From: Escherichia phage HK6 | Reading direction: 5' to 3' (one strand) | Sequence record: PP724615.1 | Length of the DNA: 64,000 bases | Part shown: positions 1 to 64,000 of the stretch, piece by piece | Position numbering within the stretch: position 1 is the stretch's first letter | Layout: the number at the start of each line of letters is the position of its first letter | Notes under the pieces: model-generated | Database searches by the model: none | The model's input: the letters and a program-made list of their open reading frames with translations, nothing else | What the model was told of the DNA's origin: nothing | Translations under genes and position numbers: made by a program

Positions 1-258
1 GCTTTAAAAGTTTAGAAGTTTGAGTTCTTTAAACTTTTTAGCTTTCATACTTAAATGTTGATCTTTGAAGTTGTGTCGGTAATATCAACGACGCTTTGTT
101 TTTACGTGTCAGATTAAATGTCTGATGTAATAAACATAATCTCCAATAGATTATACTTTATAGTATGGTCAGCGGTCTTATTTAACCTCGTATTTCAACC
201 GCTGCTGCGAGGTAAGATGCTTGGGCTTTCGTCTACCGATTTACTAGCTTTTAAATTA

Positions 259-897
259 TTACTCTACTTCAATGAAGGTAGAGGCGTTAGACTCGGACAG
301 AACAAAGTCAACATTTGTTGCAAAGTCCTGGTATTCCTCGTCATGCTGCTTAATCAGCTTTTCCAGTTCCAGCGGGTCAATCAAGAATGGAGTATTCTTG
401 AGTTCCAGCAGGTTGAGCTGCATTTTAACTTCATCTTCGGAAGTTTTCTTATCGCGGGTAGCCATGCTATCCTGCAAACGCTCATATTTAGCATCAAACT
501 GTGCTTTCTGCGTATTAAACTTAACCGTAGCGGCATGGAACTGCTTACGCATGTTAGCCAGCAGTTGAGCTTTAAGTTCCATAGAACGCTTAGCTTCAAT
601 TGCTTCCGCAACAGTCATCTTACGAGAGCCAATCTCAACGACTGTTTCCGCATTGCTTTTAATCAGAGCAGCTTTGATACGATCACGCTGGGACATCATA
701 TCCAGGAGAGATTGGAAATCTGCCTTAATACGAGCAGACAGATCGTCTACTTCGATTGCAGCGCCAACTACAACCTTATTTTTATCCTTACCTTCACCAA
801 CAGCGATCAGAAGCTGTTGTTCAGTAGCTTTACGAATTTTAGCTTCCAGAGATTTGATAGTTGCCAGAGCGCGAGTTTTAGAGATACGAGTAGTCAT
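259..897 (-). CDS. hypothetical early protein, 212 aa, coiled-coil-like, strongly codon-biased
   Basis: ORF with AAGGAAG RBS 6 nt before ATG; same strand as neighbours; antisense ORF 118..930 explained by avoidance of TTA/CTA/TCA codons. Confidence 0.6.
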   Translation of the reverse strand: MTTRISKTRALATIKSLEAKIRKATEQQLLIAVGEGKDKNKVVVGAAIEVDDLSARIKADFQSLLDMMSQRDRIKAALIKSNAETVVEIGSRKMTVAEAIEAKRSMELKAQLLANMRKQFHAATVKFNTQKAQFDAKYERLQDSMATRDKKTSEDEVKMQLNLLELKNTPFLIDPLELEKLIKQHDEEYQDFATNVDFVLSESNASTFIEVE

Positions 898-950
898 TAT
901 TTGCTTCCTTATATGAAGTTTGAGATTTGAATTTGTTTAAATTTGGTCTA

Positions 951-1133
951 TTACAGACCAATTGCCAGCAGAGTGCGCAGAACAGTATCATTACTGTTAT
1001 CAATTTTAGGATTAGCACGATTTAGCAGATCAAAGATTTTCTGGATACCTGATTGACGTTCAGCCATACGACGGATACCCAGATTACGAGTAGCTTTCTT
1101 ACCATTTTTACGAACATTTTTAGATACTGGCAT
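951..1133 (-). CDS. small basic hypothetical protein, 60 aa
   Basis: AAGGAAAA RBS before ATG, sigma70-like promoter 1174..1202 directly upstream. Confidence 0.55.
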   Translation of the reverse strand: MPVSKNVRKNGKKATRNLGIRRMAERQSGIQKIFDLLNRANPKIDNSNDTVLRTLLAIGL

Positions 1134-1173
1134 ATTTGTTTTCCTTTTATTGTTTTCTCAAATTTATGAATAT

Positions 1174-1202
1174 ATTATACAGAATTTTGGAGCCGGAAGC
1201 AA
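1174..1202 (-). promoter_or_regulatory. sigma70 early promoter TTGCTT-17-TATAAT
   Basis: reverse complement of aagcaa (1197..1202) and attata (1174..1179), A/T-rich upstream. Confidence 0.75.
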
Positions 1203-1203
1203 A

Positions 1204-1905
1204 TCAAATTTTCATTTTTTCGATCATAGCTGCAACACAATAGCTCTCAACTAAGGCATCGAATGCTGGATCATGTTTAACCGGATAGATCCCATAACGA
1301 ATAGTGTCCATTTTCTCCATTTTAGCGGTTGCCCAGCTAATACCTTCAGCCTCTAGCTCTTTGTAACTATATCCAGCTTGCATCCAGAGATTACGAAGAG
1401 ATCGAACATTGCCCAAATTCCAGAATTTCCACGGAACTACCTCTTCATTGGTTCCAGCATGGAAAGTGTTTGCAGAGTAGATAGTCATATCAAACTCTGG
1501 GCCATTGCCATAATACAAAGCATTATCGCCTAGAGCCAACTCCATAATATTTTGAGCCATAGAGTAGGCAGCATAGTTAGAGCCGAGTTTATTAGTACAA
1601 TGATGTTTACCGTTTTGGAATGCAATCAGCTTTGGATTACGCTCGTTCATAGCTTGCATAATGTGGATAGCAGACGGACTGTCTTTAGCTTGATCCATCC
1701 AGAATGCTAGAGTAGATGCTGTAACTTTGGCACCAGAATTAAGCTGATCCTGCACATCCAAAGTAACAAATACTAGATCAGGGTCTTTATCAATTCCATG
1801 CATAGCCACAAAAGCGAATGAAGGCATTGCGATATGAGTAGTACCACAATCTCCCGGAGTTCCCAGAGATTCAATATCTAGCATACCAAATGGTTTTACT
1901 TTCAT
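1204..1905 (-). CDS. DEDDh (DnaQ-like) 3'-5' exonuclease, 233 aa
   Basis: Exo motifs LDIES (I), NGPEFD (II), HDPAFDA (III, H-x4-D); RBS AAAGGA. Confidence 0.75.
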   Translation of the reverse strand: MKVKPFGMLDIESLGTPGDCGTTHIAMPSFAFVAMHGIDKDPDLVFVTLDVQDQLNSGAKVTASTLAFWMDQAKDSPSAIHIMQAMNERNPKLIAFQNGKHHCTNKLGSNYAAYSMAQNIMELALGDNALYYGNGPEFDMTIYSANTFHAGTNEEVVPWKFWNLGNVRSLRNLWMQAGYSYKELEAEGISWATAKMEKMDTIRYGIYPVKHDPAFDALVESYCVAAMIEKMKI

Positions 1906-1933
1906 AACTTATCCTTTATTGTGTAGAAAACTA

Positions 1934-2170
1934 TTAAAGAGCTGTCTCTTTAATAGACTCCCACTTCTTGGGGTCTTTAAAACCAGGAAGCATATCCTCA
2001 CTGACATCCCAGTTCTCTTCCATAGAGAAGTCGGGCCATTCATTCCAGCTACCTTCCAGCTCTTCATAACAGGTGTCCATTACCTCATGACTAGAAAGTC
2101 GTGTATAATCTCTAGCGGACTTATGAGTGCTAGCACGGTTAAAATCATTCTTTACTACAAAATTACGCAT
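1934..2170 (-). CDS. hypothetical protein, 78 aa
   Basis: ORF with GGAG RBS, co-oriented, no motif recognised. Confidence 0.5.
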   Translation of the reverse strand: MRNFVVKNDFNRASTHKSARDYTRLSSHEVMDTCYEELEGSWNEWPDFSMEENWDVSEDMLPGFKDPKKWESIKETAL

Positions 2171-2180
2171 AGTTTCTCCA

Positions 2181-2206
2181 AATAAGAGGGGCTTTCGCCC
2201 CCTGAT
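2181..2206 (-). terminator. rho-independent terminator (GGGGC-GAAA-GCCCC + T-rich)
   Basis: stem 2188..2201, TCTTATTT follows on minus strand. Confidence 0.6.
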
Positions 2207-2211
2207 TTAAA

Positions 2212-2427
2212 TTACTTGCCCAGCAGTTTAAGGATATTTTCCATAATAGTTTGGGCAGATTTTTCACTCTTGTTGGTTTCAGCCAACTTTAAAGCTAGTT
2301 CTTCCTGCTGTTTCTGAATATCCGCAGCAATTTTTTGATCAGCCTCAATACGAGCTTGAAGCTCATCAGTGATAGTGGTAAAGGAAGCAACGATTTCAGT
2401 AACGGAACGTGGTTTCTTAGAGAACAT
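2212..2427 (-). CDS. hypothetical helical protein, 71 aa
   Basis: ORF with AAGGA RBS; followed by GGGGC/GCCCC terminator. Confidence 0.5.
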   Translation of the reverse strand: MFSKKPRSVTEIVASFTTITDELQARIEADQKIAADIQKQQEELALKLAETNKSEKSAQTIMENILKLLGK

Positions 2428-2466
2428 AAAAAATATCCTTGATTAGTTAGAGAATTAGTAGATTGT

Positions 2467-2482
2467 AGGGGCTTCTGCCCCT
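2467..2482 (-). terminator. GC hairpin AGGGGC/GCCCCT without clear U-tract
   Basis: read directly; weak as terminator. Confidence 0.35.
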
Positions 2483-2491
2483 ATTTATCTA

Positions 2492-3007
2492 TTACTTCGC
2501 TTTACGCTTGCGAGCTGGTTTAGCAGATTTACGGGCAGAATCACCCGTGAACTTAATGCCTACACCGTAACACAGAGCGCGAACGTTATCTTTACTATAC
2601 TCTACGCCAAAGATATTTGGCTTAACAGAACCAAACTGTCCACGAGCATCACGTAGTACGTCTGCCGTTGGTTTACGCTTCTGGTTAACTGCTTTCTCAT
2701 AGTCTTTCATAGCCATGCCATTACGAGAGAACAATTCAGCCCCAGCGTTGAAGCTCAGGGAAACTGGGACAGATTTGTGGCCGTAATTTTCTACATACAT
2801 AACCATTTTGTAGGATTTACGGGTGGCATTTTTAGCTTTAGGCTTCTGACGAATCGGAGCCGGATTATTCAGTGCTTGTGCAGCCTGAGCATCGGTAGGA
2901 TGCTTACGCAGGTGGCGTTCCAGACGAGCTTTGCGATTAGCCTCGGTCTGCGGGAAAGTTTTAACTGCCGGAGCTGCTTGAGTTTTTGCGTTTTTCTGCT
3001 TAGCCAT
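2492..3007 (-). CDS. highly basic hypothetical protein, 171 aa (possible nucleic-acid binder)
   Basis: K/R-rich termini, AAGGAAAA RBS, strong promoter 3046..3074 upstream. Confidence 0.6.
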   Translation of the reverse strand: MAKQKNAKTQAAPAVKTFPQTEANRKARLERHLRKHPTDAQAAQALNNPAPIRQKPKAKNATRKSYKMVMYVENYGHKSVPVSLSFNAGAELFSRNGMAMKDYEKAVNQKRKPTADVLRDARGQFGSVKPNIFGVEYSKDNVRALCYGVGIKFTGDSARKSAKPARKRKAK

Positions 3008-3045
3008 TATTTGTTTTCCTTTTTGTTTATCAATTTATGAAGTAT

Positions 3046-3074
3046 ATTATACGAGAATTTGAAGCGTTTAGCAA
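3046..3074 (-). promoter_or_regulatory. sigma70 early promoter TTGCTA-17-TATAAT (matches my memory of T5 PH207)
   Basis: -35 3069..3074, -10 3046..3051; surrounding AAAAATTCATTTGCTAAACGCTTCAAATTCTCGTATAATATACTTCATAAATTGATAAAC. Confidence 0.85.
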
Positions 3075-3082
3075 ATGAATTT

Positions 3083-3532
3083 TTAATTTATTAACTGTAA
3101 GCTTCTTTTAATTTCAGACCTTACCTGCATCAAAAGAACTCCTAAAGTATTATCCCCGATGCCTCGGCAAACACCCCAATATGTATCTCCCCAGGTATTT
3201 CCTTCGATCAAAGTTGCATTTTTTGTTGCTAACAGTTTGTCCCTCAAATCAGGGATTGCAAACTTTAACCGTAAAAGCTCTAGCATTACATCATCTTTTA
3301 CCTTATCCCAGTCAGAGCGCAGAGTTAATTTACGTCCTCTACGTTTGGCAACACCTGCATTTAGGGAGCGCAGTACATGAGCTACATCATCTTTTTGGTC
3401 GGATTTCATAGCCTGAAAAGCATGTTCTACAGTATCAGCATGCCATATTTCATTCAGATATTCAAAAGTAATTGGTGATAAATAAAAGTTTGATAAGAAA
3501 CTATAAGCACCTTTAAATTCAGTAATCTTCAT
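3083..3532 (-). CDS. NADAR (YbiA/DUF1768) family protein, 149 aa
   Basis: N-terminal YSFLSNFY, EHAFQAMK, WGDTYWG and LG..LMQVR motifs typical of NADAR domains. Confidence 0.75.
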   Translation of the reverse strand: MKITEFKGAYSFLSNFYLSPITFEYLNEIWHADTVEHAFQAMKSDQKDDVAHVLRSLNAGVAKRRGRKLTLRSDWDKVKDDVMLELLRLKFAIPDLRDKLLATKNATLIEGNTWGDTYWGVCRGIGDNTLGVLLMQVRSEIKRSLQLIN

Positions 3533-3813
3533 TTTTTACGCCCCGCATCTTTAGCCTCTTCGGCTGTATAGATATACTGATAAGCCCCTTTGGAGTATGC
3601 TGGAGCAGTACACATTTTCTTACGCTCAATCTCTTCTTGAGCTTTTCTTTCGCGTTCAGCTAATTCTTCGTCCAGATAAACTAAACGTTGTTCTGGAGGG
3701 GGTGGAAGACGTGTTTCTGGCTCACCAATATTAGCCTTTCTTATTTGACGAGGTGATTGTGCGCGTTTTCTCAATGGTTTAAATCCTAATGAATTTGAGT
3801 TATAAATCCGCAT
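3529..3813 (-). CDS. hypothetical protein, 94 aa
   Basis: GAGGAGGG RBS, promoter 3841..3869 upstream, stop overlaps NADAR start. Confidence 0.55.
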   Translation of the reverse strand: MRIYNSNSLGFKPLRKRAQSPRQIRKANIGEPETRLPPPPEQRLVYLDEELAERERKAQEEIERKKMCTAPAYSKGAYQYIYTAEEAKDAGRKK

Positions 3814-3840
3814 AAAGCCCTCCTCACTTTCAATACGAAT

Positions 3841-3869
3841 ATTATACTAAATTAGAGGGCTTTAAGCAA
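3841..3869 (-). promoter_or_regulatory. sigma70 early promoter TTGCTT-17-TATAAT
   Basis: -35 3864..3869, -10 3841..3846. Confidence 0.75.
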
Positions 3870-3890
3870 GAGAATTTTTCAATTTATTTA

Positions 3891-4367
3891 TCACATCTCA
3901 GCCATTTCAGCTTCAGTAATAACTGTATTACATAAGGCATCTACAGCTTCATTACCACTAATACCAGAATGTCCTTTAACCTTAATAAAGGTAGGGTTAG
4001 TATTATGAAAGTTGATATACTGCTGTGTTAATTTAAATGCTTCCTGCCAAAGTTCTAGATTAAGAGGAACTTCACCATCTGCTTTCTTCCAGCCTTTCCT
4101 TTGCCAAGAAAACATCCAACTTTCCATGCCATTTTTGCAATAAGCAGAGTCAGTATAGATAGCAATTGGTCTATTATCTTTTTTAACAGACCAACGTAGA
4201 GCTTCTACGATAGCTGTGAGTTCCATCTCATTATTTGTAGTTTTAGGATTATAACCAGATTTAGAACCTAAACGATCGTAGTTATCATCATAGACAATAA
4301 AACCCCAAGCACCTGGACCTGGGTTAGACTTACAAGCACCATCTGTGTAAATGTGGAAAACCGACAT
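3891..4367 (-). CDS. rnh: RNase H (RNase HI type), 158 aa from ATG 4367
   Basis: YTDGACKSNPGPGAWG, NNEMEL, YTDS, KGHSG..GNE.VD motifs; ATG 4367 overlaps upstream stop (TAATG) and follows GGGAGG; the track start 4379 is a TTG inside the RBS. Confidence 0.85.
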   Translation of the reverse strand: MSVFHIYTDGACKSNPGPGAWGFIVYDDNYDRLGSKSGYNPKTTNNEMELTAIVEALRWSVKKDNRPIAIYTDSAYCKNGMESWMFSWQRKGWKKADGEVPLNLELWQEAFKLTQQYINFHNTNPTFIKVKGHSGISGNEAVDALCNTVITEAEMAEM

Positions 4368-4648
4368 TATACCTCCCAACTAATTTTAAGACCCATGTCT
4401 ACAAAGGCGGCTTCTCGGTAGTATTGTGAGAGATGATACCCCTTATCCGATAAGGTTTTTAGTACCGATTTAGCTGCTCCTGGCATTTCTCTAGGATTAT
4501 ATAGCCACCTAGCGTAAGGATTATCTCGAATAATTACTTCTGTATTTCCAGACTTAGCAGCTTCTACAATCTTTTCTTCTATAAACTTTAGAAATGCAGG
4601 TACTTCTGTTAACCCTGCAAGTTCTTGAGCTTCTTTGGCTGAAATCAT
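4367..4648 (-). CDS. hypothetical protein, 93 aa
   Basis: TTGGAGG RBS, promoter 4674..4702 upstream. Confidence 0.55.
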   Translation of the reverse strand: MISAKEAQELAGLTEVPAFLKFIEEKIVEAAKSGNTEVIIRDNPYARWLYNPREMPGAAKSVLKTLSDKGYHLSQYYREAAFVDMGLKISWEV

Positions 4649-4673
4649 TATATACCTCCAATTTATAAAATAT

Positions 4674-4702
4674 ATTATATTTAAATTTCACTAAATAAGC
4701 AA
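4674..4702 (-). promoter_or_regulatory. sigma70 early promoter TTGCTT-17-TATAAT
   Basis: -35 4697..4702, -10 4674..4679. Confidence 0.75.
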
Positions 4703-4711
4703 ATGAAATTT

Positions 4712-4734
4712 AAATATAATAGCCCCGAAGGGCT
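4712..4734 (-). terminator. terminator after thyA (AGCCC-TTCG-GGGCT + ATTATATTT)
   Basis: stem 4721..4734. Confidence 0.6.
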
Positions 4735-4741
4735 ACTTAAG

Positions 4742-5581
4742 TTAAGAGGACATTTTAGCTTTAAGAGCTGGATGTGGATCATATCCTTCAAGTTGGAAGG
4801 ACCAAGCCGCAGTATTATTCTCTAATAAATCATAGAGATCTACAAATTCTGGCATTACTAGAGTTGGCAAAGGACGTGGTTTGCGTTTCATTTGCTCCTC
4901 TACTTGCTCTATATGATCACTGTAAATATGTGTATCTCCACCACTAAAGATGAGATAACGAGGTTTTAATCCAGTCAGTTTTGCCAGGATATGTGTTAAT
5001 AAAGCATAGCTAGCAATATTGAAAGGCAGACCTAGAAAACAGTCTACAGAACGTTGTGTCCATTTAAGGTCTAAGTATCCATCATTACTTACGTAACATT
5101 GAAAACCATAGTGACATGGTGGTAATGCCATCTTATCCAGTTCAGCTACGTTCCATGCGGATACTAGGTGTCTACGACCGTGTGGATTATTCTTGAGACC
5201 CTCAATGAGTTCTAGGATCTGATCTCGTCCACCAAAGTTACGCCATTGTTTACCATATACTGGCCCTAGATTACCATTGTCATATCCCATACTTATGGCT
5301 TGGTCTTCATAATTTGGAGTCCAGATGGTCCACTGTCCTTCGTCACGCCCAAATGTGAATACTCGCAGATCATGGAGATTTGTAGATCCAGATAAAAACC
5401 ATAAGAGTTCTCCAACTACCGACTTCCAAGCTAGACGTTTTGTAGTTACAGCTGGAAATCCCTCACGTAAATCGAACTTAGCATAGGAATCAAAAATTGA
5501 AACTGTGCCTGTTCCTGTACGGTCGTTACGTGGTTCACCTAGTAGAATTACATCTGTTAGAATTTTTAAATATTGTTGCAT
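4742..5581 (-). CDS. thyA: thymidylate synthase, 279 aa
   Basis: RNDRTGTGT and ALPPCHYGFQ (catalytic Cys) signatures. Confidence 0.95.
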   Translation of the reverse strand: MQQYLKILTDVILLGEPRNDRTGTGTVSIFDSYAKFDLREGFPAVTTKRLAWKSVVGELLWFLSGSTNLHDLRVFTFGRDEGQWTIWTPNYEDQAISMGYDNGNLGPVYGKQWRNFGGRDQILELIEGLKNNPHGRRHLVSAWNVAELDKMALPPCHYGFQCYVSNDGYLDLKWTQRSVDCFLGLPFNIASYALLTHILAKLTGLKPRYLIFSGGDTHIYSDHIEQVEEQMKRKPRPLPTLVMPEFVDLYDLLENNTAAWSFQLEGYDPHPALKAKMSS

Positions 5582-6114
5582 TAATAAGTAACCAATTCCT
5601 GTACAAATCGCAGGCTGTTATCACTGTTTGCGCCAGTTGCGTAAACTAAACGAGTAGATTCATAGTTGTAATCTAGAATCGTATTATCCAGATGTACATC
5701 TGCCTCTAGTTTTTGATTACTAAAGATTGTTGATACAAAAGCACTTTCAATATGTCCATGAATATACATTTCGTACAGTAATGTTGCACCGCCTAAAACC
5801 ACTGTCTGTTGATCTTTTAAGAATGTGGGTAATGTATCTCCAATCTTTGAAATTGGGGTATAGATACCATGTTTAATATCATCAGGCAGAGGACGATCCG
5901 CACGAATAAAGAGATCAGATTCTCCAATCATACGTTGCCGAACAACTTCTGGAAGTGCTAAATAAGTACCCGCACCAATGATGATGTTATCTGGATTCAA
6001 CACGTCCAGTTGAGAATAGAAAGCATCTAGTTCTTCTTTGAAGGAACCCCAGGGGAGTTTACCTCGGAGGCCGAACTCTCCATTCGGCCCAACTGCATAT
6101 ATTGCTGTAATCAT
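5581..6114 (-). CDS. frd: dihydrofolate reductase, 177 aa
   Basis: N-terminal IYAVGPNGEFGLRGKLPW motif, size, position between nrdB and thyA. Confidence 0.85.
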   Translation of the reverse strand: MITAIYAVGPNGEFGLRGKLPWGSFKEELDAFYSQLDVLNPDNIIIGAGTYLALPEVVRQRMIGESDLFIRADRPLPDDIKHGIYTPISKIGDTLPTFLKDQQTVVLGGATLLYEMYIHGHIESAFVSTIFSNQKLEADVHLDNTILDYNYESTRLVYATGANSDNSLRFVQELVTY

Positions 6115-7256
6115 AAGAAATCTCCAAATTCATTACCCAGATCTTTCAGAGTATCCGTAGAGGTCTCAGTTACCTGACCTACACGGTAGGCTGCACCAAT
6201 CTGGATTTCTTGTGGAGCAGGCTGTAAAGAAGTAGTATCCAACCAGTTCATGATCCACGGAATAGGGTTTTTGGTGATTACTGGTAAATGACTAGGCCAT
6301 TCTACACCAATGTGCATGAACGCATTACGCCCTACAAAATATAGGTACTCTTCTAGAAGTTCTGCGTTCAAACCAATCAGACTACGACCTTTGAAAATGA
6401 AATGACCCCATTCAATTTCAGTTTTCAGAGTTTTCAGGAGCTGTGCTGGTGCTTTAGCCACTGCTTCATCTACCAGATCTTTGTCAAACTGCTGGAACAT
6501 AATCTGGATGATTGCTTTAGACATCTGAGTGTGTAGAGCTTCATCTTTAGCGATTAATTGCAGATTTTTAGCAATACCTTGCAGAATATCGTTCTCTGCT
6601 AATGCAAAGGTACATGCAAAGGATGCGTAAAACTGCATTGCTTCCAGACCGTAGATCGCAAAGTAAGCATCTAATAGCTTAGCCTGAGTTTCACGTTTAA
6701 CTTCAGGGAACTCAGTTTCTGGATATGTATTGTCTCCACGATGATCGCGTACTGCGATGAAATACTGACCTAACTGGTACAGTTCATCGAATAGTTCAAC
6801 AGAATCAGCGATGCGTGCGAATGCTTCTTGGTTTTTGGTTACAGAATCAATAAATTCTGCTGGATCAGTCAGCACATTACGAATAATATTGCTATAAGCA
6901 CGACTATGCAGGTCTTCAAAATAGCTCCACTGTTTGAGCATACCTTCCAATTCTGGACGACTTACAAGGGGCATAATAGCTGCTTCAGGAGCACGACTAA
7001 TAAAGGAGTCTGTTTGAGTCTGCCATGCTAAGTTCAGGAGTGTAATTTCCTGAATTTCCCGTGGGAGATTAGGCCATTGTTTCTTATCTGCTTCCAGACT
7101 GATTTCAGTTTCAGTCCAAAATTGAGAGCGTTGCAGGAGTGCCAGACGTTCTAGTTCTGGATGTGCTACACGTACATAATCTGCGATACCGAGAGAATCT
7201 CCCAGGAAAAGGTCAGCGTTAGTATGATCCCAATTCAGGTTTAGTAAAGTAGTCAT
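6111..7256 (-). CDS. nrdB: class Ia ribonucleotide reductase small subunit, 381 aa
   Basis: di-iron ligand motifs (EDLHSRAY, KDEALH), length, adjacency to nrdA. Confidence 0.95.
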   Translation of the reverse strand: MTTLLNLNWDHTNADLFLGDSLGIADYVRVAHPELERLALLQRSQFWTETEISLEADKKQWPNLPREIQEITLLNLAWQTQTDSFISRAPEAAIMPLVSRPELEGMLKQWSYFEDLHSRAYSNIIRNVLTDPAEFIDSVTKNQEAFARIADSVELFDELYQLGQYFIAVRDHRGDNTYPETEFPEVKRETQAKLLDAYFAIYGLEAMQFYASFACTFALAENDILQGIAKNLQLIAKDEALHTQMSKAIIQIMFQQFDKDLVDEAVAKAPAQLLKTLKTEIEWGHFIFKGRSLIGLNAELLEEYLYFVGRNAFMHIGVEWPSHLPVITKNPIPWIMNWLDTTSLQPAPQEIQIGAAYRVGQVTETSTDTLKDLGNEFGDFL

Positions 7257-7287
7257 TGATTTTCCTCTTTCTCACTATTTCAGGAAT

Positions 7288-7316
7288 ATTATAGCAAATC
7301 TGATAGCGATTAGCAA
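7288..7316 (-). promoter_or_regulatory. sigma70 early promoter TTGCTA-17-TATAAT (nrdB-frd-thyA unit)
   Basis: -35 7311..7316, -10 7288..7293. Confidence 0.75.
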
Positions 7317-7326
7317 GTAAAATTTC

Positions 7327-7355
7327 AAAGAAAAAGGAGACCCGAAGATCTCCTT
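7327..7355 (-). terminator. terminator after nrdA (AAGGAGA/TCTCCTT + TTTTC)
   Basis: stem 7334..7355. Confidence 0.8.
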
Positions 7356-7362
7356 GTTTTTA

Positions 7363-9693
7363 TTAAATAGTACAACCACCGGATGCACAACCGGCTGCTT
7401 CTTCTCCAGCACCTCCACCATTTGCGGTATTGAAGTTAGCATAATACCAAGTTTTCCACCCATACTTAACAGCAGTCATGAAATCACGAACCACTACTGG
7501 GCCAGGAATGATTTCATTCTCAAACTTGGTGTAGTCATAGTACATATTCGTACTGATAGACTGACTGAAGAATTTCTGCATAGTTGCTACCCACTTGATC
7601 CACTCGATACGATCTACATCATAAGCCAGTTTATAGCTCATTAACGTTTCCCAATCGGTTGCACCCGGAGCAATTGCAATTACTTTATTCACTGCACTAC
7701 CCTTGATAGATACAATCTTACGAGGCGGTTCAATAGAGTTAGTAACACCTAACAGAACAGAAGAACTTTCTCCCGGCATCTGAGCAGTCAGAACAGAGTT
7801 ACGCATACCATATTTCAGAATATCTGCACGCAGAGACTCCCAGTCCATTTCTAGACCTACGGATACCAGTTCATCAACAGTTTTCTTGTACGTGTCGATT
7901 ACCAGAATTCCTTTAGATGGTTTAGTACGATCAAACCACTCACATGCACCCTGTTCTTTAGCTAGTCGTACAGAGGCTTTATGCAGGAAGTAAGACAGTT
8001 TTTCAGCCTCACGGTGAATCCAGTTACGGGCTTCAATACCTTCATAAGCCAGACCTTCTGCTGCCATTGCACCTGCTGCGTTCATTAGTCCAATACCAAC
8101 ATTACGACGTTTCTTAGCCGTATATTCCATAGTTGGGAACGGATAATCCTGAATTTCAATAATTGTATCAACGAATTTCAGAAGGATGTAGCAAGTTTTT
8201 TCCCACTCAGCTAGTGATTCCATACGTCCAAGTACAACACCACCTAAGTTACACAAAGATACTTCACCAATATCCTCCGGTTTCATTTGATCAAGCTGCT
8301 CTTTTGTCTTATACAGCTCTGTGATATGATGGAACGGGCGTGTAGGCTGAGTAATTTCAACACAAAGGTTTGTCATACGGATCGGATCAAGGAAATTACC
8401 GTGACGATTAGATTCCCCGATGTGATGAGCATACATACGTCCTGTTTCCATTCGGATACGTAGCCAAGTATCTAGGATTTCTTTTGCAGAGACTTTAGGA
8501 GCTGCAGGAACTGTTTTTCCTTCGTGGTCGATCTTTGTAAGAGATGCCACACGTTTCTCCGCTGCCACGTAGATTTCTTCAAATTTAGCCTCGTCATCAC
8601 TATAAAACGCTTCATGAACTTCTGGAGCATAGAAGTATGACATTAGCGTAATATCTTCGTTTTTAAGATAACGTTTTAACAAAAGATTGTTAAAGCTCAG
8701 AGAATAATCCATCTTATCGATTTTATTCTCATCTGTAGCACGTTGTTGCTTAACCTGCATCAATTGAATGATTTCAGGGTCGAAGTATGGATAAGACACT
8801 GTAGCAGAACCACCACGAGTTTGCTGAGTATTGGCCTTTACTGAGCGGTCAATGTGTCGATAATATGGCAGTTTTCCGGAATGCGGGAATGCCCCATTTC
8901 GCACCGGATCAGCAATTGATCGGCTTTCAAGATGATACCCGATTCCCGCTCTGGCTGCGACCATTTTGAAGACGATGTGCTCGGCGGTGTCGATTGAATC
9001 CAACGTGTCAGTGGAATCCACGAGGCAGCAACTAGCAAATCCACGGTCACTAGAGCGCAGACCAACCAGTGGCGGCGTAGGAACGTTGATTTTGTGGAGT
9101 GACATTGCGTTGTAGAGATCGATTGCATCTAGAATTGTCCAGTTAGGTTGAGATAGCATCGCCATTGCCATACCCATGTAGGCAAACTGCGGAGTTTCGT
9201 AAATTTCACCAGTGGCTATGTTACGACGGGAATACTTATCAAAGAACTGCTTCAGTCCACCACTAGTAAAAAGACGGTCACGATCATGGTCGATAACCTG
9301 ATTCAGAGCTTCAAATTGCTCATCGGTAATCCATGCACTCATGTCTTCCCATGCACCTACGCTAACCATATGGTCATGGAAGAAGCGTAGAGAAGGTGGT
9401 TCGAAAGAATCATAAAGGCGTTTACGCATTTGCGCAAGACGTAATTCCTTTGCTGGCACATCATATGCTGGATTATCTTTAATAAGACTTTCAGCAGCTT
9501 TAATTAATGCATCCATCAGAGTGTCGGAATCTACAACCCCTTTAGGCAGAGTTTTTTGAGCAGCCATAGTAATGGCTGACCAACTTACATCAACTGTTTT
9601 GCAACCATACTCTGCCCAACCATTGATTTTTTCAGGAGCAAAGTCTTCTACAGTACCGTCACGTTTAATTACTTTTTCAATGCGATGGCTCAT
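7363..9693 (-). CDS. nrdA: class Ia ribonucleotide reductase large subunit, 776 aa from ATG 9693
   Basis: ATP-cone VIKRDGTVEDF, active-site NLCVEI, C-terminal CASGGC; AAGGAAA RBS precedes ATG 9693, the upstream extension to 9798 runs through the promoter. Confidence 0.95.
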   Translation of the reverse strand: MSHRIEKVIKRDGTVEDFAPEKINGWAEYGCKTVDVSWSAITMAAQKTLPKGVVDSDTLMDALIKAAESLIKDNPAYDVPAKELRLAQMRKRLYDSFEPPSLRFFHDHMVSVGAWEDMSAWITDEQFEALNQVIDHDRDRLFTSGGLKQFFDKYSRRNIATGEIYETPQFAYMGMAMAMLSQPNWTILDAIDLYNAMSLHKINVPTPPLVGLRSSDRGFASCCLVDSTDTLDSIDTAEHIVFKMVAARAGIGYHLESRSIADPVRNGAFPHSGKLPYYRHIDRSVKANTQQTRGGSATVSYPYFDPEIIQLMQVKQQRATDENKIDKMDYSLSFNNLLLKRYLKNEDITLMSYFYAPEVHEAFYSDDEAKFEEIYVAAEKRVASLTKIDHEGKTVPAAPKVSAKEILDTWLRIRMETGRMYAHHIGESNRHGNFLDPIRMTNLCVEITQPTRPFHHITELYKTKEQLDQMKPEDIGEVSLCNLGGVVLGRMESLAEWEKTCYILLKFVDTIIEIQDYPFPTMEYTAKKRRNVGIGLMNAAGAMAAEGLAYEGIEARNWIHREAEKLSYFLHKASVRLAKEQGACEWFDRTKPSKGILVIDTYKKTVDELVSVGLEMDWESLRADILKYGMRNSVLTAQMPGESSSVLLGVTNSIEPPRKIVSIKGSAVNKVIAIAPGATDWETLMSYKLAYDVDRIEWIKWVATMQKFFSQSISTNMYYDYTKFENEIIPGPVVVRDFMTAVKYGWKTWYYANFNTANGGGAGEEAAGCASGGCTI

Positions 9694-9731
9694 TTGGCTT
9701 TCCTTTTTATAGTTATCAGGATTTAAGGAAT

Positions 9732-9760
9732 ATTCTACTTTATTATCGGTCATTAGGCAA
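9732..9760 (-). promoter_or_regulatory. sigma70 promoter TTGCCT-17-TAGAAT (nrdA)
   Basis: -35 9755..9760, -10 9732..9737. Confidence 0.6.
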
Positions 9761-9775
9761 ATAAAATTTTCTGAT

Positions 9776-9809
9776 AGAAAAGGCCCGAGTATTTTCATAC
9801 CCAGGCCCT
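9776..9809 (-). terminator. terminator after phoH unit (imperfect GGGCC..GGCCC stem + TTTTC)
   Basis: stem about 9782..9808. Confidence 0.55.
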
Positions 9810-9835
9810 GTATATTACCAGTCTAGCTTTTTAGC

Positions 9836-10057
9836 TTATTCAATTACTTTAGCTCTAGCTACTTCTTTTAATAGAATATCTATGGAGGTGCTCAGCTCGT
9901 TATAATTGAATGGTTTATTTGGATTTGAGGTTACAATTTTCCACGCTAGGGTTGTCTTAGGACTTTCTTCCCCTTCCTTACGTGTAATCATATTAGCAGC
10001 ACTCAGTGAAGTACGATGTATTTTAGTTTTACGGCTCAGATGAACGACGTTTCCCAT
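9836..10057 (-). CDS. hypothetical protein, 73 aa
   Basis: ATG 10057 lies 1 nt after the phoH stop (coupling); the longer track ORF would overlap phoH by 68 nt. Confidence 0.45.
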   Translation of the reverse strand: MGNVVHLSRKTKIHRTSLSAANMITRKEGEESPKTTLAWKIVTSNPNKPFNYNELSTSIDILLKEVARAKVIE

Positions 10058-10058
10058 A

Positions 10059-10811
10059 TTACACCTTCCCCATGTCTTTAAAAATATCATAGAATGCTTT
10101 AGACTCAACAGAACGAACGTTATCAATCAATTCGATCATTGAGAATGGGGCATTTTCGTATTTCTCATAGACTTCCATAAGGAGTGCTAGACCTGAGTCA
10201 CCTTTAATGTCTTTCTGAGCTATATCTCCGCAGATAATTAAACGGCAGTCTTGTCCTACACGAGTTAGGAGACAAATCATTGCCTCAACGGAAATATTCT
10301 GAGCTTCATCGACAATTACATAGGAGTTGTTGAAAGTTCTGCCACGAGCATGTTCGATAGCCAAAAATTTAATTTTCTGACGTTCGACATATCCTTTATA
10401 TGCATGATCGCCGATGGCCCATTTCATACCATCAGCTATTGGCTCCAACCAAGGTTCTAGCTTTTCCGCTAGATCACCAGGAAGCATACCAAGAGACTTG
10501 CCTAGAGGTTCATTAGGACGTACGAGAATCACTTGCTCAATATCTGAGTGAATGTCTACGAGTTCCTGAGCTGCAAGAACGGACGGAATAAAGGTTTTAC
10601 CAGTACCCGGCTCACCGATACCCACAGTCACTGTGTTGTTCTTGATCATATTGATATATGATTTTTGCTCGCGGTTTTTACCTACTAGGGATTTAGCAAC
10701 TGGATTAGCGTAATCATTAGAAAAATCAGCCTGAATTACGTTGTTCTCATATTTGTTGCCACGCTTTCTTGAACCATTGCGGTTCTCTCTTTTTTGACGT
10801 GCTTTTCCCAT
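10059..10811 (-). CDS. phoH: PhoH-like ATPase, 250 aa from ATG 10811
   Basis: Walker A GEPGTGKT, Walker B VIVDEAQN; AGGAG 8 nt before ATG 10811. Confidence 0.9.
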   Translation of the reverse strand: MGKARQKRENRNGSRKRGNKYENNVIQADFSNDYANPVAKSLVGKNREQKSYINMIKNNTVTVGIGEPGTGKTFIPSVLAAQELVDIHSDIEQVILVRPNEPLGKSLGMLPGDLAEKLEPWLEPIADGMKWAIGDHAYKGYVERQKIKFLAIEHARGRTFNNSYVIVDEAQNISVEAMICLLTRVGQDCRLIICGDIAQKDIKGDSGLALLMEVYEKYENAPFSMIELIDNVRSVESKAFYDIFKDMGKV

Positions 10812-10884
10812 AAATAACACTCCTATAGTGTACTTCGCTAACAGAGGATCAACAAAAAGATCTTGTTTATCAACTTACAAATAT

Positions 10885-10913
10885 ATTATACCAATATATA
10901 CAGTAAAAAGCAA
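10885..10913 (-). promoter_or_regulatory. sigma70 early promoter TTGCTT-17-TATAAT (phoH)
   Basis: -35 10908..10913, -10 10885..10890. Confidence 0.75.
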
Positions 10914-10962
10914 CTACAATTTTAAATAAGCCTATGATATTGCATTTAAATAAAAAATTTGC

Positions 10963-10990
10963 TTGCTTTTAACGTGAGATGTGTGATACT
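10963..10990 (+). promoter_or_regulatory. possible promoter TTGCTT-16-GATACT with extended TGT
   Basis: read directly; weaker -10. Confidence 0.4.
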
Positions 10991-11105
10991 AGATAATCAT
11001 TTTATATCGCGTGCACGAGTGCGTGATTATACAATTTTTAATAGAGATTGGCAAATAAAATTTTTTGACTCAGATCATGTTACAGAACTTTATAGTAAAA
11101 TATTG

Positions 11106-11134
11106 TTGACATCCGCCCTCGAATGAGTTATAAT
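11106..11134 (+). promoter_or_regulatory. consensus sigma70 promoter TTGACA-17-TATAAT (nrdD)
   Basis: -35 11106..11111, -10 11129..11134. Confidence 0.85.
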
Positions 11135-11163
11135 AGTAGTCTTAGTTAGAGAAGGAGAGTATA

Positions 11164-13038
11164 ATGAATCGCAATGAAGAACTAAAGTATAAAGAAATGC
11201 AGGCGTTAATTAGAAACTGCAAAGAGATTATCGAAGGGTCAGCAGATGAAGAGCTGCTGTTTAATAATGCTAATAAACCCTCAGAACGTTTCCCTACACA
11301 AAGGGATATGCTTGCAGGTGAGTTGAGTAAGTATCTGATTCTAGAAGAAATGCCAATTCAGATTCGAAATGCTCATATGATTGGGGATATTCATTTCCAT
11401 GATGCTGATTATGCTGCATTAGGCATGACTAATTGTTGTCTGGTAGCTCTGGAAGATATGTTAAAGAATGGTATGAAGGTTGGTAATGCTGAAATTAGCA
11501 CTCCAAACTCTATTACCACTGCGGCGGCTATTACTGCTCAAATTATCACTCAGGTTAGCTCCCATCAGTATGGTGGTACTTCTGTAGATCGCCTTGATGA
11601 AGTATTAGCCCCTTATGTTCGTAAATCCTATGACAAAAATCATGCGTTTGCAAAACGTTGGACTAAGGATGAAGCCAAAGCATCCGTAATGGCTACGGAG
11701 ATGACTGAAAAAGAAGTCTATGACGCTTGTCAGGGTTTAGAATATGAAATCAATACCATGTTCAACTCTAATGGTCAGAGTCCATTTATTACCTTTGGTT
11801 TTGGTCTAGGAACTTCTTGGGAAGCACGTCTAGTACAGAAAGCAATACTGAAAGTACGCATGGATGGTTTAGGTATCAATAAACGTACAGCTATCTTCCC
11901 AAAACTGGTATTTGTACTTCGTGATGGTGTTAACATGAAACCAGGAGATGTTAATTATGACATCAAGAAGTTAGCTATGAAATGTACTGCTGAACGTATG
12001 TATCCAGATTATATCAGCTATGACAAGGTTGTAGAAGTTACTGGAGACTACAAAGTTTCTATGGGCTGCCGTTCATTCCTAGCTGCTACAGAAGATGGTG
12101 AAACTGCCGGTCGTAATAACTTAGGTGTTGTTTCTGTAAACTTGCCTAGAATTGCTATCGAAGCTGAAGGAAATATTGACCTATTCTTTGATTTGCTTGA
12201 GCTACGTGTGGATACAGCGTTAAAAGCATTGGAGTGGAGAGTTGATCGCTTAAAATACATTCAAGCTAAAGCTGCACCTATCCTCTATATGTCCGGAGCC
12301 TTTGGGTTACGCTTGGGGCCTGATGAGTATGTGTTCGATCATTTCTATAACCGTGCTTCTGTATCTCTAGGGTATATTGGTTGCCATGAAATGCTACAGT
12401 TCATGTTTGGCAAAGATGTAGACACAATGTCCGAGACCTGCATCAAGTTTGTTCAGCGTGTATTGCAGTACATGCGGGATAGAGTCGATCAGAAGAAGGA
12501 AGAGACTAAGTTAGGTTATAGCTTGTATGCTACACCGTCAGAGTCCCTATGCGATAGGTTTTGCCGTTTAGATCGTGAATATTTCCCAGAGCATGAAGAT
12601 ATTCTGTCTAAAGGATACTACACTAACTCGCACCACCTTGATGTAGAACGTAAAGTTGCTCCCAATGTGAAATTTGATTATGAATCTAACTTTACTCCTA
12701 TTGCTTCTGGTGGGTGCATTTCCTATGTAGAACTACCAGATATGAAACGATTCCCAGATGCACTGGAATGGGTTATTAATTATGCTGCTAGTAAAGTTCA
12801 TTACTTCGGTATTAATACTCCAGTGGATTCTTGTGGTAAATGTGGATTCTTAGGTGAAACAGTAGCATCCGAAGATGGGTTTAAGTGCCCTATCTGTGGT
12901 AATCATGACCCCGAAACTCTTGAAGTAACTCGTCGAGTTTGTGGGTATCTTGGAAATCCAGGTGCTCGTCCATTTAACCCCGGCAAACAGCACGAGGTAA
13001 TGGGCAGAGTGAAGCATCAAGATATTCGAGCTAAGTAA
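11164..13038 (+). CDS. nrdD: anaerobic (class III) ribonucleotide reductase large subunit, 624 aa
   Basis: C-terminal glycyl-radical motif RRVCGYLG and Zn site CGKCGF..CPICG; GAAGGAG RBS. Confidence 0.95.
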   Translation: MNRNEELKYKEMQALIRNCKEIIEGSADEELLFNNANKPSERFPTQRDMLAGELSKYLILEEMPIQIRNAHMIGDIHFHDADYAALGMTNCCLVALEDMLKNGMKVGNAEISTPNSITTAAAITAQIITQVSSHQYGGTSVDRLDEVLAPYVRKSYDKNHAFAKRWTKDEAKASVMATEMTEKEVYDACQGLEYEINTMFNSNGQSPFITFGFGLGTSWEARLVQKAILKVRMDGLGINKRTAIFPKLVFVLRDGVNMKPGDVNYDIKKLAMKCTAERMYPDYISYDKVVEVTGDYKVSMGCRSFLAATEDGETAGRNNLGVVSVNLPRIAIEAEGNIDLFFDLLELRVDTALKALEWRVDRLKYIQAKAAPILYMSGAFGLRLGPDEYVFDHFYNRASVSLGYIGCHEMLQFMFGKDVDTMSETCIKFVQRVLQYMRDRVDQKKEETKLGYSLYATPSESLCDRFCRLDREYFPEHEDILSKGYYTNSHHLDVERKVAPNVKFDYESNFTPIASGGCISYVELPDMKRFPDALEWVINYAASKVHYFGINTPVDSCGKCGFLGETVASEDGFKCPICGNHDPETLEVTRRVCGYLGNPGARPFNPGKQHEVMGRVKHQDIRAK

Positions 13039-13045
13039 GCTAATC

Positions 13046-13078
13046 AGCCGGGTTGCTAGTCGACCTGGCTTTTATTTT
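13046..13078 (+). terminator. terminator after nrdD
   Basis: AGCCGGGT/ACCTGGCT stem 13046..13070 then TTTTATTTT. Confidence 0.8.
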
Positions 13079-13080
13079 AT

Positions 13081-13109
13081 TTGCTTTCATCCAAAAATTT
13101 ATATATAAT
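13081..13109 (+). promoter_or_regulatory. sigma70 early promoter TTGCTT-17-TATAAT with conserved leader ATAAATTTGAGAGGAG
   Basis: -35 13081..13086, -10 13104..13109. Confidence 0.8.
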
Positions 13110-13137
13110 AGATTTATAAATTTGAGAGGAGAAAGAT

Positions 13138-13518
13138 ATGGAATTAAAGCCCTATATAGTTGAATCTACATGTGGTAGTTTCCATCTGGGTGTGGATGAT
13201 ATTGCTGAGGCTGTCTTTGCTGCTACAGGTGATTACTCGCATATAGAGGGTGTTGCATACCCTACCATTATTGGCGATTGGGTGGAAACAAATCTAGATG
13301 TATCGCCTTATAACCCATATTGCTTGTTTGATGAAGACAGAGATGAAGTAAAATGTAATCTTGAATTTGTGTATAATAGAGTGTTAAAAGTATACCAACG
13401 TAGCCCCAATGGGTACGAAGATATTACTTGGAGTATTAAACAGTATCTTAAAGATATATACTCTAGTTTTTCTGACGAAGACCTAGAAATAGTTGCAGTG
13501 GAGTTTAATAATGACTAA
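13138..13518 (+). CDS. strongly acidic hypothetical protein, 126 aa
   Basis: GAGGAG RBS behind a T5-type early promoter; 25 D/E versus 8 K/R by my count. Confidence 0.6.
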   Translation: MELKPYIVESTCGSFHLGVDDIAEAVFAATGDYSHIEGVAYPTIIGDWVETNLDVSPYNPYCLFDEDRDEVKCNLEFVYNRVLKVYQRSPNGYEDITWSIKQYLKDIYSSFSDEDLEIVAVEFNND

Positions 13519-13717
13519 GAATGTGAAACACCTTAAATATCGCTTAATTTACAACGGACGTATGGAAACAGAAGATCTGGCCCAGTTAGCTATTAATTCT
13601 AAGGAGGTTACAGTGCGTGCGCTGGCAATTGAAAAGTTGCGTGCCTCTTATGAAAATCGTGTTATGGAATTAGAGGAGAAACTTTATGGCATTCTCGAAG
13701 CCGATGCTACCAGATAA
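13511..13717 (+). CDS. hypothetical protein, 68 aa
   Basis: GGAG 7 nt before ATG 13511, overlapping upstream stop. Confidence 0.45.
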   Translation: MTKNVKHLKYRLIYNGRMETEDLAQLAINSKEVTVRALAIEKLRASYENRVMELEEKLYGILEADATR

Positions 13718-13907
13718 GGGTTTAAACGCCGCTTTGGAAAACGCATTAATGCAGCACTGGGAAACTGGCTATAAGGATGGTGTTGAATCCTGCGCTACTA
13801 TGCTAGAAGTTATTGCTAATACCTTAATGGAGAAAGGCAATAAAGAATTAGCTGAGCTATTAGATAGTATTGGGCAAAACTTCAGAGAACAGGTGAAAAA
13901 TGCGTAG
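13686..13907 (+). CDS. hypothetical protein, 73 aa
   Basis: GGAGAA RBS, operon context. Confidence 0.5.
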   Translation: MAFSKPMLPDKGLNAALENALMQHWETGYKDGVESCATMLEVIANTLMEKGNKELAELLDSIGQNFREQVKNA

Positions 13908-14736
13908 ATTAATTATTATTAGTGGTGCAGGTTTGAGTGTTGAAAGTGGTGTACGAGCTTTTCGTACTAATACTGCTAGCGGTAAAGCATTGTGGGATGA
14001 TTATGATCTAGAAGAAGTATGTAATATTCATGCCTTTCGTGGTAATTTTTATCATAAAACCCATATGTTTTACAACAAGCGTCGTGAAGAGCTAAAAACT
14101 GTTGAACCCAATCTTGCGCATTTGCGTATTGGTGAATGGTATAAACAATATCCAGGTCAAGTAGTAAACTTGACTACCAACGTTGATGACCTTATTGAGC
14201 GTGCTGGCGTTTCACATAGTGACATTCTGCACATTCACGGATATTTAAAAGAGGTTGTTGTAGCTGATAGCTACAATAGTAGCAATAAACGGATTATTGA
14301 TGTAGGATACAGTTCTATCGATCCGGATGATTATAAATGGGTTAAACCTAATGTAATCTTCTTTGGAGAGCATGCTCCAGCATATGCAGAAATGTACAAT
14401 GTTTTTGATGGTATTACCAGTCAAGATATGATTGTTGTGGTTGGTTGTTCTAACCAAGTAATTAACTTCTACTGGGAATTATTTCCTGTTCTTAATTTGA
14501 CTGCTGCGAAACTTATGGTTGTTAACTACCATGATAGTGCCCTCGCAGCGGAACCGGGCTATCAAGGTATGACTCGTAGTGAGATGTACCAGCTGGAGGA
14601 ACGCGGTATCCCTTACTGGAGTAAAGGTGCGGTAGATGCTTTCAGTGACCCTGATTTTATTGCTCGTGTAGAAGCTCATTTAGAGGGTAGACCTTATGTG
14701 TTGAGAAGCAAGGGAAACAGATATGTCCATAGTTAA
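13900..14736 (+). CDS. Sir2-family NAD-dependent deacylase / ADP-ribosyltransferase homologue, 278 aa
   Basis: GAGLSVESGVRAFR (NAD pocket), TTNVDDL, catalytic HIHG, PNVIFFGE, VVVGCS motifs. Confidence 0.8.
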   Translation: MRRLIIISGAGLSVESGVRAFRTNTASGKALWDDYDLEEVCNIHAFRGNFYHKTHMFYNKRREELKTVEPNLAHLRIGEWYKQYPGQVVNLTTNVDDLIERAGVSHSDILHIHGYLKEVVVADSYNSSNKRIIDVGYSSIDPDDYKWVKPNVIFFGEHAPAYAEMYNVFDGITSQDMIVVVGCSNQVINFYWELFPVLNLTAAKLMVVNYHDSALAAEPGYQGMTRSEMYQLEERGIPYWSKGAVDAFSDPDFIARVEAHLEGRPYVLRSKGNRYVHS

Positions 14737-14905
14737 ATCTGTATATACACATCCCGATGACATATTTGTATGGGCAGATGGTAGTTGGTGCTATCGATGT
14801 GAGTTATGGGAAATGGACTATAAATCCGATGACTATGGCGTCATATATGTTGATACGGTTGAGTATGATACGTTCTTAGAAAGGAACAAAAATGGAAATA
14901 AGTAA
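14723..14905 (+). CDS. hypothetical protein, 60 aa
   Basis: ORF in operon, overlaps both neighbours by a few codons. Confidence 0.45.
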   Translation: MSIVKSVYTHPDDIFVWADGSWCYRCELWEMDYKSDDYGVIYVDTVEYDTFLERNKNGNK

Positions 14906-15398
14906 TACTCCAATTATTTTTCTAGATATTGATGGGGTGCTCAATTCGAGCATCTCCCACCATCATGCACCTGATAATGAAAAGATTTTCTTTGGAAGTG
15001 ACTGGGTTTTCAAACCGCTTCTCAAGGCTTTTCAGGATTTTATTCGTCCTTCTCCGATAATGATTGTTGGAGTATCCTCATGGTTCTCTGTCAGGAATGA
15101 GATGGAAAACGTTCAGATTATGACCGGATTAGGTCTTATCGATCGTTTTCTTGGTACAACGGATTTTACTGGGGGTGGATTATCTAGGGGTAATTCTGTT
15201 CTTCGCTTCGTTGAAAAGCATAAGCTCAAACATTGGTGTGTGCTTGATGATGCTGGTGCTATGATGTATCAGTATCCAACGGTTATAGTCAACGGTAGGA
15301 CTGGGATAAATCTTCAAGATTTAAAAGCTGTTAGCTATATGCTAGAATTTAGCCCAGATCTTGAAATGTGTAAATCCTTACAACAATTTAAGGTGTAA
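14892..15398 (+). CDS. HAD-superfamily phosphatase-like protein, 168 aa
   Basis: motif I IIFLDIDGVLN and late VLDDAG motif; AAGGAA RBS. Confidence 0.6.
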   Translation: MEISNTPIIFLDIDGVLNSSISHHHAPDNEKIFFGSDWVFKPLLKAFQDFIRPSPIMIVGVSSWFSVRNEMENVQIMTGLGLIDRFLGTTDFTGGGLSRGNSVLRFVEKHKLKHWCVLDDAGAMMYQYPTVIVNGRTGINLQDLKAVSYMLEFSPDLEMCKSLQQFKV

Positions 15399-15400
15399 AT

Positions 15401-15829
15401 ATGTTCAATAATGTATTCTCTAAAGAAGCTAACCCAATTTTGGTTAACTTTTGGCGTACTCTCCCAGCTAGCCTGTATAATGAGGCTATTAACTCCTTGA
15501 AAATATGGTGTGAGAATAATGAAATCTCCTTTGCTTTTAAAGATGATATTGATGAGGCCCCCTGTATTGGTTTAATTGTTCAGGTAGAGGAGGGTCTTGA
15601 GGAGATTGTCGGCTGGAAAGAGTTAGATGAAATAGGCTTAGTTTTTGCGTTAAACTATAAGCTGTTTATGCCTGCTAAGCATCGCCTCGTTGTTAACTAT
15701 AAAACTAGTGAATCTCCTGGTTTTCAAGTTAATGAACGTTACGGTTGGTCTTACTTACCGGAAGAAGTAAATGATGGTATCCAAAAACTTCGCCGTTTTG
15801 GTTATCAAATTCCGGGTTTAACTGCTTAA
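15401..15829 (+). CDS. hypothetical protein, 142 aa, paralogue of next gene
   Basis: AAGGTG RBS; shares PCIG..W.EL...GL..ALN..F.P...G(Y/I).(I/V)PGL pattern with 15839..16231. Confidence 0.6.
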   Translation: MFNNVFSKEANPILVNFWRTLPASLYNEAINSLKIWCENNEISFAFKDDIDEAPCIGLIVQVEEGLEEIVGWKELDEIGLVFALNYKLFMPAKHRLVVNYKTSESPGFQVNERYGWSYLPEEVNDGIQKLRRFGYQIPGLTA

Positions 15830-15838
15830 GGAGGAAGA

Positions 15839-16231
15839 ATGGAACAAGTATATTGGCGTCAGATTGACCCTAGTTTGGTGAAGCGTGCGGAAAAGCTGCT
15901 ACAACGTTGGTTAGGGGTAAGGCAAGCCTCCTTCACTTTTCCGGAGCAGCAAACGGATGATCCCTGCATTGGCGTTTTCCTGTCTGGATATGCCGGGGAA
16001 TGGGAGATGGACTGGAATGAATTGTCAGCTATGGGTTTAATTGTTGCCCTAAACTTCTCTATATTCCATCCACGTGGTTTGGCCATATGTCGCGTGCCTG
16101 ATGACGGTTGTTCGCCCCATCTTTTACAGGTGGAAAATGATATTTGGGAGTACACTCCAGATATTCTCGCAGAAGCTAAAGAACAATTAAATCGTGTTGG
16201 GATTTATGTTCCGGGATTAAATGATGAATAA
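15839..16231 (+). CDS. hypothetical protein, 130 aa, paralogue of previous gene
   Basis: AAGGAGGAAG RBS; see paralogue. Confidence 0.6.
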   Translation: MEQVYWRQIDPSLVKRAEKLLQRWLGVRQASFTFPEQQTDDPCIGVFLSGYAGEWEMDWNELSAMGLIVALNFSIFHPRGLAICRVPDDGCSPHLLQVENDIWEYTPDILAEAKEQLNRVGIYVPGLNDE

Positions 16232-16418
16232 GGAATTTTGGAAAATAAAAGGGAAGATTTCTAAGTGGAATACTACAGGGAAAATTAGTAAGTCTCTAGA
16301 GATAGAGATAGCTAGAATGTTTACTGATCCTAATTTTGATATAGAAAAACTAAGCAAAGTAGATGCTAAAAAAGTAGATAAGTATATAGAAGAGATTAGA
16401 AGTATTTTAAGTGTCTAA
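16221..16418 (+). CDS. hypothetical lysine-rich protein, 65 aa
   Basis: last ORF of operon, followed by terminator 16426..16451. Confidence 0.45.
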   Translation: MMNKEFWKIKGKISKWNTTGKISKSLEIEIARMFTDPNFDIEKLSKVDAKKVDKYIEEIRSILSV

Positions 16419-16425
16419 TCCACGT

Positions 16426-16451
16426 AACCGAGTCATTTTGGCTCGGTTTTA
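16426..16451 (+). terminator. terminator closing the Sir2/HAD operon
   Basis: AACCGAG/CTCGGTT stem then TTTTA. Confidence 0.75.
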
Positions 16452-16494
16452 TCCGTACTCAAGACCAATGATAGCACCATCCGGAAAATTTTAC

Positions 16495-16523
16495 TTGCAG
16501 GATGCCCAAAATCTTGATATAAT
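16495..16523 (+). promoter_or_regulatory. sigma70 promoter TTGCAG-17-TATAAT (extended TG)
   Basis: -35 16495..16500, -10 16518..16523. Confidence 0.7.
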
Positions 16524-16555
16524 ATTTATATTGAATTGAGAGACATTAGTAAAAA

Positions 16556-16585
16556 TTGATTTTGCTAATTTTTCTTGTTTACAAT
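16556..16585 (+). promoter_or_regulatory. sigma70-like promoter TTGATT-18-TACAAT
   Basis: -35 16556..16561, -10 16580..16585, A-tract upstream. Confidence 0.5.
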
Positions 16586-17021
16586 CCGCGATACGGAACA
16601 GTTAGGCTGCCCCATTAAGGGTTGTTTTAACTGTTACGTGTTAGTTTTTAAACAAATAGTTAATAGAATACTTAGCGATCTACATCCCGTAGGAACCCTG
16701 GTAAGGCCTCGAAGCAACCTAGTGTGAGGTGGTTGTGAAGTGAGACGGGAAGAGTGAAAAACTCTGAGAAGTGATGACGTAAGGTATACTGCATCTAGTA
16801 TGAGCTAGTACATGAAGCATTAGGTGAGCAAATCTGGCTTAGCGGCCATCCTCAAGGATTTGTGCGGTATAGTGAAGCGGCAGTGTAGCGTGAAAGGGGA
16901 AGTTGCCACCCCCCTTCAGTATTTGCGATTAATTGTTGAGAAATTGACAGTAACAGTTGTTCTATTCTTTCTGAATAGTCCTAAAGAAAACTTATTTCAT
17001 TTCCAACACAGGAGTATTGTT
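16586..17021 (+). other. long untranslated, locally structured, G-rich region (candidate ncRNA / regulatory leader / origin)
   Basis: stops in all three forward frames up to 16823, no reverse ORF, about 50% G+C in 16681..16920 by my count, multiple hairpins. Confidence 0.4.
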
Positions 17022-19811
17022 GTGTTCTCAATCCTACAAGGTCATGCAGGATTTCATCGCGACTTAGCCACAGGCATTTGGCGAGAAGTTAAAGCAGAAG
17101 ACTATCTTTTTGCTAAAAGATTTTCCTCAAAGCATCCTGAAGGTAAACCAGCTTCAATGCCCTTCAAGTTTGATGTAATTGATGAAGTTGATCCTCAAAC
17201 CCTAGTAGAAATGCTCCCTCTTATGAGACGTTTAACGTCTGACCCTCATATCGTTGCGGTACGAGGTCGATGTCTTGCACCCAAAAATAACGTGCGGCGT
17301 AAGAAGGGCAACTTTAATGTATCTAACCCAAGTCATATAATTGCATTGGACGTGGATGGTATTGTAGATACAGGTGGTTGTAACAAGTTTGATCTTGTTG
17401 GCATGGCTCGACATATTATTAGGATGTTAAATAGTATTAGTGAGGATATGTTTCCTCTTGATGCAGGGTTTATTGCTCATGCATCGTCTTCGGCTGGGCT
17501 AAAACCAGGTATCCGAATGCACTTAATACTAGAATCTAATGTTAAAGTAACTCAGGGTCAAATCAAATTCTTATTTACATCTATCAACGAAAGTAGTAGA
17601 CAAAAGTATGGCTTTGATATTGCCGACTTAGCTTATTACTCTTCCGTACAGCTCCATTATTTTGCAGATCCGTTATTTACCGATGGTATAGTAGATCCGT
17701 TTAAAGCGGAGGGTGCCTCACGTCTGGTATTTGTTAAGGGTTCTAAAGTAAATTTACCTAATAATCTGGTTGACTATGAAACAACTAGAGGTGAGTTTAA
17801 AGAGGAGTTCTACTCTTTACTCGACCAAATTAAGGGTAAAAAAGCTGCCTCTGATAAAGTAGAGGAAACTATCAGCGAACTAGAAGAAGCTGAGGATGGA
17901 GTGTACCTACGTATTATACCTAAACTCTATCATAGAGCTTTGGAGGATGGTGTTGATTTTGCATGGCTAGAAAAAGAAATCCGTCCAGCCTTATCAGAAT
18001 ATATTGCAACTAAAGATAATAGTCGCAATATTCAAGATTACTTTAATAACGGTCGTAAGCAGGCTCTAAAAGCATTTGTTAATAATTCTAAACGTGATAT
18101 ACCTGATGTTTTAAAAGGTATTCCACTTAAAAAGCTAGAAACTAACTCTCTAGAAACTGATAACTTCTTGAAATTAAATACTGTACCACCAGAAGGTTAT
18201 ATGACTTTTGTAAAAGCAAGTCTAGGTACAGGTAAAACTACGGCGGTTGTGCGTTGGTTAGATTCAGGAGTTATTAAAGGTAATTTCTTAGCAATTACCA
18301 ATACTCGAGCACTGGTATCTTCAAATGCTAAGAAATTTAGTGCAGGACAATATGATAAGTCTGTAGATATGCTTAATTTTAAGCGTGGCGCTATTGACCG
18401 TATGTCCACAACTATACATTCTTTGCATAAGTTCAAGAGTTTTATTGGTCAAATTGATGCAATCTTTATCGATGAATGTGATGCTGTAATGAATGACCTA
18501 TTATTCGCCCCGGTTGTTAAACAACGTCGTGAATGTATTCAGGTTCTTCGGGATATTCTTGCAACTGCAAAAATCATTATATTATCTGATGGGGATATTA
18601 GTGCAGAAACAATTGAAGCATACGGTTCTTTGATTGAGTTTGATAAACCAGTAGCATTTTATAATCATCACCGTAAGATGCTGTCAAAAGCTCATGCTTA
18701 TGAGTTCCCTGACGAATCCAGTATTTGGGTTGCACTTCAGACTTCTCTAGAGATGGGTGAGAAATCTATCCTAGTATCTGACTGTGGTCCAGATGAACTG
18801 AATGAGAAGGGCATGGCGTTGCGTCGTAATACGGGTGCGTTAGTTAAGGAAATCCACTCAAACTCTACGTCTGATGTAGATATTCGACGTATTCTGGATT
18901 ACACAACTAATGAGTTAATTGACCAACAAATTGATTGCTTATTATGTAGCCCATCCGTAACGAGCGGTGTTGACTTTAACTATTTTGATAACGTATTCGT
19001 TATTACTAGGACCAGTAACCAAGCGCCAAACATGCGTTTTCAAGCAATCAGGCGCGACCGTGGCGCTCAGAACATTTATTATTTTATTGATAAATCTACG
19101 AGTGGATTCTCCGCAGGTTCTGAGCAATATAACATTGACGAGGGTTGGCTGGAGTTAGCACAGCAATTATACGCACGTCGCAGAGAGCTGGAATCTAGGA
19201 ACTATACTAGTACTTTACGTTACTATTTGCTTGATCAGGGTGCAACTATTGATATTTTCAGTGAAAGCTGGGGAACTATCGAAGGTGCGGGGAAAGAATA
19301 TACAGAAGAGCGAATCAAAGCCATTTTGTATTCAACCCCTGATTATTGTGCTCCACGCCATGCAGATGCGTATGAAGCTAAACTACTTCTTGTACGCTAT
19401 TATCATCTTGAGTCTATTAAAGATGTAACAGTTGAGCATGTTGAACAATATATCAAGGATAAACCGAATGATCGAGCTGCATTCTTCCATAAGATGCACG
19501 AGATGTTCTGGGAAGATATTAAGAAGTGTTCAAATGTCACTATCAAACCATTCATAGAAGCTCTGAAAGGTAAGAAGAAAGATTTCTTCCTTAAAACAGG
19601 TCAGAGTGCTAACCCAAAATATGCAAGAATGTATCTTGGTATGATGGGTATTGGTAAGGATATGAACACGGAGAATATTGTAGACTGGTACAGAACCTAT
19701 TGTAAAATCGAGTGTATGCCAATCCCATATAAGTTTATGACTGATGAGGAGAAACATATGCATGATGAAGCAATGGCAGAGCTAGGTGCTAGAAATGACA
19801 GTGAAGAATAA
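17022..19811 (+). CDS. replication initiator-type helicase (T5 'replication origin binding protein' position), 929 aa from GTG 17022
   Basis: Walker A SLGTGKTT (18225..18239), DExD-like FIDECD, C-terminal helicase motifs; AGGAG 7 nt before GTG 17022. Confidence 0.8.
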   Translation: MFSILQGHAGFHRDLATGIWREVKAEDYLFAKRFSSKHPEGKPASMPFKFDVIDEVDPQTLVEMLPLMRRLTSDPHIVAVRGRCLAPKNNVRRKKGNFNVSNPSHIIALDVDGIVDTGGCNKFDLVGMARHIIRMLNSISEDMFPLDAGFIAHASSSAGLKPGIRMHLILESNVKVTQGQIKFLFTSINESSRQKYGFDIADLAYYSSVQLHYFADPLFTDGIVDPFKAEGASRLVFVKGSKVNLPNNLVDYETTRGEFKEEFYSLLDQIKGKKAASDKVEETISELEEAEDGVYLRIIPKLYHRALEDGVDFAWLEKEIRPALSEYIATKDNSRNIQDYFNNGRKQALKAFVNNSKRDIPDVLKGIPLKKLETNSLETDNFLKLNTVPPEGYMTFVKASLGTGKTTAVVRWLDSGVIKGNFLAITNTRALVSSNAKKFSAGQYDKSVDMLNFKRGAIDRMSTTIHSLHKFKSFIGQIDAIFIDECDAVMNDLLFAPVVKQRRECIQVLRDILATAKIIILSDGDISAETIEAYGSLIEFDKPVAFYNHHRKMLSKAHAYEFPDESSIWVALQTSLEMGEKSILVSDCGPDELNEKGMALRRNTGALVKEIHSNSTSDVDIRRILDYTTNELIDQQIDCLLCSPSVTSGVDFNYFDNVFVITRTSNQAPNMRFQAIRRDRGAQNIYYFIDKSTSGFSAGSEQYNIDEGWLELAQQLYARRRELESRNYTSTLRYYLLDQGATIDIFSESWGTIEGAGKEYTEERIKAILYSTPDYCAPRHADAYEAKLLLVRYYHLESIKDVTVEHVEQYIKDKPNDRAAFFHKMHEMFWEDIKKCSNVTIKPFIEALKGKKKDFFLKTGQSANPKYARMYLGMMGIGKDMNTENIVDWYRTYCKIECMPIPYKFMTDEEKHMHDEAMAELGARNDSEE

Positions 19812-20028
19812 AAAATGGGAAACAAGGAAGTTCCCAGTAAAAGAACGTAAAGTTCCTGTTTACGACACTTCGGAAAAGCTATGTAGGGTAGTACCGCATA
19901 GATTAGCTGGCATCCCTAACATATCCGAGTGGTTACTTAAACAACGGAAAACAAACGTGTCTCTTCGTATCGGCTTTGAGTTAGATAAAGTCTACGCTGA
20001 ACTTGCTTCTTTGCTCAAGGAATCGTAA
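19795..20028 (+). CDS. hypothetical protein, 77 aa
   Basis: AGGTG 6 nt before ATG 19795; overlaps helicase stop. Confidence 0.45.
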   Translation: MTVKNKKWETRKFPVKERKVPVYDTSEKLCRVVPHRLAGIPNISEWLLKQRKTNVSLRIGFELDKVYAELASLLKES

Positions 20029-20046
20029 AAATTTATTTGCTTTCAG

Positions 20047-20075
20047 GAAAATTTTTCTGTATAATAGATTCATAA
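20047..20075 (+). promoter_or_regulatory. T5 early promoter PN25 (TTGCTT-17-TATAAT)
   Basis: AAAAATTTATTTGCTTTCAGGAAAATTTTTCTGTATAATAGATTCATAAATTTGAGAGAGGAG is the PN25 sequence as I remember it. Confidence 0.9.
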
Positions 20076-20096
20076 ATTTGAGAGAGGAGTTTAAAT

Positions 20097-20801
20097 ATGG
20101 CTGGTTCTCGCAGAAAGAAACATATCCATGAAATCCCGGATGAAGTCTTTAAAAAGGTTATAGAGCATCTGGAGAACGGTGGTACTAAGAAAGCAGCATG
20201 TGAAATGCTCGGCGTATCATCCAATCCAACTATGGAAAGGATGATTGAAGAATGGCAAGACCGCCAGATTCAAGTTGCCGAAATGAAGAAAAAGAAACGT
20301 GGTACACTCATTGAAGGCATTGAGTTAGCTAACGTTATTGAGCAGTATTTATCTGGTGATTCTTTTGAAGAAATTGCCGATCGTAATTATCGCTCTGTAG
20401 CAATGGTCAAATCAGTTTTGGAACGCTATGGTGCTTTACTTCGTTTGAACGATATTGTAGACCCATTGAATCCTCCAATTATTCCTGATGATGCTGTAGC
20501 AGAAGAATTTGCAGTTGGTGAGCTTGTTTGGGTTCCTGGATACCAGTGTATAGGCGAAATCAAAAAGGCAATGGATAATCCTGTAGGTTGCTACCGTGTA
20601 TGGCTTCTATCGGAAGGCAAACAACAGAACGTCCATTATATGAATTACGAGCTGGCCTCTGTTAAACATCTGGAAAAATTAGGGGTTGACGTAAAATCTC
20701 TAGGGTACAAGTGGACTCGTGAAGAAGTAATTTCATTAATTAATGAAGCTGTTAAGGCTGCCTTGAAACTTGATAAAGAAAAAGGAAAACGCCGTGAGTA
20801 G
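20097..20801 (+). CDS. HTH-containing early protein, 234 aa
   Basis: first gene behind promoter PN25; two HTH-like segments (KKAACEMLGVSSNPTMERMI, SFEEIADRNYRSVAMVKSVLERYG). Confidence 0.65.
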   Translation: MAGSRRKKHIHEIPDEVFKKVIEHLENGGTKKAACEMLGVSSNPTMERMIEEWQDRQIQVAEMKKKKRGTLIEGIELANVIEQYLSGDSFEEIADRNYRSVAMVKSVLERYGALLRLNDIVDPLNPPIIPDDAVAEEFAVGELVWVPGYQCIGEIKKAMDNPVGCYRVWLLSEGKQQNVHYMNYELASVKHLEKLGVDVKSLGYKWTREEVISLINEAVKAALKLDKEKGKRRE

Positions 20802-21045
20802 GCTAACTGATTTGCTTAAAGATGGGGAAGTAAAAACTCTCTATCGTAGAAGCTGGGATAATGATAATAATGGCTTAGTATTACTAACTCTAGATGCTGA
20901 CTCAGATGTAGTTACCCAACATACCTGGGTAGCTGGTAATTATCCCTATAGTGAGGTTGTTACGTTAACAGTATGCGAAGCTATTGCCGACGATTGGGAG
21001 GTTGCCAGCATCGATGATATGCTCGCTGTTGGCCTGGTGGAGTAA
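20794..21045 (+). CDS. hypothetical protein, 83 aa from GTG 20794
   Basis: AAGGAA 6 nt before GTG; the TTG at 20770 has no RBS. Confidence 0.45.
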   Translation: MSRLTDLLKDGEVKTLYRRSWDNDNNGLVLLTLDADSDVVTQHTWVAGNYPYSEVVTLTVCEAIADDWEVASIDDMLAVGLVE

Positions 21046-21062
21046 CTACAGAAAAATTTCAG

Positions 21063-21091
21063 TTGCTTAATCCTATAATTCTTGATATAAT
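21063..21091 (+). promoter_or_regulatory. sigma70 early promoter TTGCTT-17-TATAAT
   Basis: -35 21063..21068, -10 21086..21091. Confidence 0.75.
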
Positions 21092-21148
21092 ATTCTCATA
21101 GTTTGAAAGAACTATTCTGTTTAATTCTTAATTAAGGAAATATAAAAT

Positions 21149-21559
21149 ATGACTACTCCAACTCAGTGGACTGATGAACTGTTCGAAAAAATGTCTTCCG
21201 AATACGTTGCTCGCATGGAGCAATTTCCAGAGGATGAACGTCCGGGTGTTAGCATGGAAATTGTTAGCGAAATTGCCCAGGAAAATGGTGTAACTCCGAA
21301 TGGTTTTCGTATGAAGCTAACTAAAGCAGGTGTGTATATCAAGAAAGCTGCTGGCTCCGCTTCTAAATCTAGCGCATCTACTGGAGAAAAAGCTTCTGGT
21401 GGTTCTCGTACTTCTAAAGCCCAAGCTCATGCCGACCTTCGTTCAGCATTCTCTGATGCTGGCCTAGCACCAGATTTTCTGGATGATGCAATTATCGACA
21501 AACTGACCGGTAAAGCGGCTGCTCATCTGGCAGAAGCAATCCGAGCTATCACTAAGTAA
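21149..21559 (+). CDS. hypothetical protein with D5-like HTH module, 136 aa
   Basis: TAAGGAAA RBS, own promoter 21063..21091; EIVSEIAQENGVTPNGFRMKLTKAG resembles the repeat unit of 24557..25324. Confidence 0.6.
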   Translation: MTTPTQWTDELFEKMSSEYVARMEQFPEDERPGVSMEIVSEIAQENGVTPNGFRMKLTKAGVYIKKAAGSASKSSASTGEKASGGSRTSKAQAHADLRSAFSDAGLAPDFLDDAIIDKLTGKAAAHLAEAIRAITK

Positions 21560-21595
21560 TTTTTAGATAAATCCACCAACAAAAGGAACACAGTT

Positions 21596-21892
21596 ATGAC
21601 CAAAGCTGAAATTATCGCACAATGTGAAAAATTTGGTGAGTTTTATCTTCATTACGAAAAACTTCGTCAGAAAGGAACCACGTACCTTCAGGGTACGATG
21701 GAATTTGATCCAGCTCAAGATAAATATCTGGCTGAGCGTATTAAACGTGAACGTATTCGTAAAGCGAAAGATGATGAGATCCTTGTCTTCTCTCGTACTA
21801 ATGATAGCTTCCGTTTTATTCCTGTCGAGAAAGTCCGTCGTGTGACTAGCCTCCAATCAGAGTTAGATCGTGCTTCTCCAGTAGGCCGATAA
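21596..21892 (+). CDS. hypothetical protein, 98 aa
   Basis: AAAGGAA RBS, followed by strong terminator 21903..21924; overlapping alternative ORFs lack signals. Confidence 0.6.
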   Translation: MTKAEIIAQCEKFGEFYLHYEKLRQKGTTYLQGTMEFDPAQDKYLAERIKRERIRKAKDDEILVFSRTNDSFRFIPVEKVRRVTSLQSELDRASPVGR

Positions 21893-21902
21893 GAAACCAA
21901 TT

Positions 21903-21924
21903 AGCCCCTATATGGGGCTTTTTG
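21903..21924 (+). terminator. terminator AGCCCC-TATAT-GGGGCT + TTTTT
   Basis: read directly. Confidence 0.85.
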
Positions 21925-21942
21925 TGTATTTGGGATATGTAA

Positions 21943-22251
21943 ATGAGCGAACAGGTAAATCAAAACTATGAAGGACACGTTGATGACCAGTCCATCATAC
22001 TCTGGGAGAAGGAGGGAGAACAAGTAAGATTAACAGTATCTGAATTTCGTGGGAATCTATACATGGGTATTCGTTACTGGCTTCTTGATATTAATGATGA
22101 ATGGTTTCCAACGAAATCTGGCTTCTCTTTTCCTTACACCCTAGAAACAACATCACAGCTTTTCTATGCGTTTACACAGATTCTTAGCGAATCTGAGGTT
22201 TTACATGAGGTACAGAAACGAGCTGAAGAACTCAAAGCCAAGAATGCCTAG
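21943..22251 (+). CDS. PC4-like ssDNA-binding protein, 102 aa
   Basis: VRLTVSEFRGNLYMGIRYW...PTKSGFSF matches the PC4/YdbC pattern; a PC4 homologue is described for T5. Confidence 0.7.
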   Translation: MSEQVNQNYEGHVDDQSIILWEKEGEQVRLTVSEFRGNLYMGIRYWLLDINDEWFPTKSGFSFPYTLETTSQLFYAFTQILSESEVLHEVQKRAEELKAKNA

Positions 22252-22266
22252 TTCTTGGCTTTTTCT
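22236..22266 (+). terminator. terminator AGCCAAGAA/TTCTTGGCT + TTTTTC, stop codon in loop
   Basis: 9-bp stem. Confidence 0.85.
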
Positions 22267-22278
22267 TTATAAATGTAT

Positions 22279-22307
22279 TTGCTTTCAACTCAGTTTTGTT
22301 ATATAAT
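22279..22307 (+). promoter_or_regulatory. sigma70 early promoter TTGCTT-17-TATAAT
   Basis: -35 22279..22284, -10 22302..22307. Confidence 0.75.
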
Positions 22308-22337
22308 ATTTATATAAATTAATGAGAGGGTTGCAAA

Positions 22338-22610
22338 GTGAAAAAGATAAATATAAGTACACTTAAACCTTTCCCATATATCGGACAGCCTCTTATACTT
22401 ATGTGGGAGGAGAAGATTAATGGAGAAAAGTATACTAAAATTAGAAGTGGGTATAAGCTGATTTCACTTCATTACGAAAAAGAAGTATTAACAGCTGAAA
22501 TATACTCTCCATTATCAGATAGGCTAGTAAAAACCACGTATTTGCATCTCTGCAAAAATTTTACATGGCACGGATCCACTAGACAGCCCACGTACTATGA
22601 GGCAGAATAA
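22338..22610 (+). CDS. hypothetical protein, 90 aa (GTG start)
   Basis: GAGAGGG RBS behind promoter 22279..22307; stop abuts ligase start. Confidence 0.5.
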   Translation: MKKINISTLKPFPYIGQPLILMWEEKINGEKYTKIRSGYKLISLHYEKEVLTAEIYSPLSDRLVKTTYLHLCKNFTWHGSTRQPTYYEAE

Positions 22611-23582
22611 ATGACTAATGTAAAAGACTTTATTAAACGTTGCCAAGAAGCGTATTACCAGGGAATGTCTTTAATCTCTGACGAAGAATATGATCGTCTG
22701 ATTAAAAGATTTCCGTTAGAAGAAGAGATCGGGCCTAAGGGCGATATTCCACATCTGTATCGTATGTATTCTTTACAGAAAGTTTATTATAATCGTGGAG
22801 ATAAACCTCCATTTAACCCATTAGGTCAGGTAGAAACTGATAAGTTAGATGGTTGTGCGATTTCTCTGTTATATATTAATGGAGAATTTGTTCAAGCACT
22901 AACTCGTGGTAATGGTATTCTAGGGAATGATGTCACAAGCAACGTAAGATTGCTGAACATCCCTAAAAAGATTTCCCAAAAAGTACCTACTCAAATCACT
23001 GGTGAAGTTCTAATTACAAAAGAAGTAGAAAATAAACGTAACTTTGCCTCTGGTGCTATTAACCTCAAAGATAGTGATGATTTCGTACAACGTATCGGAG
23101 AAGGTGGTTTAATCTTCGTTGCATACGGTATCCAGTGTTCTGCTGAATCTGTAGGTATTACAGAAGCATATTTAAAAGATATGCTTTGGCTAGAGAATGA
23201 GGACTTCTTAACAGTTGTTAATGTGCGTTCCTTCTTTAAATGGATTCCGACGGACGGTAAAGTTGTTCGTATTAATGATAACAACAAATTCTTTCGTGAA
23301 GGCTGGACTAATAAATTTCCTCGTGGCGCATTCGCTATTAAAGAAGATGAAGAAGGCGAAATTACAACTCTTACTAAAGTTGAATGGCAGGTAGGGGCTT
23401 CTGGTAAAGTAACTCCAGTTGGTTATTTCGAACCGGTAATTATTGATGATGCTACAATTGTTAAGGCGACTCTTAATAACGTTGATTATATTAACTCTCT
23501 TGATCTAGAGATCGGTTGCCAGATTCGAGTAATTCGTGCTGGTGGTGTGATCCCGTGCATAGTAGAGCGAGTATACGATTAA
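22611..23582 (+). CDS. ligA: NAD-dependent DNA ligase, N-terminal subunit (Ia + adenylation + OB), 323 aa
   Basis: domain Ia YYQGMSLISDEEYDRL, adenylation lysine motif KLDGCA, OB-fold region; ends where the Zn finger of one-piece LigA begins. Confidence 0.9.
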   Translation: MTNVKDFIKRCQEAYYQGMSLISDEEYDRLIKRFPLEEEIGPKGDIPHLYRMYSLQKVYYNRGDKPPFNPLGQVETDKLDGCAISLLYINGEFVQALTRGNGILGNDVTSNVRLLNIPKKISQKVPTQITGEVLITKEVENKRNFASGAINLKDSDDFVQRIGEGGLIFVAYGIQCSAESVGITEAYLKDMLWLENEDFLTVVNVRSFFKWIPTDGKVVRINDNNKFFREGWTNKFPRGAFAIKEDEEGEITTLTKVEWQVGASGKVTPVGYFEPVIIDDATIVKATLNNVDYINSLDLEIGCQIRVIRAGGVIPCIVERVYD

Positions 23583-23632
23583 TACATAACCCTTTGCTAC
23601 CCATCTACCATATCGGAATTATAAAGTGGTTA

Positions 23633-23661
23633 TTGACATTTTCGCCGCTTAGGTATATACT
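23633..23661 (+). promoter_or_regulatory. sigma70 promoter TTGACA-17-TATACT (inside ligase split)
   Basis: -35 23633..23638, -10 23656..23661. Confidence 0.7.
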
Positions 23662-23725
23662 ATTATCATTCAGTTGAGGGATAGAAAGTTATGGCGAGGG
23701 TAAGCAAAGTTAGTTAAAATTGTAG

Positions 23726-23754
23726 TTGCTAAATGCTTAAATACTTGCTATAAT
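23726..23754 (+). promoter_or_regulatory. sigma70 early promoter TTGCTA-17-TATAAT (ligB)
   Basis: -35 23726..23731, -10 23749..23754. Confidence 0.75.
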
Positions 23755-23784
23755 ATTTATATAAATTGATAAGGAAGAAATTTG

Positions 23785-24564
23785 ATGAAAATCGAAATTC
23801 CAACACAATGTCCCTCTTGTGGTTCTAAGCTAGATCTTGTCAACGGACAATTATTCTGTAGGAATAAGTCCAACTGTCCAGCGCAATCAAGTAAGTTAAT
23901 TGAGAACTTCTGTTCAAAAATGAAGTTAAAGGGCTTTGGCCCAAAAACTATTGAGAAGCTGGAGCTGACGAAGATTTCAGAACTATTTTACCTAACCGAA
24001 GAAGATTTGGTTAGAGCCGTGGGTAGCAAGGTTGCCGCTAAGTTAATTAGCGAATTAAATACTAAAGTTCGCGGAGGCATTGACTTTGGTTCAGTTCTCG
24101 GTTCTTTAGGAATCCCTCTAATTGGAGAGGTTGCAGCAAAGAAATTATCCCAAAATTGCACTAGCTTCCACGATGTGAAGGCTGACGGCAAGGCTGGAGA
24201 AAACTATAAAGCCTGGCTAAATTCCCCACAAGGCAAGGATGTTATCGAACTACCGTGGAAATTCTCAACTGGTATTAAGGGCACTAAAGCCGACATCATC
24301 ATTACAGATGAGTTAGTTGCCCAGCCAAATGGAATCGCGGTATGTATTACCGGATCTTTGCAAGATTTTGCAAATCGAACGGATGCAACAAACTATTTAG
24401 AGAGTCTAGGATATACGGTTAAGAAATCCGTTACCAAAGACGTCAAATACCTAATCTGTGAGGATGAATCAAAACGTTCTTCCTCATCTTATAAGAAAGC
24501 CGAAACGAATGGGATAGAAATCCTGTCGATTAAAGAACTATTGGAGAAAAATAATAATGTCTAA
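23785..24564 (+). CDS. ligB: NAD-dependent DNA ligase, C-terminal subunit (Zn finger + HhH + BRCT), 259 aa
   Basis: CPSCGSKLDLVNGQLFCRNKSNCPAQ Zn finger, HhH repeats, BRCT-like end (VCITGSL...); AAGGAAG 7 nt before ATG 23785. Confidence 0.9.
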   Translation: MKIEIPTQCPSCGSKLDLVNGQLFCRNKSNCPAQSSKLIENFCSKMKLKGFGPKTIEKLELTKISELFYLTEEDLVRAVGSKVAAKLISELNTKVRGGIDFGSVLGSLGIPLIGEVAAKKLSQNCTSFHDVKADGKAGENYKAWLNSPQGKDVIELPWKFSTGIKGTKADIIITDELVAQPNGIAVCITGSLQDFANRTDATNYLESLGYTVKKSVTKDVKYLICEDESKRSSSSYKKAETNGIEILSIKELLEKNNNV

Positions 24565-25324
24565 ACTGAACTGGAACGTAGAAGGTGTAACCGAGTCTCT
24601 GAAAGCAAAAGCCACTGCTCTGGGTGTTGCTGTAATCTCTCAAGAACAAGTAGCTGCTATCGCTGCTGAACTGGCTGCTGAAACTGGCAAAGATGTTACT
24701 GCTCGCTCTGTTGGCTCTAAACTGCGTAAAGAAGGTTTTGAAGTACAGAAAGCTAACGAAGTGCAGAAATCTCCGTGGACTCCTGAGCAGGAAGCTGAAC
24801 TGGTTGATTTCCTGAACGCTCATGCTGGTCAGTATACCTATGCTGAAATCGCTGCTGCTGTAGCTGGTGGTCAGTTCGGTGCTAAACAGGTACAGGGTAA
24901 GATCCTGAGTCTGGAAATGACCGCTTCTGTTAAACCAACTGAAAAAGCTGCTGCTGTTCGTTCCTTCACTCCGGATGAAGAAACTGATTTTGTTAATCAG
25001 GTTGTTGCTGGTGCTACTATTGAAGCTATCGCTGCTCACTTCGGTCGCAATATTAAGCAGATCCGTGGTAAAGCTCTGAGCCTGCTTCGTGAAGGTCGTA
25101 TTGCTGCTATGCCGGTACAGGAAACTTCAAGTGCTAAAACTCGTGAAGATCTGTTAGAAGGTCTAGATCTGGTTAACATGACTGTTGCTGAGATCGCTGA
25201 GAAAACCGGTAAGTCTGAGCGTGGTGTTAAATCTATGCTGTCTCGTCGTGGTCTGGTTGCTAAGGACTATGATGGTGCCGCTAAGCGTGCTAAACTGGAT
25301 GCAAAAGCTGCGGCTGCTGAATAA
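24557..25324 (+). CDS. abundant early DNA-binding protein (T5 D5 position), 255 aa, four HTH-like repeats
   Basis: extreme codon bias (GCT/CTG/CGT/GGT), four tandem ~55-aa units ending in ..EIA...G......K.L...G; strong terminator downstream. Confidence 0.65.
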   Translation: MSKLNWNVEGVTESLKAKATALGVAVISQEQVAAIAAELAAETGKDVTARSVGSKLRKEGFEVQKANEVQKSPWTPEQEAELVDFLNAHAGQYTYAEIAAAVAGGQFGAKQVQGKILSLEMTASVKPTEKAAAVRSFTPDEETDFVNQVVAGATIEAIAAHFGRNIKQIRGKALSLLREGRIAAMPVQETSSAKTREDLLEGLDLVNMTVAEIAEKTGKSERGVKSMLSRRGLVAKDYDGAAKRAKLDAKAAAAE

Positions 25325-25342
25325 TCTGGTAAATTAAACCTA

Positions 25343-25374
25343 AGGGGAGGGGGCTATGCTCCTTCCCCTTTTTG
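25343..25374 (+). terminator. terminator after D5-like gene
   Basis: GGGGAGGGGG/CTCCTTCCCC stem (two G-U pairs) + TTTTT. Confidence 0.8.
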
Positions 25375-25406
25375 CATTTAGAAGGCACGAAAGCGTGCAA
25401 AGGAGA

Positions 25407-26879
25407 ATGACCTTGTTTAACGTGCAAGCTGTAGTGTTGAAGATGCTTCTCGCTTCCGAACAGAAGCAAATAGCATTGGAAACATTCTCAAAACTGCATA
25501 AAGATCATTTTAATGACGCTTTCTCCTCAATTTACCAAGCCGTCCAGAATTATTATAAAAAATATAACACAATGCCGTCCATTGACGCACTTATGCTTGA
25601 AGCTAATAGGAACGCCCGCCTTTCTCAAGCTCTAGTCGTCTTAGCTAACACTCAAATTCCAGAAGTGAGCATGGAACAGGCACTTGAAGTCCTAGAGGCC
25701 GAATATACACAGGATTTATTCCTGAAGCTTCTAGAAACAGACGTGCTTCAAGATTTAACAATGCTGGATCAGGGAGAAATTCTCAACCGAGTTGCCTCCC
25801 TTCACTTAAAATTAGAAGAGAAAGTAACGAATACTGGAAAAGTATTCAACGCAGATAACATGCGTATTTTCCAGAGAGAAGAAGATACCAAACTGAACTT
25901 AATCGCTCTTGGTATTTGTAATGAGTTCGACGCTCAAATTGGTTTAGCTCGCACAGAAACGTTACTGCTTGGTGGTTGGCGTGGTACTGGTAAATCCATT
26001 ATCTGTTCAAACATACAGGTTCAGCAATATTTGAATGGGGATATTGCTCCATACTTCTCAATTGAGATGAAAGAACATGAAGTATTTAGACGTAATCTAG
26101 CCATGTTAGCTGGTGTATCAGCATTAGCAATGCGTAATAATACTCTAGAAGGTGCAGCTCTATTAAGATTAGCCAGAACTAGAGCTAGAATGTTTAATGG
26201 TGGTGAAGAGCTTTTCGATAACTTCGTTAAACAGTACACAATGGCTAAGATGAGTGATTTCTACGATATGGAGAGTAAACTAATAGAAGGGTATGAGCTA
26301 CATACTCCTATGATTATTGTTTATGACCCTGAGCTGTCTATTACAACAGTTGACGTAGAATTAAATAAATTAGTTGCTAGATATGGAGATAAAGTTACAG
26401 TAGCTTTACTGGACTATATTAACCAAACCCGACTTCCAGATTCTAAAACCATTGATATGTATGACTGGAAAGAACAGATGGTTGTTAGCTCGTCTTTCAA
26501 ATCTATCTGCCAGAAACATAACGTGGCTGGTGTAGCTCCTTACCAGATCGATCAAGATGGTAGAACACGTATGTCAAAGGGGATTCTTGATTCCGCAGAC
26601 ATGGCTGCTAATCTTAATGCTGCAAAAGCTGATAATGGTCAAGGTGCTATTATGTTTGACTTCGTTAAGACTCGTTCTTCTGATAGCGTGAAGTTTATGC
26701 CTAAAATGAACTGGGAAACTCTGCGAATGGATAACACTACCAACCTAGCAATGGAAGATATATCTCAAATGGAAGCTGAGTTCGTTATCCCTATTGAGAA
26801 GGATAAGCCGGCTCAACCTAAACGTGCTAAGAAAGACAAAACTGAAAATTCAACAGGTGAACAGGCCAGCGATATATGA
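25407..26879 (+). CDS. DnaB-like replicative helicase, about 490 aa (start ATG 25407 or TTG 25413)
   Basis: Walker A GGWRGTGKS, RecA-like core; track start 25356 lies inside the upstream terminator hairpin; AGGAG at 25401..25405 favours TTG 25413. Confidence 0.85.
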   Translation: MTLFNVQAVVLKMLLASEQKQIALETFSKLHKDHFNDAFSSIYQAVQNYYKKYNTMPSIDALMLEANRNARLSQALVVLANTQIPEVSMEQALEVLEAEYTQDLFLKLLETDVLQDLTMLDQGEILNRVASLHLKLEEKVTNTGKVFNADNMRIFQREEDTKLNLIALGICNEFDAQIGLARTETLLLGGWRGTGKSIICSNIQVQQYLNGDIAPYFSIEMKEHEVFRRNLAMLAGVSALAMRNNTLEGAALLRLARTRARMFNGGEELFDNFVKQYTMAKMSDFYDMESKLIEGYELHTPMIIVYDPELSITTVDVELNKLVARYGDKVTVALLDYINQTRLPDSKTIDMYDWKEQMVVSSSFKSICQKHNVAGVAPYQIDQDGRTRMSKGILDSADMAANLNAAKADNGQGAIMFDFVKTRSSDSVKFMPKMNWETLRMDNTTNLAMEDISQMEAEFVIPIEKDKPAQPKRAKKDKTENSTGEQASDI

Positions 26880-27766
26880 GTAGAATAACAGAACTACTTG
26901 ATCTGAAAGGCATTGAATATAAAGACACAGGTGGGGACATCCTCATCTGTTGTCTCAATCCAGATCATGACGATAAACACCCAAGTTTGCGTATTGATCC
27001 TGAAACAGGTATTATGCACTGCTTGAGTTGTGGCTTCGGTAAAGGTATACCGAGCATTTACCATTATTTTAATGAGACTCAGTACAGACAGTCCCCAAGG
27101 CTATCGCAAGTACGCAAAAAGATTTCAGAGATTAGGAATGGATCAACGAATCTTGCAATTCCTGAATCTGCTTACCTTTTCGAAGGTGATTTCCGAGGTA
27201 TAAGTTCTAAGACCTTGAAGAAATATTTTGCTTTCCAACACCAAGCAGACTGGGAAGGCAGAATTGTATTCCCAATCACAGATGCTGTTGGACGCAATAT
27301 CCTATTTTTGGGTCGTTCTATAAACAGTTCTGCCCCTCCTAAATACTTAGTAAAACCAAAACAAGTTTCACCGCCGATTTTCCCTGTACGATATAATACT
27401 CCAGTGCTTATTCTAGTTGAAGGTATCTTTGATATGCTGAACCTAGAGGATAATGGTATAGACTATGCTTCTTGCTGCTTTGGTACACATCAGTTCACTT
27501 CAGATAACATTGCAGATAAGTTCAGTCCTTATATTATTGCTGGTGTAAAAGTTGTTGTTATCTTACTAGATAATGATGCTTCTGGTAATAAAGCTGCACA
27601 AGCGTTGGCCAAGCTAATTCGTACAAAAACGCGTTTAACACCTGTAGTTGCTAACTTTCTCCTACCTGAAGGCAAAGATCCAGGTGAGTTAAACAAAGAT
27701 GAAATTGATATGTTAGCAAAACGTATTGAAATTTTAGTTGCTGAATCGCTTAAAGATTTGGTATAA
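26876..27766 (+). CDS. DnaG-type DNA primase, 296 aa
   Basis: Zn finger CCLNPDHDDKHPSLRIDPETGIMHCLSCG, TOPRIM LVEGIFD and LDNDASGNKAA. Confidence 0.85.
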   Translation: MSRITELLDLKGIEYKDTGGDILICCLNPDHDDKHPSLRIDPETGIMHCLSCGFGKGIPSIYHYFNETQYRQSPRLSQVRKKISEIRNGSTNLAIPESAYLFEGDFRGISSKTLKKYFAFQHQADWEGRIVFPITDAVGRNILFLGRSINSSAPPKYLVKPKQVSPPIFPVRYNTPVLILVEGIFDMLNLEDNGIDYASCCFGTHQFTSDNIADKFSPYIIAGVKVVVILLDNDASGNKAAQALAKLIRTKTRLTPVVANFLLPEGKDPGELNKDEIDMLAKRIEILVAESLKDLV

Positions 27767-27767
27767 T
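27738..27767 (+). promoter_or_regulatory. sigma70 promoter TTGCTG-18-TATAAT with extended TGG (DNA polymerase), inside primase 3' end
   Basis: -35 27738..27743, -10 27762..27767. Confidence 0.65.
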
Positions 27768-27828
27768 ATATTGGTAAGTTAGAGAAGAAACACTGAAGTT
27801 ATACTTACTTACCAAGAGGAGATTAAAT

Positions 27829-30396
27829 TTGAAAATCGCAGTAGTTGATAAAGCTCTAAATAACACTCGTTATGATAAACATTTCCAGCTATACGGCGAG
27901 GAAGTTGATGTATTCCATATGTGTAACGAGAAGTTATCTGGTCGTTTGCTTAAAAAGCACATTACTATTGGAACACCAGAAAACCCATTTGATCCGAATG
28001 ATTATGATTTTGTTATACTAGTAGGTGCTGAACCTTTCCTGTATTTCGCAGGTAAGAAAGGCATTGGTGACTATACTGGTAAACGTGTAGAGTATAATGG
28101 ATATGCTAACTGGATTGCGAGTATCAGCCCAGCCCAGTTACACTTTAAACCTGAAATGAAACCAGTTTTTGATGCAACAGTAGAGAATATCCACGATATT
28201 ATCAATGGTCGTGAGAAGATTGCAAAAGCTGGTGATTACCGTCCTATTACTGACCCTGACGAGGCGGAAGAATATATCAAGATGGTGTATAATATGGTTA
28301 TCGGACCTGTAGCATTCGACTCCGAAACCTCAGCACTATACTGTCGAGATGGTTATCTGCTTGGTGTTTCTATGTCTCACCAAGAGTATCAGGGTGTGTA
28401 TATCGATTCTGATTGCCTCACAGAGGTTGCAGTATATTATCTCCAGAAAATTCTGGATAGTGAAAATCACACTATTGTTTTTCACAACCTGAAGTTTGAT
28501 ATGCACTTTTATAAGTACCATCTGGGACTTACTTTTGACAAAGCACATAAAGAACGCAGGCTCCATGATACCATGTTGCAGCATTATGTTCTGGATGAGC
28601 GTCGTGGTACTCATGGCTTGAAATCTCTAGCAATGAAGTATACCGATATGGGTGACTATGACTTTGAACTAGATAAGTTCAAGGAGGATTACTGCAAAGC
28701 ACATAAAATCAAGAAAGAAGATTTCACTTATGATTTAATTCCGTTTGATATTATGTGGCCTTACGCTGCAAAAGATACCGATGCCACCATACGTTTGCAC
28801 AATTTCTTCTTACCAAAAATTGAGAAGAATGAAAAACTTTGCAGTCTGTATTATGATGTTCTAATGCCTGGTTGTGTATTTCTCCAGCGTGTTGAGGATC
28901 GTGGTGTACCAATTTCTATTGATCGCTTGAAAGAAGCTCAGTATCAGTTAACTCATAATCTGAATAAAGCTCGTGAGAAGCTGTATACTTATCCAGAAGT
29001 CGTTCAGCTAGAGAAAGATCAGAACGAAGCGTTTAACCCAAACTCTGTTAAACAACTCCGTGTTCTTCTGTTTGATTATGTTGGCTTAACTCCAACAGGT
29101 AAATTGACGGATACTGGAGCAGACTCTACAGATGCAGAGGCTTTGAACGAATTGTCTACGCAGCATCCAATTGCTAAGACTCTACTAGAAATTCGTAAGC
29201 TGACTAAGCTGATCTCTACTTATGTTGAGAAGATTCTTCTGAGTATTGATGCAGATGGTTGCATTCGTACTGGCTTCCATGAACACATGACTACTTCTGG
29301 TCGTCTGAGTTCTTCTGGTAAACTGAACCTGCAACAGTTACCTCGTGATGAATCTATTATCAAGGGTTGTGTAGTAGCTCCTCCCGGGTATCGTGTAATC
29401 GCATGGGACTTAACAACTGCGGAAGTTTATTATGCTGCTGTTCTATCTGGTGATAGAAATATGCAACAGGTATTTATCAACATGAGAAATGAACCTGATA
29501 AATACCCTGACTTCCACTCTAACATCGCACACATGGTATTTAAGCTCCAATGCGAACCTCGTGATGTTAAAAAGTTGTTCCCAGCTCTGCGTCAGGCTGC
29601 TAAGGCAATTACCTTTGGTATTTTGTATGGTTCTGGCCCGGCTAAAGTAGCTCATTCTGTTAATGAAGCTCTTCTGGAACAAGCTGCTAAGACAGGCGAA
29701 CCGTTTGTAGAATGTACTGTTGCAGATGCTAAAGAGTACATTGAAACTTATTTCGGTCAGTTCCCGCAGCTTAAGCGTTGGATTGATAAGTGCCACGATC
29801 AAATCAAGAATCATGGGTTTATCTATAGTCACTTTGGGCGTAAACGTCGTCTGCATAATATCCACTCCGAAGACCGTGGTGTTCAGGGTGAAGAAATTCG
29901 TTCTGGATTTAACGCAATCATTCAGTCTGCTTCCTCTGATAGCCTCCTTTTAGGTGCTGTAGATGCAGATAATGAGATCATTTCTCTTGGCCTAGAACAA
30001 GAGATGAAGATTGTTATGCTGGTTCATGACTCCGTAGTTGCTATTGTTCGTGAGGATTTGATTGATCAATACAATGAAATCCTGATTCGTAATATCCAAA
30101 AAGACCGTGGTATCAGTATTCCTGGCTGTCCGATTGGTATTGATTCTGATTCTGAAGCTGGAGGTTCTCGTGACTACTCTTGTGGTAAGATGAAGAAGCA
30201 GCATCCATCAATCGCTTGTATTGATGATGATGAATATACTCGTTATGTCAAGGGTGTATTACTTGACGCAGAATTCGAGTATAAGAAACTAGCTGCAATG
30301 GATAAAGAGCATCCAGATCATAGCAAATACAAGGATGATAAGTTTATTGCTGTATGTAAAGATTTGGATAACGTGAGAAGGATTCTCGGTGCTTGA
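27829..30396 (+). CDS. family A DNA polymerase with 3'-5' exonuclease, 855 aa (TTG start)
   Basis: Exo I AFDSETS, motif B RQAAKAITFGILYG, motif C LVHDS; sequence matches my memory of T5 DNA polymerase; GAGGAG 7 nt before TTG. Confidence 0.95.
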   Translation: MKIAVVDKALNNTRYDKHFQLYGEEVDVFHMCNEKLSGRLLKKHITIGTPENPFDPNDYDFVILVGAEPFLYFAGKKGIGDYTGKRVEYNGYANWIASISPAQLHFKPEMKPVFDATVENIHDIINGREKIAKAGDYRPITDPDEAEEYIKMVYNMVIGPVAFDSETSALYCRDGYLLGVSMSHQEYQGVYIDSDCLTEVAVYYLQKILDSENHTIVFHNLKFDMHFYKYHLGLTFDKAHKERRLHDTMLQHYVLDERRGTHGLKSLAMKYTDMGDYDFELDKFKEDYCKAHKIKKEDFTYDLIPFDIMWPYAAKDTDATIRLHNFFLPKIEKNEKLCSLYYDVLMPGCVFLQRVEDRGVPISIDRLKEAQYQLTHNLNKAREKLYTYPEVVQLEKDQNEAFNPNSVKQLRVLLFDYVGLTPTGKLTDTGADSTDAEALNELSTQHPIAKTLLEIRKLTKLISTYVEKILLSIDADGCIRTGFHEHMTTSGRLSSSGKLNLQQLPRDESIIKGCVVAPPGYRVIAWDLTTAEVYYAAVLSGDRNMQQVFINMRNEPDKYPDFHSNIAHMVFKLQCEPRDVKKLFPALRQAAKAITFGILYGSGPAKVAHSVNEALLEQAAKTGEPFVECTVADAKEYIETYFGQFPQLKRWIDKCHDQIKNHGFIYSHFGRKRRLHNIHSEDRGVQGEEIRSGFNAIIQSASSDSLLLGAVDADNEIISLGLEQEMKIVMLVHDSVVAIVREDLIDQYNEILIRNIQKDRGISIPGCPIGIDSDSEAGGSRDYSCGKMKKQHPSIACIDDDEYTRYVKGVLLDAEFEYKKLAAMDKEHPDHSKYKDDKFIAVCKDLDNVRRILGA

Positions 30397-30886
30397 TTTC
30401 AAATTGCCCGTATATGCTTTACGGGCGTTTGTATCAATTGAGCAAGAAGGTGATTATTCCGTAATTACAACAAGGTATAATAAATACGTGCTAGATAACA
30501 GGAAGTTGCCTGGCACTTTTTCTCAACGTAGGCTTATTCTATTTGAGAAACGGAAAGAATTACCATACAAGCTCTATCCTATTAGAGGTAGAATATCAAT
30601 GTTGTCTCAATTAGTTGGGTCAAAGCGTAGCCAATTTATAGATTCTGATGGAAATCTTATTAACTGGAAGAAAACTACGTTCTATGATGTTGTCACCTCT
30701 AAAGTTTTGCATTCAGCTAGAATTTATAACGGAAAATACCAATGCTATGTAGCTAAAGTTCCATACCCATTTGTATTATCCTATGTTCCAGCTTATATAA
30801 GCTATATTCTGGTAAATAATAGCCCTGTTATTTATCAAGTCCATCAAGAGGAGCCTGAAATTCCTAGACTTAGAATAAAATTATGA
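30389..30886 (+). CDS. hypothetical protein, 165 aa
   Basis: ORF overlapping pol stop and D10 start; no motif recognised. Confidence 0.45.
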   Translation: MLDFKLPVYALRAFVSIEQEGDYSVITTRYNKYVLDNRKLPGTFSQRRLILFEKRKELPYKLYPIRGRISMLSQLVGSKRSQFIDSDGNLINWKKTTFYDVVTSKVLHSARIYNGKYQCYVAKVPYPFVLSYVPAYISYILVNNSPVIYQVHQEEPEIPRLRIKL

Positions 30887-32235
30887 AGGTTGTCATATCT
30901 AATAAAGCATATTTCAAGCCCGATGATGAACTTTGGGATTATTGTAGTAAGCAAACCACTTATCACATTGAGACAATGACTAGTAAATACCCTATTATGT
31001 ATAAGAATAGTGGTGTTGTTGCCAAAGAGATTAAGTGGATTCCTATTACGCGTCTGGACTTACTAGACGCTAAAGGAGTAAAATACGAATTAGTCGATAA
31101 ACGTACATTAGCTCCGGTAGATATACCAAAACCTAAGTTCAAACTGCGTGAAGAAGACCAGCTCCCAATATATGAAGAGTGTGATGATACCTGTATTATT
31201 AATGGTAAGCCCGGATTCGGTAAAACTATCCTAGCCCTTGCACTTGCGTATAAATTTGGCCAAAAAACTCTGGTAATATGTACGAATACATCCATTCGTG
31301 AGATGTGGGCAGCAGAAGTTCGTAAATGGTTTGGGTTTGAGCCTGGTATCATAGGTTCTGGGAAATATAACATTGATCCACCAATTGTGGTCAGTAATAT
31401 TCAAACAGTGAATAAACATGCGAATAATCTTTCTAAAGTATTCGGTACTGTTATAGTTGATGAGGTTCACCATTGTGTGGCTACAACTTTCACTAACTTC
31501 CTAGAAATATCATGTGCTCGCTATAAGATTGGGCTATCTGGAACATTAAAACGTAAAGACGGTCTACAAGTTATGTTCAAAGATTTCTTTGGATATAAGA
31601 TCTTTAGCCCACCGGTTAATAATACTGTTGCACCTACAATCCATAGATACTCCGTACCTGTTGAGTTATCAGGGAACCAAAACGTACCATGGGCATTACG
31701 TGCTAACGATGTATATAATCATCCTGAATATCGAGAGACTATTATAAATCTAGCACATCTATACGTGAATATGGGGCATAAAGTACTCATTGTAAGCGAT
31801 AGAACAGAGTTAATCCAAACAGTACTAGAAGCTCTTGCACAGCGTGGTGTTACAACATATGAAATTATAGGGGCAACCCACTTAGATGATCGATTAAAAA
31901 TTCAGGAAGATATAGCAAAAGGTGGACCTTGTGTACTTGCAGCAGCTCAAAGTATCTTCTCTGAAGGTATTTCTCTTAATGAGTTGTCCTGTTTAATAAT
32001 GGGAAGTCTCATTAATAATGAGTCTCTCATTGAACAGCTTGCAGGTCGTGTTCAACGTATTGTCGATGGTAAACTCGACCCTATTGTTGTAGATCTAATT
32101 ATGAAAGGGGGCACTGGACTAAGACAGGCTTCTGGACGTATGGCAGTATATCGTAACAACGGGTGGAAAACTATTACCATGACTCCGGAGAAAGCAGTTC
32201 AATTAGCTAAAATTGCATTTGGCAACAGCTCATAA
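30883..32235 (+). CDS. SF2 DNA helicase (T5 D10 type), 450 aa
   Basis: Walker A NGKPGFGKT, Walker B VDEVHH, motif VI QLAGRVQR. Confidence 0.85.
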   Translation: MKVVISNKAYFKPDDELWDYCSKQTTYHIETMTSKYPIMYKNSGVVAKEIKWIPITRLDLLDAKGVKYELVDKRTLAPVDIPKPKFKLREEDQLPIYEECDDTCIINGKPGFGKTILALALAYKFGQKTLVICTNTSIREMWAAEVRKWFGFEPGIIGSGKYNIDPPIVVSNIQTVNKHANNLSKVFGTVIVDEVHHCVATTFTNFLEISCARYKIGLSGTLKRKDGLQVMFKDFFGYKIFSPPVNNTVAPTIHRYSVPVELSGNQNVPWALRANDVYNHPEYRETIINLAHLYVNMGHKVLIVSDRTELIQTVLEALAQRGVTTYEIIGATHLDDRLKIQEDIAKGGPCVLAAAQSIFSEGISLNELSCLIMGSLINNESLIEQLAGRVQRIVDGKLDPIVVDLIMKGGTGLRQASGRMAVYRNNGWKTITMTPEKAVQLAKIAFGNSS

Positions 32236-32247
32236 ATGATGTATAAT
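32219..32247 (+). promoter_or_regulatory. sigma70 promoter TTGGCA-17-TATAAT overlapping D10 stop
   Basis: -35 32219..32224, -10 32242..32247; followed by leader hairpin TTCGGA/TCCGAA. Confidence 0.7.
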
Positions 32248-32318
32248 ATATACATAAATTTGAGAGAGAAAGTTTCGGATTGATAAGAAAGTCCGAAGCA
32301 GAAAAATAAAAATTTTAG

Positions 32319-32348
32319 TTGCTAAATTCTCTCGAAATCTAGTATAAT
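32319..32348 (+). promoter_or_regulatory. sigma70 early promoter TTGCTA-18-TATAAT
   Basis: -35 32319..32324, -10 32343..32348. Confidence 0.7.
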
Positions 32349-32455
32349 ATATACATAAATTCGAGGAGAAAACAAAAATTAAATTCTTCGATTATGAAAA
32401 GCTATACTTACTAGCTAGAGGAAATTCCGACCTAATTATTAAGCTATTCAAAAGA

Positions 32456-32740
32456 ATGCTTACAGAGCCTGATGCTCACCAATTATTGGTCGGTTCCTCA
32501 TTCATTTTGAATGAATCAACAATAGTTGATAATCCAAATAAATTGTCTAATAGACAACTGGCAGAATATCTAGGAATTTTAAGTCTACGAAATTATGCCG
32601 AATACAAGTTTACAAACGATCCTAGTTTGGACATACAATATGTTCCAGTATGGATACCACGTTTAGTAATCGACACTAACCCACTAATCGCAATTAACAA
32701 ATCGAAATTAATCTTTAAAGAGGAAATAAAATATGGCTAA
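32456..32740 (+). CDS. hypothetical protein, 94 aa from ATG (possibly 120 aa from ATT 32378)
   Basis: no RBS at ATG 32456; frame is open back to an ATT 9 nt after the conserved GAGGAG leader RBS. Confidence 0.5.
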   Translation: MLTEPDAHQLLVGSSFILNESTIVDNPNKLSNRQLAEYLGILSLRNYAEYKFTNDPSLDIQYVPVWIPRLVIDTNPLIAINKSKLIFKEEIKYG

Positions 32741-33506
32741 GTCTTGGGGCGAAACTACTGGCGGTTCTAACGATAAAATCGAATTCCTGAAGTTCAACAA
32801 CGGTATCACTCGTGTTCGTATCGTTTCTGGTGTTCTTCCACGTTATGTTTATTGGCTGACTAATAAAGATGGTAACGCAGCTCCTTTCGAATGTCTCCGT
32901 TTTAACCGTGACAAAGAGAGTTTTGTTCGTGGTAAAGCTGATCCGGTTCATGAGATGGGCTTCTTCGAGAAAGAGCTGGATAAAGATGGTAATCGTGTTC
33001 CGCTGAAACCGAAGAAAAACTATATCGCTTTTGTTATCGACCGTTCTGATAACAAACTGAAGGTAATGGAAGTCAAGGCTACTATTCTGAAAGGCATCCA
33101 GTCTATCATGAAGCAGTTGAGCCTGGCAACTCCGTTTGATATTGATATTTCTATCGAGAAAAAAGGTAAAGGTTTCGATACTGAGTATGATGTACAGCAG
33201 ATTGCTGCTATGCAGTTCCAGATTAAGCTGCAAGATCCTAACAGTGCGGAATCTAAGCAATATGTTGCGGATGTAGATCTGATCGGTGAAGCTATGTGTG
33301 ACGAAGATGGCGACATCATTAAGTTCGAAAAAGTTCCTTCTCTGGAACAAACCTATCCGGTTCCTACCTATGAAGAGCAGAAAGAAGCAATCCAAGCCTT
33401 CATGGAAGGTCGTGAGAATAAAGATGATGATGCCAAATCTGGTAATAGCAATGCAGGCTCCCAGAAAGGTATTGACTCAGAAGCTGCAAGCGATCTAGAC
33501 GACTAA
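32733..33506 (+). CDS. abundant early protein with acidic C-tail, SSB-like (T5 D11 position), 257 aa
   Basis: high-expression codon usage, acidic tail SEAASDLDD, position in replication module; function inferred. Confidence 0.55.
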   Translation: MAKSWGETTGGSNDKIEFLKFNNGITRVRIVSGVLPRYVYWLTNKDGNAAPFECLRFNRDKESFVRGKADPVHEMGFFEKELDKDGNRVPLKPKKNYIAFVIDRSDNKLKVMEVKATILKGIQSIMKQLSLATPFDIDISIEKKGKGFDTEYDVQQIAAMQFQIKLQDPNSAESKQYVADVDLIGEAMCDEDGDIIKFEKVPSLEQTYPVPTYEEQKEAIQAFMEGRENKDDDAKSGNSNAGSQKGIDSEAASDLDD

Positions 33507-33513
33507 TAAATAG

Positions 33514-33534
33514 AGGGGCTTCGGCCCCTTTTCT
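33514..33534 (+). terminator. terminator AGGGGC-TTCG-GCCCCT + TTTTC after SSB-like gene
   Basis: read directly. Confidence 0.9.
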
Positions 33535-33543
33535 TATATCTTT

Positions 33544-34020
33544 ATGATTACACAAGATAGACTTAAAGAGCTATTGGACTATGATCCTCTAACCGGTATA
33601 TTTAGATGGAAAGTCTCAAGAGGAAGAGTATCAAAAGGATTCATAGCAGGGACGGAAGTATGGGTATCTGATAACTATATCAGATTGGAAATCCGAATTG
33701 ATGGTAAAAGGTATAAAGCACATCAACTAGCTTTCTTATACGTGTATGGATACATTCCAGAAGAAATTGACCATAAGGATAGGAATCCATTAAATAATGC
33801 CATAGATAATTTACTAGACTCTTCTAAGTCACGCAATCAGTTGAATAGAAACAAGAATAGTAATAAAGAATTACCAAAAGGTGTTTTCTTAAAACATTCA
33901 ACTGGTAGATATTTTGTTCAAATTAAAGGTAAGCATTATGGATATACAGATTCCATATATGAAGCAGAGACTGTAGCAAATGCAGTATATGATAGTCTAT
34001 TAAGTGAAAATACTATTTAG
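33544..34020 (+). CDS. free-standing HNH homing endonuclease with AP2-like DNA-binding tail, 158 aa
   Basis: HQLAFLYVYGYIPEEIDHKDRNPLNNAIDNL HNH core; C-terminal LPKGV...GRY..QI motif. Confidence 0.8.
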   Translation: MITQDRLKELLDYDPLTGIFRWKVSRGRVSKGFIAGTEVWVSDNYIRLEIRIDGKRYKAHQLAFLYVYGYIPEEIDHKDRNPLNNAIDNLLDSSKSRNQLNRNKNSNKELPKGVFLKHSTGRYFVQIKGKHYGYTDSIYEAETVANAVYDSLLSENTI

Positions 34021-34981
34021 TGCTGATCATCATATTAAGCTGGGCCAAGATAAGATACCAAAAGAATGGCAGAAGCGTCGCTTCCTGATGCTAGGAGAAC
34101 GGTTAAATGATATATTCCATAGTCATAACTGTGATCTTCATATTGCTGGTGGTGATATACTTGATGTTGCCGACCCGTCGTCAGAAGAAATAGAACTGCT
34201 TGAACAGTTCATGTCAAGACTTGACCATCCAGGCAAAATCTTTACTGGAAATCATGAAATGTTAACGAAAACCATTTCATGCCTATATCATTATGCAGGA
34301 GTTATTAATAAAGTAACGAGTGGGAAGTGGGAAGTAATTACCAAACCATATCGTTCCCCTGAGTTTGATATTGTTCCATATGACGAAATCCATAAATCCA
34401 AATGGAAACCATCTGAATCAAAACTATGTTTCACACATGTTCGTGGTGAAATACCTCCACATGTAAAACCAGAAATTGATCTAACTAAGTACAACTGTTA
34501 TGATACTGTAATTGCTGGCGATTTACATTCTTATACTAATAGCCAGACTATCGGATCCACTAGACTTCTCTACCCAGGGTCTCCATTAACTACATCGTTT
34601 CATAGAGAACGCACAAAAGGTACAAATGGTTGCTTTATCATTGATACCGACACATTAAAAGTAGAATGGATTGAACTCGGTGATTTACCACAACTGATTC
34701 GTAAAACAATCGGAGCGGGTGAAGAGATGGAACCTAGTGATTATGATCGTGTAGTCTATGAAGTTACTGGTGACGTTGTTCAATTAAAGTCTATTAAAGA
34801 CTCTGATTTATTAGATAAGAAGATTAACCATCGAGTTACTAAAGATGCTAAGTTAAATCTTGTTGATCTTGATATGTTAGGTGAACTTGAACTTTACTTC
34901 CGTGAAGTCGAGAAGCTATCTCAAGGAGACATTGATAGAATCTTAGCTAGAGCTGCGAAATATGTCAAAGATTACAATTAA
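34004..34981 (+). CDS. SbcD/Mre11-like nuclease (T5 D12), 325 aa (GTG start)
   Basis: phosphoesterase motifs SADHH, GGDILD, GNHE. Confidence 0.85.
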   Translation: MKILFSADHHIKLGQDKIPKEWQKRRFLMLGERLNDIFHSHNCDLHIAGGDILDVADPSSEEIELLEQFMSRLDHPGKIFTGNHEMLTKTISCLYHYAGVINKVTSGKWEVITKPYRSPEFDIVPYDEIHKSKWKPSESKLCFTHVRGEIPPHVKPEIDLTKYNCYDTVIAGDLHSYTNSQTIGSTRLLYPGSPLTTSFHRERTKGTNGCFIIDTDTLKVEWIELGDLPQLIRKTIGAGEEMEPSDYDRVVYEVTGDVVQLKSIKDSDLLDKKINHRVTKDAKLNLVDLDMLGELELYFREVEKLSQGDIDRILARAAKYVKDYN

Positions 34982-36800
34982 GACACTAAAATTTAGTAAC
35001 GTTATGTCTTACGGTAAGGACATCGTAATTCATTTCGATAAGAATCCAGTTACTCAACTAATTGGTGGCAATGGGCTAGGGAAATCCACCATCGCTACTG
35101 TTATTGAAGAACTATTCTATAATAAGAACTCACGTGGTATTAAGAAGGATGCTCTGTTCTCTTGGTCTACTCCGAAAAAAGAGTACGATATGCACGCTTA
35201 CTTCTCGAAAGATGAAGATGAGTACGAACTACATAAAGTAGTTAAATCAACTGCTAAAGTAACTCTTATTAAGAATGGAGAAGATATTAGTGGACACACG
35301 GCAACTCAAACATACAAGATGATTGAGGAGATTATGGGAGGTGACTTCCAAACGTTCACCAAACTAATTTATCAATCAGTGGGTTCCAATCTAGACTTTC
35401 TAAAAGCAACAGATGCAACACGTAAGGCTTTTCTTGTTAACTTGTTCAATCAAGAACAGTATAAAGAAATGTCAGAAACTATTAAGGCTGACCGTAAAGA
35501 AATAGCAAATACCTTAAATAATTTGCAGGGCCAAATGGCTGTAATTACGAAAATCCTTAATGGAAAGAATAATCTAGGAACTCTACAGGAACCTGTAGAA
35601 GTACCCGAGTTTGATGAAGAGCCATTAGCACAAGAACTTACTGAATCGAAAATTAAGGCGGCATTAGCCAAGTCTCAAGAGGCTAATATTACTAAATTGC
35701 GTAATTTGGACAAAGCTGTACAAGTTGCCGAACAATCTTTCGAGCCTTTCAAAAATTTGCCTGCGCCCACTGACCAAAATGAAGAGATCTCGAGTGTTAC
35801 GCGTGACCTAACGATTGTGACCTCACGTGCGGGCGAAGTCAAGAAACGTTATCAGAAGTTCAAGCAAGAAGCTTCAAATACTGAATGTCCTACTTGTGGT
35901 ACTCATCTGGATACAACTGCTGCTCAAAAAGCAATGGATATGGCTAGAACAGAATATGATCCTCTGTTCAAAGAGAAGCAATCTCTTGAAGCTAAGTTAG
36001 AACAGTTGAAGAAAGAACAACTTGAATACACTGCATATATTAGAGCAAAGGATGCTTTGGATAAAGCAGTGATAGCTAGAGACGAGTTCAAAAATTCAAT
36101 GAGTGATGCTTCTTTTGAAGAACTCAATGTGCAAATCCTACAGGTGCAAATCCGACAATTAGAACAGGAAATCGCTGATGGCCGTTCTAAGGTTGCAATT
36201 GCCAAAGAGCATAACGCAAATGTTGAATTAGCCAATGCAAAATATAAGGCGAAACTAGAACAGATTGAGAAAGCTGAGGCAGAACTGTCTGAGATTACTT
36301 CCAAACTGGATGAAGTATCAGAAGCTGTTGCTGATCTCGATATTCTGATCGCCGCATTGAAAAATCTGGTAGGGTATAAGCTAGAGCATAGTGTGAAAGT
36401 ATTTGAAGAGCTTATCAATAAATACCTTTCCATTATGACTGGTGGTAAGTTCGCACTTGGATTTGAACTTGATGAAACAAAATTACAAGTAGTAATCTTC
36501 AATGATGGAAATCGTACTAGTATGGAGAATTGCTCTACTGGTCAGCAAAGTAGAATCAATCTAGCAACTCTGTTAGCTATTCGAATGCTACTAACATCTA
36601 TTAGTAAAGTTAATATTAATCTTCTATTCCTTGATGAAGTAATTAGCTTTATTGATACTAAAGGACTTGACACTCTTGTTGAATTATTAAATGAGGAAGA
36701 AAGTCTAAATTCTATCATTGTTTCTCACGGGCATACGCATCCATTGGCTCATAAGATTACTGTCAAAAAAGATGCAGAAGGATTTTCCTACTTAGAATAA
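34962..36800 (+). CDS. SbcC/Rad50-like ATPase (T5 D13), 612 aa
   Basis: Walker A GGNGLGKST, central coiled coil with CPTCG zinc hook, Walker B LFLDEV. Confidence 0.85.
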   Translation: MSKITIKTLKFSNVMSYGKDIVIHFDKNPVTQLIGGNGLGKSTIATVIEELFYNKNSRGIKKDALFSWSTPKKEYDMHAYFSKDEDEYELHKVVKSTAKVTLIKNGEDISGHTATQTYKMIEEIMGGDFQTFTKLIYQSVGSNLDFLKATDATRKAFLVNLFNQEQYKEMSETIKADRKEIANTLNNLQGQMAVITKILNGKNNLGTLQEPVEVPEFDEEPLAQELTESKIKAALAKSQEANITKLRNLDKAVQVAEQSFEPFKNLPAPTDQNEEISSVTRDLTIVTSRAGEVKKRYQKFKQEASNTECPTCGTHLDTTAAQKAMDMARTEYDPLFKEKQSLEAKLEQLKKEQLEYTAYIRAKDALDKAVIARDEFKNSMSDASFEELNVQILQVQIRQLEQEIADGRSKVAIAKEHNANVELANAKYKAKLEQIEKAEAELSEITSKLDEVSEAVADLDILIAALKNLVGYKLEHSVKVFEELINKYLSIMTGGKFALGFELDETKLQVVIFNDGNRTSMENCSTGQQSRINLATLLAIRMLLTSISKVNINLLFLDEVISFIDTKGLDTLVELLNEEESLNSIIVSHGHTHPLAHKITVKKDAEGFSYLE

Positions 36801-36803
36801 AAC

Positions 36804-37286
36804 ATGGCTGTAGATAGTAGAGAGAAAGGTAAACGTGGTGAATATCAGGTAAGAGATATTTTACGTGAACGTACAGGTCTTGAGTGGGAACGTGTTCCTG
36901 GTTCTGGTGCTTTTGGCCAGAGCCATGGACTAAAAGGTGACATCTACCTTCCACCACAAAGCGGACACATTAGTAAATACTGCTTCGAAGTTAAGTGGTA
37001 TAAAGATGACGCATTATCAAGTAATTTATTTAATGTTGGTGAATCCACTCTAGAGAAGTGGTGGCAGCAGTGCTCACGTGAAGGTGAGCAGATGAACTCC
37101 AAACCTGCATTAATATTCAAAAAAGACAGAGGACAGTGGTTAATAGCTTTGGATAGCTCAGACCCGATGGTTGACAACTTAATGAGTCGTACCCATATGG
37201 TGTTAAATAAGAAAGACATGGAAATCGTAATTGGTTTATTTGAGCCGTGGCTACATCATGCATCTGTTGAGGACTTAATTAAATAA
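36804..37286 (+). CDS. PD-(D/E)XK nuclease / Holliday-junction-resolvase-like protein (T5 D14), 160 aa
   Basis: GDIY ... FEVKW (D...ExK) arrangement; synteny between D13 and D15. Confidence 0.6.
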   Translation: MAVDSREKGKRGEYQVRDILRERTGLEWERVPGSGAFGQSHGLKGDIYLPPQSGHISKYCFEVKWYKDDALSSNLFNVGESTLEKWWQQCSREGEQMNSKPALIFKKDRGQWLIALDSSDPMVDNLMSRTHMVLNKKDMEIVIGLFEPWLHHASVEDLIK

Positions 37287-38161
37287 TGAGTAAATCCTGG
37301 GGAAAATTTATTGAAGAAGAGGAAGCTGAAATGGCTTCCCGTCGTAACCTAATGATTGTCGATGGAACTAACTTAGGCTTTCGCTTCAAGCATAATAATA
37401 GTAAGAAACCATTTGCCTCAAGTTATGTTTCCACTATTCAATCTCTTGCAAAATCTTATTCTGCTAGAACTACAATAGTTTTAGGGGATAAAGGGAAGTC
37501 AGCATTCCGCTTAGAGCATTTACCTGAGTATAAAGGGAACCGAGATGAGAAATACTCGCAGCGTACGGAAGAGGAGAAAGCGTTAGATGAGCAGTTCTTC
37601 GAGTATTTGAAAGATGCTTTCGAGTTATGTGAAACTACATTCCCAACTTTCACTATTCGTGGTGTAGAAGCAGACGACATGGCAGCTTATATTGTTAAGC
37701 TCATCGGGCATCTATATGATCACGTTTGGCTAATTTCTACCGATGGTGACTGGGATACCTTATTAACTGATAAAGTTTCTCGTTTTTCTTTCACAACGCG
37801 TCGTGAATACCATCTTCGTGATATGTATGAGCATCATAATGTTGATGATGTAGAGCAGTTTATCTCTCTGAAAGCAATTATGGGTGATTTAGGGGATAAT
37901 ATCCGTGGTGTCGAGGGTATCGGGGCAAAACGCGGGTATAATATTATTCGTGAATTTGGTAACGTTCTGGATATTATTGATCAGCTTCCACTGCCTGGAA
38001 AACAGAAATATATACAGAATTTAAATGCTTCGGAAGAACTGCTTTATCGAAACCTAATTCTGGTTGATTTACCTACCTACTGTGTGGATGCTATTGCTGC
38101 TGTAGGTCAAGATGTATTAGATAAGTTTACAAAAGATATTTTGGAGATTGCAGAACAATGA
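37286..38161 (+). CDS. 5'-3' flap endonuclease (T5 D15 exonuclease), 291 aa
   Basis: FEN motifs IVDGTNL, GVEADD, STDGDWD, GDLGDNIRGVEGIG; size equals T5 D15. Confidence 0.95.
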   Translation: MSKSWGKFIEEEEAEMASRRNLMIVDGTNLGFRFKHNNSKKPFASSYVSTIQSLAKSYSARTTIVLGDKGKSAFRLEHLPEYKGNRDEKYSQRTEEEKALDEQFFEYLKDAFELCETTFPTFTIRGVEADDMAAYIVKLIGHLYDHVWLISTDGDWDTLLTDKVSRFSFTTRREYHLRDMYEHHNVDDVEQFISLKAIMGDLGDNIRGVEGIGAKRGYNIIREFGNVLDIIDQLPLPGKQKYIQNLNASEELLYRNLILVDLPTYCVDAIAAVGQDVLDKFTKDILEIAEQ

Positions 38162-38604
38162 TTAAAATTAAATTAACTCATCCAGATTGTATGCCTAAGA
38201 TTGGTTCCGAAGATGCCGCAGGTATGGATCTACGAGCATTCTTTGGTACTAACCCTGCTGCAGATTTACGCGCTATTGCACCTGGTAAATCCCTAATGAT
38301 TGACACCGGTGTCGCGGTGGAAATTCCGCGAGGTTGGTTCGGTTTGGTAGTTCCACGCAGCTCTTTAGGTAAGCGTCATCTGATGATTGCAAACACCGCA
38401 GGGGTGATCGATTCAGACTATCGTGGAACTATTAAGATGAACCTTTATAACTATGGTTCTGAAATTCAAACTCTGGAGAATTTTGAAAGACTTTGTCAGC
38501 TAGTAGTAGTACCACACTACTCAACTCATAATTTTGAAATCGTTGACGAACTGGGGGAGACTAATCGTGGGGAAGGCGGATTTGGAAGTTCAGGAAGCAA
38601 ATAA
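38158..38604 (+). CDS. dut: dUTPase, 148 aa
   Basis: AAGMDLRA, GVIDSDYRG, RGEGGFGSSG motifs. Confidence 0.9.
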   Translation: MIKIKLTHPDCMPKIGSEDAAGMDLRAFFGTNPAADLRAIAPGKSLMIDTGVAVEIPRGWFGLVVPRSSLGKRHLMIANTAGVIDSDYRGTIKMNLYNYGSEIQTLENFERLCQLVVVPHYSTHNFEIVDELGETNRGEGGFGSSGSK

Positions 38605-38830
38605 TTTTACTGATCCTAATATGATAGGTGTTGATACTAATGCGTCAACTTATCAGATTAAAACTACTGAACCAGAAACGTTTGTGCTAAGAACGGATAA
38701 AGAAGGTAATGTTATTTTCTGGGATCCTGAAGGTTTTGTAGAGCTTTGTACTAATACAGATAATGAGCAGTTAAAATTACTACTAACTATTTATAATCTT
38801 GGCATTATAGAAGGTTGTAGAAGTGAATAA
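38534..38830 (+). CDS. hypothetical protein, up to 98 aa (true start probably internal, e.g. ATG 38621)
   Basis: last plus-strand ORF before the bidirectional terminator; 70-nt overlap with dut makes the listed start doubtful. Confidence 0.4.
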   Translation: MKSLTNWGRLIVGKADLEVQEANNFTDPNMIGVDTNASTYQIKTTEPETFVLRTDKEGNVIFWDPEGFVELCTNTDNEQLKLLLTIYNLGIIEGCRSE

Positions 38831-38833
38831 CAG

Positions 38834-38870
38834 AAAAAACCCCAGTGGATTTTGTCCACTGGGGTTTATT
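38834..38870. terminator. bidirectional terminator at the early/late convergence point
   Basis: CCCCAGTGG/CCACTGGGG stem 38840..38864 flanked by A6 and T-run. Confidence 0.85.
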
Positions 38871-38920
38871 GTACTTAGCATCATAAAACTACGCTAAGTT
38901 CTCTATATTAACAAGTTTAT

Positions 38921-39085
38921 TTACAGGGCTTTAAGTTCTTCAGCGAAGTTACCGCGACCACCCCAACCGTTACCGATCCAGAAACCAATCAAACCACCAA
39001 TTGCATCACCGATACCAGCCGCACCAGCTTCGCTACCAAAGCCGTCACCGCCCAGATTGGTAGGTAAAAGAGTCAAGTCAGACAT
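38921..39085 (-). CDS. 54-aa glycine-zipper peptide MSDLTLLPTNLGGDGFGSEAGAAGIGDAIGGLIGFWIGNGWGGRGNFAEELKAL (below ORF-track cutoff)
   Basis: hand translation; GGAG 8 nt before ATG 39085; flanked by two terminators; 15 of 54 residues Gly with five consecutive GxxxG spacings. Confidence 0.5.
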   Translation of the reverse strand: MSDLTLLPTNLGGDGFGSEAGAAGIGDAIGGLIGFWIGNGWGGRGNFAEELKAL

Positions 39086-39306
39086 AAGAAAATCTCCATA
39101 TATGGGTTGTTAGACGGATGTAACCAGTTGGTTACACTGGTAAGTATACTCGCTAACATACTATTTACCATGATATGCGTGTAAATAAATTGTAAATAGC
39201 CTGGCATTGGTACTCCTATAATGCAATGGACGCCATGACTTGAACAAAAGGAGGGAGTTATGTTTAAACGCGGTGCGGTCATAGGTAAGGCGAGAAAGTG
39301 ACAACT

Positions 39307-39340
39307 AAAAAAAAAAAAAAAAGGAGCCAAACGGCTCCTT
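39307..39340 (-). terminator. terminator after tail fibre gene: AAGGAGCC-GTTT-GGCTCCTT followed by T16
   Basis: stem 39321..39340; homopolymer 39307..39322. Confidence 0.9.
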
Positions 39341-39351
39341 AATTATTGTGG

Positions 39352-42009
39352 TTATGGCAGATCGTTGTTAACCACATTGCCCTTCAACGCAGCTATCTCC
39401 GCTTTCAAACTATCAATTTCTGCTTTGAGCGCTTGAGTGGCGCCCATCAAGTCCATAATAATAGGGTTAGTATCAATTGAAGGTCTGTCTCGGGTCTTCT
39501 GTGAAACAATTTTCTTCTCGACTTCACGACGAATAAATTTCTGTTCAATGCGTTGTTCTTTGATTTGTTCTGTAATACCAGTTTCGGGGTCGGTATAATC
39601 TACAGTAACCTCTACAGGTACATCCTCGTATATATCCTTATAAACATCCTCGTATACATCCTCATAAATCTCTTCATTGTGCTTCACATATTGTGGGGTG
39701 ACTTTCTCCGATTCTTCTGCAATAATACCAAATCTTATTCTTTCTTGTTCATCATCCTTATAAATAAAAGTGACCATGCGTTGTGCCATGATGCGGTTTA
39801 AAGCATCAATAGGATTACCGTCATTGATCTCCTTTTTATATGCTAAGCCAGATGTTCCTTGCAGTGCAAGGGTTCCGGCAGCACTCGGAAGCCTAATCCA
39901 ATACTCAGGCGAACCTGCTGGGGTATATGTTTGAAATCCATAGCTCCCTACAGTTTCGCTAAATCCAACACGGGTTCGAATAACTCCATTTGCTGCTAAG
40001 TTACAAGCATAAGACGCTGCACCATTGGATCTAAACGTTGCAGCGTCGGTTCCTGCTTCCCCGCCACCTGCTACAATCCGCCCGGTAATATAGGTAGAGA
40101 ACGCAAGTGTAATCCCAGTACCCGCACCCCCAATGATTACCGGAGTAGAATGATACGTGCCATCCTCATTGTAGTAGTAGAATGCATAGGCCCCGCTGGC
40201 AGCATGCCCTGATCGCCATCTTACAGTAGATGGACTGGAAGGTCCAGTATAGGCTGTGTAAGCCGTACCCGCACCCGTCGCTCTAACTAATAGGCTGTCT
40301 TGACTATAGCTCCCAGTTGTCCTGAGCTGACCAACTTCCCCAAATGAATTAGTCTTGTGAGATGGTAGCGTGACTGTTTTAGCTGAAGCGCTGTAGTTAA
40401 AGACAGCATTAGTGCTACTAGTATTATTCTCCTGGAGTCGTATGCTACCGCCATCCATAACCATAACATAGCCAGTTACATCACCTGCGGCGTCAACTTC
40501 TTCAAATTTAATTGTTGGGTTAGCACTCTTGATTAAAAGAGGGTCACTAGCGGTCGCCCCAAATTCTGCATTAAGGTTAAACTTCTGCTTTTTGGTAAAA
40601 GTATTTTCAGCACCAAGTCTAGCTATGCTGGAAGGGTCCATTGAATCCACATACCCTTTCGCACGGTTAGCTTCCTCTGTTGCTAGGGTAGCTTTCTGCC
40701 CTGCGGTTGTAGCGCTGCCTGCGGCTGCTGTAGCTTGTTTCACCGCTTCGGTTGCACTAGCACCCGCTTGAGTTGCAGAAGCTGCGGCAGCGTCTTTTAG
40801 TGGGGTTATTGCATTAATTGCTTCCGTCTTAGCTGTATTAACTTCTTTGACTGCGTCGGCTTTAGCTGTTGCGACTTCAGTCAACGCGGAGTCTTTAATT
40901 GCTTGAGTATCTGTTTTTAACTGAGTAACGTCAGCCTTAATCTGAGTAACTGTAGCTACAGCAGCGTTAGTTGTGTTAGCAGACCCCGCCGCGTCAGCTT
41001 GTGCTTGTCTAGCAGCCTCTTCACTAGCTTTTGAGTTAGTTTCACTAGCTTTTGAGTTAGTTTCTGAATTTTTTGCTGCAGCAGCAGCAGCAGTAGCCTG
41101 CGTAGCGAATATTTCTGCCTCATCCCTGAATCCTTTGGAATCAGAAGCAGATGCAGCACTACTAGCAGCGTTAGTTTCTGAAGTTTTAGCTGCGGAAGCG
41201 GATGCAGCAGCGTTAGTTTCTGAAGCTTTTGCAGCTGCAGCAGAAGCAGCCGCAGCCGTTTCTGAGGTTTTAGCCGCTGAAGCAGAAGCAGACGCAGCAG
41301 TTTTGCTACTATTAGCATTAGTCTCAGAAGTTTTAGCCGCTGTTTCACTAGCTTTTGCATTAGTCTCAGAAGTTTTAGCTGCGGTTTCACTAGCTTTTGC
41401 GTTGGTTTCTGAAATTTTTGCTGCTGTTTCACTAGCTTTTGCATTAGTCTCAGAAGTCTTAGCAGCTTTAGCACTGTTAGCAGAAGCAGTAGCAGAAGAA
41501 GCAGAAGCAGTAGCAGAAGAAACAGACTGAGCTGCAGAAGAAGCAGACTGAGTTGCAGATTGTTGAGAAGATCCTGCGGAAATTTCTGCTTCATTCTCAG
41601 AAGTTTTAGCCGCTATTTCACTTGCTTTTGCGTTAGTTTCTGAAGTTTTAGCCGCTATTTCACTTGCTTTTGCATTGGTCTCAGAAGTCTTAGCAGCTTT
41701 AGCACTATTAGCCGAAGCAGTAGCAGAAGACGCAGACTGAGTTGCAGATTGCTGGGAAGATGTTGCGGAAATTTCAGCTTCATTCTCAGAGTCTTTAGCA
41801 CTTAATTCTGACTGTTTAGCATTAATCTCAGATTGCTTAGCTGCTGCAGCGGATGCTTTAGAGGACTCTATAGCAGAGGTTAGCTCTGCAGCAGTAATGG
41901 AGCTAATTGTATTCCCAAGAACTACAGTGTATTTAGGGTATTTACTTGCAGTTACACTATTTTGGTCCATAGTGACCATTTGTTGTAAAATTATTTTCGT
42001 TATAGCCAT
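39352..42009 (-). CDS. ltf: L-shaped (lateral) tail fibre protein, pb1-like, 885 aa, with C-terminal S74 intramolecular chaperone
   Basis: N-terminus [18 protein letters not shown] as in T5 pb1, long A-K-x-S-E-x-x heptad array, C-terminal SGLAYKKEIN...RFGIIAEE chaperone domain with terminal coiled coil. Confidence 0.9.
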   Translation of the reverse strand: MAITKIILQQMVTMDQNSVTASKYPKYTVVLGNTISSITAAELTSAIESSKASAAAAKQSEINAKQSELSAKDSENEAEISATSSQQSATQSASSATASANSAKAAKTSETNAKASEIAAKTSETNAKASEIAAKTSENEAEISAGSSQQSATQSASSAAQSVSSATASASSATASANSAKAAKTSETNAKASETAAKISETNAKASETAAKTSETNAKASETAAKTSETNANSSKTAASASASAAKTSETAAAASAAAAKASETNAAASASAAKTSETNAASSAASASDSKGFRDEAEIFATQATAAAAAAKNSETNSKASETNSKASEEAARQAQADAAGSANTTNAAVATVTQIKADVTQLKTDTQAIKDSALTEVATAKADAVKEVNTAKTEAINAITPLKDAAAASATQAGASATEAVKQATAAAGSATTAGQKATLATEEANRAKGYVDSMDPSSIARLGAENTFTKKQKFNLNAEFGATASDPLLIKSANPTIKFEEVDAAGDVTGYVMVMDGGSIRLQENNTSSTNAVFNYSASAKTVTLPSHKTNSFGEVGQLRTTGSYSQDSLLVRATGAGTAYTAYTGPSSPSTVRWRSGHAASGAYAFYYYNEDGTYHSTPVIIGGAGTGITLAFSTYITGRIVAGGGEAGTDAATFRSNGAASYACNLAANGVIRTRVGFSETVGSYGFQTYTPAGSPEYWIRLPSAAGTLALQGTSGLAYKKEINDGNPIDALNRIMAQRMVTFIYKDDEQERIRFGIIAEESEKVTPQYVKHNEEIYEDVYEDVYKDIYEDVPVEVTVDYTDPETGITEQIKEQRIEQKFIRREVEKKIVSQKTRDRPSIDTNPIIMDLMGATQALKAEIDSLKAEIAALKGNVVNNDLP
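39619..39675 (-). repeat. 12-nt tandem repeat encoding EEIY-EDVY-EDVY-KDIY-EDV inside the fibre chaperone domain
   Basis: read from DNA and translation. Confidence 0.8.
41005..41860 (-). repeat. 21-nt (heptad A-K-x-S-E-x-x) tandem array in tail fibre shaft, with an internal ~190-nt duplication
   Basis: aa 51-335 of the fibre; blocks SENEAEISA(T/G)SSQQSATQSASSA...AKTSETNAKASE occur twice. Confidence 0.85.
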
Positions 42010-42431
42010 TATTGAGTTACCCCGTCACTAATATAAATTTTACCTTCCATAATACGGAAAGAGCTAGTAGCACTACCAACAGCTGTTCTAGTAATTATAA
42101 CATCGTAGTATCCAGCTAACCTTTGTCTAGGATTATACCTATCCCTTTCTTTGGATGCTTTGGAAGCAATAGTAGTTACGGCATTAACAGGTAAGCTTAT
42201 AGATGCTACACCTTGTCTAGCATCCACAATAGAAGTGGTAAAGGATGCTAAAGTTTCAGCTCCATCTTCTAAGCTACTTTTAATACTTCCTCTAAGAGAG
42301 AAGCCAGTAAGATCTACTGGCTTAGATGTAGCAGGATAAACACTATCATCTACATCCATAAATTGCATAAGTAAACCATAAGGTACGTTTTCGTCTACTA
42401 CTAAATCAATAACTCTATTTTCTGTACTCAT
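42009..42431 (-). CDS. collar protein, T5 p132-like, 140 aa
   Basis: size and position between pb4 and ltf as in T5. Confidence 0.7.
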
Positions 42432-42435
42432 TATT

Positions 42436-44538
42436 TTACCTTATATGGATATACCCGTTTTGCAGGTCTATCTTCATTTTGTAAGATCCCTCTGGATTAG
42501 AGGATAGTGCTGCTGCACGATCATATATAATATTTACACCAATTTGTGATAAGAAAGCGTTATTAGCAACAATTTTACTAGCAGTTACTGTACCATTAAC
42601 TATCATATCACCATGTAAAACCATTGCAGGGCTAGCCCATGCTGAACCATTCCACTGCCTAGTAAACGCTGTTCCTGGTGCTCCGCTCTTATACTCTGTT
42701 AGTACATCATATTTAACAGGACCAGTACCAAAGTTAGATGTAAAAAACGAATTAGCTTGAGAATCATTCCATGCTGTTAAATTCGCAATAGCAAGAGAAT
42801 ACATTCCAGGACCACGTTGTCCATTATTACCTGGTCGTCCATCAGCTCCTGGTTTACCATCTGCTCCTGGTCTACCATCAACACCTTCAGTACCACTCCA
42901 TTGAACTACATCTGACCAACTGGTTCCGGATACTAACTGATTAGTAACAGGGTCTAGAGTACCAGTAGAGCAGTAAATATTTTGAGTATTAGATGTTCTA
43001 TTTGGTGGGGTTTTAGACCAACCAGAAGGTGGGTATGCAGGGCTTGTTGGTTTAGCAGGTAATGAAGTACCTAGAATATAAATAAATACTGTTTGTTTAC
43101 CCTGTATACCCGTCGCTATATCAATGTCGCCATTAGGTGTACCGATCACAACTCCACTAGAAATTCTTAAGGTATCACCATCATAACGAATATATTGTGT
43201 AGCATTACCGATATCTAGTTTTGGCTTCGCAGTAGCATTATCCATACCCATCCAAATACCAGATTTTGTATCCCCCCAAGTTTTACCTTGAGTATAGATT
43301 GCAGGGTTGTCTTGACCAGTCAAATTAGTCATGACAAAGTTCGCAGCATTAATGGTTTTGGTTATTACACTTCCATCAACGTTAACTATCTTTTTAATAG
43401 GGTCAAAAGATATTGGTGCTTTTCCTTCGGCATCTAGAAGTCCAATGTTAATTGCACCGGTGGCAGCGTCTATTAGAAAGGTTTGTTTCCAGGTAGATCC
43501 ATCTTTAATCTTACCCTTGATGTATGCATAGTTTACTTCGATACCGGTCTCATTAACAAAACTATTATCTAACGGTGTACTCTCATTTAGTATAAATGTC
43601 TGTACTGCGGAATCAGTAACATCTTGAGCATCTGGTCCCCAGGCAATAGATGACACTTTAAATTTATGCTCTACTTTCCATGGGAATGATATAATTGTTG
43701 CCGACTGAGCAGCCCCCACGTTGATTTTTTGTGCTTTAGTCCATCCAGTTCTTGCAAATTCTGCTGAATCTATATAAGAGACAACGAATTCACGAACGTT
43801 GGCACCTGCACCCCTATTCCAATCCCATTGCACACGTAAATCATAGCGTTCTTTACCGTCTGCTATACGCGCAGCTTTAAACGCAATATTAACAGGAGCT
43901 GTAGGGGGTACAAAGTTATATCTAACTTCAAAGACAGTAGGATACTCATAGTATCCAGATGAATCAATAGTTACTCCATCTGGTAGGGATATTTGTCCAG
44001 AAATTCTTACCTTATAGAACCCTATTGGCACACCACCAAACATAATAGTTGGCATCAACGCACCAACATAATATTTAACCCACGGATTATTAGCATTAGA
44101 ATTGTTTTTTAATTCTATAGTACAATAATCAGCTTCTCCTGTAGTATCTATATAAACTATTGGCGCTCCAACACCTACGTCTACAGGCTCTGATTCACAT
44201 CTAGTACCTGTAATTCTAGGTGCCGACTTCATTTTAAAAGTTTGTTTGTCAGATAGATTAATACCTATCTGAGCATTAAGTAGTTCAGAGTCTATTATAG
44301 AATCATAAAATGCACCCTGAACTTCATAAGTTGTTGTAGGTTTTAGGTTATTAATAGTTACAGAGAAGGTATCAACTCCAGTAAAATCTCTACGAGTAAC
44401 ATTGCTACCTTCTTTAAGCCAAAAAGATCTGCCTATAACGTCGTAATCAGAGTAGATAGAATGCTGGATATACGCCAACGTATATCCAGTTAAGACGCTA
44501 TTTAGGACCATTTTAGCTGGTGCATTATTTGAAATCAT
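42436..44538 (-). CDS. baseplate/central straight-fibre protein, pb4-like, 700 aa
   Basis: synteny, size, beta-rich repeats, short collagen-like run. Confidence 0.8.
42805..42885 (-). repeat. collagen-like run of nine G-X-Y triplets in pb4-like protein
   Basis: [27 protein letters not shown]. Confidence 0.8.
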
Positions 44539-47388
44539 TTAAATAGTAGCCCAACTAACAGATTGCTCACCATTTTCCCCTTCTGCTCTAATCCTAAATC
44601 GTAGTTTACGATTAATTCCTAAAGCACCAGAGTTTAATAGTGCAAAATCCGCCTTATTATATGTTAATAGATAGTCATAAGTATAGGCATCCTCTATCCT
44701 AATACTACGAAGCATTCTATCCTGAGAATCATGTATTTCTAGAGTATAATAAATTTCTGGAATTATTTCTTCCTCAGGTATCTTATCCCAAGCAAGCTTC
44801 ACGTCTGGCCCAACAAATTCAGTTACATCTCCAGAAGCTGTATTAGTTACTCTGAAGTTACTAACTACACTCAAGTTTCTAGCAGAGTTAAGATCCACGG
44901 AAAGAGTAACAGGAGAACTACGTCTACCGTTAATATCAACAGCACGTAATTCAAAAATAGCTAAACCAGCAGGCTCACCTATAATCTCCTGAATCATCCT
45001 TTCATTAGGATTATTCTCTAATTGCTGAATTATGTAAGGATCTACATGACCTGAATGAGCTATAGAATAATATACTACGTTATTAGTAAGACTAGGTAGC
45101 CAAGATAGTTCCCCATTTTTACCTATAGCACCTATCATGCCACCAGGAGTTGGGGTATATTTAAAGTCTCTAGGAGGAAGAACATTATTACTAATATCTG
45201 GAATATCATTGCCGCTATTATCCACTTGATCAGAATTGATGAATACATCTTCACCATACTCTTGTAGTGTTAAATTAATCTTACCATCACGAGTATTTTC
45301 TACTTCATCTACTAAGAAGAACTTGTCTTTCCACCCATAACGCTCGTAAGTAAAAGCAATCGGGTCATTTGGCTCTATACCAATAAACTTATATGGTACT
45401 GAGAAGCTAAGTGTACGTGAGTACCTGGACTTTTTAAGCTCTCTATCAGCGTAACTACGAGCGGTGTAGTAGTTAGTAATATTTGCAAAAGATAGCTGAA
45501 GTTTTTTATCCAAACCCTTATCTTGTTCTTTAAACTTAGAGTTATAGAATGTAATAGAGTTTGTTTTCCAGCTTAGTGCAGGATCTACTAAAGATGCTTG
45601 TACTGAGTTAAACTTATTCCTACCAGTAGTATCAGATAAGTCTAAGTCCCCATAAGTATCTAGAAAACCTATTTTCAAAGGAGTTGTAGAGTGCTTCTCT
45701 ACAGTTATTCTATACTCACCAGATAAGTTATTTATAGCACCACCAAAAGAGTCTAGTACTCCCTGAACGTTTTTAAATACTGATTCGGAGGTGTCTAATA
45801 TAGTGTTTAACTGGACTACTTGGCGGTGTTCAGAAATAGAATCACTCCAACCAATATATCTCCAATAGGGTTGCCAACTAATCTGATAAGACTCATCGAT
45901 TATATCCAGAATTTTTGCTTCTGATATAATTTTTTGTAGTGGAAACTGATCTAGAGTTATATTAGCTCCATAACGTTCAGAGGTTAGATAGTCCATGAGC
46001 TGCCAGATACCGTTAAGGCTAGTTTTATCAGCTTTAACAGACCCATCAGAGCTATATACTTTAACTTTCTTACCTTGTACTTCGGCACTAATTTCTGGAA
46101 TTTCAGTTCTATTCTCGTTAATAGTAAATCTAACTACAGCATAGGCTGTATCTAAGAGCTTATAACGAGAATCCCAGTACTCTGGACCATTGCCATTTTG
46201 ATTCTGTAAATAGAAACCTCTTCTTTTAGCAATATCTACTAGTACTTGAGCTGCTGTCTGGTCGGGTTTGCCATGAAAAGTCCATATTCTTATATCGCCA
46301 TTACCATCATTATACTTGTACTCCTGGCCATGTACAGAGGGTTGAGAAGTACTTGTACCCGCAGCCAATCTATGCATTGTATCGCCCACTAGTTTCTTAC
46401 GACCAAAGCAGGTTCTAGCACTGGAATCCGTTTCATCAAAACAGATCATTGGGCTGTCACCAATATAGAAATCTAGAAATCCGTCAATTTCTCCTTCCGA
46501 AAACGCATAGACTACATACACTATATTAGGGTTATTTAGCTCAGTATCTGCAAAAATAGGGATACCAGGAATTTTCTGAACCCCATATACAACAGGTATG
46601 AATTTAGCAGCTAAGTTAAAGTCTAAATCAACTTCTTTAGTTACAGTCTCATAATACTTTTTAAGACTGTAACTTCTTGATAGCCCAAAAAGTTTCTTCT
46701 TGGACTGAAGTTTATAGCGTTCTTCTTTTACCTGATATTTAGCTAATATAGTGGTACTTTTATTAGAGTGGAAGAATCCATAGTCTTCTTGGTACTCAGG
46801 GCGTTTAGCACCATTTGATGGCTGAAGAGTCCCATTAACAACTTCAAGACCTCGGTGAGAAGCATCATCAGTATAACGACCATTCACTCTATCAAAGTCG
46901 TAGAACTGGTTGGAACAGTTCCACGTTATAACAGAAGTTCCTATACCAGAAGTGTTAACATTATCCTTTATTCCTCCGCCAGTAATTTTACCCCGAAAGA
47001 ATAGTAAAGGTCCATTAGTATCAGGATCCACAGGAAGAATATTACCTTCTTCATCAATTATAGCTTGATGTATAGTGATAGTTCTATCTAAGAAAGATAC
47101 TCCATTTTGAACTAGTTTTAATACTTCATCTTCTGCTGTACCAGTTATGGTAAAAGATAGGCTCCCAATAGATAGTTCACGGTTTTGTTTATGGGAGCCG
47201 ATACTTTTTACTTTACCAGATCTATATAAGATTCCGTTATAAGTAACATCTCTAAAGTAGTCAGTTAAATAAATATAAGTAGCAGCAGAGCCTGATGAAC
47301 TAGGAAGCTCTAAAGCTATAAGACAAGCTGTTTTTAGCTTGTCATGAGTATTAAGATATGTTTTAGCACTATCGAGTATCTGCTTCAT
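44539..47388 (-). CDS. baseplate hub protein, pb3-like, 949 aa
   Basis: same length as T5 pb3, position after distal tail protein. Confidence 0.85.
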   Translation of the reverse strand: MKQILDSAKTYLNTHDKLKTACLIALELPSSSGSAATYIYLTDYFRDVTYNGILYRSGKVKSIGSHKQNRELSIGSLSFTITGTAEDEVLKLVQNGVSFLDRTITIHQAIIDEEGNILPVDPDTNGPLLFFRGKITGGGIKDNVNTSGIGTSVITWNCSNQFYDFDRVNGRYTDDASHRGLEVVNGTLQPSNGAKRPEYQEDYGFFHSNKSTTILAKYQVKEERYKLQSKKKLFGLSRSYSLKKYYETVTKEVDLDFNLAAKFIPVVYGVQKIPGIPIFADTELNNPNIVYVVYAFSEGEIDGFLDFYIGDSPMICFDETDSSARTCFGRKKLVGDTMHRLAAGTSTSQPSVHGQEYKYNDGNGDIRIWTFHGKPDQTAAQVLVDIAKRRGFYLQNQNGNGPEYWDSRYKLLDTAYAVVRFTINENRTEIPEISAEVQGKKVKVYSSDGSVKADKTSLNGIWQLMDYLTSERYGANITLDQFPLQKIISEAKILDIIDESYQISWQPYWRYIGWSDSISEHRQVVQLNTILDTSESVFKNVQGVLDSFGGAINNLSGEYRITVEKHSTTPLKIGFLDTYGDLDLSDTTGRNKFNSVQASLVDPALSWKTNSITFYNSKFKEQDKGLDKKLQLSFANITNYYTARSYADRELKKSRYSRTLSFSVPYKFIGIEPNDPIAFTYERYGWKDKFFLVDEVENTRDGKINLTLQEYGEDVFINSDQVDNSGNDIPDISNNVLPPRDFKYTPTPGGMIGAIGKNGELSWLPSLTNNVVYYSIAHSGHVDPYIIQQLENNPNERMIQEIIGEPAGLAIFELRAVDINGRRSSPVTLSVDLNSARNLSVVSNFRVTNTASGDVTEFVGPDVKLAWDKIPEEEIIPEIYYTLEIHDSQDRMLRSIRIEDAYTYDYLLTYNKADFALLNSGALGINRKLRFRIRAEGENGEQSVSWATI

Positions 47389-47999
47389 AGACTTTCCCTC
47401 AAGGAAAGTGAAATACCAGAGTAAGTACCATTGTTATTTAATGTAGAACCAAAAGAATCAGCATTCATTAGCTTAGTTCTAAATAGGATACCATTAAAAA
47501 CTGGTTTTTCACTACCCGTAGTAGTAATAAATAGGTCAGGGTATAAGGATAAGTTCCATACATTTCCTGAGCTAGTAAAATTTGTTATTTTATAGACTTT
47601 TGGGTGGTTGGATAATTTAAATAGATCTCCAGCTTTTGGTAGTCCTGTCAAGGTTCCATTAGTATTTAGTATAATCTGAGAACCTTTCTGTCCTGCTGGT
47701 ATAGTAACACTTTTAGTATCACCACGTACTCTAAATGCTTCATACTGAGGTAGAAGTACTTCTAGGTAATCTCCAGTTCTTTTATATTCTAAAATTTTAG
47801 AATCTAGGAACGCATATTCATCTGGGAAAAGTTCCGGGTATGAGATATTAATTCCCCAGTATTGAGCAGATATTTTAACCTCTTTGACTTTACCATTAGG
47901 TAATTCATCACGAATCATAGGGTCATTATCTACTACGTTGACGCTTTCAAAACCTAACCCTGGGTACTCTGGGTTCGTGTATGGATCTGGTAGTCTCAT
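47385..47999 (-). CDS. distal tail protein, pb9-like, 204 aa
   Basis: same length as T5 pb9, position after tape measure. Confidence 0.8.
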   Translation of the reverse strand: MRLPDPYTNPEYPGLGFESVNVVDNDPMIRDELPNGKVKEVKISAQYWGINISYPELFPDEYAFLDSKILEYKRTGDYLEVLLPQYEAFRVRGDTKSVTIPAGQKGSQIILNTNGTLTGLPKAGDLFKLSNHPKVYKITNFTSSGNVWNLSLYPDLFITTTGSEKPVFNGILFRTKLMNADSFGSTLNNNGTYSGISLSLRESL

Positions 48000-48026
48000 A
48001 GTTAATTTCTCCTCTTTAATAACAAT

Positions 48027-48055
48027 ATTATAATAGTATTGGAAAATTTTATCAA
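48027..48055 (-). promoter_or_regulatory. consensus-like promoter TTGATA-17-TATAAT upstream of pb9 (matches my memory of T5 PD/E20)
   Basis: -35 48050..48055, -10 48027..48032; downstream ATTAAAGAGGAGAAATTAACTATG. Confidence 0.8.
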
Positions 48056-48074
48056 GAAATTTTTATTTTTCCAT

Positions 48075-48101
48075 AAAGAAAAGGAGGACATAAAGTCCTC
48101 C
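48075..48101 (-). terminator. terminator after tape measure gene (GGAGGAC/GTCCTCC + TTTTCTTT)
   Basis: stem 48083..48101. Confidence 0.8.
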
Positions 48102-48108
48102 TCCAATA

Positions 48109-51100
48109 TTACATATTACCAAGAGATTTAAGGGTGGATCCATTCTCATTAAGAGCCAGTTCCACGGCATCTCTTAAAGCAGTGCTGTTATTCGATGCAA
48201 AATCTCTAAAGCTAGCAGCATCCATTGTGCTAATATTCAGAATGATTGGTCTTCCAGAGGTAGTCTTTGATCCATCGGAAAGCTGATCATTAGGTGTGGC
48301 TTTCATAGGAACCATAGGAGTTACTACTTCGGTACCATGCTCACCCATTTGATAGCTAACTCCAGGATACATCATACCACCTTCAGCACGCGGAACAAAT
48401 GAGTTAGCATTACCAACACCTTTATCACCACGTAAGTAGGATAATTCTCCTGAACTAGCCTGCATAGATACATCAACGTTCTTCTGTCGCTCACCTAAAG
48501 TTAGGTACTGAGTAGTATCTGCTCCAGAATCTGCAATAGAAGACATACCAGATGCAGAAGATGCTTGAGCAAGAGCTAAGGCACCTGCCAAACCTGCCGC
48601 CACCATCAAAGGAATAGAGAACGGGTATGGTACAGCTGTTGCCGCTTGCATTACTGCTACTGCAGTTTGGATGATAATCTGCTTCTTAGCTGCGTCTTGT
48701 TGAATCTTCAGCTTTTCAGCTTCCAACTTCTTCAACTTAGCTTTAGATGCTTCTGATTTACCATCACGTTTCTGCTCTGCTGCAATAGCTTGATCAATGG
48801 CACTAACCTGCTGGCTAGTACTATATTGAATCATAGAGGCTACAGTCTGCATACCGGAAGCAATCATAGACGTAGTATCTAGAGACCCCTGAGAGAACTG
48901 AATCATAGCATTAGTTAAATTACCCATGCTTTGAGCTACAGCAGTAGCTTCGGAATTTAACTCAGATAGTTTAGAAATTGCTTGGTCATAGGAAGACATC
49001 CTATTCTGCATATCAGCAAAATCTTTATCCTCTCCAGATAGCCCAGTTGTAGGAGTATACGTAGCTCCTACGGAAGAACCTACCTGTTGCTGCATCTGAC
49101 TTTCTCTCTGCTTCCTAAGTTGCTCTAAAGCAGCTGCAGTTTTATAAATCTCATTGCGATACTTAAGCTCTTCTTCAGTATTGCCCTTAGACAGCTCCAG
49201 CTGTTGCTGCAGAATGGATAACCTTTCAGTGAGAATCTGAGACTGGCCAGTAACATTTCTCTGCGTTTGGCTAACCTCTAAGGCATCCATGAGAGCTGAC
49301 ACATGAGTAGCGGTAGCCTGTTTCTCTGCTTCCCATAGTTCTCTACTTATTTGTGCTTGAGCACGTCTAGACTGTTCAGCCTCTTTCTGTTTGTCCGCTT
49401 GTTTTGTATACCATTCGTACTTCTCTCTCTCTATAGTTAGTTCTAGTTTTAGCTGAGCTAGTCTATATTGAGTAGTAGTCATAGTACGGTCATTCAGAAG
49501 AGCTATCTCACGATCTACACCAAGAATTTTATCTGTGTAATCCTTGACCTTCTTCTGGGCTTCCATACCCTGATTGGTAAGTTTAAGTTTCTCCAGCTGA
49601 ATTTTTTCAATTTCTTTTTCAACAGCTTTATTCCCCTGGTTTGTTTGAAGAACGCGGCGTAAAGCAGCTTCTTGCTCTTCTAACTGTTGTAATTCTAAAC
49701 GCCTACCGGCTTCCTGTGCCTTTTCTTTATCCTTAGTTTGATTGTATACATCAGCTATCTTCTGTTGAACTGCTAACTGATTTTTAGTTTCATTACCAGT
49801 TAGTTTAACATACTCAGATAGAGCCTGAGACGCAGTTTTCATTTCAGACAGAGTGTTATACCCCAGGTTAAGGTTTTTAACATACTCATCTGCACTTTTA
49901 CCAGTACCTAGAGATAGAGATTCTATGTTTTTTATAGCATCTGCTAAAGTAGCACTAGTCTTAGCAGCAGTATCTGTATTCTGAGCAACGTTCTGTATAT
50001 CATTAGCTAAGTCACTAGCAGTTTTCTTAGTCTGATTATATGCTTTTTGTTGTTCAGTTAGTCCTTTTAATACAGTAGAGTTAAAATCGTATACAGCATC
50101 AGGATCAGTAGTATCTCTCTGTAGATTAATCTGTTTCTGAAACTCTGGATTAGCCTTTGCAGCAGCAGCCCCAGCAGCTTGATACGCTGATTTCCAAGCA
50201 GTAAGATTCTCTGTAGAATCAGTAACTTCTTTATCCAAGCGTGCTACTTGTAGTCCCATAGCGGCGGTTTCTGCTACAAATTGTTTATTAGCTTCCGAAG
50301 CACCTGCTGCTGCAAGACCAACAGGAATACCTTCACCAACTTGACGTATAGCTAATTTTGTATAGAAATCTGCTTGTTCCATTCGTTTATCGAACTCAGA
50401 TTTTAGCTTATTACGCTTATCAAGAGATTCCTTATACATATCTAGAGCTTTATTATAGCCCTCTTCAGAAGCGGCCAAACTTAAAGCAACAGCACCAACG
50501 TTAGTAGGATCTATCTGTCTATTAGTTTTTTCTTGAGCTCTAGCTGCTTCAGCAGATACAGAAGCCTGAGAAGTATAAAATACTGTGTTGATAGCATCAA
50601 TTACTGGCCCTAGGTATTTAGCAGCAGCTTGTTGTATTGTTCTTAGTGCAGCATCTGCGTTAGCAGCAAATTGCTCCCACGGAGTAGCACGTAAAACTTC
50701 ATCTAAGTAACCAAAACGTTTAGTAGATTCTGCTATAACAGCATTGGCATACGCTTGCTGTTTCTGGAAGGTAGTAAGGCTATTAATATTATATGTTATA
50801 CCTGTGTTTGCAGCATTTAACTGTTTAACGTAATCAGCATAAGCATCGTTAAGACGAATAGTAACACCAAGTTCATCCAGAAGTTCGATTTCTTGTTTAG
50901 ATACACCCTTAATTACACGGTTAAGTGCATCAGTCATATCAACGCCAAGAACAGCAGCAGCACGACGAGCTACTAAACCAAATTTATTAAGTTGTTCGGC
51001 ATCAAATCCATAAGCAGATGCTGAAGATGCCTGTCTCATTGCTTCTTCAAAAGAGATTGCATAGCCAGCTGCCTCTTGTAGTGATCTAGCAAGGGACTGA

Positions 51101-51789
51101 ACAGGAGTACCTGTCTGAGTACCTACTATAACACCAAATTTTTCTAGACGATTTAACTGATCACCTAGTTTAAGTTGTTCGAATGCAGATTGCAAAACGA
51201 AGATGTTGGAAGCAATAGCAGCGTATAACAGTGGTAAACCACCACCTACCTTAGCCATTGCCGCAAAATCACGAGTTGCACCACGTGCTGAACCAGAAGT
51301 ATTACCAATGGCTCTAGAAGCTCTACCAGCGGCACCAGCAGTATCATTAAAACCTCTAGCTGTACCGCCTAAAACTCTATTGGTATCATACAATCTATCT
51401 TGAACTTTTTCTGTTGCAGCTGCAACATCATTACCCATTGCTTTAACAGATCTAGAAACTCCATCGAATCCAATCTCTAGTTTATCTGTTACTTCAATAA
51501 GTTGGATAGCCAGGTAATCTAGCTTATCACCAATACCATCAATGGATTTAGTGATACCAGCCATACCCCTACTAGCTTGCATTTTAGTAAGACTTTTTGC
51601 TGCCCTATCCGCTGCCCTCTCAATGGAGTAAAGGGTTTTGGGCATTTTACCTAACTGCTCATTTGTCAGTTCGGAAGCAGCAGCAGCGTTTTCCAACGCA
51701 TCAGATACGTTTTCAATAGACTTTGCAGTACGAGTTGCCCCCTTCTGCTTAACGTCTATTAGTAATTCTCGTATTAGCTTATCAGTCAT
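48109..51789 (-). CDS. tape measure protein, pb2-like, 1226 aa
   Basis: very long helical/coiled-coil protein with hydrophobic segment AVPYPFSIPLMVAAGLAGALALAQA near the C-terminus; position. Confidence 0.9.
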   Translation of the reverse strand: MTDKLIRELLIDVKQKGATRTAKSIENVSDALENAAAASELTNEQLGKMPKTLYSIERAADRAAKSLTKMQASRGMAGITKSIDGIGDKLDYLAIQLIEVTDKLEIGFDGVSRSVKAMGNDVAAATEKVQDRLYDTNRVLGGTARGFNDTAGAAGRASRAIGNTSGSARGATRDFAAMAKVGGGLPLLYAAIASNIFVLQSAFEQLKLGDQLNRLEKFGVIVGTQTGTPVQSLARSLQEAAGYAISFEEAMRQASSASAYGFDAEQLNKFGLVARRAAAVLGVDMTDALNRVIKGVSKQEIELLDELGVTIRLNDAYADYVKQLNAANTGITYNINSLTTFQKQQAYANAVIAESTKRFGYLDEVLRATPWEQFAANADAALRTIQQAAAKYLGPVIDAINTVFYTSQASVSAEAARAQEKTNRQIDPTNVGAVALSLAASEEGYNKALDMYKESLDKRNKLKSEFDKRMEQADFYTKLAIRQVGEGIPVGLAAAGASEANKQFVAETAAMGLQVARLDKEVTDSTENLTAWKSAYQAAGAAAAKANPEFQKQINLQRDTTDPDAVYDFNSTVLKGLTEQQKAYNQTKKTASDLANDIQNVAQNTDTAAKTSATLADAIKNIESLSLGTGKSADEYVKNLNLGYNTLSEMKTASQALSEYVKLTGNETKNQLAVQQKIADVYNQTKDKEKAQEAGRRLELQQLEEQEAALRRVLQTNQGNKAVEKEIEKIQLEKLKLTNQGMEAQKKVKDYTDKILGVDREIALLNDRTMTTTQYRLAQLKLELTIEREKYEWYTKQADKQKEAEQSRRAQAQISRELWEAEKQATATHVSALMDALEVSQTQRNVTGQSQILTERLSILQQQLELSKGNTEEELKYRNEIYKTAAALEQLRKQRESQMQQQVGSSVGATYTPTTGLSGEDKDFADMQNRMSSYDQAISKLSELNSEATAVAQSMGNLTNAMIQFSQGSLDTTSMIASGMQTVASMIQYSTSQQVSAIDQAIAAEQKRDGKSEASKAKLKKLEAEKLKIQQDAAKKQIIIQTAVAVMQAATAVPYPFSIPLMVAAGLAGALALAQASSASGMSSIADSGADTTQYLTLGERQKNVDVSMQASSGELSYLRGDKGVGNANSFVPRAEGGMMYPGVSYQMGEHGTEVVTPMVPMKATPNDQLSDGSKTTSGRPIILNISTMDAASFRDFASNNSTALRDAVELALNENGSTLKSLGNM

Positions 51790-51792
51790 GTT

Positions 51793-51814
51793 TTATTTTT
51801 CCCAATAAAAAAGG
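51793..51814 (-). repeat. 22-nt element CCTTTTTTATTGGGAAAAATAA, copy 1 (before tape measure start)
   Basis: identical to 56795..56816. Confidence 0.85.
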
Positions 51815-51837
51815 CTCTGGGCAAATCACCCAGAGCC
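51805..51837 (-). terminator. terminator between chaperone and tape measure genes (GGCTCTGGG/CCCAGAGCC + TTTTTTATT)
   Basis: stem 51813..51837. Confidence 0.85.
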
Positions 51838-51872
51838 AAGCCTCATCGTGGAACGCCCATTGGAGGAAACTT

Positions 51873-52241
51873 TTACCGTGCTCGAGATTTAGCATGTGGC
51901 TTAACGTTAGGAATCCTTCCGTTTTGCGGTTTATGCTTCTCAGCACGTTTACGTGCAGCATCTACAGCTTTAGCATCAAATATATTGATAATGTGTAGAA
52001 CAAATTCTTTTTCTATAGGATCAGTAATCCCATAAATATCAAATAAAACACCTAATGCAGCCTTATCCTTACCTATAAAAATAGGAAAGTCACCCGGTAT
52101 GAAACAGTCAATTAGACTGTTATAAATATTCATACTAATAGCTACAATAGGTGGAAAATCCTCAAGTTCAACGGGCATAGCCTTAGGATCAGGCTCTATA
52201 CCCATTGACTCACAAAGTATTAAATATTGTTGTTTGGTCAT
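51873..52241 (-). CDS. tail assembly chaperone, T-like part, 122 aa (possibly expressed as frameshift fusion)
   Basis: position before tape measure, no RBS at its ATG, frame open 87 nt upstream into the end of the preceding ORF. Confidence 0.55.
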   Translation of the reverse strand: MTKQQYLILCESMGIEPDPKAMPVELEDFPPIVAISMNIYNSLIDCFIPGDFPIFIGKDKAALGVLFDIYGITDPIEKEFVLHIINIFDAKAVDAARKRAEKHKPQNGRIPNVKPHAKSRAR

Positions 52242-52302
52242 TTTAGATGCTGAGCTTTTAATACATTTATCTGCAAAATCAGCAACAGCATCTAGAAGTT
52301 CT

Positions 52303-52707
52303 TTACGCTTTTGCGCTACGAAAAGTGTCTAAGTGGAACACTGTCTGGTTGATCCAAGAATCAAACGCAGCAGAGTTCTGCATAAGCATTACAGCATTAT
52401 CGCGACTAAAAGGAACTTCAGTCTCAGGATCAGCATCTGTTTCAATCAGCATCAGTTTTTCAACGTCACCTACAGTCAAACCAGTCCAACCTTTAATAGC
52501 AGCATCAACGAAGGCTTCAATGAACTTATCATCATCCTGTACCTGAATCAAAGTACCATTAACCCACTCATCACGCTTAGCAGAAGTGATAACTCGTTTA
52601 GAAGTAGCACGAGACATATAATTAAGCTCTAGCTTAAAATTCGGCATACCTGGGTATGAGAGAGTGACAGTACGAGTTTCTAGAGTAATATCTTTTAAGT
52701 TAATCAT
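52303..52707 (-). CDS. tail assembly chaperone, G-like, 134 aa
   Basis: position between the p140-like minor tail protein gene and the tape measure gene; size. Confidence 0.6.
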   Translation of the reverse strand: MINLKDITLETRTVTLSYPGMPNFKLELNYMSRATSKRVITSAKRDEWVNGTLIQVQDDDKFIEAFVDAAIKGWTGLTVGDVEKLMLIETDADPETEVPFSRDNAVMLMQNSAAFDSWINQTVFHLDTFRSAKA

Positions 52708-53603
52708 TATTTTCTTTCTCCAAAGAAGTTTATTTCTACAGGATCTGAATCAGCAGTAGGTATTACATCATACTCTACCTGATACAAATCTGAGAAGTTT
52801 AGGCGTTTTGAAATACGTGCTAAAGGGAATGTTATAGAAACATATTTATTCTTAATAATTAGTGGAGTTCTTGTTTCAGGGTCTAGATTCAAGAACTTAT
52901 CTCCTACCAATCTCTTAACGTAATAGAAAGCTAGCGTTGCGGAAGCATTCATTTCATTGACATAAGCTCGTTTATTAGTATAAACTTTATTTATATCAAA
53001 TATACTTCTATCTTCTCTCCAAGAACATTGTTGCTGGAAGGACATAGATGCTGAAACTAATGCAGGCAATGGTGCGCTATTAGTATACACAGCTGGAGGA
53101 CTATATGGAAGTACTTCACCTTGTGTAATTGTATATCCATCGCGGAAAGTAGATACTTCAGAGAATTTTCCAGACTCAATACCAACATTTAGGATCGGTA
53201 TACTCTTATCTAGAGAAAAATCAACTGTTGATACATAACAGTTTTCGAAATAAATACAGCTATTATTAGGATTAATAATATACATATTGAACATAATAGG
53301 TTCAATATTGGGAGTATTTCTTGGCAAAAATAAAGAATTTCCCTCACGCGTGAATCCCATCCAATCAAAGAAATTAGACTCAATAAGCGTAGTACTGAAA
53401 TTTATTGCCAATGAAATAGATGAAGGATCTTGAGCATTAATAATAGAGTCTGCATAGTTTGTACGATTATGGATAGTACGTCTAAGAGTTTTAAACTCTT
53501 GAAAAGACGTACTAGCATCATAGTTAGAGAGGGCATCGAAATGATACCCTCTACCATCGTACTCAATAACTATTTTAGACTCTCGCATGAGAGAATAAAA
53601 CAT
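52707..53603 (-). CDS. minor tail/collar protein, T5 p140-like, 298 aa
   Basis: synteny directly after tail tube gene, size. Confidence 0.7.
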   Translation of the reverse strand: MFYSLMRESKIVIEYDGRGYHFDALSNYDASTSFQEFKTLRRTIHNRTNYADSIINAQDPSSISLAINFSTTLIESNFFDWMGFTREGNSLFLPRNTPNIEPIMFNMYIINPNNSCIYFENCYVSTVDFSLDKSIPILNVGIESGKFSEVSTFRDGYTITQGEVLPYSPPAVYTNSAPLPALVSASMSFQQQCSWREDRSIFDINKVYTNKRAYVNEMNASATLAFYYVKRLVGDKFLNLDPETRTPLIIKNKYVSITFPLARISKRLNFSDLYQVEYDVIPTADSDPVEINFFGERK

Positions 53604-53607
53604 TTAA

Positions 53608-54999
53608 TTAACCACCTGTTACAGTAATCTGTTTAGTGCCTTTAACTCCAGAACCATCTTTAGCAGTAGCTTCTACAGTTACTGCACCAGTTTTACTAGC
53701 ATGTGCTGTTAACAGTCCGGTTGCACTGATAGTAGCTGCATCACCGGCAGTGATAGCCCAAGTAACTTCCTTATTATTTGCGGAAGAAGGAGTAACTTCA
53801 ACACTCATCTGAAGAGTAGCCGAGTTGTTTACTGTAGTAGCATCACCGGCAGATTTAACAGTAATTGCGGTTACAGCATCAGTAGCACCATTACCATTAA
53901 CAATCAAGTTATTAATAGTTGTTTTGGTATATTTACTAGAGAAGCCTAAGTAACCTTCATCACCAGCATCCAGATCAGATGGAATAGCCTTAAACTCTAC
54001 TGAAGTACCAAGTACATCATCAGTTTCAATAGTAGGAATATTAACGTGGGCTTGTTTAGCTACTAGAATAGCTGCAGGACGTTCATCATCATACTCACCA
54101 CCAAGTACTAGAGCGATTTCGAAGCGGTTAACTACCTTCAGAGTTTTGATAAGATCTTTATACAGTTCCATAGAACCAAGAGATTTATCATTCAGATAAG
54201 CAGTTAATGAACCAGTTAATTCAAAAGCACCAGTAAAGGAACCAATTGGAATAGTGACACGGGACATTACATTAGGTGTTAAATAAGTAATGTTGTTGTT
54301 AATAGTAAAAGTACCACCGGTAATAGGTATGTCATAAGACTTATTGGTATCCATGTCCTTGATCTTCAAGATCGTTAGTTTGTTCTTAATATAAGAACCC
54401 TGGATAGTCATATAAGTTTCATCATCAATACCTAGTTGATCTGGATCAAATGGGGCGGAATCCAGAGGAATAAGCTGATTACCATTACCAGACCAAGTTA
54501 CACGGCCAATATCTTCAATATCAACGTTAACTTCTGCCTGATTAATCTGACAGGAATCGATATAACTCCATGCTTTATCAGTCAGAATATAAATATGTAA
54601 CATTGCTAACTCGTGATAAGAGTTATCTTTGAAGTTAACCATGAAGTTAGCTTCGTTATTGTGTGCCCCTGTATTACCTTCTAGATTAATAGCTTTACCA
54701 CTAGAAAGTGCATGCCATAACATATAGTCAGGAACAATTTGTTTGTTGGTAGTTTTATCTTTATACGGTAGGATGTAAGTAGAAAAACTCCACTCAGCTG
54801 CGTTTAAAGAGTCGTTAAAACGTTTAGAACCACGAGTTGGACGCGGACCAGCTTCATTAACAGTAATATCTGTTGAGTTACTGTCCTGACCCCAAGAAAT
54901 ATCATCCTGAACTAGAATCTCTTGCGTGTTGGTCTTATTATGACCAGTCTTAACCGTAGACACGAAGATTCGAGTATTACGTAATAGTTGTAAAGACAT
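53608..54999 (-). CDS. tail tube protein, pb6-like, 463 aa, C-terminal Ig-like (Big_2) domain
   Basis: size, position, C-terminal LQMSVEVTPSSANNKEVTWAI...ITVTGG Ig-like domain. Confidence 0.9.
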   Translation of the reverse strand: MSLQLLRNTRIFVSTVKTGHNKTNTQEILVQDDISWGQDSNSTDITVNEAGPRPTRGSKRFNDSLNAAEWSFSTYILPYKDKTTNKQIVPDYMLWHALSSGKAINLEGNTGAHNNEANFMVNFKDNSYHELAMLHIYILTDKAWSYIDSCQINQAEVNVDIEDIGRVTWSGNGNQLIPLDSAPFDPDQLGIDDETYMTIQGSYIKNKLTILKIKDMDTNKSYDIPITGGTFTINNNITYLTPNVMSRVTIPIGSFTGAFELTGSLTAYLNDKSLGSMELYKDLIKTLKVVNRFEIALVLGGEYDDERPAAILVAKQAHVNIPTIETDDVLGTSVEFKAIPSDLDAGDEGYLGFSSKYTKTTINNLIVNGNGATDAVTAITVKSAGDATTVNNSATLQMSVEVTPSSANNKEVTWAITAGDAATISATGLLTAHASKTGAVTVEATAKDGSGVKGTKQITVTGG

Positions 55000-55025
55000 T
55001 TAATTATTTTCTCCTAATCTGTAAC

Positions 55026-55511
55026 TTATCTGCGAAGTGACCTACGTGGAGGCTGATACCTCACTGTTACATTTATTTCTGCTAAACCATATGGGGCCAG
55101 TAGACCCTCATCTGTACTAACTGATGTAATGATCATATCAGTTGCCTCACATGGGAAGGTCGATCCATTAGGTTTACTAACAGTATATTCTAAATTTCCA
55201 CCTGTGTCAATAACGGTTTTTATATCCGCTACGAGTTTTTCAAGTTGCTCTTGAATGTCTGTTTTCTCTTTATCGTACACCAGGATTGGAAGTTCTAAAA
55301 ACATCCACTGTTGGCCTGAAGGAAGATACTGCCCAGTTTCAGTTCCGATATGAACTGCCACATAAGGAAACTCTCGTATTTCCTCAAATTTATAAGTTTG
55401 ACGAGAAACGTTTCCGTATAGATTATTAAAATATTCGTCAGGTTGAGAACCATCCATTTGTTTAGAGATTCGGTCAACCATAGCTTGTGCAATACTTGTT
55501 CTATGATCCAT
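55026..55511 (-). CDS. tail terminator protein, T5 p142-like, 161 aa
   Basis: synteny and size. Confidence 0.65.
   Translation of the reverse strand: MDHRTSIAQAMVDRISKQMDGSQPDEYFNNLYGNVSRQTYKFEEIREFPYVAVHIGTETGQYLPSGQQWMFLELPILVYDKEKTDIQEQLEKLVADIKTVIDTGGNLEYTVSKPNGSTFPCEATDMIITSVSTDEGLLAPYGLAEINVTVRYQPPRRSLRR
55182..55210 (-). promoter_or_regulatory. intragenic promoter TTGACA-17-TATACT inside p142-like gene (matches my memory of T5 PJ5)
   Basis: reverse complement reads AAAAACCGTTATTGACACAGGTGGAAATTTAGAATATACTGTTAGTAAACC. Confidence 0.75.
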
Positions 55512-55514
55512 TTA

Positions 55515-56282
55515 TTAGGTTCCTTGATTAACCTTAATTTTATATCTGGAGTGAATCAGGTCTCTTGCAGCTTTTGCTATAGCCTCACCAATAAGTTTTT
55601 GTGGGTTTCTAGCGCCAGGATAAGGTCGTAGAGATAATCTTCTGTATGTAGATACTGCCGGATTGAACACAGAATATGGACGAGTCATATAATTATATGT
55701 TACGTTCAATTCAGGAGAGCCTTTACTAGCTTCAGAATCACGAAGCATAACATCTTTAATTTTTAAAGAGTTTGCAAAGCGACCCGTTCTAAACTTTAAG
55801 GGTGCTCCCGCTTTTTTCATATCCTTTATTAAGTATTCTTTAGCAACTATCTCTAATATAATCTTCATATTGCTGTTAGACACAAAACGTCCAGAAGCAC
55901 CTGTTACTGCACCAGAGTATCCATCCTCAACATCACTAGGATCACCAAAGTTTACCTGCACTCTACCAGTAGAACGTTTTTTACCTACTGAGGATTTTTT
56001 ACCAGCAGTTGCTTGTATTAGATTCTCCAGAGCACCTAAATCTCCAGAAAGATCTAAACTAGAGGATACAGCTTTTAGTATAGAGGCTGTTCTAACATCA
56101 AGAAGATCTTGGGATACAGGTTTTGAAAACTTAAAAGATACTTGAGCAACAGTACCATCTCTGGTAGGATCTTTTAACCCTGTTTCAACAGAGTATACAA
56201 CAGTATTCTTATTATTTTCAGATCGGCCTGCAGTATCTAGCTGCTCTTTAATAATTTGTTTAGCTAGATCGGAAAGAGACAT
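55515..56282 (-). CDS. head-tail joining/completion protein, T5 p143-like, 255 aa
   Basis: synteny and size. Confidence 0.6.
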   Translation of the reverse strand: MSLSDLAKQIIKEQLDTAGRSENNKNTVVYSVETGLKDPTRDGTVAQVSFKFSKPVSQDLLDVRTASILKAVSSSLDLSGDLGALENLIQATAGKKSSVGKKRSTGRVQVNFGDPSDVEDGYSGAVTGASGRFVSNSNMKIILEIVAKEYLIKDMKKAGAPLKFRTGRFANSLKIKDVMLRDSEASKGSPELNVTYNYMTRPYSVFNPAVSTYRRLSLRPYPGARNPQKLIGEAIAKAARDLIHSRYKIKVNQGT

Positions 56283-56794
56283 TATACTCTCCTATATACT
56301 TCAATAATAGTACGAATATGCTCTGGAATACCAGACTTAGTGCTATTGAAGGTTACTGTTTCACCACCAATTGTTTTAGCTTGGCGATAATCTTGTTTGT
56401 GCCAATGATCTACTAGCATACATGCTGCAAGTTTGAGATCTTCAGGTATTGGATTGAATCCACCTTGTGTATATGCTACGTCCATATAACCTTCTGGAGG
56501 ATTAAATTTGAGAAGGATAATACCGTCAGAGTATAGCTTATACTGCTCTGGGTCAATCTCATTATCGTTAATCGTCACTTTAGTTACGGAGGTAGCAGAT
56601 GGTGAGCTCAGAAAATATTTCCTACGTGTAGGTTTTGTATTGATTAACTGGTCTACCGCATCAGCATCATCCATGCCTAGAAGGCTCGTGATCAGCGCAT
56701 TGGCAGCAGTAATCATCATTTCTACACCAGATTCTAATTCAGGTCGTTTTAAACCACCATATAATCTATAATCTTCGGCTGTGATGATTTGCAT
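56282..56794 (-). CDS. head completion/connector protein, T5 p144-like, 170 aa
   Basis: synteny directly after major capsid gene. Confidence 0.6.
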   Translation of the reverse strand: MQIITAEDYRLYGGLKRPELESGVEMMITAANALITSLLGMDDADAVDQLINTKPTRRKYFLSSPSATSVTKVTINDNEIDPEQYKLYSDGIILLKFNPPEGYMDVAYTQGGFNPIPEDLKLAACMLVDHWHKQDYRQAKTIGGETVTFNSTKSGIPEHIRTIIEVYRRV

Positions 56795-56816
56795 TTATTT
56801 TTCCCAATAAAAAAGG
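56795..56816 (-). repeat. 22-nt element CCTTTTTTATTGGGAAAAATAA, copy 2 (before p144-like start)
   Basis: identical to 51793..51814. Confidence 0.85.
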
Positions 56817-56834
56817 AGAGCCGAAGCTCTCCTT
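56806..56834 (-). terminator. terminator after major capsid gene (GGAGAGC-TTCG-GCTCTCC + TTTTTTATT)
   Basis: stem 56815..56832. Confidence 0.85.
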
Positions 56835-56853
56835 ATCGGCTGAAAAGCCTGTA

Positions 56854-58230
56854 TTAAGATGCAGCGTAAGCACCAGATACAACGCCATTATTAAAGTAAC
56901 GTTGCAGGTTAACACGCTGAGTAACGTAGTACGCATCACGCTGTTTACCAGCTTGGCGCTCACGTTCAACAGTAACAGCACGCTGACGCGGCATTACGAA
57001 GTTATCTTTATAAACAATAACTGCGAACTCTGCAGAGTTAGCTTTAGCCGGGAAGAACTCAGAAACTACAACCGGCAAACCGTAAATACGACCAACCTGA
57101 CCTTGCAGTTTAACAGCATCATTACCAACCTGGGCAACATCCTGCCATTCTTCATCTTCCAGCAAATCGTAATAAGCATCCATAGATACGATCAGTACCA
57201 GTTTGCTCAGTTTCAGACCATGACGGCCCAGTTTACGACGCAGTTTAGAGATAGTTTTAGCAGTTACCAGAACAGAACCATCAGCTTTAGCTTCAGTAAT
57301 AACTTTAGCACTATCGCCTTCAGCCAGTTTCAGCAGACCCTTAGGCTTACCAGTACCGTCACCCGTCATAAACGCTTCTTCGATAGAAACAGCGTGTGCT
57401 TCAATCAGACGCTTACGCAGCAGAGGTAGCAGGGAGAAGATTGCATCTTCTTCAGTTTCATCAGTAATGAAGGACTTAGCAGCCAGTTTATAGGTTTTGA
57501 ACTGAATTTCAGTCAGAGCACCTTTAACTTCGTCACCAGTAGTAGTGTCAGTACCATATGCACTAGCATCTACCCAAGTAGCTTTACCAGCATCTGGTTC
57601 AACCAACATAGTAAGAATTTTGCTAGACATTGGCAGTTCTTCAAACAGAGCACCAACTACTAGTTCTTTCTGCAGGTCACGAATAATACGCTGGGAGAAA
57701 ATAGTTTCATAGCTTTCACTAGAAACTTCTACTGAAGAGGACTGGTTTACAGCTTTCAGGTGTCTCTGGCCATGTTCGGTATCAAATACACCTTTTTCCA
57801 TCACATAAGACAGAAGAACCAGTTTTTCAACTTCATCTTCAAAGTTTTCCTGAGTACCGTACAGTGCTTTAGCTACGCTATCACCAACGAAGGAACGACC
57901 TTCACGAGCTGCTAGCAGAGATTTAATTTCATCCTGGAGACCAACAATAGTTTCCTGCTGTTTTTCTACAGTCTGTGCAAACAGTTCTGCGCTCTTTTTA
58001 GATTTTTCATCCAGGGACTTAACCAGTTCCAGAGCTTGTTCCAGTTTCTGACGATCTTCGCCAACTGCTTTAGAAACCAGATCATTCATACGAGCCAGTT
58101 CTTTTTCTTCCTGCTCTTTACGCATACGTTCAGCTTCAGCAGCTTTCTGAGCAGCGGTCAGACCTTCCAGAGATTTAGCCAGATCACCCAGACCAAGTTC
58201 TTCTTTCAGCTTATTAATATCAATAGTCAT
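56854..58230 (-). CDS. major capsid protein, HK97 fold, pb8-like, 458 aa with N-terminal scaffolding delta domain
   Basis: length equals T5 pb8, coiled-coil N-terminal ~160 aa, highly expressed codon usage, position after protease. Confidence 0.95.
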   Translation of the reverse strand: MTIDINKLKEELGLGDLAKSLEGLTAAQKAAEAERMRKEQEEKELARMNDLVSKAVGEDRQKLEQALELVKSLDEKSKKSAELFAQTVEKQQETIVGLQDEIKSLLAAREGRSFVGDSVAKALYGTQENFEDEVEKLVLLSYVMEKGVFDTEHGQRHLKAVNQSSSVEVSSESYETIFSQRIIRDLQKELVVGALFEELPMSSKILTMLVEPDAGKATWVDASAYGTDTTTGDEVKGALTEIQFKTYKLAAKSFITDETEEDAIFSLLPLLRKRLIEAHAVSIEEAFMTGDGTGKPKGLLKLAEGDSAKVITEAKADGSVLVTAKTISKLRRKLGRHGLKLSKLVLIVSMDAYYDLLEDEEWQDVAQVGNDAVKLQGQVGRIYGLPVVVSEFFPAKANSAEFAVIVYKDNFVMPRQRAVTVERERQAGKQRDAYYVTQRVNLQRYFNNGVVSGAYAAS

Positions 58231-58247
58231 TTTTAAATAATTCTCCG

Positions 58248-58880
58248 TTATTCTTTAACGTAGCCTAAAGCTATCGCAAGTTTTTCTAGTTCAGAAAGAT
58301 TACGTTCTTGAGCTGGGACAGCTTTAGAACTTATTGCAGTAAAAGATTTACGCCATTCAGTATAATCATGACCATTCATGCTCTTAGCGAGATTGAATGT
58401 CGAGTCCTGATTACAAGGTACAGAAACTACCGAAACTTCGTATAGTTCTAAATCTTTAATAATAAATATATCAGTAGCTTCATCCCACTCTGCATCTAGG
58501 CAGCGGAATCCGATACTAAAAGTTTTCAGTACACCGTTTTTAATTAGTGAAAAGATAGCTGGATCAGAACTTTCATAGATCTCGCATTCGATTTCGAGAC
58601 CCATTTCAGTAGGGTTAAGATCAATACACTTGCCTATTGGACGACGATGGTCATGTCCGAAAAGAATAATCGGGTTTTTCATGTAGTTGGCAAGTGCATT
58701 AGATGTTTTCCATGCGGAGGCAGGAATTACATCCCCAGCGCGATCCTTACTAATTGTATTAGCGAATCCACGGATTTTTACAACACCCTCTCTGGATTCA
58801 CTATCAATAGATTTAATATAAGCATCTAAATGAACCGGTGCTGATTTTAACTTGTTATAGTCAATAGCAGCTTGTGTCAT
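58248..58880 (-). CDS. prohead protease (HK97/S78 family), pb11-like, 210 aa
   Basis: LFGHDHRRPIG (His) and EVSVVSVPCN (Ser) motifs; size. Confidence 0.9.
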   Translation of the reverse strand: MTQAAIDYNKLKSAPVHLDAYIKSIDSESREGVVKIRGFANTISKDRAGDVIPASAWKTSNALANYMKNPIILFGHDHRRPIGKCIDLNPTEMGLEIECEIYESSDPAIFSLIKNGVLKTFSIGFRCLDAEWDEATDIFIIKDLELYEVSVVSVPCNQDSTFNLAKSMNGHDYTEWRKSFTAISSKAVPAQERNLSELEKLAIALGYVKE

Positions 58881-58883
58881 TTA

Positions 58884-59372
58884 TTAGCCTCCAACACCAG
58901 GTGCAGTTGGGGTAGCTTTTACTGCCGCAGACTTAGGAGATTCTCCCGCCCCATTAACAGCTACTGCCTGGAAAGTATACTCTTTTGCTTCTAAGGTAGA
59001 AATAGTACCTGTTTTAGAAGACCCAGAATTATAGGTTTTTGGAGTAGTTCCATCAGTATAGTATACTTTATACTGGGTGATTGGTGAGCCGGTATTAGTA
59101 CCATCAGTAATTGTATAAGTTACTGAATTTTCACCTGGAGTTACCTGCAACGTAGGGGCTCCAGGGACAACGTCTACTGGACCAGCCTTACCATAAGCCT
59201 CTACAAATTTCTTCCATACTTTGCGGTTAGTATGCGCAGATGAAAGTCCTAGTTCTCTACGCAGAAAAGCATAGCTAGGAACATATTTATGCGCGGCAAC
59301 CGTAGCAAAGAAGATATGAGATTCTGGCAGTTTTTCACCAAAAATGGTCTTTAGACCACTATAATCAATCAT
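58884..59372 (-). CDS. capsid decoration protein, pb10-like, 162 aa with FN3/Ig-like C-domain
   Basis: position between portal and protease; C-terminal FN3-like PGAPT..YKVYYTDG..FQAVAVNGAGES. Confidence 0.8.
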   Translation of the reverse strand: MIDYSGLKTIFGEKLPESHIFFATVAAHKYVPSYAFLRRELGLSSAHTNRKVWKKFVEAYGKAGPVDVVPGAPTLQVTPGENSVTYTITDGTNTGSPITQYKVYYTDGTTPKTYNSGSSKTGTISTLEAKEYTFQAVAVNGAGESPKSAAVKATPTAPGVGG

Positions 59373-60586
59373 TCTTTATCTCCCTCGGTGGAACCTTGAG
59401 GTCTACCACCTTCTTGACCGGATACACCTGTTGCAGAACCAGCAACGTTGGCAGGAATACGAATCTTATTCATCTGCTCATCATCTAAAGGTTCAAGGTT
59501 TAGCTCTACACGAGCTTCGTTACCAGTCATAATACCATTATTAACCAATGAGGTTAAATGTTTAGCCTCAGCTTCTTTATCTGGTGTTAATGCAGCTACT
59601 TCCTTAGTATTAGGAGTAATCTTATAACCAAAAAAGAAAGTAAGAGAACTAGTCAGTTTGTTCAGCATAGGGATGATAGTCATGTAATAGAACAGTTCGA
59701 TATTTGGTCGAATGTTCGCATTATTACCACCATCAAGTAGCACCTGCGGAACACCAAAGGCTAGACAGATAGATTTATTAAATCCTTCTATGTCTTCCTT
59801 AAAGTCTAGATCTTTAAAAGAGGATATTTGGGAGTACGGTTTAGCTTTCATACCACCATCTAGAATCAGGACAGAGGACTGACCAGTACTAGGATTATAA
59901 TCTAGTTGTAATTCTTCTTGTTTACGCTCACGCAATTTCTTGTTCAGGATTTCATCCGTCTCAAGAATAAGACCAATCACGGTTCCGTTATCTAGGAACT
60001 TCTCTTTAAAGTTAAGCATCTTAGAACGCTTCTCAAGAGAATCAATAACAGTAGCAACACGAGATTGTCCAGAAATTTGAGAATTTGTGCCACACACGTA
60101 ACTGTTATCCTTTATAAAGATAATCTCATCTACGCGATAGTCTATCTGATTATTAAATATAAATTTTTTGATAAACTTATTGGCATCTGCCTCTACTTGC
60201 ATTAGTGCAGCAGGGACATGGTAAAGTGCTGTGCCATCCCAATAGATGTATGCACAACCTTCAAAAAGTAGGTCAGTGACTACAAGTCTACGGAATGTGC
60301 TTATATCCATGAATGGATTAGGTCGTACATTTAAGAGAGTGTCTAGAGTCTTTGTCTTGATGCCATTGGCATACGTGACAATATTATATTTATCTCCGAC
60401 AGTATAAGAACACTCCGCCGCACTATCTATAACCATATTAGCAGTTCTATTGAGAATCTCAATTTTACTGTAGGCTTGTCCAGTGGTAAAAGGCTTACGG
60501 TTAGTGCGATGACTAACTGGTTCCATGTCTCTTATAATACGTTGACCCGGATTTAGCTTTTCAGTAATCCAGCTTTTAAAACCCAT
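59369..60586 (-). CDS. portal protein, pb7-like, 405 aa
   Basis: size, position downstream of terminase. Confidence 0.9.
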   Translation of the reverse strand: MGFKSWITEKLNPGQRIIRDMEPVSHRTNRKPFTTGQAYSKIEILNRTANMVIDSAAECSYTVGDKYNIVTYANGIKTKTLDTLLNVRPNPFMDISTFRRLVVTDLLFEGCAYIYWDGTALYHVPAALMQVEADANKFIKKFIFNNQIDYRVDEIIFIKDNSYVCGTNSQISGQSRVATVIDSLEKRSKMLNFKEKFLDNGTVIGLILETDEILNKKLRERKQEELQLDYNPSTGQSSVLILDGGMKAKPYSQISSFKDLDFKEDIEGFNKSICLAFGVPQVLLDGGNNANIRPNIELFYYMTIIPMLNKLTSSLTFFFGYKITPNTKEVAALTPDKEAEAKHLTSLVNNGIMTGNEARVELNLEPLDDEQMNKIRIPANVAGSATGVSGQEGGRPQGSTEGDKE

Positions 60587-61023
60587 TATAAGAACCTTGC
60601 GAATCCTGATTTTGTTTCAGTCTTGACTTGTGTCTTTTCTTGAGGATTCTGTAATTTGTCTTTCTGCTTTTGAACCCACACTTTTTGCTTATTAGCAGAA
60701 AATAAAGGAGGTTCTTTTGTGTAAACCTTATGTAATAATTGGTGATGGTGTACACAAAGGGTAACAGTGTCTTCTACTAGCTCATGCCTATATCGATCAT
60801 AGAATGCCGTCCTATTTGAAAGGACTATTTCTTCGTCAGTGAAATCCAATTGGAGTTCTTTAGCAAATTTTTTAACTAGTAGAGACACCGTATGGTAATG
60901 ATGAAGCTCTAATTCTTCAGCACAACCGCAGATAGCACATTGAGAGTCTTTTTTATATTGACTTTTTATTCCGTCTCTCATAAGGGATATAGCATCGCGT
61001 TTATATTTTACATTGCTTGCCAT
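60586..61023 (-). CDS. HNH endonuclease between terminase and portal, 145 aa from ATG 61023
   Basis: CAICGC..LELHHYH ... LCVHHHQLLH (HNH with CxxC/zinc pairs); GAGGAG 6 nt before ATG 61023. Confidence 0.75.
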   Translation of the reverse strand: MASNVKYKRDAISLMRDGIKSQYKKDSQCAICGCAEELELHHYHTVSLLVKKFAKELQLDFTDEEIVLSNRTAFYDRYRHELVEDTVTLCVHHHQLLHKVYTKEPPLFSANKQKVWVQKQKDKLQNPQEKTQVKTETKSGFARFL

Positions 61024-61049
61024 AGTGTTCTCCTCAACTGTATGAATAT

Positions 61050-61078
61050 AGTATACATAATCGTATCGAATTTGTAAA
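61050..61078 (-). promoter_or_regulatory. sigma70-like promoter TTTACA-17-TATACT in front of the terminase-adjacent HNH gene
   Basis: -35 61073..61078, -10 61050..61055. Confidence 0.55.
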
Positions 61079-61095
61079 GGGGATTTTAAAATGCA

Positions 61096-61128
61096 GGAAT
61101 GGGATACCAACTGAGTAGTATCCCATCC
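61096..61128 (-). terminator. hairpin GGGATAC/GTATCCC after terminase large subunit (no tight U-tract)
   Basis: stem 61101..61124. Confidence 0.4.
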
Positions 61129-61137
61129 TATACTTAT

Positions 61138-62454
61138 TTATTTACCACGGGAAATAGAGTAAATTCCGTAGCGCAGCGCATCACAAAGGTGAGAGTTAGC
61201 ATCATGACGTGGTTTTTCACGTGATAATTTCTCTTCGCCTTCTTGGAAATCCCACTTATAGTTCTGCAATGCATGGATTAATGAGGAACATGAAGCATCT
61301 ACAATAATCTTATCCTGCTGGAATAGTGCTTGCAAGCATGCTAGACCGTCTAGGACAGACTTTTTAGCTGGAGCTGATGCAATTTCATGTTCATAAGCTA
61401 AGTCCTGACGGAACTGGGCAGCCGCGGAGTCAACGAAGATACGATCTACGTTATAACGATCTATACAGTGCTGAATATACGCAGCATGTTGGGCTGTGGT
61501 TTTCTCCGCCTGCTGGTATTCTTCTAGTACATAGTAAGTATCCGTATCGTAATGATATTTAATAGTAAGAACTGCTGTAGGATCACGATAACCAACGTCA
61601 ATACCGAGCAACGTTTCGAAGGCTTCATCATCTTTAAAGAAGTGACGCATACCTTTGAGGTCTTTAACATGATCTATAGCATTAAAGGTATCAAAGATCT
61701 GACCTTCGAATACAGAGAAGTCAGCCTCGTATTCTTGGCGGAAGTAGTTTTTACTAACAGTACGACGTGCTTCCTCGATATCATTCAGGTCAGCACGTGG
61801 ATTATCACGATATGTACCATGAATAGATACCCAGTTAGGCAACGTATCATCAAACCCATAGGCATAAAACTCTTTAAACCAGTTACCGCCACGAGGAGTA
61901 GAGATAAACAGAGCCTTAGAATTAGGTTTATCTAGGGTAGGACGCAACTGAACCCTGAAGGCATCACCACCTACATCGGAAATTGCCGCCTCATCAAAGA
62001 TGATAAAGTCATATGAACGTCCAACTGCGGAGTCAGCCTGAGCTGCAGAAGCTAGTTTAAACAGTGAGCCGTTTGCCAGCTCAATTTCTTTATCTTTAGC
62101 ATTCTCACGTTCAGTTTGTAGGCCGTACTTTTTAATAAGACCACGAATCTGAGACCACCCGATGTTGGCCAGTGAGTAGTTAGGGGCAACTACTAATACC
62201 TTCACATTAGGTTCCAGCAATTTTAGGAACCCAAGGGTATACGCGATGAAGGATTTACCTACACGGCGTGATACACACGCCGTTACAAAACGATGTCTAG
62301 GATCCTCTAAAGCATTGATAATCGCTATTTGAGGACCATTAGGTGTAATGCCTTCTTGCGCTAATATTCCAGAAACAGGTAGACGAAAGAAACGTTTATC
62401 TATTCCGAAATCAATAACATCTACTGTGTTAACGTAGGGTCTTGATACTTCCAT
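61138..62454 (-). CDS. terminase large subunit, 438 aa
   Basis: Walker A-like CVSRRVGKS, Walker B IIFDEAA, C-terminal RNase H-like nuclease (IDVGY.D, FVDSAA). Confidence 0.95.
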   Translation of the reverse strand: MEVSRPYVNTVDVIDFGIDKRFFRLPVSGILAQEGITPNGPQIAIINALEDPRHRFVTACVSRRVGKSFIAYTLGFLKLLEPNVKVLVVAPNYSLANIGWSQIRGLIKKYGLQTERENAKDKEIELANGSLFKLASAAQADSAVGRSYDFIIFDEAAISDVGGDAFRVQLRPTLDKPNSKALFISTPRGGNWFKEFYAYGFDDTLPNWVSIHGTYRDNPRADLNDIEEARRTVSKNYFRQEYEADFSVFEGQIFDTFNAIDHVKDLKGMRHFFKDDEAFETLLGIDVGYRDPTAVLTIKYHYDTDTYYVLEEYQQAEKTTAQHAAYIQHCIDRYNVDRIFVDSAAAQFRQDLAYEHEIASAPAKKSVLDGLACLQALFQQDKIIVDASCSSLIHALQNYKWDFQEGEEKLSREKPRHDANSHLCDALRYGIYSISRGK

Positions 62455-62936
62455 TACTTTTTACCTCCAGTAGCTAGGGAAGTAATTAAGTCCATGTAGT
62501 TTTGATCCCCAGCTCCAGCAATAATGTTATTCTGGATATTGGTCTGATTAGCAGGAGCACGGACGGCAGCTTTAGCTTTTTCTAGCTCCACCATCATTTT
62601 CATTTCCTCCATTTTCATCTTATGTGCCTTCCAGAGAATATCCATAATATCTTGGTCAGAACCCATGCCAGTTTCTTCTAGTTCCTCCAGCTTACGTTTA
62701 ATAACTTCATCTAGAACACCGAACAAACGATCTCTGTTACGGAAACCACTCTCCATAAAAATATCATTTAAGTAATTCTTAACTTCACTACGATTCATAA
62801 TATCTCGAAAAGCAATTTCGGACATTCCAAGACTACGTGCGGCAGAAGGCACATCGCTGCCGCACTGTAAATAAGCTTCAATCACATCCATCCCTTCAGG
62901 GGACATAAGATCTGGTACTAATACATCATTTGCCAT
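62454..62936 (-). CDS. terminase small subunit, 160 aa
   Basis: N-terminal HTH ([20 protein letters not shown]), directly upstream of and overlapping terL. Confidence 0.7.
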
Positions 62937-62946
62937 ATTTCCTCCT

Positions 62947-64000
62947 TTAGGTAAGGCGTTGAATTGTTATTTTTACATTAGGTAAGCAAGCTTTTAGCCC
63001 AGTTACATTACTAACAGAAGCATTTAACCATACGCTAACATTACCATTACCATCATTTTTTAAATAATAAGTTATAGTATAGTATCCAGTTTGTGCATTA
63101 CCACCATACAAGCTAGATACCCAGAAAGCTGTAGGAGTAAACATAGCACCACCACCACCAGTAGCATTAACCGCGGTTCCTTTGATAGTCATAAAAGGAA
63201 CATACTTTCCTGATGGTAACGATAAAATTTGGTGAAGTTTTTTACTAACTGCATTACTAGTAATTCTAAGACGACTATCGCCTGTGGTTGCTCCTCTATT
63301 GAGAATCTCGTTAGGATTAAAACATCCAATACCACCCGCGGATAACCAAGTATCATCTAAGAATTCCATAGTACATACAATAGCCCCGTCTCTAGCGCTC
63401 TGTATACCTAATCCCATAGTAGTTAAATGAACTGAACCCCCGCTATTAAATACAACATTCCCTGATAGTGTTGCAGATGCACTCCCAGATATTAAACGTA
63501 AAGGTATGTTACTCTCACTCCATACATCACCATATTTATTACCTATTTTTGGTGGAGTACTTTGTACATACCAGGAACTAGAAGGCATAAAACTATAAAT
63601 ACTAACAGTACTATTAGTTAACCCACTAATATTACCACCTTTGAATAGGGGAACATTACTTCCGTTAGTAACAGGTACTGCAAAGGTAGCTATACCGTTT
63701 ACTCCAGTAGAGGCAGAACCACTACTAACATTATTACCAATATTTCGTATATCGGCCCTACTGCCGGGGTTATACCCAGGTTGAACGAAATTTATAAATT
63801 TCCAAGAAGTGGTAGATAGATTAACTCCACGAATGGTAAAATCAGTAGGACTTATTTTTATATCAGACCCTTTAAATAGGTCAGTACCTACAGTAAAGCC
63901 ACTACCAGTATACCTTAGATTAGTAACGTACCATGTAACTTTTTTAGGTGTTACACCTAAACTTTCACTATATATCCCTATAGGACCACCAGGACCATTA
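62947..64000 (-). CDS. receptor-binding tail protein (pb5-like), C-terminal >=351 aa; N-terminus beyond window end
   Basis: I checked every in-frame triplet 63589..63999: no stop, so the 213-aa track ORF is only the tail of a longer ORF; position upstream of terminase as for T5 oad/pb5. Confidence 0.6.

What the first reader, a model, noticed from the sequence alone, without database searches (positions are those of the whole stretch)
16419..17021. Largest non-coding gap in the window: promoter-dense, G-rich, hairpin-rich island in front of the replication initiator gene
About 570 nt lie between the terminator at 16426..16451 and the best-supported start of the helicase gene (GTG 17022, AGGAG 7 nt upstream). 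This stretch has stop codons in all three forward frames up to 16823 and no reverse ORF of 60 aa or more. Other intergenic gaps here are about 30-340 nt. The island carries tandem sigma70-like promoters: 16495..16523 (TTGCAG-17-TATAAT), 16556..16585 (TTGATT-18-TACAAT) and a weaker 16641..16669 (TTAGTT-17-TAGAAT). A 240-nt block follows (16681..16920) that I count at about 50% G+C with G well above C, set between AT-rich flanks. Local stems are visible: TCCCGT/ACGGGA (16685..16690 with 16745..16750), AGAGT-GAAAA-ACTCT (16751..16765), CAAATC/GATTTG (16829..16834 with 16857..16862) enclosing TGGC/GCCA, and CTATTC/GAATAG (16962..16978). Inference: this could be a stable ncRNA, a long regulatory leader, or the cis-acting origin placed next to its initiator. 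I do not recognise it as any known RNA family.
Basis: partly seen in the sequence, partly recalled or inferred. Interest (0 to 1): 0.75.

Follow-up and report, generated by a model that had tools for sequence, protein, structure and literature searches.

The report
Undescribed structured RNA before T5 initiator
The 600-base gap in front of the replication-initiator helicase gene of this T5-like phage encodes a large folded RNA of about 330 bases. Related phages keep its fold through matching changes on both sides of its helices. It matches no catalogued RNA family, and it lies where the never-identified T5 replication origin was mapped.

Summary
Window 16419-17021 is the largest ORF-free stretch in the window (603 nt). 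It lies between the T5.107 terminator and D2/T5.108, the UL9-like "origin-binding" SF2 helicase of a Tequintavirus.

The gap is not spacer. It is read from a conserved T5-type early promoter, and in most phages a second promoter. The + strand folds into a closed, multi-domain RNA:
- a roughly 40-bp AU-rich closing helix (16628-76 with 16918-59);
- a 5' three-way-junction domain (16678-779);
- a 3' domain (16825-921) with a hairpin carrying an invariant UUAGCG loop;
- a hairpin (16962-78) before the Shine-Dalgarno sequence.

In two independently modelled domains, 13 of 25 and 13 of 19 base pairs change on both sides across lineages (0 of 500 shuffles). The sense strand folds 9-28 kcal/mol better than the antisense strand in 10 of 10 lineages. 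Rfam has no match, no ORF is conserved, and there are no iterons.

The core exists as two nearly unalignable alleles (window type and T5 type) inside flanks that are 100% identical.

Function is inferred. The most likely role is a cis-acting processing or control leader for D2 mRNA. An origin-linked primer or cofactor RNA, or a trans-acting ncRNA, remains open.

The parts
16426..16451 (+). Intrinsic terminator that ends the upstream T5.102-107 operon. It marks the 5' boundary of the element.
   Evidence: Inverted repeat 16426-35 with 16439-48 followed by TTTTAT. T5 and Lindwurm annotate it as a terminator.
16495..16523 (+). Promoter P1, TTGCAG-17-TATAAT, of the T5 early type. A TTGAGAGA downstream region follows at 16536-43. 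Expected start near 16530.
   Evidence: Annotated as a promoter in T5 (58999-59073) and AKFV33. Conserved in Tequintavirus, Klebsiella, Pectobacterium and metagenome lineages. Window and T5 are 100% identical over 16500-16640.
16556..16585 (+). Promoter P2, TTGATT-18-TACAAT. Expected start near 16592. It is dispensable in some relatives.
   Evidence: This is the only + strand site found by the sigma-70 scan. A 97-nt insertion flanked by TTTTTCTT repeats splits its -35 from its -10 in L009, L038 and L029.
16586..16627 (+). Conserved 5' leader segment GAUACGGAACAGUUAGGCUGCCCCAU... with a small hairpin: CAG 16599-601, loop UUAGG, CUG 16607-09.
   Evidence: Nearly invariant in type A, type B, DU_PP_V, My1 and Klebsiella phages. 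L086 has CGG...CCG at the small hairpin, a change on both sides.
16628..16676 (+). 5' strand of P1, the long AU-rich helix that closes the RNA core.
   Evidence: It pairs with 16918-59. Duplex energy is -38.8 kcal/mol against -18.1 +/- 3.6 for shuffles. An exact 9-nt inverted repeat joins 16629-37 and 16950-58. The minimum-free-energy and centroid folds both keep the helix.
16678..16779 (+). 5' domain. Helix Ha (16685-90 with 16745-50) closes a three-way junction. Inside are the hairpin Hb1 and the stacked helices Hb0 and Hb2 (GCAACC with GGUUGU). The hairpin Hc (16751-55 with 16761-65) and the conserved stretch GAGAAGUG (16767-74) follow.
   Evidence: 94% of cells paired, 13 of 25 pairs changed on both sides, 0 of 500 shuffles, slid controls 4 or fewer. 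Model R1 finds it in type A, L086, DU_PP_V and My1 only.
16780..16824 (+). Variable middle hairpin region that links the two domains.
   Evidence: Predicted from folding only. Within type A some changes keep pairing. Not tested across lineages.
16825..16921 (+). 3' domain. Hairpin Hd has an outer stem 16829-34 with 16857-62, an inner stem GGC 16836-38 with GCC 16845-47, and the invariant loop UUAGCG at 16839-44. Then come helix Hm (16863-66 with 16884-87), the motif CAGUGUAG, and hairpin He (16894-99 with 16911-16).
   Evidence: On the training alignment 10 of 19 pairs change on both sides. On the model-fitted alignment of 16 distinct sequences, T5 type included, 13 of 19 pairs do so and 90.5% of cells pair, 0 of 500 shuffles. 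Model R2 finds T5-type phages, which were not in its training set, at E about 0.006.
16918..16959 (+). 3' strand of the closing helix P1.
   Evidence: The pair 16632:16954 is G-C in type A, A-U in most type B phages and G.U in T5 itself.
16962..16978 (+). Hairpin Hf, CUAUUC-UUUCU-GAAUAG, directly 3' of P1. It would be the 5'-terminal hairpin of the D2 mRNA if P1 is cleaved.
   Evidence: Invariant in types A and B. Other lineages have a hairpin at the same place with a different sequence: CUAUC/GAUAG in Klebsiella, AUACUAU/AUAGUAU in L086, CUUUCC/GGAAAG in DU_PP_V.
17010..17024 (+). Shine-Dalgarno sequence AGGAG (17010-14) and the GTG start codon (17022-24) of the D2 / T5.108 'replication origin binding' helicase gene, which runs from 17022 to 19811.
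   Evidence: The same start is annotated in Lindwurm, AKFV33 and T5. Pfam Herpes_ori_bp matches aa 394-533. PDB UL9-type OBP chains match.

Best explanation
The gap encodes a structured RNA on the + strand.

Shown by the data:
- Host RNA polymerase can start at the conserved early promoter P1, and at P2 where P2 is intact.
- The first 430-490 nt of the D2 transcript fold into a self-contained element. A helix of about 40 bp (P1, 16628-76 with 16918-59) brings its ends together and encloses a G-rich core of about 240 nt made of two domains. The most conserved feature is a hairpin with a UUAGCG loop.

Inferred:
- The element acts in cis on expression of the D2 replication initiator.
- The long AU-rich helix is the kind of duplex that host RNase III cuts. 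Cleavage there would release the folded core. It would also leave a D2 mRNA that begins with the conserved hairpin Hf (16962-78), so setting the stability and translation of the initiator message. The pnp, rnc, lambda N and T7 early leaders work this way.
- The conserved loops are probably a binding site, possibly for D2 itself as feedback.

Confidence in each step:
- That this is a selected RNA structure: about 0.9.
- That it works mainly as a cis-acting processing or control leader: about 0.4. The confidence value given for this explanation refers to the whole statement, mechanism included.
For: Identity and context:
- The window is a Tequintavirus, and the gap is the T5.107 to T5.108 (D2) interval.
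- An ORF-free gap of about 600 nt or more precedes the D2 homologue in every enterobacterial lineage examined (OBP N-terminal identity down to 61%) and in a Vibrio and an Aeromonas phage.

Structure:
- 5' domain: 13 of 25 pairs changed on both sides, 94% of cells paired, 0 of 500 shuffles.
- 3' domain: 10 of 19 pairs and 13 of 19 pairs changed on both sides.
- Model R2 recovers the T5-type allele, which it was not trained on.
- Closing helix: z from -4.5 to -5.9 and 0 of 200 shuffles in 6 of 8 lineages, with unrelated sequences.
- One pair is seen as G-C, G.U and A-U.
- The sense strand folds 9-28 kcal/mol better than the antisense strand in 10 of 10 lineages, with G above C.
- The closed element has z = -3.24.

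Exclusions:
- No conserved ORF, no Rfam family, no iterons, no internal terminator, so transcription reads into D2.

Promoter and hairpin:
- The promoter and 5' leader are 100% identical between the window and T5, while the flanking genes are 80-95% identical.
- A hairpin directly 3' of P1 is present in every lineage.
Against: - There are no expression data. No transcript ends, cleavage sites or D2 binding have been seen.
- The Shine-Dalgarno sequence and start codon are not sequestered by a conserved partner. Pairing between the 5' end and the start codon is no better than in shuffles.
- A two-domain core of about 240 nt is far larger than known translational operators.
- In Proteus phage Stubb a 12/12 consensus promoter lies between the structured region and D2. 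In Aeromonas TS3 a hairpin followed by U6 precedes D2 (read by eye). Both fit a separate RNA gene better than a leader.
- The two-allele core has no obvious reason under simple cis control.
Confidence: 0.4

Rival explanations
1. Origin-linked RNA. The transcript from P1/P2 takes part in replication initiation at the T5 primary origin. It would act either as a folded primer or R-loop former, as in ColE1 RNA II, T7 phi1.1A/B and T4 oriF/oriG, or as a cofactor recognised by the D2 helicase. The allelic cores would then define replication-specificity groups.
For: - T5 origins were mapped near the centre of the DNA (10.1101/866236, section 3.3.3, citing Bourguignon 1976). The T5 gap lies at 58.9-59.5 kb of 121.75 kb, or 48.5%.
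- The gap abuts D2, a UL9-like helicase proposed as the initiator (PMC3632103).
- Strong promoters read into a transcript with G above C, flanked by AT-rich DNA.
- The RNA stays next to the D2 gene across the family.
- The cassette-like alleles resemble the specificity divergence of plasmid primer RNAs.
Against: - No iterons or repeated boxes.
- No antisense promoter in the gap.
- The turn in GC skew is about 5 kb away and follows gene orientation.
- No data on R-loops or RNase H.
- The AT-rich flanks are explained by the RNA helix P1.
Confidence: 0.22
2. Independent trans-acting ncRNA. The core closed by P1 is released as a stable RNA whose job is unrelated to D2, for example host takeover, sequestering a host protein, or countering a defence system. 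It merely shares the D2 promoter.
For: - Its ends are joined by a long stem, as in many stable ncRNAs.
- The invariant loop motif suggests a binding partner.
- Proteus Stubb has consensus promoters on both sides of the RNA region.
- TS3 has a hairpin followed by U6 after it.
- Fast, allele-like divergence of the core fits an arms race.
Against: - Strict synteny with the D2 gene over large distances is typical of cis elements.
- There is no terminator in Tequintavirus.
- No target can be named.
Confidence: 0.2
3. DNA-level element. The inverted repeats and hairpins act in DNA, as a cruciform or as single-strand hairpins at an origin that D2 recognises, in the way UL9 recognises the oriS* hairpin. 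They would not act in RNA.
For: - The neighbouring gene encodes a UL9-like protein.
- Long inverted repeats flank the block.
- The antisense strand also folds better than its own shuffles, z = -3.36.
Against: - G.U pairs are frequent, 13-22 per fold, and the sense strand is 9-28 kcal/mol more stable in all 10 lineages.
- Changes follow G-C / G.U / A-U and U.G / U-A.
- The element begins right after conserved promoters.
Confidence: 0.07
4. No function: a leftover spacer, a remnant of a mobile element, or small unannotated protein genes.
For: - Some records annotate three tiny ORFs here.
- Insertions such as a homing endonuclease gene and a 97-nt element land nearby.
Against: - No ORF is shared between lineages.
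- Compensatory changes are far above the controls.
- The element is single-copy at a fixed site.
Confidence: 0.03

Closest known systems
RNase III-processed structured leaders (E. coli pnp and rnc leaders, lambda N leader, T7 early mRNA sites, rRNA processing stalks)
   Same: - A long imperfect duplex lies in the 5' leader of a gene and brackets a folded RNA.
- Each lineage has about 20 bp of nearly continuous helix.
- A hairpin is left at the new mRNA 5' end.
   Different: - Cleavage has not been tested.
- The enclosed core is much larger and more ornate than in pnp, rnc or T7 sites.
- The core carries its own conserved motifs.
ColE1 RNA II and transcription-primed phage origins (T7 phi1.1A/B, T4 oriF/oriG)
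   Same: - Strong promoter(s) read into a noncoding transcript of several hundred nucleotides, G-rich and folded, beside replication genes.
- The position agrees with the mapped origin.
- The sequence diverges while the fold is kept.
   Different: - No antisense RNA I-type promoter was found.
- No evidence for an R-loop or RNase H.
- A dedicated initiator helicase is encoded downstream.
- The RNA is closed by a long stem.
Large ornate phage-borne ncRNAs (ROOL, GOLLD)
   Same: Large, multi-helix RNAs carried by phages, with unknown biochemical function.
   Different: - No Rfam match at E up to 10.
- Smaller, at about 330 nt.
- Not next to tRNA genes.
- Fixed upstream of one gene.
phi29 pRNA
   Same: A phage RNA made from an early promoter. 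Relatives keep its secondary structure while its sequence becomes almost unalignable.
   Different: Different size, fold and genome position. Nothing links this RNA to packaging.
Autoregulatory leaders of nucleic-acid enzymes (rne 5' UTR, T4 gene 43 and gene 32 operators)
   Same: A conserved structured 5' UTR in front of a nucleic-acid-binding enzyme, with conserved loops that could bind the product.
   Different: - No rne5 match.
- Much larger than the T4 operators.
- D2 binding has not been tested.

Membership tests
Any Rfam 15 family (ROOL, GOLLD, HEARO, group I/II introns, 6S, rne5, riboswitches, T-box and the rest) | A covariance-model match at or near the family's gathering score | tested here: not met
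   In window 15800-17600 the only hit is sR17, at 17.4 bits against a gathering score of 36, E = 0.41. Nine relatives give only one sub-threshold sRNA hit, over a terminator and promoter.
Conserved structured RNA (generic) | Base pairs kept through changes on both sides, above shuffled and slid controls, in independent lineages | tested here: met
   13 of 25 pairs, 10 of 19 and 13 of 19, each with 0 of 500 shuffles. The closing helix has 0 of 200 shuffles in 6 of 8 lineages.
RNase III-processed leader | About 20 bp or more of nearly continuous double-stranded RNA in the leader | tested here: met
   In the window P1 is 10 bp, a one-base bulge, 11 bp and further pairs. DU_PP_V, My1, T5 and the Eps7-like phages have comparable helices.
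RNase III-processed leader | Cleavage in the stem in vivo or in vitro, and dependence on rnc | not testable with these tools
   Needs RNA end mapping in rnc+ and rnc- hosts.
Riboswitch or attenuator leader | An expression platform: an intrinsic terminator, or a conserved sequestor of the Shine-Dalgarno sequence | tested here: not met
   No terminator-like site in 16200-17200. The predicted partners of the Shine-Dalgarno and start region differ between lineages.
Iteron-type replication origin | Three or more direct repeats for the initiator beside an AT-rich unwinding region | tested here: not met
   The only direct repeat is one 10-nt pair. AT-rich flanks exist, but they are the two strands of P1.
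ColE1-type primer RNA | A promoter several hundred nucleotides upstream, and a folded G-rich transcript | tested here: met
   P1 and P2 are 430-490 nt upstream of D2. G is 30.8% against C 18.8%. The fold is conserved.
ColE1-type primer RNA | An antisense regulator RNA, and an RNase H-processed RNA-DNA hybrid at the origin | tested here: inconclusive
   No promoter-like site on the - strand inside the gap. Hybrid formation and RNase H cleavage cannot be tested here.
Miniature mobile element (terminal inverted repeats) | Several copies or variable presence, plus target-site duplication | tested here: not met
   R1 and R2 each match the window significantly only once, at the gap; the one other R1 match (3886-3953, - strand) scores 10.1 bits at E = 2.8. 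The element is at the same site in all lineages. The helix arms co-vary.
Protein-coding gene | An open frame conserved between lineages | tested here: not met
   No shared 7-mer peptides between the window and L086, DU_PP_V, My1 or Klebsiella in any open segment of 30 aa or more.

The most novel reading that the evidence does not exclude
The folded transcript is part of the long-sought primary origin of T5. RNA made from P1/P2 would be recognised, through the UUAGCG hairpin and the other conserved loops, or used as a primer or R-loop, by the UL9-like D2 helicase whose gene follows it. The two unalignable core alleles would be replication-specificity types that keep co-infecting T5-like phages from cross-talking.
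Probability: 0.17. Interest if true: 0.9.

Novelty: new variant of a known kind. Interest (0 to 1): 0.7.

Why it matters
T5 is a classical model phage, yet its replication origin has never been located in the sequence, and no structured RNA apart from tRNAs and small stable RNAs has been tied to its replication genes. This result matters in three ways.
- It defines an RNA family of about 330 nt that is absent from Rfam and from the papers searched. It gives coordinates, helices and conserved motifs in hundreds of sequenced Tequintavirus, Epseptimavirus, Klebsiella and Pectobacterium phages.
- It turns [quoted passage not shown] into direct experiments.
- The cassette-like alleles inside identical flanks are a rare natural case of modular exchange of an RNA domain.

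T5-like phages are also widely used for biocontrol and phage therapy, so an essential cis element is relevant to engineering them.

Tried and rejected
- Rfam with permissive thresholds on the window and nine relatives found nothing. ARAGORN found no tRNA or tmRNA in the window.
- Model R1 (5' domain) does not find T5 type B, Klebsiella, Proteus, Providencia, Vibrio or Aeromonas copies. The 5' domain is therefore lineage-specific or too diverged.
- Model R2 with filters off gives only 11-12 bit hits (E 0.18-0.26) at the UUAGCG hairpins of Proteus, Providencia and Aeromonas phages. This is suggestive, not proof.
- A pattern scan of IMG/VR for AGAAGTG-N50-75-CTTAGCGG returned chance hits and hits in coding sequence. 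Only My1 and one type A contig were true copies.
- The metagenome scan added one new lineage, L086.
- Individual UUAGCG hairpins are not more stable than versions with shuffled flanks. The evidence for them is comparative.
- Pairing between the 5' end and the start codon is not significant, and Shine-Dalgarno sequestration is not consistent.
- GC skew shows no turn at the gap.
- I suspected from the sequence an AEP/primase-like N-terminal domain in D2. Pfam finds nothing there, PHROGs gives only 'replication origin binding', and the single-sequence AlphaFold model is unusable at pLDDT 34. The idea is dropped as untested.
- The weak C/D-box snoRNA hit and the lambda boxB-like GAAAA hairpin at 16751-65 are not conserved in relatives, so I treat them as chance.
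- Literature searches found no description of this RNA.

Full report
**Identity and context**

The region is 99.8% identical to Salmonella phage Th1, and 535 phage records match it, nearly all T5-like phages. Annotated relatives place it between T5.107 (DUF7415) and T5.108. T5.108 is the "replication origin binding protein", called D2 in AY692264. D2 is the bipolar SF2 helicase proposed to be the T5 initiator (PMC3632103). It matches Pfam Herpes_ori_bp over aa 394-533 and solved UL9-type OBP chains. T5 itself has a terminator at 58952-76, an annotated promoter at 58999-59073 and the CDS start at 59545. So T5 has the same long untranslated interval.

**The observation**

- The interval 16419-17021 is the longest ORF-free stretch of the window, 603 nt against 343 nt for the next internal one.
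- The sigma-70 scan finds only 16556-85. The site at 16495-523 is the T5-type early promoter that T5 and AKFV33 annotate. The third proposed promoter is not conserved.
- There is no internal terminator-like site, no iteron family and no tRNA in the window.

**Comparative anatomy**

I collected the interval upstream of D2 homologues from IMG/VR, GenBank phages and metagenomes. A gap of about 600 nt is kept in every enterobacterial lineage. These are Tequintavirus and Epseptimavirus, Klebsiella phages (L066), Pectobacterium phages DU_PP_V (L068) and My1 (L069), Proteus phage Stubb (L071), Providencia phages (L072, L073) and a metagenomic lineage (L086). Vibrio phage PG07 has 637 nt and Aeromonas phage TS3 about 1.6 kb without annotated genes. 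Vibrio phage D254 has a CDS there instead.

The alignment shows an unusual pattern. Window and T5 are 100% identical over 16500-16640. They are only 26-54% identical over 16650-16950. They are 84% identical again from 16950, while the neighbouring genes are 80-95% identical. So the core exists as two alleles, type A (the window) and type B (T5), bounded by the base of a long helix.

**Structure**

The + strand folds into a closed element.

1. A long AU-rich helix, P1, joins 16628-76 to 16918-59. Duplex energies are 4.5-5.9 sd better than shuffles (0 of 200) in the window, a second type A phage, T5, an Eps7-like phage, DU_PP_V and My1, and the sequences are unrelated. The pair 16632:16954 is G-C in type A, A-U in most type B phages and G.U in T5 itself. 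Within type A, changes on one strand are U.G / U-A transitions.
2. The 5' domain (16678-779) is a three-way junction plus a hairpin, followed by the conserved GAGAAGUG. On eight sequences from four lineages, 94% of cells pair and 13 of 25 pairs change on both sides. None of 500 shuffles reaches this, and slid controls give 4 or fewer.
3. The 3' domain (16825-921) holds a hairpin whose outer stem differs in every lineage, while the loop UUAGCG, closed by C-G, is invariant. It also holds a terminal hairpin with many compensatory changes. Ten of 19 pairs change on both sides on the training alignment. Thirteen of 19 do so on the model-fitted alignment, with 90.5% of cells paired and 0 of 500 shuffles. 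That alignment is fitted to the structure, so it leans towards it.
4. Model R2 recovers the T5-type copies, which it was not trained on, at the homologous position with E about 0.006.
5. A hairpin directly 3' of P1 (16962-78) recurs in every lineage with different sequences.

**Strand and molecule**

- The sense strand folds 9-28 kcal/mol better than the antisense strand in 10 of 10 lineages. Each fold has 13-22 G.U pairs, and the G-over-C skew is 0.10-0.26.
- The closed element has z = -3.24 at -98.4 kcal/mol. The antisense strand reaches -76.3 kcal/mol.
- Together with the conserved promoters just upstream, this points to an RNA rather than a DNA cruciform.
- No open frame is shared between lineages.
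- Rfam has no match in the window or in nine relatives. Five of the six literature searches run found no description of the RNA.

**How it probably works**

What is shown: a conserved, transcribable RNA structure on the + strand, fused to the D2 message with no terminator in between.

What is inferred:
- The helix P1 has about 20 bp of nearly continuous AU-rich duplex in each lineage, which makes it a typical RNase III substrate.
- Cleavage there would free the core and leave a D2 mRNA that starts with the conserved hairpin Hf. This is a known way to set mRNA stability and translation (pnp, rnc, lambda N, T7).
- Strict synteny with one gene across wide divergence is the usual signature of a cis element.

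I therefore rank a cis-acting processing or control leader first, at about 0.4. Against it:
- The Shine-Dalgarno sequence is not consistently sequestered.
- Pairing between the 5' end and the start codon is not significant.
- The core is very large for an operator.
- Proteus phage Stubb has 12/12 consensus promoters on both sides of its structured region.
- Aeromonas TS3 has a hairpin plus U6 before D2, read by eye.

**Rivals**

- Origin reading. T5 origins were mapped near the centre of the genome (10.1101/866236), and the gap lies at 48.5% and abuts the initiator gene. But there are no iterons, there is no antisense promoter, and the GC-skew turn is about 5 kb away and follows gene orientation. 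A skew-based origin call for phiLLS (PMC5519627) reflects the same turn.
- A trans-acting RNA unrelated to D2 is also possible.
- A purely DNA element, and no function at all, are both unlikely.

**Novelty**

This is an undescribed RNA family of a familiar general kind, a large structured leader or ncRNA. Its unusual traits are a very long closing helix, modular lineage-specific domains, an invariant hexaloop, and two cassette-like alleles inside identical flanks. Its extension to Proteus, Providencia and Aeromonas phages rests only on the shared hairpin motif and 11-12 bit model hits.

Noticed in passing
window 16650-16950, compared with L059 (T5): The RNA core is an allelic cassette. Window and T5 are 26-54% identical here, but 100% identical just upstream (16500-16640) and 84% just downstream. 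The type A 5' domain is shared with the more distant L086, DU_PP_V and My1, so the alleles look old and exchanged by recombination.
   Followed up: partly
L009 about 1440-1540, L038 and L029; the equivalent point in the window is between 16577 and 16578: A 97-nt insertion flanked by TTTTTCTT direct repeats lies between the -35 and -10 of promoter P2. It occurs in three phages that carry either RNA allele, and it folds into a hairpin (-20 kcal/mol). It may be a small mobile insert. It shows that P2 is dispensable.
   Followed up: partly
window 16221-16418: A 65-aa ORF lies between the T5.107 homologue and the terminator. T5 lacks it, which explains the 190-nt gap in the alignment. L010 has it at 95% identity, and L008, L013 and L038 at only 44-48%. 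No Pfam family matches it.
   Followed up: partly
L002 (AKFV33) 2016-2468: A free-standing homing endonuclease gene is inserted between T5.107 and the promoter in AKFV33 and similar phages. This interval is a hotspot for insertions that stop short of the RNA.
   Followed up: no
L071 (Proteus phage Stubb) 705-733 and 1435-1464: Two perfect 12/12 sigma-70 consensus promoters bracket a structured noncoding region of about 700 nt upstream of D2. The region carries two copies of GGGG(U/A)(C/A)CCCGAGC, each followed by a CCUUAGC(G/C)G motif.
   Followed up: partly
L078 (Aeromonas phage TS3) 280-1560: About 1.3 kb upstream of the D2 homologue has no annotated gene and folds strongly: -0.33 kcal/mol per nt, with the sense strand 42 kcal/mol better than the antisense strand. 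It has a 25-bp long-range helix (about 812-850 with 1440-65), UUAGCG hairpins at 499 and 743, and a hairpin followed by U6 near 1480-1527. It may hold two tandem large RNAs.
   Followed up: partly
L077 (Vibrio phage PG07) about 1230-1400: The 637-nt gap before the D2 homologue contains two direct copies of a unit of about 56 nt, GACTATCACTTTGTAGCCTCAATCCTCGGATTGTGTGAGTCAGTTAACTTCTGTCG. Unlike the enterobacterial gaps, this one looks iteron-like.
   Followed up: no
window 16593-16604, 16628-16639 and 16950-16958: The motif AACAGTT occurs three times. The middle copy can pair either with the upstream copy (12 nt, 92% complementary) or with the downstream copy at the base of P1. This possible folding switch exists only in Tequintavirus, not in DU_PP_V or My1.
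   Followed up: partly
window 16848-16856; L068 and L069 at the equivalent place: The 3' internal loop of the UUAGCG hairpin is pyrimidine-rich: AUCCUCAAG in the window, CUCCUUA in DU_PP_V and My1. It resembles the 16S anti-Shine-Dalgarno sequence. In L086 it reads CUUCUC, complementary to the conserved GAGAAG. It may form a tertiary or anti-SD contact.
   Followed up: no
window 17022-18191 (D2 N-terminal 390 aa): This domain matches no Pfam family and no solved structure. By eye it has DxD-like (ALDVDG) and SxGxxH-like (SSSAGLKPGIRMHL) motifs that recall AEP primase-polymerases. The single-sequence AlphaFold model was unusable.
   Followed up: partly

Follow-up and report, generated by a model that had tools for sequence, protein, structure and literature searches.

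T5 is a classical model phage whose essential D2 protein has until now been regarded simply as a helicase of an unusual type. The corresponding gene of Escherichia phage HK6, which we analyzed within a window of 64,000 nucleotides (sequence record PP724615.1; all positions given here are those of this window, and all features lie on its + strand), raises the question of what the long N-terminal region of this initiator does. A preliminary description of the locus had read the first ~390 residues as an AEP-like primase-polymerase domain fused to an initiator helicase. Our analysis indicates that the T5-type initiator probably joins a divergent AEP primase to an initiator helicase of the UL9 type, in an arrangement of four modules.

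The window derives from a T5-like phage, and the initiator protein of 929 aa is encoded at 17022..19811, as supported by the ORF list, a ribosome-binding site, PHROG 3712 and orthology to T5. Its translation is 93% identical to T5 obp (AAX12037) and matches PHROG 3712, "replication origin binding", with E=0. We place the start at the GTG codon at 17022 because AGGAG lies 8 nt upstream, the PHROG 3712 alignment begins at the residue encoded from 17022, and the start codons of initiator genes line up between genera. A 995-aa ORF starting at 16824, as in the RefSeq version of Spc35, is probably an over-extension, the additional segment not being conserved and both the ribosome-binding site and the PHROG alignment preferring 17022. 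The position of the Walker A motif (aa 399-406, including K405) and the span of PF02399 (~aa 392-532) agree with the D2 protein (PMC3632103), and on sequence grounds the 929-aa protein is the orthologue of T5 obp, the "D2" bipolar SF2 helicase. The gene is at present annotated inconsistently, under names that include "replication origin binding protein", "DNA primase C", "helicase" and "hypothetical", and our finding would improve its annotation.

The SF2 helicase core occupies ~aa 393-722 (18198..19187) and contains a Walker A motif (18216-18239), with GTGKT at 18225-18239 on translation, just where the preliminary description had put it, and a DECD motif (18471-18482). Together with similarity to UL9, GTGKT and DECD supply the Walker A and DExD features of a UL9/CyRepA-type SF2 helicase. 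The core matches the Pfam family Herpes_ori_bp (PF02399) at 4.1e-7, exceeding the cut-off; UL9 chains were the best match among solved structures in a PDB sequence search (1.9e-5); and UL9 (9hgj) was the best structural match of aa ~390-929 in Foldseek (E=3.5e-15). These three comparisons bear out the earlier proposal that the AEP-like domain is joined to an initiator-type, UL9-like helicase. The Foldseek alignment to UL9 runs over ~560-600 columns, that is, beyond the helicase core. The C-terminal domain (~aa 723-929; 19188..19808) is all-helical in the full-length model and possibly binds DNA. The NCBIfam model CyRepA1 (NF042913) matches aa 393-722 at 4.7e-35, with a score of 121.6 bits that falls below its 200-bit cut-off, so that the T5-type protein is a relative of this family rather than a member.

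Upstream of the helicase, three motifs had been proposed in the order of AEP/PrimPol motifs I to III. They lie at the sites given to within one codon (the starts of AHASSSAGLKPGIRMHLIL and FDIADLAYYSSVQLHYFADP had each been set one codon late), in that order, and coincide with the residues of the domain that vary least. Motif I of the AEP-like catalytic core (~aa 1-250; 17022..17771) is HIIALDVDG (17334..17360), of the form hhhDhD; in the translation of 17022..19811, IIALDVDG corresponds to aa 106-113 (17337-17360) and ALDVDG to 17343-17360, with D110 encoded at 17349-17351 and D112 at 17355-17357. This motif sits on a predicted strand (aa 104-114), the placement that defines the hhhDhD/E motif of the AEP superfamily, and D110 and D112 are present in 73/75 and 74/75 homologues, respectively (both at least 97%).

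The motif II region, AHASSSAGLKPGIRMHLIL (aa 152-170; 17475..17531), contains H167 (17520-17522), which opens a predicted strand (aa 164-176) and is found in 69 of the 75 homologues (92%), with Arg replacing His in some members. Position -2 is R or K, where the canonical AEP sxH motif has a small residue, and the motif thus takes the form R/K-x-H after an SSSAG loop rather than small-x-H. Replacement of the motif II His by Arg or Lys is known for the DR0530-like AEP family (PMC5862659), and as the change to Arg in some members of the family mirrors this variation we count it in favor of the AEP reading. The motif III region, FDIADLAYYSSVQLHYFADP (aa 198-217; 17613..17672), includes D202 (17625-17627), which forms an hD/E motif (IAD202); both D202 and P217 are retained in 75/75 homologues, while D199 is not conserved. 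Past motif III, Q210, H212 and Y213 (Q-x-H-Y) are 71-83% conserved, and R234 (17721..17723), a candidate motif IV arginine ("Rh"), is conserved in 69/74 homologues and directly precedes a predicted strand (aa 235-238), with R234-L being 93% conserved. An "Rh" arginine in a flange strand after motif III is a trait of the PrimPol-PV1 supergroup (PMC5862659).

These family-wide counts refer to 75 homologues, with identity down to ~20%, drawn from an exhaustive search of representative sequences. Among nine Demerecviridae orthologues (26-73% identity) there are 28 invariant columns, including D110, D112, S155, S157, G159, I164, R165, H167, D202 and Y206, and overall D110, D112, H167 and D202 rank highest in conservation within the N-terminal domain. 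Conservation of the motif residues in the nine orthologues and the 75 homologues rules out a chance resemblance.

The first ~250 residues are predicted to adopt an AEP-like fold and to retain the catalytic residues. In the predicted structure the catalytic core has an AEP/RRM-like fold, and the best 50 Foldseek matches of the N-terminal domain were all AEPs, with PrimPol, LigD-pol, Prim-PolC, UL52 and RepB' among its neighbors. The structural side of the comparison with AEP folds envisaged in the preliminary description came out positive. Its profile side did not: no relevant Pfam family was matched at E<10 by 29 domain sequences, NCBIfam gave zero matches for the N-terminal domain, and an HMM of the domain family searched against PDB sequences retrieved no AEP, only chance matches (an antibody, YfiB). 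HHalign against the Prim-Pol (PF09250) alignment gave a weak match (P=0.013, probability 3%, Viterbi core of 11 columns) whose register nonetheless agrees at motifs I and II, placing DVD on the invariant DxD (DID) and H167 on an invariant His. Homologue searches with the N-terminal domain and with the nine-sequence alignment yielded two fragments only, and comparison of this family with the phiHAP-1 RepA N-terminus by hhalign detected no similarity. With profile similarity to established AEP families essentially undetectable by Pfam, PDB-sequence HMM and HHalign, the case stands on the predicted structure, the conserved residues and the arrangement of domains. The failed sequence profiles, and R/K in place of a small residue at motif II position -2, are counted against a primase-helicase fusion.

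With regard to architecture, AEP likeness does not extend over all of the ~390 residues originally assigned to it, since ~aa 260-357 (17799..18092) form a separate helical bundle. This bundle is a candidate primase accessory domain of the PriCT or helix-bundle-like kind (hhalign against PriCT_1 was weak, P=0.066). In distant homologues the N-terminal domain is followed by PriCT_2, D5_N, DUF5906, Pox_D5 or VapE domains, and 22/29 domain-only sequences match phrog_16950, "DNA primase". Among phage records the N-terminal domain occurs in 905 and the helicase in 906, the two co-occurring. The names of the distant-homologue clusters were uninformative, and tblastn of one distant homologue against plasmids recovered only the VapE part or entries labeled "hypothetical protein". 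The domain represents an AEP-like family for which Pfam and NCBIfam have no model, and which is present too in uncharacterized primase-helicases that plasmids and prophage-like elements encode.

As had been noted previously, the phage also encodes a replicative pair: a DnaB-like helicase gene at 25356..26879 (Pfam DnaB_C, 7.8e-9) and a DnaG-type primase gene at 26876..27766 (Pfam Zn_ribbon_DnaG, DNAG_N and Toprim_2/4). A DnaG primase being already present, the need for another one is not obvious, and we weigh this against the fusion reading. Nevertheless, the predicted AEP fold and the retained catalytic residues suggest that the initiator probably carries a second, initiator-linked primase beside the DnaG-type one. 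Its four modules would be a divergent AEP catalytic domain (~aa 1-250), the helical bundle (~aa 260-357), which is probably a primase accessory or template-binding domain, a UL9/CyRepA-type SF2 helicase (~aa 393-722), and the C-terminal helical domain. In the likely active site, D110 and D112 would bind metal, the SSSAG loop with R165 and H167 would bind nucleotide, and D202 would act as the third metal ligand, with R234 probably included. The helicase of the initiator would engage and open the phage DNA, acting mainly 3'-5', the tethered AEP domain would then supply the phage DNA polymerase with its first primer or primers, after which the DnaB-like helicase and the DnaG-like primase, as separate proteins, would drive the fork and lagging-strand priming. 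A tethered AEP primase thereby provides a specific model of initiation in which one protein both opens DNA and primes.

The alternative that survives best, unlikely as we hold it to be, is that the AEP fold is present without primase action, serving as a DNA- or origin-binding module or a protein-interaction module in which the acidic residues are structural or metal-binding. Some RRM-like domains do serve in origin binding, and both the complete DnaB/DnaG pair and the weak similarity to active AEPs fit such a role. So does the K405E form of D2, which retains full DNA binding, indicating DNA-binding sites outside the ATPase site (PMC3632103). Against this, the AEP catalytic set (DxD, H and D, plus R234) is what is most conserved down to ~20% identity and across differing fusion partners. 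Such conservation is what a maintained active site typically shows, and AEP domains that have become inactive have usually lost these residues. We regard as improbable, too, an active AEP whose main work is that of a polymerase, in translesion synthesis or re-priming (PrimPol-type), or of a terminal transferase, serving in fork rescue rather than origin initiation. It would be in keeping with the repair or re-priming enzymes among the structural neighbors (PrimPol, LigD-pol and Prim-PolC) and with the report that the helicase is bipolar and active on forked or tailed substrates (PMC3632103), but net DNA synthesis is reportedly absent from D2 amber mutants (PMC3632103), which points to initiation rather than rescue, and homologues of the domain fill the primase slot in replicative primase-helicase architectures. 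Finally, we reject as very improbable the idea that the AEP likeness is spurious and the domain another RRM-like or palm enzyme such as an HUH-type nicking Rep protein, for although T5 DNA bears site-specific nicks, Q-x-H-Y is partly conserved after motif III and the domain has no profile link to AEP families, HUH/Rep proteins account for 0/50 of the best Foldseek matches, the invariant residues follow a DxD...H...D pattern with no His-hydrophobic-His, and the fusion partners in relatives, PriCT-2 and D5-type helicase modules, are those of primases.

The region upstream of the fusion gene contains further conserved elements. A terminator-like hairpin (16426..16448; inverted repeat I4 with a run of T after it) closes the upstream operon, and a rho-independent terminator is annotated at the equivalent place in the T5 record. 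It is followed by a conserved early promoter (16495..16523; TTGCAG, 17 nt, extended -10 TGATATAAT), at the place where the T5 record has "putative early promoter T5P32"; this promoter was not in the output of our consensus promoter scan. It is kept in this phage, in TrudiRoth and in Klebsiella phages, and variants of it occur in phages of Pectobacterium and Providencia. The position of the promoter implies a structured 5' leader of ~490 nt (16530..17021) with conserved blocks at 16590-16614 and 16836-16847, a long-range helix (16629-16637 / 16950-16958) showing compensatory changes, and an MFE z of -2.25. No iterons were found in this island, and an Rfam scan of it gave no match beyond a chance snoRNA at E=0.23. 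The earlier proposal that the island supplies the origin of an ori-initiator module finds no support in these elements. We tentatively raise, as a possibility on the doubtful side, a two-primase system in T5-like phages in which D2 opens the DNA and primes with its own AEP domain, and the promoter and ~490-nt leader belong to the same origin/initiator cassette. By analogy with the CyRepA1 locus of pSYSA, the leader would then, for example, be an origin transcript or regulate the dosage of the initiator.

The nearest known system is T5 D2 itself, which shares the Walker A position, K405 and the UL9-like core. T5 D2 is a DNA-dependent ATPase and a bipolar helicase with 3'-5' preference that was proposed to be a replication initiator (Wong, Sayers & Sanders 2013, PMC3632103). 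That study assayed only ATPase, helicase and DNA binding, the binding reported being solely non-specific, to ssDNA and tailed duplex, and for aa 1-390 it predicted an HTH (308-329) and coiled coils only, proposing no primase domain (PMC3632103); our literature searches found no primase or polymerase assay of T5 D2. AEP primase-helicase fusions comparable to the one favored here include pRN1 ORF904, poxvirus D5/E5, ASFV PrimPol, the AEP-PriCT-D5/VapE proteins and the all3500-like AEPs, the last of which are fused to UL9-like SF2 helicases (PMC5862659). In contrast to these fusions, the T5-type domain has no Pfam AEP match and has the R/K-x-H form of motif II, its partner is an SF2 and not an SF3 helicase, and it occurs in a large lytic phage that also has a DnaG/DnaB pair. 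Herpesviruses offer both parts, UL9 resembling the phage helicase and the AEP primase UL52 being among the matches of the N-terminal domain, but there two different proteins provide the origin-binding helicase and the AEP primase, UL52 working with the SF1 helicase UL5, whereas in the T5-type protein they are fused and origin binding is putative. CyRepA1 (Slr7037) has a homologous helicase core and the same layout of a primase-type N-terminal domain, helical linkers and a DEXDc helicase, although its N-terminal domain is the Toprim-related DUF3854 rather than AEP-like. It is essential for plasmid replication and has a regulatory or priming RNA locus directly upstream (PMC9978351, PMC10079941), and we count this parallel, an essential Rep protein whose N-terminus likewise consists of a primase domain, of the Toprim-like type, in favor of the AEP reading. 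According to a 2016 survey, a dsDNA virus has either AEP or DnaG, and phage RM378 is the sole case with both (PMC4889955); if the AEP reading is true, T5-like phages would constitute a clear second exception to this rule, adding more than 900 phage records.

The 929-aa product of the initiator gene shares 93% identity with T5 obp (AAX12037), and its Pfam PF02399 match (about aa 394-533), Walker A motif (aa 399-406) and K405 coincide with those of T5 D2, the protein that Wong, Sayers and Sanders purified (PMC3632103). SF2 helicase and ATPase activity have been demonstrated for D2, which is a DNA-dependent ATPase and bipolar helicase that prefers the 3'-5' direction and is inactivated by K405E (PMC3632103). 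As far as that paper recounts the older genetics, net DNA synthesis is absent in D2 amber mutants; for aa 1-390, it proposed solely a predicted helix-turn-helix (308-329) and coiled coils. The D2 gene lies at 59.6-62.4 kb of the 121.75-kb T5 genome (49-51%). The names D2 and obp are crossed in databases. Several GenBank records give the name 'D2 protein' or 'helicase' to a downstream 234-aa HTH protein (window 20097-20801); the characterized 'D2 helicase' (Walker A 399-406, K405) is the product of the 929-aa obp gene, not of the 234-aa HTH gene.

The ORF ends at 19811, and its sequence context places the true start at GTG 17022, from which the 929 aa are counted. An AGGAG lies 8 nt 5' of this codon, the alignment to PHROG 3712 ('replication origin binding', E=0) begins exactly at the residue encoded by 17022, and orthologous genes of Klebsiella, Pectobacterium and Providencia phages begin at the aligned position, the in-frame 5' extension being unconserved. 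The window is from a T5-like phage, and Tequintavirus genomes of Salmonella and Escherichia, such as Spc35, are 97-98% identical to window 16400-19900. The Spc35 RefSeq record (L001:9425-12412) gives 995 aa from an in-frame GTG upstream (window 16824); because the ribosome-binding site, PHROG 3712 and the cross-genus alignment support 17022, this version is probably an over-extension. Other database records place the start at yet other codons.

The preliminary description had placed three motifs of archaeo-eukaryotic primase (AEP) type ahead of the Walker A motif. Translation confirms that they are real and at most one codon from where they had been put: motif I, IIALDVDG (aa 106-113), the motif II region, AHASSSAGLKPGIRMHLIL (aa 152-170), and the motif III region, FDIADLAYYSSVQLHYFADP (aa 198-217); the Walker A sequence GTGKT is indeed at 18225-18239. 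In an alignment of nine orthologues, drawn from phages of Klebsiella, Pectobacterium, Providencia, Vibrio and Aeromonas (26-73% identity), 28 columns are invariant, among them D110, D112, S155, S157, G159, I164, R165, H167, D202 and Y206. When 1.8 billion representative proteins were searched exhaustively with HMMER, 81 relatives were recovered. In a 75-sequence alignment reaching down to ~20% identity, conservation is highest at D202 and P217 (75/75 each), D112 (74/75) and D110 (73/75), with K32, S155, G159, H167 (69/75) and R234 (69/74) also among the best conserved positions. The conserved acid inside the motif III region is D202, not D199. The three motifs are far from a chance occurrence.

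From the 75-sequence alignment, AlphaFold2 modelled aa 1-395 with confidence (pLDDT 94, pTM 0.78), and AEP-superfamily enzymes made up all 50 of the model's 50 best Foldseek matches in the PDB. These included the mycobacterial LigD polymerase domain, ASFV PrimPol, RSF1010 RepB', cyanophage S-2L PrimPol, Prim-PolC, HP0184, herpes UL52 and vaccinia D5, with weak scores (best E 3e-3, probability 0.97; TM 0.2-0.4). Structure matches were human PrimPol (7jk1; 6.3, 147, 3.7 Å), pRN1 ORF904 (3m1m; 5.8, 125, 4.1 Å), HSV UL52 (9ut1_B; 5.6, 175, 4.9 Å), the MPXV E5 AEP domain (8xig; 5.5, 137, 3.7 Å) and vaccinia D5 (8hwa; 5.4, 161, 7.8 Å). In the model, the strand at aa 104-114 holds motif I, the strand at aa 164-176 begins with H167, D202 comes after helix 178-196, and R234 directly precedes the strand at aa 235-238. 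The order and kind of these elements agree with the published AEP motifs (hhhDhD/E, sxH, hD/E and 'Rh'; PMC5862659), which bears out the proposed motif order. Motif II departs from sxH in having Arg or Lys, not a small residue, at position -2, and Arg replaces its His in several distant members; the latter change is already known from the DR0530-like AEP family (PMC5862659). We regard an AEP fold as highly probable and consider that the putative active site is likely maintained.

Sequence profiles showed next to no similarity between the domain and known AEP families. The single HHalign alignment to a Prim-Pol alignment (PF09250 plus PriCT-1) was in register at motifs I and II, with DVD over the invariant DID and H167 over the invariant His, but the match itself was weak (P=0.013, probability 3%), a Pfam search with the domain returned no model even at E<10, and the domain-family HMM did not find AEPs among PDB sequences. 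The family has no Pfam or NCBIfam model. Among 44 distant homologues, downstream domains included VapE-like ones in 11, DUF5906 (D5-type SF3 helicase) in 9 and PriCT-2 in 4. One homologue, P0045 (N-domain, PriCT_2, D5_N, DUF5906, Pox_D5), has the layout of a textbook AEP primase-helicase, in which the AEP slot is taken by the T5-type domain. PHROG 16950 ('DNA primase') was matched by 22 of 29 domain-only sequences, and 'DNA primase', 'DNA primase C' or 'putative DNA primase' is already the label of the T5-type protein in a minority of GenBank records; the PGAP name for plasmid and prophage-like members is 'hypothetical protein'. The same domain occurs in proteins of ~1,160-1,180 aa from Skermanella plasmid pSR-5 (L013:3839-7333) and a Roseomonas plasmid (L014:3938-7483), in which no Pfam domain was found. 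Their genes adjoin an AlpA-family regulator or terminase small-subunit gene, and they may be replication proteins of phage-plasmid-like elements.

DnaB-like (25356-26879) and DnaG-like (26876-27766) genes are present by Pfam, as had been reported. At the start of replication D2 would open the DNA, the tethered AEP domain, aided by the helical bundle, would supply T5 polymerase with its first primer, and DnaB and DnaG would serve the fork afterwards. The predicted AEP-like fold carries conserved catalytic-type residues; alternatively, the domain could have a DNA-binding role without catalysis, or a PrimPol-type role in re-priming or repair. A non-AEP identity, for instance as an HUH nickase, is essentially excluded by fold searches with the model.

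In the full-length model (pLDDT 89), the Foldseek match to UL9 outscores generic SF2 helicases by about five orders of magnitude. The fusion of the two parts is ancestral to T5-like phages, because 905 records of the phage collection contain the N-terminal domain and 906 contain the helicase part, and the matches listed in both searches are T5-like phages, phiHAP-1 being an extra, weak match to the helicase part only. The helicase half evolves more slowly, retaining 47-54% identity in Vibrio phages versus 28-33% for the N-terminal domain. RepA of the Halomonas telomere phage phiHAP-1 (L020:1345-5388, 1,347 aa) has the UL9-like helicase core in common (24% identity); its N-terminal ~540 aa matched neither Pfam nor the T5-type domain and may be another primase-type module in the same position.

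Upstream of the gene, the island (16420-17021) holds a terminator hairpin (16426-16448) and a promoter (TTGCAG, 17 nt, then TGATATAAT; 16495-16523) kept in the window, TrudiRoth and Klebsiella phages, with variant forms in Pectobacterium and Providencia phages; its T5 equivalent is annotated 'early promoter T5P32'. Between promoter and gene lies a leader of ~490 nt (16530-17021; in T5, L015:3670-4141; also L010, L002, L003 and L019), with two blocks of conserved sequence, ATACGGAACAGTTAGGCTGCCCCAT and GGCTTAGCGGCC (16590-16614 and 16836-16847), and a variable centre. Compensatory changes preserve a long-range helix that pairs 16629-16637 and 16950-16958: the window has G-C, T5 has G-U and Epseptimavirus phages have A-U. 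In Pantoea AAS21 and Pectobacterium My1, helices of 13-15 bp form from unrelated sequence and outdo all control windows. Folding of the leader gives a minimum-free-energy z-score of -2.25. A search for iterons in 16420-17021 found none. The island thus amounts to a transcribed, structured leader. This leader had no Rfam match and may represent a novel structured RNA, either regulatory or associated with an origin. The leader centre is swapped between lineages (query coverage only 44-52%). Genes for putative DNA, homing or plain endonucleases lie directly 5' of the promoter in SHSML-45 and mar003J3 (L017:1-118, L018:1-118) and directly after obp in T5 (L015:6915-7433); insertions of this kind appear to concentrate at the locus, as at a hotspot. 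Cumulative GC skew (window 1-64000) is lowest near 10 kb and highest near 40-42 kb, extremes that we suspect track gene-orientation switches rather than mark an obvious origin at D2.

The searchable literature apparently holds no report of an AEP-like domain in the classical T5 D2/obp initiator. Its presence is directly testable and bears on the long-open question of how T5 initiates replication; it is also mechanistically unsurprising in hindsight, and database labels had foreshadowed it in part. Fusions of AEPs to helicases are well known as a kind, and all3500-like AEPs joined to remotely UL9-like SF2 domains were already noted in bacteria (PMC5862659). The NCBIfam plasmid Rep family CyRepA1 matches aa 393-722 of the initiator (4.7e-35, under the family cut-off). 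CyRepA1, an essential initiator of a cyanobacterial plasmid, shares the overall layout of the T5-type protein but carries a Toprim-related primase-type domain at its N-terminus (PMC9978351, PMC10079941); this family of helicases thus recurs with primase domains that are interchangeable at one position.

Follow-up and report, generated by a model that had tools for sequence, protein, structure and literature searches.

How a T5-like phage comes to hold a stretch of about 480 nt enclosed by two terminators, and whether the small open reading frame (ORF) inside it is a gene, are the questions raised by this locus. The DNA analysed here (the window, 64 kb in full) is that of a Tequintavirus, and its nearest backbone in the phage collection is slur09, with 95.6% identity. 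On the plus strand lie the genes for the SbcC-like, D14, flap endonuclease, dUTPase and DUF7369 proteins (34962..38830); on the minus strand lies ltfA (39352..42009), which encodes an 885-residue L-shaped tail-fibre protein of the LtfA type with a Peptidase_S74 chaperone domain. A sequence-only reading had described the DNA between these genes as a moron-like, self-contained cassette encoding a peptide with the signature of membrane-inserting glycine zippers. We argue below that it is most probably a recombination scar, namely the stump of a gene that came along as a passenger next to a tail-fibre end of horizontal origin.

A terminator-bounded unit and its small reading frame

Both of the hairpins that had been proposed to bound the unit were found. 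The first is a bidirectional terminator of the resident T5-type backbone (38837..38867, both strands, stem of 13–14 bp) that ends the early operon on the plus strand and the original ltf gene on the minus strand; it is conserved in other T5-like phages, and the record of phage BB1 annotates two terminators there. The second is the terminator of the imported tail-fibre 3′ end (39307..39340, minus strand), made up of a hairpin (39321..39340) and a T16 run that appears on the plus strand as an A-run at 39307..39322. Its T-run is variable (T16 in the window, T6 in Gostya9 and T10–11 in Seuratvirus), and its loop is inverted in the window relative to the Seuratvirus copies. The unit sits where early and late transcription converge.

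Within it, the 54-codon ORF was located on the minus strand at 38921..39085, with a translation identical to the peptide first read from the sequence, and with a GGAG Shine–Dalgarno sequence (39097..39094, minus strand) 8 nt 5′ of the ATG that is conserved in Gostya9 and in the Seuratvirus alleles. The glycine content had been given as 28%, which agrees with our count (15/54 residues, 27.8%). The description of five in-register GxxxG spacings needs adjustment: five glycines are indeed in register (G26, 30, 34, 38 and 42), which makes four consecutive spacings, and G13-17-21 gives two more, for a total of six. In shuffled sequences, the number of GxxxG spacings is not above the expectation from composition (P=0.10 over the full peptide, 0.49 within its Gly-rich core), and a chain of at least five in-register glycines is weakly above it (P=0.03 and 0.13, respectively).

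Homology is more informative about the origin of the ORF. The peptide matches the N-terminus of phrog_9288 with E=5.7e-17 (hmmscan, profile positions 1–45 of 234), and a tblastn search of the 64-kb window with the corresponding SLUR25 protein recovers the same place with E=1e-19, covering only residues 1–54 of this parent. On these two matches, the ORF is not a chance ORF but coding-derived sequence.

The imported tail-fibre end and its two junctions

A 2.1-kb block of the window (38942..41042) is approximately 92% identical to the Seuratvirus phages Skure and SLUR25. BLAST homology to these phages spans 38958..41042 (92%) and reaches 38942 when an 18-nt in-frame deletion (GNGGWG) is allowed for, which the window fragment has in common with Gostya9. 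The block starts within the fibre gene, of which it contains the last 1.7 kb at the 3′ end, and continues through the fibre terminator and the donor intergenic promoter region into the first 48 codons of the next donor gene. Its fibre portion (39352..41042, minus strand) comprises the receptor-binding part and the Peptidase_S74 intramolecular chaperone, as assigned from 92% identity to the side tail fibre of SLUR25 and Skure and from a Peptidase_S74 match; the 5′ part of ltfA (41043..42009, minus strand), with its Ala-rich repeats, lies outside the block and is T5-type by homology. At the right boundary, Seuratvirus homology stops at about 41042, and homology to Gostya9 and other T5-like phages goes on.

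The left junction can be placed at base level, directly after GRGNFA at 38942. The 74 nt beyond it (38868..38941, minus strand) have no Seuratvirus match and share 91.5% nucleotide identity with the 3′ end of ltf in MET_P1_100_107, a T5-like Salmonella phage whose ltf protein carries a Peptidase_S74 domain and ends in EVEELKVLVNKLINTDNLA before the stop codon. They are what remains of the ltf gene of the resident T5-type backbone and comprise its final 17 codons, the old TAG stop (38891..38889) and its 3′ UTR. In Gostya9, the old ltf tail is still in frame and the ORF ends in EELKAFVNKLVNIENLA, for a total of 65 residues; in the window, a 1-nt deletion in this tail makes the ORF end in EELKAL after 54 residues.

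Gostya9 is the only other T5-like phage with a DNA match to the cassette, which is otherwise matched by the Seuratvirus phages Skure, SLUR25 and SLUR63. Its 65-residue hypothetical protein (T59_0121c/HOT33_gp075; the record note cites Escherichia phage Greed) is like the window ORF in position, in the GRGNFA junction and in the 18-nt deletion; the flanking terminators and the ltfA module are also alike, and the cassettes share 89–92% nucleotide identity. The two differ in the reading frame of the old ltf tail and at five amino acids over the shared 48 residues. No further carrier of the junction was found in IMG/VR, metagenome contigs or genome contigs, which leaves the window and Gostya9 as the two known cases. 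The ORF is not mentioned in the BASEL collection paper (Maffei et al., PMC8594841) or in other papers that mention Gostya9, its genome paper aside.

The ordinary Tequintaviruses BB1 and slur09 have no cassette, and their ltf stop codon lies directly against the bidirectional terminator. The proposal that the unit is foreign to the T5 backbone is therefore upheld, and absence from close relatives in which the flanking genes are adjacent is a property that the cassette shares with morons. The proposal that it is self-contained fails, since a moron should hold a complete gene, and here the first 48 codons of a gene of about 232 codons are fused to the old ltf tail. As for signals of its own, the cassette has promoter candidates at the level of consensus and conservation, and its downstream terminator is that of the backbone. 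Together, the mapped junctions and the cassette-free BB1 and slur09 indicate that the cassette is the overhang of a tail-fibre module swap and that the ORF (38921..39085) is a chimera formed at the left junction.

The parent gene and its upstream signals

Alignments to SLUR25 and Skure identify 38942..39085 (minus strand) as the first 48 codons of a phrog_9288-family gene, with the N-terminus MSDxTLLP followed by a Gly-rich segment. The hallmark of the family, MSDMTLLP and then a Gly-rich G..LIGSW.GNG segment, is recognizable in the window ORF. In Seuratviruses, the same start codon opens a protein of about 235 residues that begins with MSDMTLLPTNLGGDGFGG and ends in PTPPTGCC; past the point that corresponds to the junction, the SLUR25 protein continues with GRGNFAGPVEVQ to residue 235. 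For the family, 169 hits were obtained, nearly all of 225–265 residues, and 127 clusters were counted at 50% identity; it occurs in Seuratvirus, Nonagvirus, Hanrivervirus and Sashavirus as a protein of about 232 residues, annotated as hypothetical in the full-length examples named below. A longer upstream start that is annotated in SLUR25 and Skure (MPGYLQF...) was ruled out, since in the window it is out of frame owing to a 1-nt indel, and since MSD is where the PHROG profile begins.

Full-length members feature a predicted helix of approximately 157 residues, the motifs QGFAGLN, CCC/CCCET and PTPPTPP, and a proline-rich C-terminus. AlphaFold2 modelled the N-terminal 63 residues of the full-length protein as disordered and residues 65–221 as a single helix, with low confidence (pLDDT 54). 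The family has no relative in Pfam, NCBIfam or PADLOC, a profile search of its alignment against solved structures gave only chance-level hits (E≥0.4), and a cluster look-up returned no names for its remote members. In SLUR25, in the Hanrivervirus phage aaroes and in the Sashavirus phage Sasha, phrog_9288 heads a conserved four-gene set with phrog_9157, phrog_8329 and phrog_7239. None of these three partners is present in the 64-kb window.

Full-length proteins such as SLUR25 SLURMMXVI_140074, the CAjan and Greed homologues, Sasha gp07 and aaroes gp76 correspond to the window ORF over their first 48 residues, and their genes share with it the ribosome-binding site, the inverted repeat in the 5′ UTR and the promoter-like region; in Seuratvirus the gene immediately follows a side-tail-fibre gene that encodes an S74 chaperone domain. 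Unlike the window ORF, they are 231–237 residues long, include the 157-residue predicted helix, QGFAGLN, CCCET and the terminal PTPPTPPTGCC, and are followed by the three partner genes. The long helical domain, these motifs, the proline-rich C-terminus and the family length are all missing from the window ORF. Because it stops at residue 54 and no further homology occurs anywhere in the window, the ORF is a fragment of a phrog_9288 family member rather than a member.

Such fragments are not confined to this lineage; many short, frameshifted N-terminal pieces of its members occur in the protein library searched. Among T5-like phages, the Epseptimavirus phages have 109-residue ORFs (bux_40, KKP_3831 PVA66_000136, vaffelhjerte_38) that belong to the same family, occupy the same slot between ltf and the dut-side terminator, and are likewise no longer full length. 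They represent a different allele (approximately 71% nucleotide identity) and, in contrast to the window, are broken by an in-frame TAG and downstream decay rather than by a recombination junction: in bux, KKP_3831, MET_P1-88 and vaffelhjerte, the TAG follows codon 109 and recognizable decayed sequence comes after it, and the KKP_3831 copy has an additional frameshift. In the Seuratvirus phage KurtStettler, an S74 chaperone domain is fused in frame to residue ~20 of the phrog_9288 protein, which suggests that the Gly-rich coding stretch is a recurrent site of recombination. The label “lateral tail fiber chaperone” on the KurtStettler protein was rejected as a clue to phrog_9288 function, as it most probably derives from the fused S74 domain and not from the phrog_9288 part.

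Homology to this family also bears on the idea that the peptide is a secreted toxin of the class II microcin kind, led by a double-glycine sequence (MSDLTLLPTNLGG). The GG at residues 12–13 and the Gly-rich composition are the only features that fit it. The supposed leader dissolves in the alignment, where NLGG(D) is an indel specific to a lineage and absent from most homologues, and MSDMTLLP is conserved as the N-terminus of a 232-residue protein. The peptide matches no bacteriocin family in Pfam at E≤10 and none in NCBIfam at E≤0.1; neither a C39-peptidase exporter nor an immunity gene is present among the ORFs of 36000..42000, which are SbcC, D14, flap endonuclease, dUTPase, the DUF7369 protein and ltfA; and the genome is that of a lytic phage. 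The microcin reading thus looks effectively refuted by homology, and we regard it as having next to no chance of being correct.

The upstream region was expected to carry a promoter, and a conserved promoter-like region with candidate status was indeed found there. The best candidate by conservation (39170..39143, minus strand) consists of a putative −35 box TGGTAA, a 16-nt spacer and a putative −10 box TATACT; divergent Seuratvirus and Nonagvirus alleles read TTGTAA/TTGTGA-N16-TATGCT at the same position. A consensus scan offered TTTACA-16-TAGTAT (39185..39158) as an alternative. The inverted repeat that had been noted (39120..39135, minus strand) is present as described, reading GTAACCAGTTGGTTAC on the plus strand and GTAACCAACTGGTTAC on the minus strand. 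It starts 7 nt downstream of the candidate promoter and, in the form GTAACC-NNNN-GGTTAC, is predicted to fold into a hairpin of 8 bp at the very start of the transcript or close to it. Its arms are conserved in Seuratvirus alleles, with 5+5 retained in Nonagvirus-type alleles, and the centre alone varies. The predicted RNA fold of the whole UTR is not exceptional (z=−1.6). The promoter-like elements, the ribosome-binding site and the repeat are the donor gene's own signals, inherited by descent, which may fire during T5-like infection.

These upstream elements could alternatively be what is kept, with the DNA serving as an insulator of convergent early and late transcription, a spacer or a promoter, and the ORF being incidental. 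The location between two terminators at the point of convergence fits this, as does the observation that the upstream region, including the inverted repeat and the promoter-like boxes, has diverged by 5.6% in the window lineage, less than the synonymous sites of the ORF. However, most T5-like phages manage with a single bidirectional terminator and no spacer, and the conserved elements are explained by descent as a donor promoter and 5′ UTR. We therefore consider a retained non-coding role very unlikely.

Selection, possible functions and origin of the fragment

A more serious competitor of the scar is that the N-terminal Gly-rich fragment was recruited as a small protein with a function of its own, such as a membrane-active glycine-zipper peptide that acts in lysis timing, exclusion or host physiology, with the imported promoter driving its expression. 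Neither the window nor Gostya9 has lost the start codon, the ribosome-binding site or the promoter-like region, five glycines are in register, and N-terminal fragments persist as ORFs of 54, 65 and 109 residues in two groups of T5-like phages. The physical properties of the peptide argue the other way. Its Kyte–Doolittle maximum over 19 residues is 1.29, below the usual threshold of 1.6, and no segment reaches a transmembrane threshold. A rough, position-independent sum on the Hessa scale gives +6.1 kcal/mol for the window compared to +4.6 kcal/mol for the SLUR25 parent; the worse value is due to D27, which is mid-way in the would-be helix. The 54-residue peptide has no match in Pfam, NCBIfam or PADLOC (for the Gly-zipper families of Pfam, none at E≤10), and the homologous region is modelled as disordered in the full-length protein, at the low confidence given above. 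The record of Sasha gp07 carries no transmembrane-domain note, though a neighbouring gene in the same record has one. The membrane-inserting glycine-zipper of the sequence-only reading finds little backing, and nothing was found in favour of the suggested roles in exclusion, lysis timing or toxicity; homology points to a truncated gene instead.

Residue conservation adds to the case against co-option. Three of the four amino-acid changes that are unique to the window hit conserved residues, namely M4, S35 and the nearly invariant G18. M4 and S35 are both invariant in an alignment of 47 proteins: M4 is kept in all 34 full-length alleles compared (34/34) and is replaced by Leu in the window, by Thr in Gostya9 and by Arg in the Epseptimavirus copies, while position 35, which is Phe in the window, is Ser in 38/38 other aligned alleles. 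The C-terminal tail is not conserved either, as a frameshift separates the sole two carriers.

Conservation and dN/dS in relatives had been suggested as a check, and the outcome is divided. Substitutions in the window lineage are biased to synonymous sites (10 synonymous and 4 non-synonymous), pairwise dN/dS of the fragment is 0.08–0.15 (0.08 with Skure), and 9/12 transitions are synonymous (P=0.006). This looks like purifying selection, but it is confounded, because the dS of the ORF far exceeds that of its neighbour and the distances conflict with the shared junction. The ORF dS of 0.49 is 5–16 times that of the adjacent ltfA (0.03–0.09; P about 1e-5 to 1e-6), and the window is as distant from Gostya9 as from Skure, with Gostya9 and Skure closer to each other, which is at odds with the junction that the window and Gostya9 share. 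The rate of divergence at non-synonymous sites of the ORF is that of the non-coding flanks (P=0.6), and the window-specific changes cluster in a patch of about 180 nt (38982..39161) that includes the 5′ UTR. Synonymous variants unique to the window are CTG-GGC-GGT at codons 11–13, GCA at codon 28 and TTG at codon 32.

The conflict in distances and the excess in dS indicate that the region is mosaic. The simplest reading is that the patch came from an unsampled full-length allele that recombined into the already truncated cassette, and the synonymous excess over ltfA accordingly suggests an imported patch and not selection in place. For the same reasons, dN/dS was rejected as a decisive test of function. 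An exact-pattern scan of IMG/VR for a donor allele with the window-specific D27 sequence gave one unrelated chance hit, and a word-index protein search with the 54-residue peptide returned four proteins, with Gostya9 closest and no entry identical to the window peptide. As no donor allele was found, the synonymous excess leaves a small probability of retained function. Pairs of the Epseptimavirus 109-codon ORF differ by 1–3 non-synonymous and 0 synonymous changes, and only two genomes carry the junction, both of which speak against co-option. Weighing both sides, we consider co-option of the fragment unlikely. It is also improbable, by a similar judgement and if anything slightly more so, that the Gly-rich N-terminal module of phrog_9288 is an autonomous unit that T5-like phages keep as a micro-protein of 54–109 residues under purifying selection; were this true, a recombination scar would have given rise to a small protein.

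The account that we favour is a recombination scar. We observe directly where the mosaic block begins and ends, that the gene is truncated, and that neither its remainder nor its partners are present. In this account, the distal part of the L-shaped tail-fibre gene of a T5-like ancestor was replaced by the 2.1-kb block from a Seuratvirus-type siphophage. The block overran the donor fibre stop codon, carrying along the terminator, the intergenic promoter, the 5′ UTR and 48 codons of the next gene, and at the left crossover codon 48 became fused to the final 17 codons of the old ltf, creating the chimeric ORF. This ORF runs to the old stop in Gostya9 (65 residues), and the 1-nt deletion ends the window copy earlier, at 54. 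The imported promoter and ribosome-binding site may still allow the fragment to be expressed, yielding a product that probably has no selected function. The fragment may persist owing to its place between the new fibre terminator and the backbone terminator, neither of which the phage could do without.

This is a known kind of feature, here with well-resolved junctions. Recombination moves host-range modules such as tail fibres between unrelated phages and leaves broken or partial genes at the fibre locus or next to it, as in laboratory phage lambda with its frameshifted side-tail-fibre locus. The present case differs in that the break lies in the gene beside the fibre gene, and in that Demerecviridae and Queuovirinae are the groups between which the exchange took place, both junctions being mapped.

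The analysis averts a false lead, as a Gly-rich mini-ORF with its own signals proves to be what remains of a larger gene after a swap of the host-range module. It also provides a cleanly mapped tail-fibre exchange between these unrelated phage families, in which both junctions are resolved. The more interesting feature to which it points is the uncharacterized four-gene set led by phrog_9288, which is conserved across Seuratvirus, Hanrivervirus (family Drexlerviridae) and Sashavirus.

The phrog_9288 family outside the cassette

The gene family that supplied the first 48 codons of the junction ORF heads a conserved four-gene set, completed by phrog_9157, phrog_8329 and phrog_7239, which is present in Seuratvirus, in Hanrivervirus (family Drexlerviridae) and in Sashavirus; it occupies 2161-4248 of the SLUR25 locus (L003), 3818-5639 of the aaroes locus (L009) and 3848-5742 of the Sasha locus (L010). 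None of the four members has a match in Pfam, NCBIfam or PADLOC. The phrog_9288 protein, in which a CCC motif and a proline-rich motif at the C-terminus are invariant, is predicted to have a disordered, glycine-rich N-terminus followed by a helix of ~157 residues.

In Escherichia phage KurtStettler, a 510-aa ORF (L011, 3020-4552) is an in-frame fusion of the distal part of a tail fibre, which ends in its own S74 chaperone domain, to the phrog_9288 protein at residue ~20 of the latter (...LLVQVCRE|AGAAGIGG...); its record annotates it as a 'putative lateral tail fiber chaperone'. The family gene is a pseudogene in the Epseptimavirus T5-like phages (Salmonella phage bux, L004 2900-3630; further loci L005-L007), where an in-frame TAG after codon 109 is followed by ~49 further homologous codons and then by long A-runs and decayed sequence. 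The KKP_3831 copy carries one additional frameshift.

A divergent patch over the ORF start

Window-specific substitutions are concentrated in a patch of ~180 nt (38982-39161) that covers codons 1-35 of the ORF, its 5' UTR and the -10 box, with 24 changes (13%) as against 1-3% in the flanking DNA. Relative to Seuratvirus, dS is 0.49 in the ORF and 0.03-0.09 in adjoining ltfA. The searches turned up no donor allele for the patch.

Features in and beside the cassette

On the DUF7369 side, the longest ORF for that protein starts at a TTG at 38534 on the plus strand and shares 71 nt (38534-38604) with the 3' end of dut. Because a shorter version of 82 aa is annotated in Gostya9 and BB1, the real start probably lies downstream.

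Towards ltfA, a 13-codon mini-ORF on the plus strand (MFKRGAVIGKARK, then a stop) is directed into the ltfA terminator and is preceded by a very strong Shine-Dalgarno-like AAGGAGGGAG; the two together lie at 39246-39302. This element and the ATG are kept in Gostya9 and Seuratvirus; a 1-nt indel in Skure and SLUR25 alters the frame and length. The terminator itself (39307-39340) has an identical stem in T5-like and Seuratvirus copies, whereas its loop is inverted between them (GTTT versus AAAC); the T-run is polymorphic in length, with 16 residues in the window against 6 for Gostya9 and 10-11 for the Seuratvirus copies.

dN/dS along ltfA

Among the window, Gostya9 and SLUR25, dN/dS is ~1 or above (0.7-2.5) over ltfA residues ~450-720 (39850-40660), the presumed receptor-binding part, and 0.1-0.25 over the S74 chaperone part. 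This pattern fits diversifying selection acting on host range.
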